A stretch of DNA of 63,572 nt, filler included, from Octopus bimaculoides (Eukaryota): NCBI RefSeq assembly GCF_001194135.2. It is 10 parts of 10 records of this genome, joined end to end, with 100 filler letters (N's around TTAATTAATTAA, not from the genome) between each part and the next. Parts side by side here need not be neighbours in the genome. Positions count along the whole stretch, not along the records: positions 27,550 to 38,546 come from NW_026337437.1; 9 more parts are not named here. One strand, given 5' to 3'. Shown piece by piece: positions 1 to 63,572 of the stretch. The number at the start of each line of letters is the position of its first letter. The first letter of the stretch is position 1. The notes under the pieces were generated by a model. It was given only the letters and a program-made list of their open reading frames with translations, had not been told where the DNA came from and did not search any database. The translations under genes were made by a program, and so were the position numbers.

Positions 1-293
1 ATCATGTGTCGCCCACACATGAGCCAGTCCAGGGGCACCGGCAACGATCTTGCTCGAAAGATATCATATGTCGACTGCACATGAGCCAGACCAAGGGCAC
101 TGGCAGCGATCCCGCTCGAAAGATTTCATGTGTCGCCCGCACATGAGCCAGTCCGGGGGCATCGGCAACGATCTCGCTCGAAACATTTCATGTGTCACCT
201 TCACAAGAGCCAGTCCAGAGGCACTGGCAACGATCTCGCTCGAAAGATATCATGTGTCGCCCGCACATGAGCCAGTCCAGAGGCACTGGCAAC
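1..293 (-). repeat. ~62-bp tandem repeat array (about 4.7 units), internal repeat of SINE-like family D
   Basis: Unit TCATGTGTCGCCCGCACATGAGCCAGTCCAGGGGCACTGGCAACGATCTCGCTCGAAAGA recurs with ~62-bp period. The same unit occurs inside the element at 27000-27449. Confidence 0.85.
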
Positions 294-317
294 AAATACA
301 TATCTGAAATCATCTGT

Positions 318-537
318 GGCCGATGCCAGTGCCGCCTGACTGGCTCCCGTGCTGGTGGCACACACTAAGCACTATTCAAGTGTGGGTTGTTGCCAGGTCT
401 GCCTGACTGGCTCCCCATGTCAGTGGCACATTAAAAGCACCATCCGAACATGGTCGATGCTAGCTTCCTCCACCCCAACTGGCTCCTGTGCTGGTAGCAC
501 ATAAAAAACACCATCCAAACATGGCTGATGCCAGTGC
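318..537 (+). repeat. Second array of the same unit, opposite orientation, more diverged
   Basis: GATGCCAGTGCC...ACTGGCTCC...GTGGCACA recurs about 3.5 times and is the reverse complement of the units at 1-293. Confidence 0.75.
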
Positions 538-538
538 G

Positions 539-1881
539 AGAACTACTCTTAAAAACCATATTTTTAAGTTTAACAATAAGCTGTATAAACAGATGAAAGG
601 CGGTAGTATTGGAGTAGGGATCACCGGTGATGTTGCTAACCTCTACATGATATAGTGGGACAGACATTTTAAACAGTACCTAGCAACCCGTAACATTCAC
701 TTAGCTATGTACTCTCGATACGTTGACGACATTAACCTTGTTGTGAAATGTAATAGTAATACAGATATTACTATTACATTCTACTAAATGAAGAACAGGT
801 GATGACAGCTATACAACACATAGCTGACTCTATCCATAGCAGTATAAATGTTAGTGTAGACTACCCCTCTAAACACCCCAGTAGTAGATTACCTGTCCTA
901 GATACTGAACTGTGGATAGAAAATACTAGAATTGACAGAACTGTTAAACCCTGTTTACTCCACTCACACTATTGTAAACTTATGGCTAATCCACTGGTAA
1001 TCCGTAGTGACTCAGTGATGTCAAGTACTACCAAGATCAACATCCTCGTGGCAGACTTAGTTAGAATAATGAGGAATGTATCCCCACTATGCCAACCACA
1101 AGAACAACAACAACACATCCAGCACTACATATTCCGAATGTAACGTTCCAGATACACACAGTACGATAGAATCAGAGTGTACAAAGGAGCGAAAACAAGA
1201 TTCGAACGCATTCTAAGAGATGACGATAACGGTATATTCCCCCTATACCGCAACAAGTTCTGGAATAGGTTAGAGAGGGACACCAACAAAAGAAATAAAA
1301 ACAATACTTAGTATGATAACAAGAAATTTCACAGTGTAATGTTTGTTGTCGCCACACCTCAGAACAAATTAAGTAAGGCATTCAAGAGAATCCTGTGCAC
1401 AACTGGCCTTAAGATCAAAGTTGTAGAAATGACAGGTAGGACTATCAAATCTGTATTATGTAGATCATATCCATTTGATAAAATCACCTGTCAAAATAAT
1501 TGTGCAGTATGTTCTACAAACCCACATGTGAACTGCAAAATCAAGAGCACTGTATACAAGATTAAGTGCCAAGAAGGAGCTTGTGCGACTAACCCAGAGT
1601 CATACATTGGTGAGACTTCTAGGATTATTAATGATAGGTTCAAAGAACACCTGGACAACTACATTGAAAAGAAACCAAACTCCATCTTCTATCAGCTTGC
1701 TGTAAACTGCCACAAGGGCTCCTTAGGGAGACTTAAATTAAACATCTTATCCACACATCCCACTGATGCAATGCTGAGACAAGTCACTGAAGCTGTCTGT
1801 ATACAGGAATACAAACTCTCTCTCAACCGTAAATCCAAGTGGGGTAACATCCAGATTCCACTCGGGAGTACACCTCTATAG
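539..1881 (+). mobile_element. Penelope-like retroelement relic (RT core, thumb, GIY-YIG endonuclease), with stops and frameshifts
   Basis: Translates to KNHIFKFNNKLYKQMKGGSIG (from 539), RYVDDI (716-733), LPVLD (ORF 799-1143) and VYKIKC...SYIGETSR...RFKEH (ORF 1339-1881). RT followed by GIY-YIG is the Penelope architecture. Confidence 0.9.
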
Positions 1882-2180
1882 TCACCCTTCTCTCTCTTTT
1901 ACATGTGGAATTCCATTCCATACAAACATATTCAGATGCATAATACATACATATATGTAGTTATATATAAATAACCGTATGAGCGTACATAGTTTGATAC
2001 ATATATACGTATGTGTAGATGTATGTGTATATGTACGTGTGTGTATGTGCTGTGTGAGTATGTTAGCATGTGAGTATGTACATGCATGCACGTATGAGCA
2101 TGTGTAGATATATGTATATATTGTATATGTATGCGTGTAAAAAAAAAAGAATAAAAAAAATATGCCAAATTTGAAAATAG

Positions 2181-2184
<4 letters not shown>

Positions 2185-2248
<64 letters not shown>
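2185..2248. repeat. (TA)n microsatellite
   Basis: Perfect TA run. Confidence 0.97.
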
Positions 2249-2250
<2 letters not shown>

Positions 2251-2513
2251 AGATAGATACCCTTACTAAGTCCAAACTCCTGTCTGATTTATCTGATTAC
2301 ATCCAAAGGCATAAACAAAAACAAACAAAAAATAAGACCCATGATCTTGACACCAAAATTAAGAAAGGCCTTAAATTAAAAAATCGTGTCAAAAATAGAG
2401 AGATTGTATGCTTCCTGAATGACAAATCAGGTAGAATGTCTGTTGACAACCTATCAAATTATATTTTGAACATGCAACCACACATCAGAGACATGACAGA
2501 AGAAACAACACTT
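2247..2513 (+). mobile_element. Penelope-like pre-RT fragment, runs into gap
   Basis: KGLKLKNRVKNREIVCFLNDKSGRMSV..NY resembles the DKG/DKS motif upstream of Penelope RT. Confidence 0.6.
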
Positions 2514-3599
2514 NNNNNNNNNNNNNNNNNNNNNNNNNNNNNNNNNNNNNNNNNNNNNNNNNNNNNNNNNNNNNNNNNNNNNNNNNNNNNNNNNNNNNNN
2601 NNNNNNNNNNNNNNNNNNNNNNNNNNNNNNNNNNNNNNNNNNNNNNNNNNNNNNNNNNNNNNNNNNNNNNNNNNNNNNNNNNNNNNNNNNNNNNNNNNNN
2701 NNNNNNNNNNNNNNNNNNNNNNNNNNNNNNNNNNNNNNNNNNNNNNNNNNNNNNNNNNNNNNNNNNNNNNNNNNNNNNNNNNNNNNNNNNNNNNNNNNNN
2801 NNNNNNNNNNNNNNNNNNNNNNNNNNNNNNNNNNNNNNNNNNNNNNNNNNNNNNNNNNNNNNNNNNNNNNNNNNNNNNNNNNNNNNNNNNNNNNNNNNNN
2901 NNNNNNNNNNNNNNNNNNNNNNNNNNNNNNNNNNNNNNNNNNNNNNNNNNNNNNNNNNNNNNNNNNNNNNNNNNNNNNNNNNNNNNNNNNNNNNNNNNNN
3001 NNNNNNNNNNNNNNNNNNNNNNNNNNNNNNNNNNNNNNNNNNNNNNNNNNNNNNNNNNNNNNNNNNNNNNNNNNNNNNNNNNNNNNNNNNNNNNNNNNNN
3101 NNNNNNNNNNNNNNNNNNNNNNNNNNNNNNNNNNNNNNNNNNNNNNNNNNNNNNNNNNNNNNNNNNNNNNNNNNNNNNNNNNNNNNNNNNNNNNNNNNNN
3201 NNNNNNNNNNNNNNNNNNNNNNNNNNNNNNNNNNNNNNNNNNNNNNNNNNNNNNNNNNNNNNNNNNNNNNNNNNNNNNNNNNNNNNNNNNNNNNNNNNNN
3301 NNNNNNNNNNNNNNNNNNNNNNNNNNNNNNNNNNNNNNNNNNNNNNNNNNNNNNNNNNNNNNNNNNNNNNNNNNNNNNNNNNNNNNNNNNNNNNNNNNNN
3401 NNNNNNNNNNNNNNNNNNNNNNNNNNNNNNNNNNNNNNNNNNNNNNNNNNNNNNNNNNNNNNNNNNNNNNNNNNNNNNNNNNNNNNNNNNGGACTGCCAT
3501 GTTGACTTGGTGATAACTATTAATATATATATATTTATATATGTATATTATATATATAAAGCATATATATATATATAGTATATATATATATATATATTT

Positions 3600-4036
3600 A
3601 TTTCTTTATTTATGCATTTCAGCCATGTGGCTGTGGTCATGCTGGAGCACCACCGTGACTTTCCGTCTTTTTGCTGTGCTCTCTTCACGTTCCTTGCATG
3701 GTTCTTCTCCTCCACTTGATATAGTCCAATCAAGAGTTTTGATGGCACATCTGGTGTATAAGAGAATTCGACATCGCTGCCTTAAATTGTGTCTCATTTC
3801 GAGCCATTGGTTCATCTGGTATCGTGGAGAGTAAAGTGTCGAATTTTGTTTTGAAGACCTCTATATCCATGTCTTGCAAGTCTCTCAACTGTTTTGGCAG
3901 GGCATTAAAGAGCTGAGGTCCTCTGAAACCGAGTGTGTTGCAGTACCTTGTCCTTATGTGAGATGCAGTGGACGGTACCCTTGGTGCCATGCAGTGGCGA
4001 CCTGTGCGGGTATTCGTGTAGTACTTGATGCCAAAG
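3600..4036 (-). mobile_element. 3' end of a CR1/L2-group LINE (ORF2 C-terminus plus 3' UTR)
   Basis: LGFRGPQLFNALPKQLRDL..FKTKFDTLLSTIPDEP (ORF 3730-3990) is a typical CR1-group C-terminus. It is followed by a UTR and an A-rich tail near 3600, and the 5' side ends in a gap. Confidence 0.85.
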
Positions 4037-4136
4037 NNNNNNNNNNNNNNNNNNNNNNNNNNNNNNNNNNNNNNNNNNNNTTAATTAATTAANNNNNNNN
4101 NNNNNNNNNNNNNNNNNNNNNNNNNNNNNNNNNNNN

Positions 4137-4209
4137 AGAGAGAGACGGACGGACGGACGGACGGACAGACGGACTGACTGATCGCTAGACAGATAGACAG
4201 ACAAACAGG

Positions 4210-4260
<51 letters not shown>
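4137..4260. repeat. Compound (GACG)/(GACA)/(GATA)n microsatellite
   Basis: Direct inspection. Confidence 0.95.
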
Positions 4261-5579
4261 CGCATGGCTGGTTTTTGCTGTTGTGATCAATATTTTCCCT
4301 CTAAATCTCTGTTAAAAGACCAGCTGCACACTCAAAAAATTTGTTTAGGAATACTTTACGTAATCTCATGATGTTATTACATTTGCTGTTGATTATACAT
4401 GTAATGTACTCGATTCCCACTTTACTGTTCAGTAGGTGTTGTGCAAATGACATTATGCGACACTCAAATGCCGTCCAGAGAGTGAACGGAAAGATGACCT
4501 CATTTTGGCCATAGCTGGAGGAGTTTCAGGGGAGGTAACTTTGTTCCTCACAATGGGTTTTTTCATTACGTTTTTTCGTTTCAAGACTTTCTTTTATTTT
4601 TTATTCTTTGCACCACTAAACTCGCTAAGATTTTATTTTACCTACATTAGTAAAGAGGCTATGTGCTTCTATCAGAAGGTTTGTTGAGTAGCTTTCGCTG
4701 CCAAGTGCAACAGTAGGCGTGAAAAAAATAGTAACTTTTCTTACTAAGGATATACTACTGGACTAGGAAACTCCAAGTAGCGTTTTGGGCACCACATAAT
4801 AACGATTATAACGGTAATAGCAGTATTAGCGATAATATTTACACCACAGCTGGAAATTGATTGCTGATGAGAGTAGGAGATAACCCCCTACCTTCTAACC
4901 CTGCAGCCGACAGATGGCGTAGCTGAAAGAGGATGACATAGCCGGAAGCTGATGACCAGCCGATGACTACCAAAAGAGGGAGATAACCCCCATTGTTTAT
5001 ATTTCGTTCGTTTCCCCTCCATACTTTAAAGAGACCATAGGTTAACAAGTCTTAGGGTCTGATGATACGCAGGGTAACCTATAAACAGGCCTTCACCAGT
5101 AATAAATATAGACTGCTCTACTTCTTAGAGTGTGCTTCTCCGTTTTTATGTTTTTCTAAAAAGAGAGAAAAAAACCCGATATATATGTAAAAACTAACAC
5201 TTGCTTTTTCTGTGCTTAGATTCGAAACCGTATTATATACGTATGAAAAATCTTGAGGGTGCATGTCCCGAACTTCGGTATTGCGGAGAGTTGTAATACA
5301 CGAACTGGTAAATACTGTCTGCCACCAAATATACCACCTTTGAAATCACAAGCAAAAACACTCTATTGTACCAGTCTGATATTTAGAGTTTGTTTAACTG
5401 CCTGCCAACAGAAATCAGAAATATAAGAGGAACCTCTATGGAAACATACAAATAAAATAAAACAATGGATAAACTTCTAGCGACGAATAATTGGCTGACC
5501 ATTAGCCAACCATTCAAGGATACACTCAGGGAAGATCACCTGCTACAAACTCGATCGTACATCAAATTTCTAGCAATAA

Positions 5580-5950
5580 GGCGACGACTCCGTCGCTTAC
5601 GACGACGAGGGTTCCAGTTGATCTGATCAACGGAACAGCCTGCTCGTGAAATTAACGTGCAAGTGGCTGAGCACTCCACAGACACATGTACCCTTAACGT
5701 ACTTCTCAGAGATATTCAGCGTGACACAGAGTGTGACAAGGCTGGCCCCTTTGAATTACAGACACAGCAGAAACAGGAAGTAAGAGTGAGAGTAAGTTGT
5801 GGTGGAAGAGTACAGCAGGGTTCGCTACCATCCCCTGCCGGAGCCTCGTGGAACTTTAAGTGTTTTCGCTCAATAAACACTCACAATGCCCGGTCTGGGA
5901 ATCGAAACCGCGAGTCCACTGCCCTAACCACTGGGCCATTGCGCCTCACA
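5580..5950 (-). mobile_element. tRNA-derived SINE, family N
   Basis: Reverse complement aligns along its length with 57559-57943. A-box TGGCCCAGTGG and B-box GGTTTCGATTCC are present, with a 14-nt deletion in the tRNA-like head relative to that copy. Confidence 0.9.
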
Positions 5951-6040
5951 AGGCGACGATAAAACTGAAAGAAAATAAATTAAGGCGGTGCTCCAGCATG
6001 ACCGCAGGCCTACGACAGAAACCATTAAAAGTATGTATGC

Positions 6041-6170
6041 TATTCTTTAATACGGATAGTATTGAGCGACTTCGAAGTTTCGACCTGCTAAGCCCATCAT
6101 CATTATCCGACAGTGACTTAGCAAGCCGAAACTTCGAAGTCACTATCAATACTATTCTTGTTAAAGAATA
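6041..6170. repeat. 130-bp imperfect palindrome (mini-MITE or hairpin RNA candidate)
   Basis: Arms 6041-6093 and 6117-6170 are reverse-complementary (TATTCTTTAA..ATAGTATTGA..GACTTCGAAGTTTCG..TGCTAAG). It begins and ends with TA. Confidence 0.8.
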
Positions 6171-6247
6171 ATAAATATGTAGTCTACGAAAAAGAACTAA
6201 ATAATCCTTCAGCTTCTAGTAAAATTGTTTTTATTATAACTTAAAAT

Positions 6248-6444
6248 AAGGCGGCAAACCGGTGGAGTCGTTAGCACGCTGAGCAGAATGCTTAGCAGCA
6301 TTTTTTTCTTTACGTTCTGAGTTCAAATACCACTGAGGTCGACTTTACCGTTCATCCTTTCGGAGTCCATAAAACAGGGTTTGATGTAACTGACTTCTCC
6401 CTCCCCTCAATAATTCTGGCCCTGAACCAAATTTTGAAACCATT
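6248..6444 (+). mobile_element. tRNA-derived SINE, family M (Meta-domain-like core), diverged monomer
   Basis: Head AAGGCGGC...GTTAGCACG, B-box GAGTTCAAAT and core TTCATCCTTTCGG, shared with 9529, 22352, 24303 and 38663. Confidence 0.8.
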
Positions 6445-6527
6445 ATTACTTAATATAAAAACAAACACTAATATATATTCTGTAAATAATAATGATATTT
6501 TGTAAGCGGGAAACCCACCTTTTTCTG

Positions 6528-6812
6528 TATGTGTGAATAAGTACCAGATTTTAAAAAGCAAATACTGGGGTCGATTTGTTCGACTAAATTTCTTCGAGGC
6601 GGTACCCCAGCATGGCCGCAGTCTAATGACTGAAGCAAGTGAAGGATAAAGACATATACGACAGGCTTCCACACAGTTTTCATCAACCAAATTCGATAGC
6701 AAGGTATCAGTCGTCCTGGGGTAATAGCAGAAGACACTTATCCAAGATGGTGTGCAATGAGTGTGAACCCGAAACTGTATGATTGCAAAGCAGGCTTCTT
6801 AGCCTCACAGTT
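6528..6812. mobile_element. Two family C SINE fragments, tail to tail
   Basis: 6528-6640 matches the family C 3' part (GGGGTCGATTT...GGCGGTACCCCAGCATGGCCGCAGTC) on +. 6650-6812 matches the head/core part on -. Confidence 0.65.
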
Positions 6813-7404
6813 GTGATTGCGCCAATGTTTAGAAAGGACACATTAAATAATGTACCCTGACACATTCTATATCTTAAGAAAATGAGTAGATGGTCATTTT
6901 TGGAAAGCCTTTATGATTCTGATCAATCAGGACTCACACACAAATAATAAACAGAAAATCATTGCTGTGCTAAGATTCGAAATCTATAGAGTTTATACTA
7001 ATTATCTCCCTTACATCAGAAATAACTTGAACTTTCAGAGTGTGGCGGTATTGATTTATAAATGATTTTCATGCATTTCGTTTGTTTCCATAATGCTTGA
7101 TCACTTCAAACAAACTTTTGCAAGCATGGTGGGGGATAATTTTAGTTGTAAATGCTGGCAGACTTTTGGCTAATGAGAAATTAGGCACCTATTTGACGCT
7201 AAATTTTGAAACCGGTACCAAGTTGACCAGCATTACTTGTTCTGACCTAGGAGAAGTAAGATGTTATTATTGTTCAATGAAATTTTTTCTTATCATGTCT
7301 GTAGTAGATTTGTGACTATTCGGTGGTATAGAAGTATTTTTGACGTCTATTTTTAGCGATGTAGGTGCTCATGTAGTGCCCTTGTGTAGCGCCCTTGTGT
7401 ATAT

Positions 7405-8206
7405 ATCCGTGAACGTGACCTGGGCATTATTGTCGACAGCGATTTGCGTTGGACAAAACACATTGCTAAAATTGCCAAGAAGGCTGAGGGTGTCTTGGCA
7501 TCACTTACAAAGTCCTTTGTGAGCCGCTCTCCTGCTATCTATCTGAGGCTTTATATAGCTATGGTGCGGCCTCACCTGGAATTTGCATCACCGGTCTGGA
7601 ACCCCTATCTTGCTCAGGATATTAATCGTCTGGAAACCGTTCAGCGACGTGCAACCAAGAAAATTCCCTCCATCAGGCATTTGCCATACTCTGAACGCCT
7701 TATTTCCCTGGGCATGGATACGTTGAAACTCCGACGGCTGGCAACTGACTTGGCAGACACCCATAAAATTATTAACCATCTTACTAACAATAACTCTGAG
7801 CACCTTTTCAAATTCCACCTGTCTAACGCCCGTGGACATATTTACAAAGTCAGAAAACAGCACAACTCCCATGACTTTCGGAAACATTTTTTCATGCTAA
7901 GAGTTACTGAAGTATGGAACAAACTGCCAGAATCAGTTGTTAGCTGTCGGAGCACTGCATCCTTCAAAACTTCCATGCTTCTTGAGATTCGCCAACACTA
8001 CACCTGATTTTCTCCCCTCCATACACATGCAAGCATGTATCTGACTCATACACTGTTCACTTCTCAGACATTTGTACATTACTACATATGCTCTCTACGC
8101 ACTTTTGACAAGTTGTAGTGCACCTGAGCACTGTATACAATAATTTCATTATTAGTATTTTTATTATTTTTATTATTATTATTTTTATTATTATTATTAT
8201 TATTTT
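7405..8206 (+). mobile_element. 5'-truncated CR1-clade LINE with open RT C-terminus, 3' UTR and (ATT)-rich tail
   Basis: ERDLGIIVDSDLRWTKHI...VRPHLEFASPVWNPY...LETVQRRATK...RRL..DL, open to stop at 8007, then a short UTR and ATT repeats. Confidence 0.92.
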
Positions 8207-8332
8207 ATGTTTGACTTTTGCTTTGAATTTGTACAAGTTGAATCCAAGTCTCACCCAGAGACCTCAAGAGACAACAAGTTAGAATTTCATGTAGGTGTTA
8301 TGCCTAGGGTACCATATATTTGGATTTGTACA

Positions 8333-8393
<61 letters not shown>

Positions 8394-9087
8394 CTAAAAT
8401 TGTATGTATATATTTTATTAATTTGCCTGTACAGCTGATAATTCGCTTGCCACTCGTGACGGTATTTTAATAATACTATCCCTATATTTATATCTATACA
8501 TATAAATTTAACATGGGTGATTCTTTCTTGTCTTGGAATTTACGGTCAAACGGCTGGGTGGAATTGCGCGAAAAATTACACAGAATGATCCGGTGGTGAT
8601 GCTGAGCTTTGTATTTTGTTTTTATAGTTCCCATGGTTACCGAGATGATCTACTATAATAATACTCTTGTGTTTATGAATGAGAAAGGAAGGGGTGATCT
8701 CATACTTGGTAGTGGGATGATAAAAATTGTACGCTGAAAAAATAAATCAAACTGTGTTTCAACTTAGTGTGAATATATGTGTGTGTATGTAAAAGGGGCG
8801 GTATGTGAATGTGAATGTGTGCGTGCGTGCGTGTGTGTTTGTGTGCGCGCGCAATAGAAATGGGATGTTTCATCTTTGTTCGCTTAGTATTTGGTTCTGA
8901 TTTGGTTGAATCTTGGTTGTTTTTTTCTTTTTTGTTGGTCAGTTATTTTTAGCGTTTTGACAGAAAAAAGTCATTCTAAAATTGTTTTTAAACATAAGTG
9001 TGCCCAAACAAGTCGAATGCTTACACAGAGCAGGTTTTACAGCCATATCATCCAAACCAACCGGATGAAACCGGACTTAGCTGCTAG

Positions 9088-9118
<31 letters not shown>

Positions 9119-9528
9119 CAAAGAAATTTCTTATCGTTGAATGGATACGTATCTCCCGTTCCGTAGATGATAGTTGAAGGCCCCAGACAAAACTACCATT
9201 CTACGTCACACACTGCGGCTTCGTGCTTCAGGTATACACTCCATCAGGGCCCCACCCCAACCGACCTCTTGAAACCCTTGCTTAATTAACAATTGACTAT
9301 ATCATCATGAAACAAATAGCAGAGGACCTCTAAAATGTAAATATTTACNNNNNNNNNNNNNNNNNNNNNNNNNNNNNNNNNNNNNNNNNNNNNNNNNNNN
9401 NNNNNNNNNNNNNNNNNNNNNNNNNNNNNNNNNNNNNNNNNNNNNNNNNNNNNNNNNNNNNNNNNNNNNNNNNNNNNNNNNNNNNNNNNNNNNNNNNNNN
9501 NNNNNNNNNNNNNNNNNNNNNNNNNNNN

Positions 9529-9899
9529 GCCAGTTGATTAGATCGACCCCAGTACGCAACTAGTACTTAATTTATCGGCCCGAAAGGATGAAAGGCAAAG
9601 TCGATCTCGGCGGAATTTGGACTCAGAACGTAAAGACAGCATTTCGCCCGGCGTGATAACGTTTCTTATTTCTTTACTGCCCACAAGGGGCTACATACAG
9701 AGGGGACAAACAAGGACAGACAAACGGATTAAGTCGAGTATATCGATCCCAGTGCGTAACTGGTACTTATTTAATCGACCCCGAAAGGATGAAAGGTAAA
9801 GTCGACCTCGGCGGAATTTGAACTCAGAACGTAAGGACAGACGAAATACCGCTAAGCATTTCTCCCGGCGTGCTAACGTTTCTGCCAGCTCGCCGCCTT
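9529..9899 (-). mobile_element. Dimeric family M SINE
   Basis: Two successive head-plus-core units with a junction at 9665/9666. Same architecture as 24303-24706. Confidence 0.9.
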
Positions 9900-10199
9900 A
9901 GAATTTATTGAATATTGAGAATCTTCTGAACTTGGCACAGAATCGCTTCTGCTTTTCATTTTGTCAGTGCTGTATTTTTTGTTTTTTTGTAAACTCATCC
10001 AGTTATGTGTCGCCAATGCATGATAGTTCCTAACGACGTTGTGATGATGTCACATTTGCAGTCTAGGACCTCCATTAAAACCTCTGACTTAACACAATAG
10101 TGGTTGATTAAATAAAAATGTGTGAAGTCTGCGAGAGAATTTTTCACTATACTGCTGCAACTTTAGTTGTTTATGGCTCGGTCCATTGTTCAGTTACAA

Positions 10200-10760
10200 G
10201 AAGAAAAGGATAGCCAGCCAGTGGAACTGCGGAGCTTGTCCAATACACATTGGATCTGACAGCATGCATTGTGTTATGTTGTGCATTTGCACTTCCATCA
10301 ATTTTAGATAGTCGCATTCCAATGCACATAATCAACGAAGAGACAAACTGAGAGCAAGTTGCTTCTATCAGGCTTGTCTGCAAACGTTTATAATCGTCTT
10401 TGTATAAGTTAACAAGGCTATAAACTTTTTCATTGGATATGAATATAGCAATCGCATAGATACCCGGTTGCATTGAAGATCTTCATGTCAAACAAAAACA
10501 AATTGGATGGTAAAGGATTGTGGTATATGATGAAACAACACTGAACTTTATATAAGACGATCATCTCATTTGAGAGAAGCCAGACGACGAGTCAAATTTC
10601 ATGAGCATTTGCAAGACTTTGTAGTCAATGAGGTTGTTGGAAGTTGGTTGACAAGTAGTAGAGATCATTTTGGCAATTTTCGACGTAAGACCGTCATCCC
10701 TATTTTTACTCAAATCCTGTTCACAGCCCCAGTGCTGCGTTTCAACAGAAAGTTGTAATA
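10200..10760 (+). pseudogene. Highly decayed hAT-like transposase fragment
   Basis: ELRSLSNTHW (10224-10253) resembles the hAT LSxTRW motif, and RRRVKFHEHLQDFVV resembles the basic linker of hAT transposases. Many stops. Confidence 0.5.
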
Positions 10761-23369: not shown

Positions 23370-24302
23370 CTTTACCTCTTGGTATTAATACTACTTCTGC
23401 TGCTAATAAATATTTTTTATCAAGCTCACTGGCTAATTACAACACCGGTACCTGTTATTCTATATATTACTTGCTGAGAGATGAGTTGCTGCTATCCATA
23501 GCAGTCGAGCATCCATCATTGACTAGACCAAGGCAGGTCAAAATCCTGTGATCTGGTGGTCTTGCCACTGGAGGTAGCAGGTATTTCTCTCTCCACTAGC
23601 AATAGAAACAAGAGTGCATTTTGCACCAAAAAGCCAATACAAGAGTTATACCACAGTATAGTTTTTTCTAACAGTTCATCCACATTTAAGTGGAGATAGA
23701 TATTACCTCTTGGAATTAATACTGTCTCTGTCACTAATGAATATATATACATATATATATATTAGTACTAATAATAAAGACTATGGAGACTTTACATCCA
23801 CAGAATTTGTCTTATAGTTATATACAGCACATTACAATGACCTACACTTGTTTCCACTGCATATTATGGAATTACCCAATGGAAGAATTCACAGAGTGAC
23901 TAACAAATATCATTTCCCTTCATCTTGGTTTTAGAAGACAAGAATGGTTTGGAGATAGTGTCTTATTAATGGTGTAGCTGCACATATTTCTGTGCAGTTG
24001 TTACTATTGTAGAGGTGTGCAACAAATATTATTATTATTATTATTTGTTGAGTTCTGTGTATTCTTCCGAATTCTATGTATTCTTTTGTTGGTACACAGA
24101 ATGCAATTATTGCTGTAAATATGTGCACATATGCTGCTGTCTGTTGAGGTGTGTGCAGCTTATTGCAACATGTGTATGTGGTCGTGACCTGTGGTTTTAT
24201 TGTTGGCACAACTCTGTGCATTATGTTAGTCTGACAGGTTCTGTGTTCTTACTGTTGACACAACTGCACTCACATTAGCATTTGATAATTTTGTATTCAG
24301 TG

Positions 24303-24706
24303 AAGGCGGCGAGCTGGCAGAAACGTTAGCACACTGGGCAAAATGCTTATCAGTATTTCGTCTGCCGAGGTTGACCTTGCCTTTCATCTTTTGGGGGTCG
24401 ATAAATTAAGTACCAGTTACGCACTGGGGTCAATGTAATTGACTTAATCCCTTTGTCCTTGTTTGTTCCCTCTACGTTTAGCCCCTTGTGGGCAATAAAG
24501 AAATAAGAAACATTAGCATGCTGGGCTAAATGCTTAGCGGTATTTCGTCTGTCTTAACATTCTGAGTTCAAATTCCACCAAGGTCGACTTTACCTTTCAT
24601 CCTTTCAGGGTCGATAAATTGTGTACCAGTTGCATACTGGGGTCGATCTAATCAACTGGCCCCTCCTCCAAAATTTCGGGTCTTGTGCCTAGAGTAGAAA
24701 AGAATA
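24303..24706 (+). mobile_element. Complete dimeric family M SINE with 12-bp target-site duplication
   Basis: TTGTATTCAGTG at 24291-24302 and 24707-24718 brackets two head-plus-core units. Confidence 0.93.
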
Positions 24707-26036
24707 TTGTATTCAGTGACACATGGTTGGTGGCATTGCATTGTGTGTGCAATTGTTGTTGTTGACCTTATATGTGCACATGCTATTGTTGCATGCCAGT
24801 ACTAATGGCACATTTGTGCACACAATTGGGCTTGTGTGTATGCCATGAAGTGTGTCAATATCTTCTTAAACTGTCATGTTTTATATCAATAATGTAATCA
24901 ATATTCTCCAATGGATGTAGGAATGTTGTTATTGTATACCACTGGCATCTTCAGCCCATCCACCACTACCATTCACCCCACCACCACCACTACATCAAGT
25001 GTGTCCATTATATCTAGTTTGTTTCCTTTGTTGTTTGTTGTTGTTTATGTCCAGGTCAACTTTGGTCAAGCAGATGTATCTGATCAAAGATTTTTTTCCC
25101 ATGGACCATGCATGCAGGTCTGTCAACCAAATTTCCTTCAAATCTTCACCTACAATCTTATATAAAGAAGATGTTGGTTAAAACGATGAGCAAGTGATGA
25201 CTGAAACATCTTTGGTCCTACATCTGCTCAGTCAGGATTTGTAAAGGGACTAAACAATAAATAGTGTCTTTTTCCAAGAGAAGCAAATCTGGATTTGGAG
25301 GCAATTTGGCTGCTATTTCTAACAGTTTGAGCAACCACATAAAAAACTACTTTATTTGCATGGTTGATAAACTGAGTACCCATTGTGGCCTGTCAAGAAT
25401 TTTAGAAGTTAGGAAGTTCAATTTTAAGTTGGTTATTTAATAAATGTTGGGTCATTGTTGTGTTTGGTGTCACAACTCCACTTTTTCATTTCAATTTGAA
25501 GTCTGCCTTCCCTGCTTCATGGATTGTTTCATATCCTCATCCCCACCCCCTGGGATTGGAGCAACCAGACAGTGGTCAGTGTCTAGTGAGGGTTTCTAGA
25601 ATGCTAGATATTTGGGGGATTCATAATGTCTCCTTTGCAGTAGGTTAACTGCCATGGCCTATGTTCACTGTACCCTAATGGTGATGATCACTGTATCCTG
25701 GGAGCGAAGTTAGCTAAGACACATTTGTACTGAATTGGCAGGAGGAAATCCAAAAGTAAACTGAACCTGGTGACCAAACAAGTCATACGTCTGGACCTCC
25801 ACCTCAAAATGATGTGCTGGATTTCTGAGAAATTAATTATTAAGTTTCACATAGAATCAGCTACAATGATGTTTACATAACCACATAATTCCTCTCAAGT
25901 ATGGGGTGTCTTTAATAGTGAATATATATTCAAACTCTAACCACGTATGTATTCTCTTTGTGGTGAGTTGTAATATATATAAAAAATCAAAGAAGGAAAA
26001 TGCACACAACATAGTTTTAATATATTTTATACTGTT

Positions 26037-27000
26037 TGTCAACCAGTTTCGCTTTCGCTAATCATGACATTAAAATTTATTTAAATACGTATTTTCATAA
26101 GAAAAATTTTTTTGTCCATGTTTTGTGTGAAGTTTATGAATAAATGATTCAACAAGTAGAAAAATCTAAGGGGAGGTAATTGGTGATCATTATTATTGTG
26201 AACAGGGGAGATAATCTTTCGGTAGAGGGGGAGATTACATATACACAAAAATTCAAAGACTAGAGTAGTAGGGAGGAATATGTACAGTGATGGGTATGTA
26301 ATCATGAATTAAAATATGTATAGAGATCAAAGTTGGTTATGCGTGCATATTTAGATGTGTTCTGTATTTTTTGATGAATAAATTTTCTTTATTTAAACGT
26401 TCTTGTATAGAAATTGTATCTTTGCACTGAGAGAAGAGGGAAACTATGAAATTTGGTTTGGTGTTACCTGCACATCTCTCAATGTGTTCACTTAAAGGAA
26501 TCTGTCTGTATTGCGGGAACCAGATCTGCTCTTTATGTAGAGTGGTTCTCCGTCTCAATGTCATACTTGTCTGTCCTACATAGTGATGTCCACAGCCTGA
26601 GCAGGTTATTACATAAATTAGATTCTCAGAGGCACGAGTGAAGTTCATTTTAATTGTGAACCTCCCTCCTTGTTTGAAAAGGAAATCTGAGCCTTCAAGT
26701 AGGTTGGGGCACGTTCCACAGTTTGGGCATCCACATTTTTTAAACGTTGGTTTCGTGGTTGTTGTGTAAAGCTTTGCATTTGATGAATATTTGTGCTTTC
26801 AGGATGTTGTTCATTTTGAGGTTTCTAGTTAGTAAAGGAAGATTTTGCACAATAGTGTTGTATGCCTCATTGTTTCTAGGGCTGTGGGTTGATATATACA
26901 GTAGTGTTTTGAGATGAGGTATGGTGTTATGTTTTGCTGTCCTTAGTGTTTTTATGTCTAGTTTCTTGGCATGCTTAATTCCTTCATCTATAAATCATCA
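26037..27000 (-). mobile_element. Penelope-like element 3' part (Cys motif, GIY-YIG, 3' UTR)
   Basis: KKCGCPNCGTCPNL then NLIYVITCSGCGHHYVGQTSMTLRRRTTLH (ORF 26337-26648). A hammerhead-like relic lies at the UTR end. Confidence 0.9.
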
Positions 27001-27449
27001 TCATCATCATCATCGTTTAACGTCCGCTTTCCATGCTAGCATGGGTAGGACGATTTGACTGAGGACTGGTGAAACCGGATGGCAACACCAGGCTCCATCT
27101 AATTTGGCAGAGTTTCTACAGCTGGATGCCCTTCCTAACGCCAACCACTCAGAGAGTGTAGTGGGTGCTTTTAAGTGTCACCTGCACGAAAACGGCCACG
27201 CTCGAAATGGTGTCTTTTATGTGCCACCAGCACAAGAACCAGTCCATGGGGGCACTGGCAACGATCTTGCTCGAAAACCCTACAAGGCCAGTCAGGCGGT
27301 ACTGGCAACGGTCACGCTCAGGATGGTACATCTTATGTGCCACCCGCACAAGAGCCAGTCCAGGGGCCCTGGCAACGATCTCACTTGGCTTGCCGGGTCT
27401 TCTCACGCACAGCACATTTCCAAAGGTCTCGGTCAGTAGTCATCGTCTC
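27000..27449 (-). mobile_element. SINE-like family D element with internal ~62-bp repeats and (GAT)n tail
   Basis: Ends (minus strand) GGACGTTAAACGATGATGATG and carries about 3 copies of the unit seen at 1-293. The 5' end is in a gap. Confidence 0.8.
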
Positions 27450-27859
27450 NNNNNNNNNNNNNNNNNNNNNNNNNNNNNNNNNNNNNNNNNNNNTTAATTA
27501 ATTAANNNNNNNNNNNNNNNNNNNNNNNNNNNNNNNNNNNNNNNNNNNNGTATGTATGTATGTATGTATGTATGTATATACACATATACACATATACATA
27601 CATACATACATACACGACTGCTATAAAGCAGGAAAGTATACTAGACCTTATATATTTAATACNNNNNNNNNNGTATATATACACGCACATATACATATAT
27701 AAATATATATATACACATGTACATAAATATATACATACATACATACATACAGATAGACAGACAGATAGAAAGACAGACAGAGAAGATATTAATCGGCACG
27801 AAGTTACACTATCATTATTATTTCGTCCGTAAGCAGTACAACTCCTTTGTATTCTAATT

Positions 27860-29200
27860 TGGTGGTCAGCCTAATGCTCTCCCCTCCCGCATCGATTCAC
27901 GTAACCACTCGAATGCTGAGCTTCTCTTGACAATACGTCGAGAGTGTGCTGCCGAAGTATGAGAGCTTATCGACAGCGTTCAAGGTTTCCCCTTCAACAG
28001 TGATAGTTGCTTCAAAAAAAAAAAAAAAAGAAAAAAGGACTTCTTCGAGGCAGGTTGGTGTATGACTTTTGTCTTCTGAGTACTAATTGTAAAGCCATAA
28101 GTTGCAGCCGGCAGTGGAAAATCAGTTCATGTTCTGTTGCATCTGAGGCTCTGTGTTGGCGTTGAGTGCGCACTCGTTTGCGAAGAAGAAGTCGCGTACT
28201 GAGTCCTCTTCCACCTTGTCCTTGCTGCCCAGGTCTTCACCGAGGCTCTGTTTCACATTTTGCCGTTCCAATTTGCTGATATTTGGCCGTTCGTTTGCCA
28301 GGCTTCCCCAGTGTTCGTCTCCTGAGCTGGATGAGCGAGTCGAGTTCTGCGAGGATGAGTCTGTGATTTGTCTAGCATTCTATGCCACATATGGCCTTTG
28401 TTACCCTAACAACCTCCCTGTCCCATCTTCTGACTGTGGCATAGTCAATTAGATGCCAATGTTTCCTGCGAGGATGCATTCAGACGTCTTTTTGCGGTTG
28501 GACAGACGAAATGCTGTGTTGGTAATCAGCAGATCATGCGCTGCGTAGGTCTTCAATAGTAGATGATCGTTGCTGTTGCTCTAACTCCGTTCCTCCTAAT
28601 GACTCTCTCTCATGCCTGGTAGTCTGCACCAGCTATGGTGTTGAAGTCGCCGAGGACGACGCGATTGTCCCATGAGAGCTTCCAATCTTCATAAAACCTA
28701 TTTATAGCCTCCCTTGAGTTAGTCATCGTAGGAGTGTAGGCACTGATGATGGTAGCATGGCACTTTCCTCTGAGGGAGAATCGCAGTCGGTCATTCAGTT
28801 CTTTGAGAAGGCTGGTTAACTTGCTGATCAGACTAGATCTGATGGTAAAACTCACTCCTGCATCGCGACGGTCATCGCTGTTGCGGCCACTCTAGAGGAA
28901 GATGTAACTGATTTTGACGTCAGTCACTAAACTTTGTCTGAAACTTGGTCTTGCTCAGTGTCCCAATGTGGATTTTGTGCTGCCGAGTTTTCTTGTGTTA
29001 AGTGCTGTCCGTCTCGCAGGTCTGTTTGCTTTGAAGCTGTCAATGAACATTCACGCATTCCATGTGCCAATGGAGAGCGATATCACCAATGTTTTCGTCT
29101 TGGTATTTCGACCGCATGTTTGGGAGCCCCGCCTGCCGCAGTATGCATACAGAAGAGAGCTAGGGATCAGATGAGTACCAAAGCGGACGAACTATACCGA
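27860..29200 (-). mobile_element. RTE-clade LINE with large internal deletions (APE plus RT fragments)
   Basis: SIGTWNA, RPARRTAL, SGRNSDDRRDAGVSFTIRS, IISAYTPT, VLGDFN (APE); then KVEEDSVRDFFFANECAL (degenerate FADD) and VDKLSYFGSTL (RT). Confidence 0.88.
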
Positions 29201-32200
29201 AAACCACCACATGTTCCACCCATCAGAGGTGCGCCCCCATTCACGCGCCTCCTTCCCACATACATACTTACAGACATACATACATACATGCATACATACA
29301 TACATAGACAGAGATAAGGAAGTACTTAGACAGATAGGCAGACAGATAAATAGATAGATTGACTGATNNNNNNNNNNNNNNNNNNNNNNNNNNNNNNNNN
29401 NNNNNNNNNNNNNNNNNNNNNNNNNNNNNNNNNNNNNNNNNNNNNNNNNNNNNNNNNNNNNNNNNNNNNNNNNNNNNNNNNNNNNNNNNNNNNNNNNNNN
29501 NNNNNNNNNNNNNNNNNNNNNNNNNNNNNNNNNNNNNNNNNNNNNNNNNNNNNNNNNNNNNNNNNNNNNNNNNNNNNNNNNNNNNNNNNNNNNNNNNNNN
29601 NNNNNNNNNNNNNNNNNNNNNNNNNNNNNNNNNNNNNNNNNNNNNNNNNNNNNNNNNNNNNNNNNNNNNNNNNNNNNNNNNNNNNNNNNNNNNNNNNNNN
29701 NNNNNNNNNNNNNNNNNNNNNNNNNNNNNNNNNNNNNNNNNNNNNNNNNNNNNNNNNNNNNNNNNNNNNNNNNNNNNNNNNNNNNNNNNNNNNNNNNNNN
29801 NNNNNNNNNNNNNNNNNNNNNNNNNNNNNNNNNNNNNNNNNNNNNNNNNNNNNNNNNNNNNNNNNNNNNNNNNNNNNNNNNNNNNNNNNNNNNNNNNNNN
29901 NNNNNNNNNNNNNNNNNNNNNNNNNNNNNNNNNNNNNNNNNNNNNNNNNNNNNNNNNNNNNNNNNNNNNNNNNNNNNNNNNNNNNNNNNNNNNNNNNNNN
30001 NNNNNTATAATACTCACTATGCTCCTGCAGTATATCGAACATCTAATGAAGGATGTTGATTTATTATAGAAGCAGCTTTTAATTGCTCAGACGCTTTGAG
30101 CAACAAACACTTTTTATTAAAACTAGCAGAAAGACCACCCTCCGGGCGCTTTTCTGCTAGACGCTTGATAATATTTTCACATTTGATTCCCAATTCTGTA
30201 GGCTTTGCAATATGAACAAACATTGTTAGAGACTGCCTGCATTGTGTGGCTACATTAGACAGGACAGCCTTTTCTTGAAAATTATCGAAACTGGCTTTCA
30301 TTACTAATCCTTTAACAGAATTCTTCCTAGTTTGAAAATTTTGTCGTCTGTACTCCTGCTGTAAATACTTGCTTTCGTCTCTCAGCAGGTGTTAGCGTAG
30401 GTGTTTCTGTTTTTCTCTTAGTGAAGTTGAGAAGGCATTCCATTTGATACTGATTATCAAGGCTTATAGCGTTCCAAACAGCCATACCAACAAAATCACT
30501 TCTTAAAGCGGTATATTAAAAATTTTCATTTTATCAAAAATATTCATTTAACAAACTCCGGAAACTGATATTATTATTGAAATTGTGCCCCGTATCATGA
30601 GCCCAAAAGTTATACACTTATTTTGTCTAATAGCATTCATTTATTCAATAAATATTTTTTTTTACATTACATGTATAGAATAAACTGTGAGTTTTGTAAA
30701 TAGCGAATTAAAATTTCAAATGAAAGCGTTGAAATGAATATACATTAAATTATCAGGAATGAAAATAGAGGCGAGAGAGAGAGAATGAGAGACTGTTGGA
30801 AATGAAAACGGTAAATTTCGCCCGCAACGAATCAATATTGTTTATTAAACATTAAAATCTACTTCACAGTGAGTGCAACGAATATTTAGATTTGTGAAAA
30901 ACTTGTAGTTCAAATATTCAATAAACTTCAGAAAACGAAATTACAGGAAATTTCTCGGAACATAAATTTGTAAAAATAATTCCAGACGGTCAAACTTTTA
31001 AGAATTGCTCTCTTTTAGTAACTGTTACTTACCTAACTAATAAGCAGCTTTCTCCATTAAGATATAGATACTCATCATGAATATACAATATATTGAATAT
31101 CAACTGAAGAATAAATGTTGCTTTATTACAAAAATAATTTTAAATGCTCGAATATTTTAATACCAAGGCTTATTTTTTTTTTTATCAAAATACTCACAAT
31201 GTGCACCTAATGAAGAATACATGTTACTTTATTATAGAAGTTATTTGAACAGATGTTCAAACATTTTGAAATCACTAAACTAGATTCTTATTAAAATACT
31301 CACCATGTCTCTTGATATATTCTGTTCAGGTACGCATGAGTTATATGTTAGGTAACAATTGTTTTCTGTTCATCATTTTGATTGTTATTTAACGTTATTG
31401 TTATTTCTTTTTTACTGTCAGAATTATTTAAGATAAATTATTCTGTAGAAATACATGGAGAGTGAGGAATGTTTCTGGTTGGGCTCCCCAGGTTTTCTGT
31501 ACGGGAATCGCCTGACTAAAAGTTCATACAGTTACAGTAACACTACCGCACACCTTGTAACTATGTTATGCGACCAACCAGCATGTTACATTGGGTGTTT
31601 AAGAACTTAAAGATGTATAAAACATCCCCATAAACACTGAAAGCAAAGTGAAGATGACTCTCATTTCAGTCTAGTTCCCAGCTCCTTCGGTACGCCCCCT
31701 GGCGCACACATTCCCTAGCCTCTAACCACTGCGAAAGGTTGAAAGAGACTGAAGGTATTTGAAACCCAAATCTCCGAGAAACGTTATCGATATTATGACG
31801 TCATAATCACAAAAGAGAAAAATTCCGATTTCTTTGGACAAGATGAAATACGCTTAAATCTTACACACACAAATACACACACACACACACACACACACGC
31901 GCGCGTACACACGCACATGAATACGTGCATAAATACACACATATAGACACAAATACACACAAATTCACGCAGATACACGCATACGCATATACACATGCAC
32001 AGACACATACAAACCCACAAACATACAATCACACACAAACATACATTCGCACGCACACACACCAATACACACATATACACACATGTATGTATGTATATAT
32101 GTATGCATGTATGTATGTCATTATTCAGTTTTCAGTTTTATATCAAAATTTCTCGCCAATAGAGAAAGAGCCGGTTTCTAACCTAGATCCAAGGCTCCTT

Positions 32201-32250
32201 CATTGGAATTTCATCATCAACAACAAGCTATTTTTGTATGTGTGTATTTA

Positions 32251-32286
<36 letters not shown>

Positions 32287-32699
32287 TGTATGTATTTATA
32301 TGTGCAGATTTGTATGTTTTACTTTATGTATGTATTCTCATGTACATAGTTGCATATCTAGACATTCTCATATATATTTAAATGTTAACAAAACAATTGC
32401 AGCGTGGAAGGTGTTTATAAGCCATTTAAGAAACACACTAAAACCGATAGATTCACTTCAACATTTAAATTTAATTTGCCAAAATATTTTCGTCTCTTTG
32501 AGACCGCTACCTATTCACTGACAAAATTCCGTGCTAGATTTTTACCGTTCCAGTGATGGATTGAATCTGTACACTTCGAATTAGCTTTCTCCTTTTTGGT
32601 TTTGAGGAGTCTATTTTCTCATGATTGGCATTTAGGCAGTGTGTTACATATCGCAGGACCGGACCACAATAATTACAGGTATGAACCTGAAATTGTAAT

Positions 32700-33552
32700 C
32701 TGGATAGAGTTACTGCAGATTTTCAAGACAAAATGTTATCTAGATACATTTTGACTCCATCTAAATCGTTAAATGTTTTTTTCTTACAATGAGTTCTGTA
32801 GAGACAAAAACAAGTCGAATGACTCAATATTAGAAGAATATGGTGGATGGGGTAAGTTCATGTAACTTTGCTCGGGTAGCCAAAACACATGTGGTCAGGC
32901 ATTGTCTTTTTGGCAATCTCCGGCTTCAATTCTTTGATTTTTTTTATTATTCAAATCAACCAGCTGACGACAGTACACATCAGAATTAATGGTCTCGTTT
33001 AGAGGGAAAAGCTCATAATAAATAATGCCTTTATGATCCCACCAAACACAAAGTATAGCTTTTCTTACGCAAACTCCAGGATCTTTTTCGCACTACGTTT
33101 TCGTACAAAATCCATTTTTCATCTCCAGTCACAAGTTGTTTAAAAAAAGGCATACTTTCATTCCATTTCAAAAGTAAATCACAAACGGAATAATGGTCCA
33201 TGCAATTCTTTTCTGAGAGTTTGTGAAGAACCTATACATTATAGCAAGAAATGTATCCTAGCTTTACTAAGTGTTCATCAGCCGTACTTTTAGAAACTTC
33301 TCTGCAAGTTCTCTAGTCATGATATTTGAGTGTTCTTCAATGTTGGGGTTCAAAACATCTTCATCTAATTTTGAAGGTATTCCAAACTAAACTCTCCAGC
33401 TTTAAATTTTGCAAACCACCTTCGAACAGCTGATTTGCCTAGCATCATCTCCATAAACTTCACAAATGTTTTTACAAGTCTTTGCAGCATTTTCTCCTTT
33501 TTTTTTTAAAGAAAAGCATTACATCGCAAATATGAAGATTCTGGTTATCCAT
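32700..33552 (-). mobile_element. Decayed mariner (DD34D-type) transposase
   Basis: Start codon at 33552; KGENAAKTCKNICEVYGDDA, LVTGDEKWILYEN (33112-33132 region), LCVWWDHK.IIYYEL and SLQNSL. Frameshifts and deletions. Confidence 0.9.
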
Positions 33553-33690
33553 TTCAAATGTCAATAGAGGGTAACCGGAATGAAAGACAAATCTATTTTT
33601 AGGAACAAAGAAGAGATGTACAATCACTTCAAGTAACGCCAAAGTTTTAATTGTGTTACGTTTCAGGTGTGTTCAATGAAGAGTCGAATA

Positions 33691-33755
<65 letters not shown>

Positions 33756-33802
33756 NNNNNNNNNNNNNNNNNNNNNNNNNNNNNNNNNNNNNNNNNNNNN
33801 NN

Positions 33803-33843
<41 letters not shown>

Positions 33844-34025
33844 TATTTATGCATGTATGTACAACTGGATATACACCATGCTTTAGCAGTTCCTGTGTTC
33901 TACATACACTCAGATCCCGGAGATATAGGAGATAATATTTTCTCAAGGTGCTGCATGGTGGGTTTGAACACGAAACCACGTCGGTTGCAAAAGGAACAGC
34001 TTAAACTCACAGCCATATTTACACT

Positions 34026-34112
<87 letters not shown>

Positions 34113-35055
34113 GATTGCATCCTTGGGCAAGGCACTTTACTTCTCATTGGTCAAATCTACTCAGCTGAAAATGAGTACCAGCTACGTGCTGGTGAAGCCC
34201 TTTTTCACAGTAGCTGTTAGCATCCTGAATGCGCCACTGGATCAAAGCATGACATGTCGAGACGGGGGTCTGTGACTCCATAAACCTTGTTTCGTCAGCC
34301 GTCAGAATTGATGCAGTTCTCTGTAACTTTAGCAAACATGAAACGTGACTTTGATCGTCTGCTGGGTTTTAGGTGCAAAGGTCGAGAAGGCGTGCTTGTC
34401 TGTTGGTGACTGGTGACTACAGGTGAACCTAAAGCAGTAGCGAAGACTTAGTAAACGAGAAAACTGTTTCTCTAGCTACCACGTTATATTTGATGATCAG
34501 TGGTTTTATAGTTGTTACAACTATAACGTGGGGGGAAGATCAGAAAGTGTACACAGCACACACAATACTTTGTGGTAAGTAGTTGTAGTAAAGACGAAAA
34601 TATATAATTAACTTTTAGACGAAATAATTAGCCATAAAATAAAAGCTTTATCAGGATCAGAATAAATTGCTTCACGTTATTCTGGCGCAATAACGACCCT
34701 ACCAGCTCGTTGCCTTTATATTTAATCGTAATATGAAAGCATTATCGGGACAGTGTAAAATATTTTATCACAAAATGATCAACTTAAATGTAGGTACAAA
34801 AGTCGTCTCCCTTGCACTGTAACAACACGAATAGGTTTCGTTATTAACGTAGGTAACATTCAAATAACTATAGAAATTGCTAATCGAAAGCAGATGAAGA
34901 TACACAAGGGAAGAATTGATATAAAATATATCGTGATTAATTATGCAATAATTTTCCACTAGTAAGAGAGAGACAGGTATTGGATATTAGATGACAGTAA
35001 GGTAAATTACACCTATAAATGAGATGACAAATAAATTAGTCAGAAAGTGTACTTA

Positions 35056-35505
35056 CAGCGCTGGATTAACCATTAAGCAAAATAAGCACGTTCTTAGGGC
35101 ATCGAGGGACGGAGGCCCCACAGAAATGAAAATGGTTTACGACACGAAAGAAATCACTTTAAACTTGCTAAAATAATATTCGTAATGCTTTATCTCTACC
35201 AAGTATAGAAGAAGTTTTATGTAAAATTAATTTTCACAATATAATCGAAGACTTTGCAATTAAAGTTTAAAAAACGAAGGAGAAAAGTTTTCAAATGTAA
35301 ATAAAGTGGAAGTATACAAAAATAAACATTATTTTCCATCTTAATGTTAGTTTTGTTTCATTTTGAAAAATGCAAATTTATTCTATGGTTTATTATTGTT
35401 TATATTTTAAATTATTTTGTTTACATTTTGAACCATTTACATATACTTGAGGGCACCAAAACCTTTTAAGTGCTTAGATCCTCTATGGGTCTCAATCCGA
35501 CCCTG
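35056..35505. mobile_element. 450-bp hAT-type MITE with perfect 8-bp TSD
   Basis: Ends CAGCGCTGGATT / AATCCGACCCTG; TGTACTTA at 35048-55 and 35506-13. A homologous copy lies inverted at 43119-43523. Confidence 0.92.
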
Positions 35506-35543
35506 TGTACTTATATAGCTACATTTAACAGAGATCATCAGGT

Positions 35544-35638
35544 GCCTAGGTAACGCAGTAGGCAGCGCGTCAGTCTCACCATCAAACAACGTATTTGGAG
35601 GAATCTGAATGTTGTGAGTGTGATCCTCACCTGGGGCA
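35544..35638 (+). pseudogene. Intron-containing tRNA-Met pseudogene
   Basis: Collinear with 37722-37816 including a 22-nt intron (35581-35602). Anticodon changed to CAC, B-box GTGTGATCC, D-stem substitution. Confidence 0.85.
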
Positions 35639-35799
35639 CTTATTTCCAAAATAGTTATTTGAATAACTTTATAGTCTGGTGTCACAGAAGGTCCGTTTCA
35701 TAAACAGAGGTGCAGATATTTATCAGAAAGCACCCCCGATAATGTACAGAAACTCTCTATAGAGTTCATAGAAGAAGAAAAATCCGAAATACTCCATGT

Positions 35800-36387
35800 C
35801 AATATATATATGTATCGCCTTCAAAGTCTTCTCCATTTGAAGCAATGCATCGGTCCAGGTGCGTTTTCCTCTGTTCGAAATAGTGCTGGAACTCTTGCGA
35901 AGTGATGCCTATTAACGCATCCATCGTTTTTTTTTTTTTTTTCATCACCTCTTATTTATCTGTAAATTCCGTAACACCAGCTCTCGTCACCGGTGATGAA
36001 AAAGGTCCGGATCTACTTCCAACTCTTCTTTCTGTTCACGATACGCATTCAGTCGTGACTGCTTTTGATCTTCCGTGAGCGAGCTAGGCACACATTTTGT
36101 TGCAATTCTTTTCATTCGTGATTCCTCGCTCAAAATTCGTTGGCAGGAGCTCCAGAACAGACCAGTCATATCAACAAGTTCGTCAATTATTCGGCGATGG
36201 AAGCACGCTGTTCTTTCGTTTCAGGCATCGCAAGAGTCAACGAAGAGGGGAGAAACACTGCAAAACAAAGTTGCACCTCGTTGGCAGTACGACTCCAATC
36301 GCCGACGCCGGTCGGTAGACTGATGACCGAGGGTCACATCAAGTGACTCTTAGCGGCAGAAGCCTGAACTACAACTATTCTTTTATT
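35800..36387 (-). mobile_element. Internally deleted mariner transposon relic
   Basis: CQRILSEESRMKRIATKCVP..LTEDQKQSR, ITGDESW, then a jump to the C-terminal DRCIASNGEDFEGD. Confidence 0.88.
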
Positions 36388-37070
36388 NNNNNNNNNNNNN
36401 NNNNNNNNNNNNNNNNNNNNNNNNNNNNNNNNNNNNNNNNNNNNNNNNNNNNNNNNNNNNNNNNNNNNNNNNNNNNNNNNNNNNNNNNNNNNNNNNNNNN
36501 NNNNNNNNNNNNNNNNNNNNNNNNNNNNNNNNNNNNNNNNNNNNNNNNNNNNNNNNNNNNNNNNNNNNNNNNNNNNNNNNNNNNNNNNNNNNNNNNNNNN
36601 NNNNNNNNNNNNNNNNNNNNNNNNNNNNNNNNNNNNNNNNNNNNNNNNNNNNNNNNNNNNNNNNNNNNNNNNNNNNNNNNNNNNNNNNNNNNNNNNNNNN
36701 NNNNNNNNNNNNNNNNNNNNNNNNNNNNNNNNNNNNNNNNNNNNNNNNNNNNNNNNNNNNNNNNNNNNNNNNNNNNNNNNNNNNNNNNNNNNNNNNNNNN
36801 NNNNNNNNNNNNNNNNNNNNNNNNNNNNNNNNNNNNNNNNNNNNNNNNNNNNNNNNNNNNNNNNNNNNNNNNNNNNNNNNNNNNNNNNNNNNNNNNNNNN
36901 NNNNNNNNNNNNNNNNNNNNNNNNNNNNNNNNNNATAGCTATTTGATTGTTATCTACCAGAAGATATGTTGCTAAGCATTTTATCCGGCGCACTCACGTT
37001 TCTGCCACCTCACCAAAAGTATCGGAATAAGAGCAAAATTGTTTATTTCACAATATGTTCATAGTGAATA

Positions 37071-37288
37071 AGGAGATGAGCTGGAAGAATTGTTACTGCG
37101 CTGGGCAAAATGCTTTGCGGCATTTCTTTCGTTTTTTACGTTTTGAGTTCAAATCCCACCGTGGTCAACTTTGCCTTACATCCTTTCGGGGTCGGTAAAA
37201 TAAGTACCAGTTGAACACTGGGAGTTGATGTAATCGACTTACCCACTACCCCGAACTTGCTGACCTTGTGTCAATATCGGAAACCAAT
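37071..37288 (+). mobile_element. Family M SINE monomer
   Basis: B-box GAGTTCAAATCCC and core CATCCTTTCGGGGTCGGTAAAATAAGTACCAG. Confidence 0.85.
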
Positions 37289-37721
37289 ATGGTCAAAGTC
37301 AATATAGAAAGAAAGGTCCCATGACGCAAGATTTGTTTCAAAATACGAACTGAAATCAAGAGCCTTGCAAACCAAATGCAAAAATGTTCAGGGTGAATAT
37401 AGGAAGAAAGGTTATCTCCCCTGGACTGTGTTGCTACTTATAGCTTTCGTAATTAACGTCTAATGAAGTCGATAACAATAGAATAGCTATGGAAATTACC
37501 AATTCAAAGAAAATATAGATATAGTAAGTGCGTATTGCGATGAAATATATCGTGATATTTACGTAACAATTTTCTTACATGTAACGTTATATATATAATG
37601 TTATATATGTTGTAAATTAGATGACAGAAAGGTAAATTAAACAATACATGTTAGATAACTAAGTAATTAATTCGAAAGTAAGAGTAATTATATAGGTAAA
37701 TTTAAGAGCAGTTAATTACGT

Positions 37722-37816
37722 GCCTCGGTAGCGCAGTAGGCAGCGCGTCAGTCTCATAATCAAGTCAAATCTGTAGAGGAATCTGAAGGTCGTGAGTTCG
37801 ATCCTCACCTGGGGCA
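37722..37816 (+). tRNA. Elongator tRNA-Met(CAT) with canonical 22-nt intron (37759-37780)
   Basis: Spliced 73-mer GCCTCGGTAGCGCAGTAGGCAGCGCGTCAGTCTCATA|ATCTGAAGGTCGTGAGTTCGATCCTCACCTGGGGCA folds into a full cloverleaf and closely matches the animal tRNA-Met(e) sequence as I recall it. G1-C72 and a TTC T-loop indicate elongator, not initiator. The intron lies one base 3' of the anticodon. Confidence 0.93.
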
Positions 37817-37828
37817 CATCATTTAAAA

Positions 37829-37833
37829 TTTTT
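37829..37833 (+). terminator. RNA polymerase III terminator (T5)
   Basis: TTTTT 12 nt downstream of the tRNA discriminator base. Confidence 0.7.
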
Positions 37834-38257
37834 ATTTTGAATAAAGCTTATTTTCTTATGCCATAGAGAGTTCGTTTTATAAATGGAGATATTTACCAGA
37901 AATTCCCCGACCATATATATGAAAGACTGGGAGGAATTGTCAATTACTTGTACACTTCTTAGAGAAGAACGATTACAAAATACTCTTTGGCTGTGTGATT
38001 GTGATTGTACTCCCACAGGCTTGAGGACCGGCGCTGATTTGTTTAAGTCTTCTGTAACGTAGTTGTTTGACAAAAGAACCAACAAAATAGGTACCAAGAT
38101 TAAAAGTTGAGTATTAGGATCAATTTGTTCGGCAAAACTCTTCAAAACGGTGCTCCAGCATGGCTGCAGTCCGAAGACTATATAGATTAAATGAAAAGGT
38201 AATTAGTTAGAATGTCATCGTAGTCATATAGAGAAATTTAGGAGCAGCCTGTCGGTT

Positions 38258-38351
38258 ACCTCGGTACCTAGTAGGCGGTGCGTTAGTCTCATGATCAAGC
38301 AGTTTGTGTTGAGGAACCTGAAAATCTTGAGTTCGATCCTCAACCGGAGCA
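38258..38351 (+). pseudogene. Intron-containing tRNA-Met pseudogene
   Basis: Collinear with 37722-37816; CAT anticodon and 22-nt intron (38294-38315) retained, D-arm and acceptor stem disrupted. Confidence 0.85.
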
Positions 38352-38662
38352 CGTCTTTTAAAATTTTTGTTTGAGTATATTCATCTTCTGACGTTACACA
38401 AAGTTTTATACGGGAGGAATGATATTTATCAGAAATCTCCCAGCTATTTATATGAACTATTAGAAGAAATAGTCAACCCCCTAAGGAGTTCGTATAAGAG
38501 ACTGTTACAAGATACTCTATGATATATATATATATATATATATATANNNNNNNNNNNNNNNNNNNNNNNNNNNNNNNNNNNNNNNNNNNNTTAATTAATT
38601 AANNNNNNNNNNNNNNNNNNNNNNNNNNNNNNNNNNNNNNNNNNNNGTGTGTGTGTGTATGT

Positions 38663-38880
38663 AGGGCGGGGAGCTGGCAGAATCGTTAGCACGCCGGGCG
38701 AAATGCTTAGCGGTATTTCGTCTGCCGTTACGTTCTGAGTTCAAATTCCGCCGAGGTTGACTTTGCCTGTCATCCTTTCGGGGTCGATTAAATAAGTACC
38801 AGTTTCACACTGAGGGCGATGTAATCGACTTAATCTCTTTATCCGTTCTATGTTTAGCGCCCTGTGGACAGTAAATAAAT
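38663..38880 (+). mobile_element. Family M SINE monomer (first-monomer-type tail)
   Basis: Well-preserved head, B-box and core; tail TTTAGCGCCCTGTGGACAGTAAATAAAT. Confidence 0.9.
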
Positions 38881-39265
38881 GTATGTGTGTATGTGTGTAT
38901 GTGTTATAATTAAGAACAAACAGTAAAAGATTGTCATTATAGTACTCGGAGTTTCGAATGTCGGAGCGAAGAGCTACGATGCATTCTCGTCGGCTAATAT
39001 CAATAGCAACAGACGCTATGAAAGACCGTTCAAAAAAAGGGAAGTTACTCTAATTGGTAGAAAAAGAAAATAAGAAAAAAGATTTTAAAATACACGCAAC
39101 CATATTCTCACAATACATATACATAAACCTCTTGCGTTCACAACGTCTACATACGTTCACACTCACACAAACATGTATACGTACATGCACATTCACACAC
39201 ACAAACATATATGTATGTACGTACTCATACAAATACACATATCCACACACACACATGCACACATG

Positions 39266-39334
<69 letters not shown>

Positions 39335-40263
39335 AAAGCTTCTATTAAATAGTTGCTATTAATCGGTTGGGGAGTTTATCCACCAGAAAAATCTAATATG
39401 TTCTACACTTTCATAACAAACATCTGCAGTTTTTCAACGTGTTCTGTAGTATTCTACTTTGTTCTCCCAATGTTCTACTGTACACTACAATCTTATACTC
39501 TCTCATGTAGTATTTTACGATATTCTGTGTAGCTATGCAGTATTCTGCAGTGTTTCTACTGCGCCTTACTATGCTAAACAATATTATACGTGGTGTCCTT
39601 TGGTGTTTGTTATAGCTTTGTTGATTGCTTGCATTAGTTACGGCTCACAGGTAGATAGGATTTGATAAATGTGTTTGCGAAAATGCGCGAAGAAAATAAA
39701 GGAAACAGAGAAATAAAAGATGAAGGGAAAATAAAAAGGAGAGATAGAAAGATATTCAAAAGATGGTGATAGCAGAGAGAAACAGAGCGAAAAAAATTGA
39801 GAAAGAAAGAGAAAAGTGGTGGAAAGAAGAAAGAACAAAAATATGAGGAAGACTAAATGGTAGATGTAGATTAAAAGGAAAACTACAAAACGGTTAAACA
39901 GTAAAAATGAGTGACGCGCGTATGTGAGTATCAGAGTGAGAGAGTGAAGGAGGAAGAAAATAAAACAGGGTGGTGGAGCAGGAATTTATGCATAAAGTAG
40001 ATAATACCATAAATGAAATGCACTTTTTTAAATCGGTCAATCGATAGGAAAATGGCGCGAAAGTACAATTCGATTAGCGAAGATGGGTAGGATTAGGTGG
40101 AAGATGCAACATGAATTGTTTAATTGGTGCTATATGAAGTCATGCATATTCTCAAGTGCAAGCAAATTCATCCCCACAAACTCATATAATCATAGTATAT
40201 ATGTTATATGTATTTATGTGTGATAGCGGAGTGTGTGTGTGTACACGTACTTTCATGTGAACG

Positions 40264-40299
<36 letters not shown>

Positions 40300-40499
40300 N
40301 NNNNNNNNNNNNNNNNNNNNNNNNNNNNNNNNNNNNNNNNNNNNNNNNNNNNNNNNNNNNNNNNNNNNNNNNNNNNNNNNNNNNNNNNNNNNNNNNNNNG
40401 AAGAAGAAGAAGAAGAAAGAACTCTTAAATGGTCAAGTGACCTGTTATGGTTACAGTGGTAGTGAATGGAATTGTCCTGTTCTGGATATATCGTTTTTA

Positions 40500-41210
40500 A
40501 TATTTGTGTGGGTATTATTCTAAGGTCCTTGTAGTAGTGTCATTTGTGGTGGAGGCATTCAAAAGGGATTTATATTTTGCAATAAAATATGACCCTTTGC
40601 TAATTCGTTGATTATAGGTTGCATCGTCCCTGAATTTATAGAGGGGAAAATTCTTAAGTTAGGTTCTTCATTAGTGACGCAAATGTTGATGTGTTCGCCG
40701 AGTGCTATTTTTCTGTATTCCCGTATTTTAATCTGGGATCTATGCAGTGCCATCCTTTGGCGTAGACTGTTTTTGATTTGGCCTATGTATTGCTCTCGAT
40801 GCCCTGAGCAAGTTAACACATATATTAGGTATTCCGAAGCACATGTGAAGTTGAAGTTGTTTTTCACTGTAAAACGTTGACTCTGTTTGAAAGAGAACTC
40901 CGATCCCTCAATTAGGTTGACGCATATACCTCAGTTAGGTCTTCCGCATTTTTTTTACTGACAGTCTCAGTGTTGTCGCCGAGTGTACTTTGGCTTGTAT
41001 TAGGAGACTTTTCATAGATTTGGGTTGTCTTTTGCTTTTTACGATGGTGTGCATTTGGAGGATTAATTTCATTCTGTGGCCCCTTTTTAGCGGAGGAATG
41101 TTCTGGAGGATGGTGTCGGATGCTTCATTGTTTAGGGGTTGTGTATGGAGGTGTATGGTAGGGCCTTTGGTTGTAAATCCTCCTTTAGTTTGGGATGTGT
41201 GAGTTCGTGG
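40500..41210 (-). mobile_element. Penelope-like element 3' part, related to 26037-27000
   Basis: KKCGRPN Cys motif; YLIYVLTCSGHREQYIGQIKNSLRQRMALH (ORF 40559-40867). Confidence 0.88.
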
Positions 41211-41454
41211 ATGTTGAGTTGTAGGGCACGTTGAAAGCCTATATAAATTAGTGATGGTGGGTAGTTCCTGGTGATGAGGATATCCTTTGGCTCATGTAGT
41301 CGTGTGACCCTGGTATTTGTATTAGAATGTATCAGAATGTATTAGAATGTATTAGAATGGCCACTTGACCATTTCAGAGCACTTCACCATCAACCTACTA
41401 CTGTCATACCACTCCCGTATTTTTCTTATTCTTTCTCTTCTTTTCCTACTCCCT

Positions 41455-41525
41455 CTTCTTCTTCTTCTTCTTCTTCTTCTTCTTCTTCTTCTTCTTCTTC
41501 TTCTTCTTCTTCTTCTTCTTCTTCT
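41455..41525. repeat. (CTT)n microsatellite
   Basis: Direct inspection. Confidence 0.97.
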
Positions 41526-41529
41526 CCAG

Positions 41530-41810
41530 TATCGTTATGCTGTTGATTGGAGATATTGTGTCAACTGTCTGTCAAGTCACAAAAATAGATAGTACTTTAC
41601 GCAATTTTCGTGCAATTCGAAGTAATGCCGATTTTTGCAAAGCACTTAGATCGCAGGGTATTTCTAAAGTTTTCAGATGTTTCTTCAGGCTGGGAGGTTT
41701 GAACCCAGTGTTCCGACGACAATAGGGATAAACTTTATGTTTGACTTTCGTATCTGCCACATCTTAGTGAACTCAATTCTCAAATCTCCATCTTATAGTT
41801 ACTTTTTTAA
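41530..41810 (-). mobile_element. R4/Dong-like non-LTR element, extreme 3' end (copy 1)
   Basis: LKKHLKTLEIPCDLSALQKSALLRIARKLRKVLS plus a short 3' UTR; paralogous to 41826-42280. Confidence 0.75.
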
Positions 41811-41825
41811 GATGTCACATAGTAT

Positions 41826-42280
41826 CCAATATCGTGATGCTATTGATTGAAGATATTGTGTCTACCAGGGGTTTGTATTGTCTGTCAGTCACAAGGACCT
41901 CAGGACTTCGGACAGACAGCACTTTACACAATATACGCGCTGTTCCAAGTAATGACGATTTTTGTAAGACACCTAGATCGTAGGATATTTCTAAAGTTTG
42001 CAGATGTTTTTTTTCAGATTTGTTGGTATTGAACCCAATGCTCCGATGACAATAGGGATAACCTTTATATTCGACTCTCATAGCCACCACATCTTAGCGA
42101 TCTCATTTCTCAGGTATCCATATAATCAACTTTTTCTCTTACTTTCATGATGATATGTTGATCTCCTGGCTCTGCTACATCGATTATTAGGCACCCTTGT
42201 TTGTCGTTCCTAAAGGTTACTATATCCGGCCTTTGGTGTTCTATTATTTGCTTTGCAATAGTCAACCCATAACATGCTCA
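41826..42280 (-). mobile_element. R4/Dong-like non-LTR element 3' end with restriction-like endonuclease motif (copy 2)
   Basis: IIEHQRPDIV...CLIIDVAEPGD....K.REK..Y (PD-(D/E)xK RLE pattern), then LQKSSLLGTARILCKVLS. Confidence 0.85.
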
Positions 42281-42501
42281 AGGTCAAAGTTGGTAACAAA
42301 ACGAATGTTCCTCAGCGTTCAAAGAATATTTTCTCAACGTTCGCCACCTTAACCCGTCTGGCTTAGCAGCCCTCACTATTTGTTTCACTATCCTGTTTTT
42401 GCTACCAACTTTGACTCTCCTCAAAATCCCAAATTTTAGTTTGGTTTGCGAGAGCAACTGTTTTCTCGAAGGCACATATTGTCGTGAATTTCTCGAAATG
42501 T

Positions 42502-42688
42502 GGAGTAGATAAACAGCCAACAACTGATGAAGGGCCGTTCTTTATGTTACTTGTCTTGTTTTCCATTTGTTTCTCTCGTTGTTCACAAAAAAAGTTTGCC
42601 TTCGTGTTTTATGTTGTTTTTCGTATTTCGGATTTCATGTTTTCGTATTCCATGTTGTTTATGCTTTGTGACGTCCATATATATATAC

Positions 42689-42720
<32 letters not shown>

Positions 42721-42872
42721 GCATATATGGGTACAGGACGTCACCAACAGTATACAACATGAAATACGAAAACAAATGACTTCAATACGCAAACAGCGAG
42801 AGAAACAAATGGAAACAGGCCAAGTAACACAAAGAACGACCCTTCATCAGTTGTTGGCTGTCTACCTACTCC
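42502..42872. repeat. Long inverted repeat around a (TA)-rich centre
   Basis: 42502-42676 and 42736-42872 are reverse-complementary (GGAGTAG.TA.ACAGCCAACAACTGATGAAGGG...GTGACGTCC). No assembly gap inside. Confidence 0.92.
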
Positions 42873-42897
42873 TCATTTTGAGCATTGAACGACAATG

Positions 42898-43557
42898 AAG
42901 GCGCGTGGATTAGTCGTTAACAATCGTAAGGTTTATTTCACGTTGCTTCAGTCCACGCAGCTGGTAAAAATGAGTAATACTTGCATTTCAAAGAGTCAGC
43001 CTTGTTACATTCTGTATCACACTGAATCTCTTCGAGAACTACGTTAAGTGAATTCATGTCTGTGGAGTATTCAGCCACTTGCATGTTGATTTCATGATTT
43101 GATCGGATCAGCTGGAACCTGGGCCCGATCAAGACCCATAGAGGCCCTAAGCACTTAAAAGGTTTTGGTGCACCCATATATATGCAATTCAAAATATAAA
43201 CAATAATAGACCATAAAATAAATTCATATTTTTCAAAATGAAATAGGAGCAACTGTAAGATGGAAAATAATGTTTATTTTTATATACGACCAAGTCCTAT
43301 ATTTCAAAAGCTTTCTCTGACTTGTTTTAATAGCAAAGTCTTTGATCAGATCTTCACTATAGTACCATAAACACTTCGAAATTATATTTCCAATCACATA
43401 AACCACTTTGAATATTATTTTAGCAAGTTTAAAGTACCGTAAACCAATTACCATTTCTGTAGTGCTCTTCCCCTTGATGCCCTAAGCACGTGATAATTTT
43501 GCTATATGGTTAATCCAGCACTGGCTGAAGCCCCATTGTCGTAACCGACGTAATACC
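42898..43557 (+). mobile_element. SINE with family N 3' module and a different head, split by a hAT MITE
   Basis: GAGAACTACGTTAAG...CAGCCACTTGCA...GATCGGATCAGCTGGAAC resumes after 43523 as ...GTCGTAACCGACG. Confidence 0.8.
43119..43523. mobile_element. hAT-type MITE, inverted homologue of 35056-35505
   Basis: Shared subterminal CCTAAGCACTTAAAAGGTTTTGGTGC and end GGTTAATCCAGCACTG; flanks GCTGGAAC / GCTGAAGC (6 of 8 match). Confidence 0.88.
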
Positions 43558-43800
43558 AGTCTTTATATACATCATTATACATCATTGTAAGTTTATGCGT
43601 ATAACTGGTGTTTTTTTAGACGACAAAAATTCAAACTACAAGTCAGATTTTGCTGTGTAAAGGAGGGTTAGACGTCGACATTCGGAATAACGGCGTAAAT
43701 GGCTCCAACCGTGTACATTATATTGTAAAACATGTAATTAGTACTCTTTTTCAGCTTCGTTATAATCAAGGTGTGTGTTTGAGTAAGTGTGTGTTTGAGT

Positions 43801-43851
<51 letters not shown>

Positions 43852-44382
43852 GTGTGTGCGTGCGTACGAGTGTGCATATATATGTTATGTATACCTATAT
43901 ATGTATGTATTTATTTGCGCATATATCCATGTGTGTATGTCTGTGTGTGCGCGCACAAACACATACATACATGAACGTAGGCATATAGATAACAAGCTAT
44001 TTACATTTTATTCATTTCTTTATAATTGTCCTGAATATTACTCGAGTATTTGTTTTATCATAAATTAAGGCAAAGAATAAAGGTTCAAGGTAAAGCTAAA
44101 AGAGAATCGCACATATTTTCTTCTCCCTCACTACCCCCCCCACGACCGTCCTCCACCAACTACACTCACCCCACAACACTTCCTCCATCTCTGCTCCACT
44201 AAAATACTTTAGTATTACACCTCACTCTTTACTCACCCACGCTATGCTAAGCATGAGAAGATAAACACGATTAAATCGATTTTCAAAAAACATTCGTTTT
44301 TAAAAATTCGTTTTTCATGTTCTATCTTGCGATATTTTTTATAAATCGCTTACAGAAACAACAAAATATCACTTCAAAAGAA

Positions 44383-44599
44383 CTACTACTACTACTACTA
44401 CCATCACCACCACCACCAACAACAACAACACCACCACCAAAACCACTATCACCACTACTACTACTACTAAGAAGAAGAAGAAGAACAACAACAACAACAA
44501 CAAATTTGCTACAGTTGCTGTTGTTGTTATTGCTGCTGATGATGATGATTACGATGACGACGATGATGACGATGACTATGATGATGATGATGTTGATGA

Positions 44600-44632
<33 letters not shown>

Positions 44633-44655
44633 TGATGATGATGATGATGATGATG
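44383..44655. repeat. Mosaic trinucleotide microsatellite (ACT, CAC, ACA, GAA, GAT, GAC)
   Basis: Direct inspection. Confidence 0.95.
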
Positions 44656-44869
44656 CCTTTGATAGAGAAGTGATGTGGATACAGAATCAATGGCAAGAAA
44701 TTACTATCATTTACACACTCGACTGTCAGTTGAAATGTCTTTGTTGCTAGTGTCTCTTTCCGTAGAAATTTATATCGTTGATAGAATGCCGAAGTTTGGC
44801 CTCACAGATATTAGGATTCGGTTCCTTATAATGTGACTTACAGAGCTATTAGCACATCAGAACTCATCA

Positions 44870-45466
44870 GGCTTGCTTATTTGCGAGCCTGAGGATTTCT
44901 TGAACATTGCAGATCTTCATGGGAAAGAAGCAGCCATCAGCAACCATCGATTACATCGACATAAAAGGGAAGATATAAAATCGTCCATTCATGAAATGAA
45001 CTCGAACTCAGCAAGATGTAAGAATACTCTCACAAAACCACTGCAGATACTTTTTCGAAGTTTGACTGCGTGTGGTAAGTTTTTCAAAATGTTAAAAGAA
45101 TGTATATTATGCCCTGCTTATACAAGAGGGATCAGATGCTAAAAATTATAGGCCTACCTTCATGACTTCACACGTTAGCAAGGTCATAGCACACATTATC
45201 AGAAGGAGGCTGATCACACACGCTACATGACTTCCGTCTAAGGAGCTGTTGCTTTACACAGCTACTACAGCATTATGGCTGGGTACTGAACCAACAGCTG
45301 AACCACTCAAATATAGATGTGATATATCTCGACTTTGCCAAGACCTTCGACAAATTTGATCATGGGTTGATATGTTATAAACTGCGTGATCCTGGTATCG
45401 CTGGAAAACTAAGAAAGTGGTTGCATGACTTTTTAAAAGATATAAGTCATACAGTTGCAGCCAATG

Positions 45467-45517
<51 letters not shown>

Positions 45518-45563
45518 NNNNNNNNNNNNNNNNNNNNNNNNNNNNNNNNNNNNNNNNNNNNNN

Positions 45564-45618
<55 letters not shown>

Positions 45619-46550
45619 AGACATCAGTTTTCAGCGGAGTCCTTTAAGGAACTGTATTAAGACCACTATTGTTTGTGGAGGCTCTCTCAAACATGCCCTC
45701 AGCCATACTGTCAAACACTCTCACCAGTTATGCTGGCGATACAAAAGTATCACAAGCACTCAAGGACGTTGATAACATCCTAATGCTGCAGAAAGACCTG
45801 AATTCAATATTCAAGTGAGCTGAAAAAATAACATGCAGCTCAATGCTGAGTAGTTTCAAGCACTCCATTATCTATCGGTCCACAAGTGCAGATATAAATA
45901 TACAGGACCGGGGTAGTGTAGTCCTAGAGCCAGAGTTGGTTCATGACCTGAAATCTACAGGAGTAATGATATAATATTAGGAACAAGGAAAATGGATACC
46001 ATGTTACTCATATTGATAACATTCGTTTTCAGTCGTCTGGTTTACTGCTCTCAAATGTGGTCACCACAGAGCACCAAACTGGTGGCAGAACTCGAAGCAA
46101 TCTTCGTCACTACACAAAGATTGAATCGGTGCAACAGATGAGCTAATGGGAGAGGCTAAAGGAACTAAAGCTCTACTCCCTAGAGAGAAGATACGAAAGA
46201 CATGCAGTGGTATATATATGGAAGATTCTGCACGTTCTAGTTCCCAACTTTGGAATTGAAAGCTATACCAACCATTGAACTGTACGGCCCTGCATAATAT
46301 CAAAGCTCCCGTCTTCTCCATCTAGAATAAAGACCCGGTATTGTAACAGTTTGGATTTCAAGGGCCCAGAACTATTCAATATTCTACCAAACAACATCAG
46401 GGATTTATGAAGTGTAGATGTGAAGGCCTTCAAAACTTTTTAACTCGCTACTTCACCCAAAATAATCGAAACTACACCAAAAGGCAATGCCGCAGTAACT
46501 CCTCAACCTCTGGCTGAAAAAGAGTATAAGATAAAGGATAAAATATAAAG
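44870..46550 (+). mobile_element. Decayed CR1/L2-group LINE (RT to 3' end), interrupted by (CT)n and a gap
   Basis: KNYRP, IYLDFAKTFDKFDHG, GTVLRPLLF, YAGDTK (YADD), LERR and GFQGPELFNILP. Same C-terminus type as 3600-4036. Confidence 0.9.
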
Positions 46551-46859
46551 GAAAAGATATCGGAAAAGAAAGACGCTTGACCTCATTATTGTACTGTAAT
46601 AATTCCCTAACCCGTCATACTACTGTAATATACTCTTGGTAAAATGCAAAAGTTACAGTGTTTCTAGTAGCAGTAAAGTTAGGTTAGTACGAAGTGTGTT
46701 TGCCAGTAAATCTCAATGATCGTCCAATTTTCAACATCCAACCAAATCCTTTGAACAGTAGACAGAATTGCAGTCGAAAATGGACTGTCTCAAGGATTAA
46801 GGATCTTATTTATTTAATTGGTCTTTTCTTCGTCGATTCCAAAGGATGAGAAATTTTTA

Positions 46860-47070
46860 GCCGGTCATATTGGCCAAAATTCTACCTGTTATATATTCAA
46901 ACCGGTCAGTTTTGGTCTTTCACACTTACCCTACAATTGTCATTCTAAATATACGCAAGCACACCATTGAAATTTCAAAGTTACGAGATGATGCATGATT
47001 AATTCAAAACAATGATGGGAATAAATAAACATTACATTTGACAGGGTAATCTGAATGCTAAAAGAGTTAA
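46860..47070. mobile_element. Partial piggyBac-type MITE
   Basis: Right end GGGTAATCTGAATGCTAAAAGAG followed by TTAA (47067-70). Left TIR not recognisable. Confidence 0.5.
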
Positions 47071-48876
47071 TGCTATATTCACTACAAAATATATTTTGAG
47101 AGTTTTAGATACCCTTTGAATATATTCTATAGTACGACATAGCTTTGAAATAAAACGCTGTAAATGTAGCAGTGATTTATAAATGAATTGCAAGAATAGA
47201 ATTCCGCATTTTAAATGCTAGGTTCGAAATTATTGGTTTTTCACATTACATTATAAATATTGGTTTAAGTGGCGAACATAGGAATAAACTTTGTTTATTT
47301 TGTTCATTAGAGCATTGTTACACACACACACGTATGTATGCATGTATGTATGTATGTATGTATGTATGTAAGATTACTCGGCGATTCAAAAATGGATCTG
47401 ATACAAGAATTAGCGTAAATTGTTGGCGTAATTGTGAAAATGTTTTTAAGTATTCTGTATTTATGTTTGAACAAATATAGCAACAGTTTAAAATAGCCAT
47501 CATAATCAATGGAAAATTAATACATAACGAAAACGATAACACGGTTTTCTAAAAAATGTTAGTGTACTAATCTATTTATTCACTGCACATATTCTGTCTA
47601 CTGGGTGCTAATTTGGTAACTTCCGGTTTTCATTTTTGAGATTTCCGATTTTCATATTGTCTGGTTAACTTTCATCATTGTGACTTCCTCTTCCTTATTT
47701 CATATATTTAAAACAGTCTCATCAAACACAAACTATGGCTTTTGTCTAAGAAACGATTTGTAGTCACAATAAAAGGTACCAAAAGTCTCAACGACAGAAT
47801 CAGACAGCATGTCTATGCTAATTAATGAATGTAACTGAAGATTTTTAATTCTATGAGAATTTCCAATATTTAAAACAAACAGCCTATACAGACATTTTGC
47901 AAGAGTCGAAATATGTTTTTGTGTGTGTATCTAATGCGTACACGAGTTACTGTATGTGTGTGTTTCTGCCTGCAAATATGCTTTCTTTTGTTTTAAAATT
48001 AAAAATAATATCTTGTGTGAAAGGGAATATCATCATGGTTTAAATTATTTGATAAAAAGTGAACGCAAACCATAATACACACTCTCATACACACTTGCGC
48101 TCACACTCCCATCTCACACACACATACATTCACACACACATACACTCACACGTACATACACTCACAAACATGGTACGACTGAGATTAAAAAGAAAAGGCT
48201 AATGAAGAAGAATGTCCATCACACTCTTGAATAATCAAACGAATTATCAAAATACAAATATGTTCAAACAGATGTGTGCGCGCACGTACACCTATATATG
48301 AGTGTGTGTTTGATGTATGTAGTGTGGTTTTGAGTGAAAGACTTTAAAATGTAATACAAAATGTTCACGAGGGAATCGCATACATTTCTCTTTTACAAGG
48401 CATTATAATAATATTATCGACCCTTCAAAGGTACTAAAATGACAGAACAGTGGATATAATACCTTGACATATTTAAGTTTTATCGTCCTAATTTCAAACT
48501 CGATGGAGGTCTACCCTACATTTTATTCTTCTAAGACTTAATACCATTAGTACAATTGAATTACTGGTTGTGACTGTTCCCAGTCCTCATTACATTAAAA
48601 TAAATATTAGAAAGTATGTAGGAAAGTTTCTAAAAAGACGTTTCGTTGTTTTCAGCAACAAACTATAATATAGCACATATCAGCGAAATCTACATCTCAT
48701 TACACTGAACCGCTTCATGTGGCCTGGAGAGGTTTCTTCTGCAATATGGGATGCATTCGATTCCATTATATCGTTCCCCACCCACTAGGGAGCAGTGTAG
48801 GAGTAGGCCGAAACGATTGTTGTCCTAAATAAAGCTTCCAGTACACTCAGTCGTTCGTATTAATCAATCATTTAGG

Positions 48877-48911
<35 letters not shown>

Positions 48912-49522
48912 GTTGGATCGAAAGTTTTTGGGGATTTTCACTGATGAATTTCGGAAACGTGTTGGTACAACTTGTGGTCCAATCGTTGCTGAATTGTATA
49001 TGTTTTCCCAGCTTGATAATGAGTGATGGAAAAATTGTAATTTGAGCCATTTTACGTTACCTGTGTAAAAAAAAAAGACTGAGTGCGAGGGCTACAGTAG
49101 AAATTAATGATGTGGAAGACTAGGAACTGTAAACGACGAACGGAATGTACATAATTCCTCATCTCTTTAATATAGAACGAGTTCTTTTGTTTTGTTAAAG
49201 ATAGATTAGCACTGAATGTTTAAAGCCAAGCAAAACCAAACACCCTGTTAAAGGCAACGCAGTATTCTTGACACTATGAGTGTCATGTCGTACAAATTCT
49301 ACCCAGAAGGCAATATTGGAATATCAAATATTTGATGTTCTGTAAGAATATTTGTAATATCGGAAGCAACGGGAGACACTCGGCTATATTACTCTAGAAT
49401 TATATTTCTTAACTTTGAGCCTATTACAGTCATCCAGCTGTTGAAAATGATTGTAAATACATGTTTATGTATTTACAAGATTCCAGATGTGAAATCGTGT
49501 GTTGAAACAGATATTGTTATAT

Positions 49523-49800
49523 TTCGGGACGGCTATTGTTTTCTTGACAAATAATCACACGCACTAATATATACATTCTCCACTTGTTTATTATTGTTCT
49601 TATTTTATGTCCACTATCTGGAAATCGTAGGATTAAACAGAACAGGAGGAGACATGTGGGAGGGAGAGTCGCTGAAGAGATCACACGATGAGTGACGAAA
49701 GATTTCCAGACAATGGACATAAAATGAGAACAATAGTAAACAAGTGAAGAATGAATATATAGTGCGTGCGTTTATTTGGCAAGATAAATTACCATCCCAA
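49523..49800. repeat. Fold-back element: ~100-bp inverted arms around a 73-nt spacer
   Basis: 49523-49627 matches the reverse complement of 49701-49800 (e.g. CACTTGTTTA.TATTGTTCT.ATTTTATGTCCA.T.TCTGGAAATC). Confidence 0.85.
49668..49711 (+). ncRNA. Minimal type I hammerhead ribozyme-like motif (degenerate)
   Basis: GTCG-CTGAAGA-G-ATCAC acgatga GTGAC-GAA-AG at TT-C-CAGAC. Same helix II as 22665 with one mismatch. Confidence 0.5.
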
Positions 49801-49816
49801 ACTATGCATGTGTTGT

Positions 49817-49856
<40 letters not shown>

Positions 49857-52639
49857 NNNNNNNNNNATATATATATATATATATATATATATGCGTGTGT
49901 GTGTGTGGTTGTGTGCGCGTGTGTGTTTGTGTTTGTGTGTGTGTGTGTAGGCATACACATAAGCAAATACTGTTACACATACATTTACATACACACGTCC
50001 TTTCGCAAAGAGGCATATAAATAGCAATCACATAAGCAGTGTTAATGGATCTAAAGAGTTAACAAGTTTTAAATAGCAGAAGCCAATATAGTCGTAGTTA
50101 AATCGACAAATATTGGATGCAGAATAGAAAACTTTCGTAGATAGTGCTTATCAAGAATGTGAGTGAATAGCAGGGAGCTATCACGGTTGTGTATCGGTAT
50201 AGCTCTGCAGAAAGTCAGCAGGAGTTTTGACCATATTTATTGACTCTAATTGAAAAACCGAATCATTCTAATGTGATTTCTGAAATCTAAAGAATACAAG
50301 GTTTAGAGGAACGATCATTTAAGGTTATGACATTAATTATATTCTTTTGATTTGGTAGATGGTACATGTTTGTTGTTTCTCTGAAACGAGTGATATGGTT
50401 TGAAGTGGTTCTTCGTAATTTGATTGTCAGTAAGATTGAAGAAGACCTTTCAGGTTTTCCGTGACTGCAGAAGGTAACAAGTAGATGTTGGTAGAAGATT
50501 CTAACATTAGCATTGTGTAAAACATGTTATACTTAAATAATATAGAAGAATAAAGTGTCGTCCCCTTGGAAAAGACGTGAGTAGTATTTCTGCTGATTAA
50601 AAAGGGGTTTATTGATTAAAAGAAGAAAGTGTGTGTAGAAGGTCGTTGATAAACGCCATAATTGTTTAGTGTGTAATTGAGATGGAGATATCAACACAAG
50701 ATAAGGACAGAAATTTCGATCACTGATTAATTTTAGGTTCAAAAGATTGAACGCATGATTGACCCAGTTTCCTATGATAAACTTTGATGAAATGAGGTGA
50801 TTGGTTAGCTCTGGTATTTCTTAAATCGTGTGTTGAAGTTAACTGCAAGTGTTTTGTTGGATATTTAGGCAGTACACGTATTTCCTGTACCTCAAGTCAT
50901 ATAAAAATAGTTGACATAAAATTTTCAAGAAAGATTATCTGAGGTGTTCTATACAGAGGAAGGTATATCTCTTAGCTGATTAATTCCCCCAGAAAGTTGC
51001 ATTTACACGGAAGTTTTAACTGACGTGACATAATGAACCAGCTTATGAAGAGAAATGCATGTCAAAACTGTAGTAACACTGAAATATAACAATTTCTGTG
51101 ACGTTATAAAACTTTATGAATACAACATTGGAATATTGGTGACGTCACTAAATGACTATAGAAAATAACACAGTCATTGTAGTGACGTTATGAAGTGACT
51201 TCTTTTTAATGTACTCGGTGGTGACCATTAGAGTACACGAAATGGTATTTTAAACATGGAAATGAATACTTTAGCGAACATCATCAGGTTTTCTTTCTAT
51301 TACATCTAAAAACGGAATGAATAATTATTTTGTTTTTAGTTATTTTGTTGGTTATATGAGATGTGAGAATTGACGGTCTGGTCACGAAGATCTGAGCGGC
51401 CATTTTAAGCCAAGATTGATTGATACACACAAAAACAAATGATATAGAAATGTCTAGCAAAGAAATAAATATTTATTCAGCCAGCTTTCTCTAATCCTAT
51501 TTATTCATGTGGCTCTACCTAATCGTCTTTAATGAATTCTGGAATAAATTTTCAGTTTTTGTTGAATGGAATATTGTAAACTTGTAGAATTAAAATAATT
51601 AAAGGTGACATGAGAATGTCAACATTTTTCACTGGTTAAATCTAATTATTGATCTGGATGGATGCATTTGTTAAGAACGTGTGTACATTTTGTGTAAATG
51701 TATATGTTTATACGTGTGGTATGCGAGTGTGCATGTGCAGCTGAATGTGTTTGTATATGTAAGTGTACATTTTGTGTGTGTGTGTGTGCGCGCACTTATC
51801 TGCATATTCCCAAGTATAGATGTGTGCTTGTATTGAATCTGTTTGAATATGTGAATGGTTATTATAAAATATGTTAAAATTCTGATCATATATTGTTGAG
51901 AGAAAATAGCGAACAACCTGTTGAAGTTTGTTAGATATACTTTTGTCGACAAAATTTTAATGTTCTGTCGTTGTCAATAAAGCAGTTCACATTCCGAAGA
52001 TATGAAAGAAAATGTTTAAATGTTGACATCACTACGGCAGAGAGCGTAGGATATCTAATACAACGCTGAAATGATATGACAAGGTCTGTATGCGGTCATT
52101 TGAAATACGAGAACTAAGAACCAAATGTCGCTCAATCACACTTTTCCATCTTAAAATTAGGAACGGTATATTGGATAATGTGTTCCTAGATTCTCTGTCA
52201 GAATATAAGATAGGACAATCTGGAGGGGAACATCATTGATCTTAGATCTACTGGATCAGCACTGACCTCGGACAATGCGACAAGGACAATCTGCTGAATG
52301 AGAACTGATTTGGTGATAAATAACAATAACAACGGCAATAACAACAGTCAGAAGCACTCATCAGTCAATATTTATGGCAATGTGCGTATATCAGAAATAG
52401 ATATATCTGTAGACAGATGCTTTTCTGTAAGTCTGGTGCATATTGCATTCTGTCAGGTATAGAATTTTGCTCCTGTTGCTGAGATGGTCACTTTAGTCTT
52501 GCCTCACCAGCAGGAACATCTTCAACTTGACCTGTTCATTGTTTAGGGGTCCTAAGTCGACCAAGTAGATCACAAATTTGAGATTTGTATAGGGGATCAG
52601 TTTGAACTGTAGACATCTTGAATTATTCCTATATGCTAG

Positions 52640-53190
52640 CATAACAAACACTCTAGATCCGACCTAGCTTACTCGCTGTGATTGCCTATGTCCACATTGG
52701 CACATCAGGAAAATTTTCAAGACTTCCGCAATCCGCACCTCCTACGTCACAGTCTTGTCGTTCGTCTAAGATGCCGTTCCAGTCCTCCACTATTAGCAGA
52801 GATCAGTACGTCGTCAGAAAGGCTTCTTGATGCCTGAAGAAGTAGACCTGTCCTGCCCCTGTCGGGACATAGGTGGACACAAATCTGCAGACATCACTTT
52901 CATTACCATTCACGTCCAGGACCGCCTGCGTCCAAGTAAGATAGCCAATACCTTGAGAACTAAGGATTTTCGGAATAATGCTATCATCTTACCTTCTAAT
53001 CCCGACAGCTGTGAATATCTCGGAAATGAGTGTGGGTGTTTGCGGTCCAGGGATCCTAGTTTCGCTGATGACGACTACATCAACTACATCTGGCGAATGA
53101 AATCACTAGCCAAGTGACCTTGTTTCATAGTTGACCCCAGTTCTCATATTTATACACCAGACTCTCAATACGACTCCGTCTGTTGGAGAA
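52640..53190 (-). mobile_element. Decayed APE endonuclease of an L1/Tx1-like LINE
   Basis: DVVVISETR, RFVSTYVP, LLIVEDWNGILD (GDFN-like) and LDRV-like motifs in order. Clade assignment is tentative. Confidence 0.65.
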
Positions 53191-53321
53191 AGAAGATGGA
53201 GTGTTTTCTCGCCTTTGCCTTCATGAAGGTCGTATAATCTGATCTGTTAATTGGTTAGGGAGAAAACATCAAAGTTTGTGAGTCAGCTTTTATTAAGACT
53301 GTTTAGGCTTTATACATCATT

Positions 53322-53473
53322 TACATTATTTACATTATTTACATTTGACGGATATTTGTCCTCGTCTTGTTTGTTGTTAGCATAACCTTTCGGCTGATAT
53401 ACCCTCCAGCCTTCATGAGGTGTCTTGGGGAAATTTCGAACCTGGGTTCTCATTCCTAAGGTATTTTTCGATG

Positions 53474-53518
<45 letters not shown>

Positions 53519-53715
53519 NNNNNNNNNNNNNNNNNNNNNNNNNNNNNNNNNNNNNNNNNNNNNNNNNNNNNNNNNNNNNNNNNNNNNNNNNNNNNNNNNN
53601 NNNNNNNNNNNNNNNNNNNNNNNNNNNNNNNNNNNNNNNNNNNNNNNNNNNNNNNNNNNNNNNNNNNNNNNNNNNNNNNNNNNNNNNNNNNNNNNNNNNN
53701 NNNNNNNNNNNNNNN

Positions 53716-53759
<44 letters not shown>

Positions 53760-53908
53760 TCGAAAAATACCTTAGAAATGAGAACCCAGGTTCGAAATTT
53801 TCCCAAGATACCTGATGAAGGCTGGAGGGTATATCAGCCGAAATGTTGTGTTAACAACAAACAAGATGAGGACAAATATCCGTCAAATGTAAATAATGTA
53901 AATAATGT
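53322..53908. repeat. Large palindrome: ~155-bp unique arms around (TAT)n-gap-(TAA)n
   Basis: 53322-53475 is the reverse complement of 53756-53908 with several substitutions, so not a simple read duplication. Confidence 0.88.
53807..53852 (+). ncRNA. Minimal type I hammerhead ribozyme-like motif in the right arm
   Basis: GATAC-CTGATGA-A-GGCTG gagggtatat CAGCC-GAA-ATGT-T-GTGTT. The mirror copy at 53379-53424 (-) has GACAC but a mutated core, CTCATGA. Confidence 0.6.
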
Positions 53909-54468
53909 ACATAATTCCTCATCACTTAAATACAGAACTGTTTAGACTTTGAGGAGAAATTTCCATAAGTTTCCCCCATTTGTGTGAATACTTTTATGTT
54001 GTTGATCACCTCGTCTATCATTTCAACGTTGTTCTTCCGAACGGCAGTGAAGCTGATGCAGGAGAGCTGATTTGGTGTGTATTATTGTTTGTAGCTTTTT
54101 GTTGTTGTTGGTTGCTTGATGTTGATCTTGTTTTTTTTCCCTCTTACTTTCATAATTGTGTTCGTGTCTGTGATTTTTGTCTGAGTTGTTTTGTTGTTGC
54201 TGTTAAGATTGCAATGATGATAGGACCATGTTGTGATCGTGGGGGAAGGTCTAGCACCTCTTCGATTACATTGGCTCTCTCTTTCTCTATTAGTTGGGGA
54301 AGGAAGTGAGAGTGAAATTCTATGTGTAGTGGTGTTTGCATTTAAGTAGTGGAGGTGCGAAAAGCATTAACGTGATGCTTTCTTTTGCTAGTGGAATCTG
54401 TAGTTGTTCTCGAGAGTTTTTGTGGTCTTGTTGCTTCTTTGGGCGGGATTCCATTTTTTGTTTCTGCA

Positions 54469-54503
<35 letters not shown>

Positions 54504-54800
54504 GCAACCCTGAAAAGAGGAAAATTAGTTAAAAGTAGCAATATAACACTAGATAAAGCCAATGAAATAAGAGAACTAGACGAAAGCCAACCATACAAGT
54601 ATTTAGGAGTCAATGAACTAGATAGGATACAACAAACATAAATGAAAGAAAAAATAAAGAAAGAGTACTATAGACGAGTTAGATCAATACTAAAAACAGA
54701 GCTCAATGCTAAAAACAAGATAATGGGTCTCAACACTTTAGCTGTCCCAGTTATAAGCTACAGCTACAACATCCTTAACTGGACACTAAACGAACTATCT
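54504..54800 (+). mobile_element. 5'-truncated R4/Dong-like non-LTR element (RT C-terminal region)
   Basis: ATLKRGKL...YKYLGV...MKEKIKKEYYRRVRSILKTELNAKNKI..LNTLAVPVISY..NW; starts immediately after (TAA)n 54471-54503. Confidence 0.85.
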
Positions 54801-54900
54801 NNNNNNNNNNNNNNNNNNNNNNNNNNNNNNNNNNNNNNNNNNNNTTAATTAATTAANNNNNNNNNNNNNNNNNNNNNNNNNNNNNNNNNNNNNNNNNNNN

Positions 54901-54930
<30 letters not shown>

Positions 54931-54932
<2 letters not shown>

Positions 54933-55095
54933 GACAAGCTTCTTTCAGTTTCCATCTACCAGATCCACTCACAAGGCTTGGTCGGCCCGTGGCTATAGTG
55001 GAAGACACTTGCCCACGGTACCACGCAGCGGGACTGAACCCGGAGCCATGTGGTTGGGAAGCAAGCTTCTTATCACACAGCGACGCCTGTGCCTA
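54931..55095 (-). mobile_element. Family C SINE head plus core
   Basis: Aligns with 17108-17272; B-box GGTTCAGTCCC. Confidence 0.9.
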
Positions 55096-55096
55096 C

Positions 55097-55169
<73 letters not shown>

Positions 55170-55170
55170 C

Positions 55171-55219
<49 letters not shown>

Positions 55220-55250
55220 CATACATACATACATACATACATACATACAT
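55097..55250. repeat. (GATA)n followed by (CATA)n
   Basis: Direct inspection. Confidence 0.97.
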
Positions 55251-55435
55251 AAGGATATACACGTATATCTTTATTTTTCCTTCTCCTTGTATCGGCCATT
55301 AAGCTGCAAATACGCTAGGACTCCGCCTTGAAGGATTTTCGTCGATCGTATCGACCGTTTTATAGATCTTTATTGAACCACTACATTACTAGACATGCTT
55401 CTATGAGTGTTTGTGTGATGAGGGGAAGGTACGTA

Positions 55436-55440
<5 letters not shown>

Positions 55441-55514
<74 letters not shown>
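55441..55514. repeat. (GT)n microsatellite
   Basis: Direct inspection. Confidence 0.97.
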
Positions 55515-55516
<2 letters not shown>

Positions 55517-55881
55517 CACTAACAGAGAGCATTAAGAGCAAAAAGAACGGTAACTGCAGCTTGGCAATATTCTTCTATTCACTTGGTGCCAAAGAGAAGA
55601 ATTAATCTTCTTTGGAGCTGCTAAACCTATTAATATATATATATTGATCAAAACAGAACTCCCAATAAATGCGTTGAATAGCCTTCTTTCGTTTGTCCAG
55701 TCGTATATATTAAACAATTAATATGTAAATTTCGTGAAGAGAGTTACAGTCATAAGGTAGAAACTAATGTATAAACGGAACATAAAAGTATGGGCAGCAT
55801 TGACATTACGTCACCTAACACTACTAAATCTGTACAGATACACGTGAACATCATTTAACTTTTAATATCAAATGCTCGCTC

Positions 55882-55979
55882 AAGGCGGCGAGCTGGCAGA
55901 AACCTTAGCACACCGGGCGAAATGCTTTGCGGTATTTCGTCTACCGTTATGTTCTGAGTTCAAATTCCGCGGTGGTCGA
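55882..55979 (+). mobile_element. Family M SINE, head only
   Basis: AAGGCGGCGAGCTGGCAGAAAC...GAGTTCAAATTCCGC, truncated before the core. Confidence 0.85.
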
Positions 55980-56249
55980 AAGCAGAGCATTTATGCAAAG
56001 CCAGAAATCCAGGATTTGAAATTTTCTTATTATTTTTACTGGTTTATTTGGTCTTCGTCTTCGCTAATCGTGCCTTGCAGACATTTATTGTGGTTTTGGA
56101 GTCAGGATTTGACTGCTATTTTTTCAGCGTGGTGGTATCTCTTGATACCCTGTATTATAATTTTAAATAATTATTACCTTTGATGGTTTTTATTCCCATG
56201 CTGACCACTTGATAAGATCAATATTTTAAATACCGATCTTATCCTTATT

Positions 56250-56301
<52 letters not shown>

Positions 56302-57558
56302 CTACGCGGTATTTGCTACGATCTTCCTCTGCACTCTGACTTCTAACTCCGCAGAGATTACCTAAAAGTATCAATCCAGGGAAATTGTCTGGTGGGACTG
56401 TAAGAGAGCCATATGAAACGCTTTACGGTATCTATACCGTATGCTTGTGCACTGACGATTATACATGACGATAATACACCGATGCCAAGCTGCATTAGCA
56501 TTCAAGAAATTCCTTTACCGTGGACAACACTGGTGGTATGGAGAGAAAACACTTGCGTACATAATCGTCTGCAAAAATATTTTCCCAGGCTTTCACATAC
56601 AAGGAAATGCACACATAGATAAGGGGAGAATGAATGGAAACTCAATCAAAGAGCACATCATCATTAGGTTAACATCTATTTTTTTATGATTACGTGGGTG
56701 AAAAGAGCCAGATGCCCTTCCTGACAACGAACCTCACCTGTTTCTAAAGAAAGCAATAATCTCTTAGTGTGTCGAAGAATGAACAGCCCAGACATAGTAG
56801 CACGGGGAACTGGAAAACAAACGATACCGTTTTATAAGTGCTGAGCCACCAAGAAGCCCACACATGCTTTCACTGTGGTCTACAAGCCAACAACATCGTC
56901 TTTATGAGCAGCAGGCTTTGTTTTCAATCAATAAACACTCGTAAAGTTGAAGGGAAATACAAACTCACACACATATGCGTAGATATATGTAGATCTCCTT
57001 AATCACATAGCTATACCTGTGCTTATTTATATCAAGATAAAAAATATATAAGTCTGAGTAAAATATATAGTTATGTCTCACTCCGGAGAGAGATATGGAT
57101 ACAAACATGTAATATAAATGCCAAGTGTAAGAAATAAAACGAAGGCGTACATCTCAACATAATATGCATATACTTCTAACCCGAGACGTAGTTATGATTC
57201 TGCGAAGCAGACGACTATAAAATATCCCTCTATCTATACACCAGCAGAAAATCAGTAGAGAGTAATTTGAAGTAGATCTTTGTATCTATGTTTATTTTTA
57301 TATAAAATAACAAACATCCATTTAGTTCATCACAAAGAAATCACACTACAATCCATTTCCCGTCACAACACATTAGAAATGTCATAAGTTTCAGAGAAAA
57401 TTTCTTTGAGATACAAATTCTCTGCACGACAGGACTCATCTGTTTAAATTTAAATTTCCAGTAAAAAGGCCATATCAATATCAAAAGAACAAAACCCTAT
57501 TTTTGCCTGAAACATACAACAACGAATTTATTTAATATAGCTTGTTTAATATATTATC

Positions 57559-57943
57559 TGTGGAGGCGCAATGGCCCAGTGGTTAGGGCAGCGGATTCGT
57601 GGTCGCAGGATCGCGGTTTCGATTCCCAGACCGGGCGTTGTGAGTGTTTATTGAGCGAAAACACCTAAAGTTTCACGAGGCTCCAGCAAGGGATGTTGGC
57701 GAACCCTGCTATATTCTTTCACCGCAACTTTCTCTCACTCTTTCTTCCTGTTTCTGTTGTACTTGTATTTCAAAGGACCAGCCTTGTCACACTCTGTGTC
57801 ACGCTGAATCTCTCCCGAGAACTACGTTAAGAGTACACGTGTCTGTGGAGCGCTCAGCCACTTGCACGGTAATTTCACGAGCAGGCTGTTCTACTGATCG
57901 GATCAGCTGGAACCCTCGTCGTCGTAGCCGACGGAGTGCCAAC
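57559..57943 (+). mobile_element. tRNA-derived SINE, family N, full length
   Basis: A-box TGGCCCAGTGG, B-box GGTTTCGATTCC, 3' module CTACGTTAAG...CAGCCACTTGCACG (possibly Nin-domain-like, from memory only), end GACGGAGTGCCAAC. Confidence 0.92.
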
Positions 57944-59286
57944 CAATATATTATCTATAAGTCGAGTTTAAAAGCGCATTTACTGATTTTATGCCAATAG
58001 ATGGATAGAGGTGATATTTTATAGTCGTCTGCTTCATAGGAACATAACTACATCTCAGGTTAGAAATATATGCATACTGTACGTACCAGTTATATTATAT
58101 GGCTTTATTTATGCGTGTATGTATGTGTATGCGTGTGCTTGTGTATGTATGCATGCATTCGCTCCTTTGCGCCACATAGGCTCAACCCTCCTCCCCTCTT
58201 CCTCTAACCCTCCTCCTCTCTTTCTCTCACACCTACTTCCTCCCACCACCTCTCCTCTCTTGCTCTGGCACCTACTTCCTCTCTTCACTCCTACCCACCC
58301 TTCTCCCTTCCACCCCCTCCCTTCATCATCAGTCCCTCCCTCGTTATCCCACCCCTACACAATCCAACACCACCACCCTATACATCCTATCCCACCCCAT
58401 CCCTTAGAACCTACACTTGCTTCCCCCACTCTCGCCTCCCCCACACCCCCACACCACCACACCACACCAACACCACCACATCACAAAACCACCATACCAC
58501 ACCACATCACACCACCCCGCACACAATAGCACTGACCACTTCTCAGCACCCACACCAGCGCACACACTAGAACTGACCACTTCCCAGCACCTACATCATC
58601 CACACACCTACACATGCACATACGCACACGCCAATGTCACCAGCCACCTTCCACGCGCACATACACGCTCTAACGTACACACGCACGCGCACTTTCGTTT
58701 TTGGATCACCACTATTTTATTATCTCCCCTTCTTCCTAGCTCTCCTGTGTGACCCCTCTGTCCGCATTCGCCATGATATATCACTAGCCACTAAACCTTT
58801 TTCTATTTTCTCTCCCTGTTTATTTCTGTGTTCCTTCTGTTCGTAGGCTCGAAACGTAAAAGACTTTCTCACTTCCCGAGCGTTAAACTAATAAAACTGT
58901 TTGTTGTTTACACACCCGTCTCCGTTTTCTGTTTTTGTAAAAAAATCACTACATATANNNNNNNNNNNNNNNNNNNNNNNNNNNNNNNNNNNNNNNNNNN
59001 NNNNNNNNNNNNNNNNNNNNNNNNNNNNNNNNNNNNNNNNNNNNNNNNNNNNNNNNNNNNNNNNNNNNNNNNNNNNNNNNNNNNNNNNNNNNNNNNNNNN
59101 NNNNNNNNNNNNNNNNNNNNNNNNNNNNNNNNNNNNNNNNNNNNNNNNNNNNNNNNNNNNNNNNNNNNNNNNNNNNNNNNNNNNNNNNNNNNNNNNNNNN
59201 NNNNNNNNNNNNNNNNNNNNNNNNNNNNNNNNNNNNNNNNNNNNNNNNNNNNNNNNNNNNNNNNNNNNNNNNNNNNNNNNNNNNNN

Positions 59287-59326
<40 letters not shown>

Positions 59327-59438
59327 GCACACATATAAGTGTGCATGTGTGCGTGTGTGTGTGTAAAAATATTCAAGCAGAAATGTGCATACATAAACGG
59401 ATTCATATTTTATTTTGACGGATATATAGGTAAGTATA

Positions 59439-59671
59439 CAGTAATCCCTCGACTATCGCGGATGTTACGATCCAAAACCCCACGTGATAGGTGAAAATCT
59501 GCGAAGTAGAATCAGCACTATACTGTATATATTTGTTTTATTTTTATAATTTGTATATATTTATTTTATTATAAATGCAAAACACCACGGAGGAATCGAC
59601 GTAAGCTTAAATAATAAACCGCGATATGTGAACCGGGGATAGGTGAACCGCAATATGGCGAGGGATTACTG
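59439..59671. mobile_element. 233-bp pogo/Tigger-type MITE with TA duplication
   Basis: TIRs CAGTAATCCCTCG / CGAGGGATTACTG; TA at 59437-38 and 59672-73. Confidence 0.92.
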
Positions 59672-60261
59672 TATATGAATAAGGTATTTACATGCGTATG
59701 TGCATGGATAGGCGGACAGGTAAGCATTGAGGTCAACAAATACATTTCATAAACATGTAAATACACACTCAAACACTCAAATACACACATATATATATAC
59801 ATGTAACATATATGCTTTTATACATATGTATGTATGTGTGATCATGTATGTATGTATATGTAAATATATGTGTGTGTGTTTGTGTGTATAAATAATATAT
59901 GTTTATATATATATATGAATATGTGTATATATATGAATATGTATATATATGTATATATATATATATATATNNNNNNNNNNNNNNNNNNNNNNNNNNNNNN
60001 NNNNNNNNNNNNNNTTAATTAATTAANNNNNNNNNNNNNNNNNNNNNNNNNNNNNNNNNNNNNNNNNNNNGGTGCTAATGGCAACGGCGGTGGTGGTGCT
60101 GATGAGGGCGGCGCGGCGGAGTTGGTGGTGGTACCAGTTGCGGTGTCTCAGTGGCGTTCATGATGGTGGATGCGTCGGCGTCGATGGCTTTTTTATGCAT
60201 ATGCGAGCACACGCACATGCGTGCACCCACTCACACACACAAATATTTTCTTTTTTACATA

Positions 60262-60299
<38 letters not shown>

Positions 60300-60854
60300 C
60301 TCGTGCGCGTGCATACATACTCACACACATAGTTACACTACATAGACACACTTATGCTCAAACGCACACACACATACACACACACACACATACGAATAAG
60401 TAATGAATATATACTGACGCCTATACATGCATATGGCAAACAAACAAATGCATGTTACTAGGTAACCAATGCACACATGGACAGATATTCATATATGCAC
60501 ACAGATACATAATGTACAGAAGCCATATACATACACTCACAGCTTCATACGCACCATCACATACATAGAGCTATATACATACGCAACTAGATACACACAT
60601 GCGCAAACACAGTTTGGTTGTCGTAAGAGTGATTAAGAGTTGAATTCGGTTTAATATGTATATAGATGTCTGTGTGAGTGTGTGTGTGTGTGTGTGTGTG
60701 AGTGAGAGAGTTTGAGAGAGAGGGAGAGAGAGTGAGCGAGAAAGTAATTGTGCATGTCAATACGAGCTTGTATTTAAACTTGGACTACTCGTCATACACA
60801 CACACGCACACACACACACACACACACACATCACAAATATTTATACATATATGC

Positions 60855-60927
<73 letters not shown>

Positions 60928-61211
60928 GATATAGACAGTTAGATAAAGGAGAAAGAGAGAAAGAGACAAACAGACAGACAGACAGACAGAAACAGTGAGA
61001 CAGAGAGAATGATAGACAGATAGGGATATAGATATCTGTAGAGACAGGGGGGGGGCGATAGACACATAGAGAGAGTGAGATACATTAAGAAATAGATAGA
61101 TAGATCGATAGATCGACAGATAGATTGGTTGATTGATAGATATATAGATAGATAGATAGAGAGAGAGAGAGAGACAGACAGAGCCAGAGAGAGACTGATA
61201 GATAGATAGGT
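60855..61211. repeat. (GATA)/(GACA)/(GA) compound microsatellite
   Basis: Direct inspection. Confidence 0.92.
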
Positions 61212-61311
61212 NNNNNNNNNNNNNNNNNNNNNNNNNNNNNNNNNNNNNNNNNNNNTTAATTAATTAANNNNNNNNNNNNNNNNNNNNNNNNNNNNNNNNN
61301 NNNNNNNNNNN

Positions 61312-61372
<61 letters not shown>

Positions 61373-61494
61373 ACATTCATACATATATTTATATATATAT
61401 ATTTATAAATATATATATAGGTATGTCTAAGTATACATGTATGTAATATATATAAGTATATGTATATATTCATGTATATACATATCTGTATATT

Positions 61495-61526
<32 letters not shown>

Positions 61527-63180
61527 TATTTATATATTATGTAAATATGTATTTATATATTGATGTAAGTATATGTATACGATGCGTAAGGTATATATAA
61601 ATATATGTGTGTGTATNNNNNNNNNNATATATATAATATATATATTTTGTATATGTGTATGTGCATAAATACATGCATATAGGTATGTATGGATATAATG
61701 TTAATTAGACACATGTAAATGCACATGTAAATATTTGCAAATGTAAAGTGATGTATTGAGTCCCTTAACTGGGAGAATGTTCAATTGTGTTCACCAAAAC
61801 CGAAATCCAATAGTTCTTGTATTAACAATGGGGTTATGATATAAGAGTATTTTAATAGGTGGAATATAATGATATCATTATTAAGATATTTTAATTACAA
61901 ATATTTCTGCAAAAGTCTTTATTTGTAATTATAATTTTCTCAAACTTTTCTTCAGTTGAGCATTATGTTAGTTGTGAATATTAAACTGCCCGACATTTGT
62001 GGTTGGTTTAGTTATTTTAAAGAATGTGAGGCAGATATCTAACTTTAGTGAGAAGTGTATGAGTTGAACTGCAACAAAGGCTTTTTTGAGTGCCTTGTAT
62101 CAGTCTTTTCTCAATTATTTCATTTGAACAATTTTGATGTTAAAACTTCTGCTGTCATTTTCAAAACTTTATACTGATCACAAATTAAATTTGGATAAAC
62201 TTCCAAAAGTGAAAAGGAAGCGGGAGAGAAAACAAAGACACTTCAAAACAGAAAGACACTTCAAAAGACAAAGACACTTTAAAAAAAAAAAGAAAAAAAT
62301 ACAAATGACATTTCTAAAAGCAAAGGCACCTCGAAAAACAAAAACTTTTACTTGCTGCATAGCAGAAAAATTCCATTTGGATAGTACCATTAACACATTC
62401 AGATGTTAAAGAGAAAGAACAACAGAGAATCCAACAAAAACCTTAAAACAAATGAACTATATATTCCTAGAAAAACTTCACTAAAAAAAAAAAAAAAAAA
62501 AAAAACCACTCGCAGAGGAAAACGAGAGACATTTTGAAAACCTCAGTGTGAAACAGCATTTTGAACCACTCGGATTACCTGGAATCTCTTTTAGGTAAGA
62601 AGACTTGTTTATTATTTTTTCTTTACCTAAAAATTCTCCAAAGAATACAACAGTAAGTGTTCCTAACTAAGGAACTCATACTGGCTGTTCAGCTACGGCT
62701 GATACAGTTACGCAACAAACACTCAAAACACAAAGAGGTTATTCTCTGAATCTACACGCTTATAGGATTAGTAACAATGTTAGTTGGGAGGGAATGTACT
62801 ACATTCATTTGGTGAACACAAATGCTTCCAATATCACTATTATTGCTTGTATGCTGAGATTAGAATATTTGAATTTGCAAGTAATTTTTTTTTTTTGACA
62901 CACAGTAACAAACAGTACAAATAAAAAAGTTAAGCATTTGCCGAGGAGAACAAATATTTCACAAATTGAAAAAAATCTCCTGCAAGTGCTGACATTTTTT
63001 TATAAGTTCTGTATAACTATAGCAACAGTACAGAATATGCCAAAGAAATTTTACATTTTATAAGCATGATTTCTAATCTCAGTGTATTCATGTGTGTCTA
63101 TAATAACATTTCGACTGGTTCATATATATATATATATATAATGTATACATATCGTATATATGTATATGTATATGTCTGTA

Positions 63181-63572
63181 ATGCAAGCTATATGCTACAA
63201 ATGTGTCCCAGAGAGAAAGGCCACTGTAGACAAGAACAAAATCCCCAGGGAGAGGAAAATTCTTATGAGACGGCGTACAAAAGTTTCAAATCGCCTAAAC
63301 AAACAAATTGAAAGCAGTGAAAAGTCCCGCCTGAAAATACAACTGCTGGAGATTGAAAAAAATCTGCAACTCTCCCACGAAAAAGAAAGAGCAGACAAAG
63401 AAGCCTGGGCTATAGACAATATAAAATCTAACCCCAGAGCTTTCTACAAGTTTGCCAAAGAAACAGCTTCAGTGCACTGCAGGATAGGGCCACTCCTTGA
63501 AAAAGATGGTGCACTAACAGGAAACCCAAGGAGGATAAGTGAAATACTAAATGATCAATTCAAAAGTGTTTT
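63181..63572 (+). mobile_element. CR1-group LINE ORF2 linker region (between APE and RT), open to the window end
   Basis: Stop-free frame MQAICYKCVPERK...WAIDNIKSNPRAFYKFAK....RIGPLLEKDG....SEILNDQFKSVF matches the IKxNPKxFY..IGPL..LNxxFxSVF pattern. Absent from the ORF track, presumably because it has no stop in the window. Confidence 0.88.

What the first reader, a model, noticed from the sequence alone, without database searches (positions are those of the whole stretch)
37722..37833. Intron-containing elongator tRNA-Met in an animal genome
The gene looks functional: full cloverleaf, intact A/B boxes and T5 terminator. The intron has splicing hallmarks: position 37/38, C32 opposite the antepenultimate intron G (anticodon-intron pair), and CUC(32-34) pairing with intron GAG. 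To my knowledge, introns in human, fly and nematode tRNAs are limited to Tyr-GUA, Ile-UAU, Leu-CAA (plus Arg-UCU in vertebrates), whereas Met(e) introns typify plants and some fungi. This may be a lineage-specific intron gain or a retained ancestral state that makes elongator Met supply depend on tRNA splicing.
Basis: partly seen in the sequence, partly recalled or inferred. Interest (0 to 1): 0.75.

Follow-up and report, generated by a model that had tools for sequence, protein, structure and literature searches.

The report
Intron-containing elongator tRNA-Met gene, animal
This is a real, intact-looking methionine tRNA gene interrupted by a standard 22-base tRNA intron, and the same kind of interrupted gene turns out to be common in corals, worms and other marine animals, so it is an ordinary member of an under-reported class rather than a one-off oddity.

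Summary
Window 37722-37816 (+) is a tRNA (Rfam 51.9 bits, threshold 29) with anticodon CAT, elongator-type features and a 22-nt insert exactly between positions 37 and 38. Removing the insert gives a canonical 73-nt tRNA-Met. C32/U33/C34 can pair with intron G(-3)/A(-4)/G(-5). A and B boxes and a T5 run are present.

Two decayed paralogues lie nearby (35544-35638 and 38258-38351). Both carry a 22-nt insert with the same ends (ATCAA...GAGGA), so the intron predates the local duplications.

They share the same end signature (AU[C] start, G at -3). One class sits on stony-coral contigs and another on bilaterian contigs next to a Gfi-1 exon. A lineage-specific gain is therefore unlikely; a widespread, probably old, animal intron fits better.

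I found no paper describing this, and a 2026 review suggests the intron was lost in animals. Mollusc origin could not be verified, and expression and splicing are untested. Interest is moderate to low: a new member of a known kind.

The parts
37722..37758 (+). Copy A, 5' exon (tRNA positions 1-37). Contains the A box TAGCGCAGTAGG at 37729-37740 and the anticodon CAT at 37755-37757.
   Evidence: Rfam tRNA 51.9 bits; sequence; spliced form called tRNA-Met(cat) by ARAGORN
37759..37780 (+). Copy A, 22-nt intron ATCAAGTCAAATCTGTAGAGGA between positions 37 and 38. G(-5)A(-4)G(-3) is complementary to C34-U33-C32.
   Evidence: Insertion in the Rfam alignment; constrained and suboptimal folds; its ends fit the consensus of 87 related introns
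37781..37816 (+). Copy A, 3' exon (positions 38-73). Contains the B box GTTCGATCC at 37796-37804 and the discriminator A at 37816.
37829..37838 (+). Pol III terminator-like T runs (TTTTT, A, TTTT), starting 13 nt after the discriminator base.
   Evidence: Sequence; 132 of 134 related genes also have a run of four or more T within 30 nt downstream
35544..35638 (+). Copy B, a decayed paralogue with a 22-nt insert ATCAAACAACGTATTTGGAGGA at the same site. Defects: anticodon CAT->CAC, A37->C, G10->A, B box TTCGA->TGTGA, no nearby T run.
   Evidence: Rfam 30.3 bits, found only in the E-value mode; alignments; ARAGORN finds nothing in the spliced form
38258..38351 (+). Copy C, a decayed paralogue with a 22-nt insert ATCAAGCAGTTTGTGTTGAGGA. 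Defects: 1-nt deletion in the D arm, acceptor-stem mismatches, G37. The T run is kept.
   Evidence: Repeat family D5; alignment; not reported by Rfam at E<=1; ARAGORN finds nothing in the spliced form
37678..37721 (+). Upstream flank of copy A. It is shared with copies B and C (...AAATTTAAGAGCAG...), which shows the copies arose by DNA-level duplication rather than retroposition.
   Evidence: Alignments; the motif GCAGTTAAT is also found upstream of the gene in L122/L039

Best explanation
Copy A (37722-37816) is most likely a working nuclear gene for elongator tRNA-Met.

Inferred pathway (established knowledge of the tRNA pathway, not tested here):
- RNA polymerase III transcribes the gene from its internal A and B boxes and stops at the downstream T runs.
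- The ends of the precursor are trimmed.
- The tRNA splicing endonuclease (TSEN) cuts after A37 and after the last intron base. It measures from the mature body. The C32:G(-3) anticodon-intron pair places the 3' site in a small bulge.
- An RtcB-type ligase joins the halves, and CCA is added.

Shown here:
- The gene sits in a small locally duplicated cluster with two decayed copies that carry the same-length intron.
- It belongs to a large class of intron-bearing Met(e) genes present in many marine animals, including at least stony corals and a bilaterian worm-like clade.

Inferred from that distribution: the intron is an inherited, probably old, animal feature that the usual model animals (vertebrates, flies, nematodes) lack. 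It is not a recent gain in one lineage.
For: Gene integrity:
- Full-length Rfam match at 51.9 bits.
- The spliced sequence is a canonical 73-nt tRNA-Met(cat).
- The enforced cloverleaf costs only 0.1 kcal/mol relative to the MFE.
- A and B boxes and T5 are present.

Intron hallmarks:
- It lies exactly between positions 37 and 38.
- CUC(32-34) is complementary to GAG(-5..-3), with a 3-nt bulge at the 3' site in a fold 0.7 kcal/mol above the MFE.

Inheritance within the genome:
- Copies B and C have 22-nt inserts with invariant ends ATCAA...GAGGA and diverged centres (A vs B: 8 of 22 differ, all central).
- They also share flanks with copy A.

Breadth:
- 118 have 7/7 acceptor pairs and 132 have a downstream T run.
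- One gene (L012) has exons identical to copy A, and 16 differ by 1 nt.
- Among 87 distinct introns, the first two bases are AU in 87/87, the third is C in 78/87, G(-3) in 85/87, R(-4) in 87/87 and G(-5) in 65/87, while the interior is variable.

Taxa:
- L060 carries an ALK/LTK glycine-rich ORF whose named relatives are all Scleractinia or Anthozoa.
- L098 and L092 carry a Gfi-1/senseless zinc-finger exon whose named relatives are all animals.

Constraint: between L092 and L098 the flanks are unalignable, but the exons are 73/73 identical and the intron 15/17.

No intronless Met(e) sequence occurs in any fetched locus, and 12 loci hold 2-3 intron-bearing copies.
Against: - There are no expression or splicing data.
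- Two of the three local copies are dead, so the cluster may be decaying.
- The anticodon-intron helix has only three Watson-Crick pairs (A35 faces A(-6)), and the canonical fold is not the MFE. The whole-precursor fold is no better than shuffles (z = -0.77).
- The scan pattern demanded animal-type exon sequence plus an insert, so it cannot give the ratio of intron-bearing to intronless genes in any genome.
- Only two sequence classes were assigned to taxa by tool results. The rest are assumed to be animal from the near-human exon sequence, which I quoted from memory.
- Shared intron ends could partly reflect convergent splicing constraints on the same anticodon loop rather than common descent.
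Confidence: 0.75

Rival explanations
1. Independent gains. The intron arose separately in the window's lineage and in corals, worms and the others. The shared ends would then be convergent, imposed by the same anticodon loop and the same endonuclease.
For: The G(-3), A(-4), G(-5) signature is what pairing with C32-U33-C34 requires, so it would recur in any Met(e) intron. Intron lengths (13-36 nt) and interiors differ completely between classes. From memory, plant Met(e) introns also end in GAGNN but start differently.
Against: The 5' end AU(C) is invariant in 87/87 (78/87 for C) distinct introns, and the known splicing rules do not require it. The trait occurs in both a cnidarian and a bilaterian class. 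Within classes it is inherited across species and across paralogues.
Confidence: 0.13
2. Copy A is an unexpressed or unspliceable pseudogene in a decaying tRNA-derived repeat cluster. The insert is junk, possibly a small duplication of AATCTG..AGG, rather than a processed intron.
For: Two of the three local copies are clearly dead. The 3' half of the intron (AAATCTGTAGAGGA) resembles the following exon (AATCTGAAGG). ARAGORN with intron search prefers an odd model with a 3-nt intron and a long extra arm. The precursor fold is not better than shuffles.
Against: Copy A has no defect in any conserved tRNA position, an intact B box and a terminator. Its exons are identical to a gene on an unrelated contig (L012) and 1 nt from 16 others. 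The insert has every conserved feature of 87 related introns. Upstream flanks are duplicated too, so the copies are not retroposed SINEs.
Confidence: 0.1
3. Assembly or joining artefact. The insert or the copies would be products of misassembly in a gap-rich draft.
For: The piece has four N gaps, including 36388-36934 between copies B and A.
Against: The three copies differ at many positions and are not collapsed or duplicated reads. The same architecture is seen in more than 120 independent contigs from about 65 sample series.
Confidence: 0.02

Closest known systems
Nuclear elongator tRNA-Met genes of land plants and green and red algae, which carry canonical introns (review PMC13578239)
   Same: Same tRNA family, same insertion site (37/38), short intron, and the same protein-enzyme splicing pathway is expected.
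   Different: The exon sequence here is of the animal type. The animal introns start with an invariant AU(C). From memory, plant introns start differently. Homology between plant and animal Met(e) introns was not tested.
The intron-bearing tRNA families of model animals: Tyr-GUA, Ile-UAU, Leu-CAA, plus Arg-UCU in vertebrates (PMC12168002; PMC4536317)
   Same: Canonical 37/38 position, anticodon-intron pairing, TSEN and RtcB processing expected, and multi-copy gene families in which all members tend to carry the intron.
   Different: A different isoacceptor. Met(e) is not on the list for human, fly or worm. No intron-dependent modification is known for Met(e).
Human intronless elongator tRNA-Met(CAT)
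   Same: The spliced product differs at only 4 of 73 positions from the human sequence as I recall it (the human sequence is from memory). It has the same U31.U39 and the same anticodon loop CUCAUAA.
   Different: The human genes have no intron. Their C34 is 2'-O-methylated by box C/D RNPs on an intron-less substrate (Vitali and Kiss 2019, as cited).
Intron-bearing Met(e) genes on metagenome contigs L001-L120 and L122, especially L012, L039/L122 and L070
   Same: Exons are identical (L012) or 1 nt different. The intron is at the same site with the ATC start and G at -3. L070 also starts ATCAAG. L122/L039 start ATCAA and share the upstream GCAGTTAAT motif.
   Different: Intron length (17-24 nt against 22) and interior sequence differ. 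None is the same species as the window.
Archaeal bulge-helix-bulge tRNA introns
   Same: Homologous endonuclease, a 37/38 site, and the 3' splice site in a 3-nt bulge.
   Different: There is no strict 3-4-3 BHB here. The central helix has 3 pairs followed by an A.A mismatch. Eukaryotic enzymes rely on the mature domain instead.

Membership tests
Eukaryotic nuclear tRNA gene with a canonical protein-spliced intron | Sequence and structure match a tRNA covariance model above threshold | tested here: met
   RF00005 at 51.9 bits against a gathering score of 29, full-length
Eukaryotic nuclear tRNA gene with a canonical protein-spliced intron | A single insert located between positions 37 and 38, whose removal restores a 7-nt anticodon loop | tested here: met
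   The spliced sequence is called a 73-nt tRNA-Met(cat). Because intron bases 1-3 equal exon bases 38-40, the junction could be drawn up to 3 nt further 3' with the same product.
Eukaryotic nuclear tRNA gene with a canonical protein-spliced intron | Anticodon-intron pair between position 32 and the intron base 3 nt before the 3' splice site | tested here: met
   C32 and G(-3) are complementary. G(-3) is present in 85 of 87 related introns, whereas G at -2 occurs in 2 of 87.
Eukaryotic nuclear tRNA gene with a canonical protein-spliced intron | 3' splice site lies in a small bulge next to the extended anticodon helix | tested here: inconclusive
   Present in a suboptimal fold at -2.8 kcal/mol, against an MFE of -3.5 kcal/mol that lacks it
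Eukaryotic nuclear tRNA gene with a canonical protein-spliced intron | Internal A and B box promoter and an oligo-T terminator | tested here: met
   Read from the sequence: TAGCGCAGTAGG, GTTCGATCC and TTTTT at 37829-37833
Eukaryotic nuclear tRNA gene with a canonical protein-spliced intron | The precursor is transcribed and the intron is removed in vivo | not testable with these tools
   No RNA data are available
Elongator (not initiator) tRNA-Met | Lacks the eukaryotic initiator marks (A1:U72, three G:C pairs at 29-31:39-41, A54 and A60) | tested here: met
   G1:C72; anticodon stem U-A, C-G, A-U, G-C, U.U; T54 and C60 (cloverleaf). The list of initiator marks is from established knowledge.
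tRNA-derived SINE or retroposed tRNA pseudogene | Copies begin at the tRNA 5' end and carry a tRNA-unrelated body and tail, with no shared upstream flank | tested here: not met
   About 45 nt upstream of the tRNA is shared among copies A, B and C, which indicates DNA-level duplication
Archaeal-type strict BHB intron | 3-nt bulge, 4-bp helix, 3-nt bulge | tested here: not met
   The central helix has 3 pairs and then A35 faces A(-6)
   The best LINE relatives are unnamed (63-65% identity), and the named ones are vertebrate, echinoderm and amphioxus. Exact-protein look-ups found nothing. The only hint is a shared upstream motif with a host-derived contig in a SUP05 symbiont assembly.

The most novel reading that the evidence does not exclude
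The Met(e) intron may be an ancestral animal intron, possibly shared with plants and so ancestral to eukaryotes, that vertebrates, insects and nematodes lost independently.

Its invariant 5' end (AUC) repeats tRNA positions 38-40. The precursor therefore still presents the uninterrupted string CUCAUAAUC, that is, the anticodon loop plus two stem bases. That may exist so that a precursor-stage step can act before splicing. Candidates are guide-RNA-directed 2'-O-methylation of C34, or t6A37 formation, which reads U36-A37-A38.

This would give a reason for keeping the intron and would contradict the recent suggestion that the Met(e) intron was lost in animals.
Probability: 0.2. Interest if true: 0.6.

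Novelty: new member of a known kind. Interest (0 to 1): 0.33.

Why it matters
For this window it matters little: it is a normal tRNA gene cluster that tRNAscan-SE would annotate.

The broader pattern is worth a short note. The standard list of intron-bearing tRNAs in animals comes from a few model species. A 2026 review even proposes that the Met(e) intron was lost in animals.

The data here show it in many marine animals, with strongly conserved intron ends. In those animals all elongator Met decoding would depend on tRNA splicing. The conserved AUC start also offers a testable handle on why some tRNA introns are retained.

Tried and rejected
- **ARAGORN on the gene.** Default ARAGORN reported 'tRNA-???'. 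With intron search it proposed a 3-nt intron plus a long extra arm. I rejected this because the spliced 22-nt model gives a perfect class I Met tRNA and matches 134 relatives.
- **Whole-precursor MFE.** It is not better than shuffles (z = -0.77). This is not informative for a tRNA with a weakly structured intron.
- **Identifying the source organism.**
  - The ORFs in the piece gave only a sub-threshold chance match in Pfam.
  - The LINE remnant gave only unnamed best hits.
  - Three exact-protein look-ups found nothing.
  - Offline BLAST of the piece against all fetched loci matched only the tRNA and the LINE.
- **Other collections.** The prokaryote genome collection gave one host-contaminant contig. 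The viral contigs gave none.
- **Synteny test in a named coral genome.** It failed because P0138 is not on record. An unnamed coral-like assembly (L123) carries a decayed intron-type copy near the orthologous gene family.
- **Literature.** Nine searches and nine papers read found no statement on Met(e) introns in non-model animals. The supplement of PMC12168002 is not held.
- **Sub-threshold Rfam microRNA hits** (mir-297, mir-466 and others) are microsatellite artefacts.

Full report
**The feature**

Rfam's tRNA model matches window 37722-37816 on the plus strand at 51.9 bits (gathering score 29, E = 5e-09). The match covers the full model and has a 24-position insertion in the anticodon loop. 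Read directly from the sequence, the gene has three parts:
- a 37-nt 5' exon ending CTCATA (37722-37758)
- a 22-nt insert, ATCAAGTCAAATCTGTAGAGGA (37759-37780)
- a 36-nt 3' exon beginning ATCTGA (37781-37816)

Joining the exons gives a 73-nt sequence that ARAGORN calls tRNA-Met(cat) with a normal cloverleaf.

It is an elongator, not an initiator. It has G1:C72, no run of three G:C pairs in the anticodon stem, and T54 and C60 in the T loop. The list of initiator marks comes from established knowledge.

The A box (37729-37740), the B box (37796-37804) and a TTTTT run at 37829-37833, followed by TTTT, are all present.

**Intron hallmarks**

The last five intron bases are GAGGA.

For the isolated anticodon arm plus intron, a fold with this helix and a 3-nt bulge around the 3' splice site lies at -2.8 kcal/mol. 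The MFE, at -3.5 kcal/mol, does not have it.

Forcing the full cloverleaf costs only 0.1 kcal/mol relative to the unconstrained MFE. The precursor as a whole folds no better than shuffled sequence (z = -0.77). That is unremarkable for a tRNA with a weakly structured intron.

ARAGORN's intron mode proposed a 3-nt intron with a long extra arm. I set this aside, because the 22-nt model yields a perfect class I tRNA and agrees with all relatives.

**The gene is not alone in the piece**

A permissive Rfam run found a second tRNA-like match at 35544-35638 (30.3 bits). The repeat finder added a third copy near 38258-38351. Alignment shows that all three are Met(e)-type genes with a 22-nt insert at the same place.

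| Copy | Coordinates | State | Main defects |
|---|---|---|---|
| A | 37722-37816 | intact | none |
| B | 35544-35638 | decayed | anticodon CAC, C37, A10, broken B box |
| C | 38258-38351 | decayed | 1-nt D-arm deletion, acceptor-stem mismatches, G37 |

ARAGORN finds no tRNA in the spliced forms of B or C.

The three inserts share invariant ends (ATCAA...GAGGA), while the central 12 nt have diverged. A and B differ at 8 of 22 positions, all of them central.

About 45 nt upstream and about 150 nt downstream are also similar among the copies. The copies therefore arose by local DNA duplication, not retroposition, and the intron predates those duplications.

**Relatives elsewhere**

I scanned the metagenome contigs once. 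The pattern required animal-type Met(e) exon sequence on both sides of a 6-36-nt gap after CTCATA.

These contigs carry 134 genes:
- 118 have seven acceptor pairs.
- 132 have a run of four or more T just downstream.
- One (L012) has exons identical to copy A, and 16 differ by a single base.
- Intron lengths range from 13 to 36 nt.

Among 87 distinct introns from intact, non-redundant genes:

| Intron position | Base | Frequency |
|---|---|---|
| 1 | A | 87/87 |
| 2 | U | 87/87 |
| 3 | C | 78/87 |
| -3 | G | 85/87 |
| -4 | A or G | 87/87 |
| -5 | G | 65/87 |

The interior is A-rich and variable. The window's intron fits all of these positions.

No intronless Met(e) sequence occurs in any fetched locus, and twelve loci carry two or three intron-bearing copies. 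The loci were selected for an intron-bearing gene. Only the additional copies are therefore informative about how common the intron is within a genome.

**Who these relatives are**

Two sequence classes could be placed by tool results.
- **13-14-nt intron class** (exon ends GCCTCGT/ACGGGGC). It includes L060. Its neighbouring glycine-rich ALK/LTK-type ORF has named relatives only in stony corals and sea anemones: Oculina, Stylophora, Montipora, Nematostella.
- **16-23-nt intron class** (exon ends GCCTAGG/CCTGGGC). It includes L092 and L098. Each has the tRNA gene 2-3 kb upstream of a Gfi-1/senseless zinc-finger exon whose named relatives are all animals. From memory, the sample series are gutless-worm metagenomes. 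I could not verify this.

Between L092 and L098 the flanks cannot be aligned, yet the exons are identical and the intron is 15/17 identical. The intron therefore evolves much more slowly than the surrounding DNA, through selection or concerted evolution.

One further hit lies on a low-coverage 1-kb contig in a 'SUP05 cluster bacterium' assembly (L122). It is evidently host DNA. It shares an ATCAA intron start and an upstream GCAGTTAAT motif with copy A.

**The source organism**

The piece is a gap-rich, AT-rich, repeat-rich stretch with four N runs. It holds:
- a frameshifted LINE endonuclease and reverse-transcriptase remnant at about 27940-29147 (minus strand). Its named relatives are animal 'craniofacial development protein 2-like' proteins.
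- a mariner transposase remnant at 32775-33507 (minus strand; Pfam PF01359, E = 1.8e-15).
- several microsatellites.

This supports an animal genome. Nothing I could run assigns it to Mollusca.

**Mechanism**

Shown:
- gene integrity
- the position of the intron
- complementarity between the anticodon loop and the 3' end of the intron
- inheritance of the intron across paralogues and across species

Inferred from the established eukaryotic pathway:
- Pol III transcribes from the internal promoter.
- The precursor ends are processed.
- TSEN cleaves at both intron ends, with the 32:(-3) pair positioning the 3' cut.
- An RtcB-type ligase joins the halves, and CCA is added.

If all Met(e) genes of the animal carry the intron, as all three copies here do, decoding of internal AUG codons depends on tRNA splicing.

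**Comparison with what is known**

Canonical tRNA introns are a known kind. Met(e) introns are well documented in plants and algae. A survey of GtRNAdb notes kingdom-specific patterns for tM(CAU).

For model animals, the four spliced human tRNAs and the conserved Tyr, Ile-UAU, Leu-CAA and Arg-UCU introns are reported.

I found no paper in the searchable library that describes Met(e) introns in non-model animals. [quoted passage not shown] The sequence data here show it was not lost in many animals.

This gene is therefore a new, ordinary member of a known kind. The class as a whole appears under-reported rather than unknown to databases.

**An unexplained detail**

The invariant AU(C) at the intron start equals tRNA positions 38-40. 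The precursor therefore keeps the contiguous string CUCAUAAUC.

In the coral class the whole first seven intron bases (ATCTGAA) duplicate the start of the 3' exon. Rfam accordingly aligns a decayed coral copy with the intron start acting as the anticodon stem.

The known splicing rules do not require this. It may record the intron's origin by duplication. It may instead preserve the anticodon-loop context for a step that acts on the precursor. This is speculation and is scored separately as the novel case.

**Verdict**

- Novelty is low for this locus.
- There is modest interest in the wider pattern.

Noticed in passing
L001-L120 (intron-bearing Met(e) genes); window 37759-37761: The first intron bases are A, U in 87/87 and C in 78/87 distinct introns. 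They equal tRNA positions 38-40, so the splice junction can formally slide by 3 nt and the precursor keeps CUCAUAAUC contiguous. The known tRNA splicing rules do not explain this.
   Followed up: partly
L011, L030, L042, L049, L060, L069, L113, L116 and others (coral-type contigs): The 13-nt coral-class intron ATCTGAATTAGAA begins with a 7-nt copy of the start of the 3' exon (ATCTGAA). The precursor could therefore form a mature-like anticodon arm using intron bases. Rfam aligns a decayed copy in L123 (11535-11622) in exactly that way.
   Followed up: partly
window 35544-35638 and 38258-38351: Two decayed paralogues of the Met(e) gene carry the same-length intron and shared flanks (spacing 2178 and 536 bp, A-B and C-A start to start). 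This is a small locally duplicated tRNA gene cluster. More copies could be hidden in the N gap at 36388-36934.
   Followed up: yes
window 27940-29147 (-): A frameshifted LINE remnant (AP endonuclease plus the start of the reverse transcriptase). It is about 70% identical at the DNA level to an element on an unnamed 465-kb ENA contig (L121). The named protein relatives are animal 'craniofacial development protein 2-like'.
   Followed up: partly
window 32775-33507 (-) and 35920-36124 (-): A mariner-type transposase remnant with stops and frameshifts (Pfam Transposase_1, E = 1.8e-15). A second short fragment looks mariner-like by eye but has no Pfam hit.
   Followed up: partly
window 27550-27740, 31850-32310, 33690-33860, 34026-34117, 38520-38546: Microsatellites: (TATG)n, (CA)n, (TCTA/TCTG)n and (TA)n. 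They produce sub-threshold Rfam hits to mir-297, mir-466 and similar families, which are artefacts. N gaps lie at 27663-27672, 29368-30005, 33756-33802 and 36388-36934.
   Followed up: yes
L092 6793-6882 with 9615-10200; L098 4184-4273 with 6361-6870: In two related worm-type contigs, the intron-bearing Met(e) gene lies 2-3 kb upstream of the same Gfi-1/senseless zinc-finger exon. The flanks are unalignable, but the exons are identical and the intron is 15/17 identical.
   Followed up: partly
L122 (FXLX01000321.1) 788-880: A 1-kb, 0.55x-coverage contig in an 'uncultured SUP05 cluster bacterium isolate CRYPA' assembly carries a eukaryotic intron-bearing tRNA-Met gene identical to the one in L039. 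It is probably host DNA contaminating a symbiont genome bin.
   Followed up: partly
L093 (two copies about 2.9 kb apart) and L111 (two copies about 5.4 kb apart): Intron-bearing Met(e) genes sit in tandem repeats with identical flanking ORFs or terminators. This suggests tandem arrays in those unidentified genomes.
   Followed up: no
L057 2153-6850: An AT-rich (31% GC) contig with an intron-bearing Met(e) gene also carries an uninterrupted 1565-codon PRP8 reading frame and an ankyrin-patatin gene. This points to a compact, intron-poor eukaryotic genome of unknown identity.
   Followed up: no
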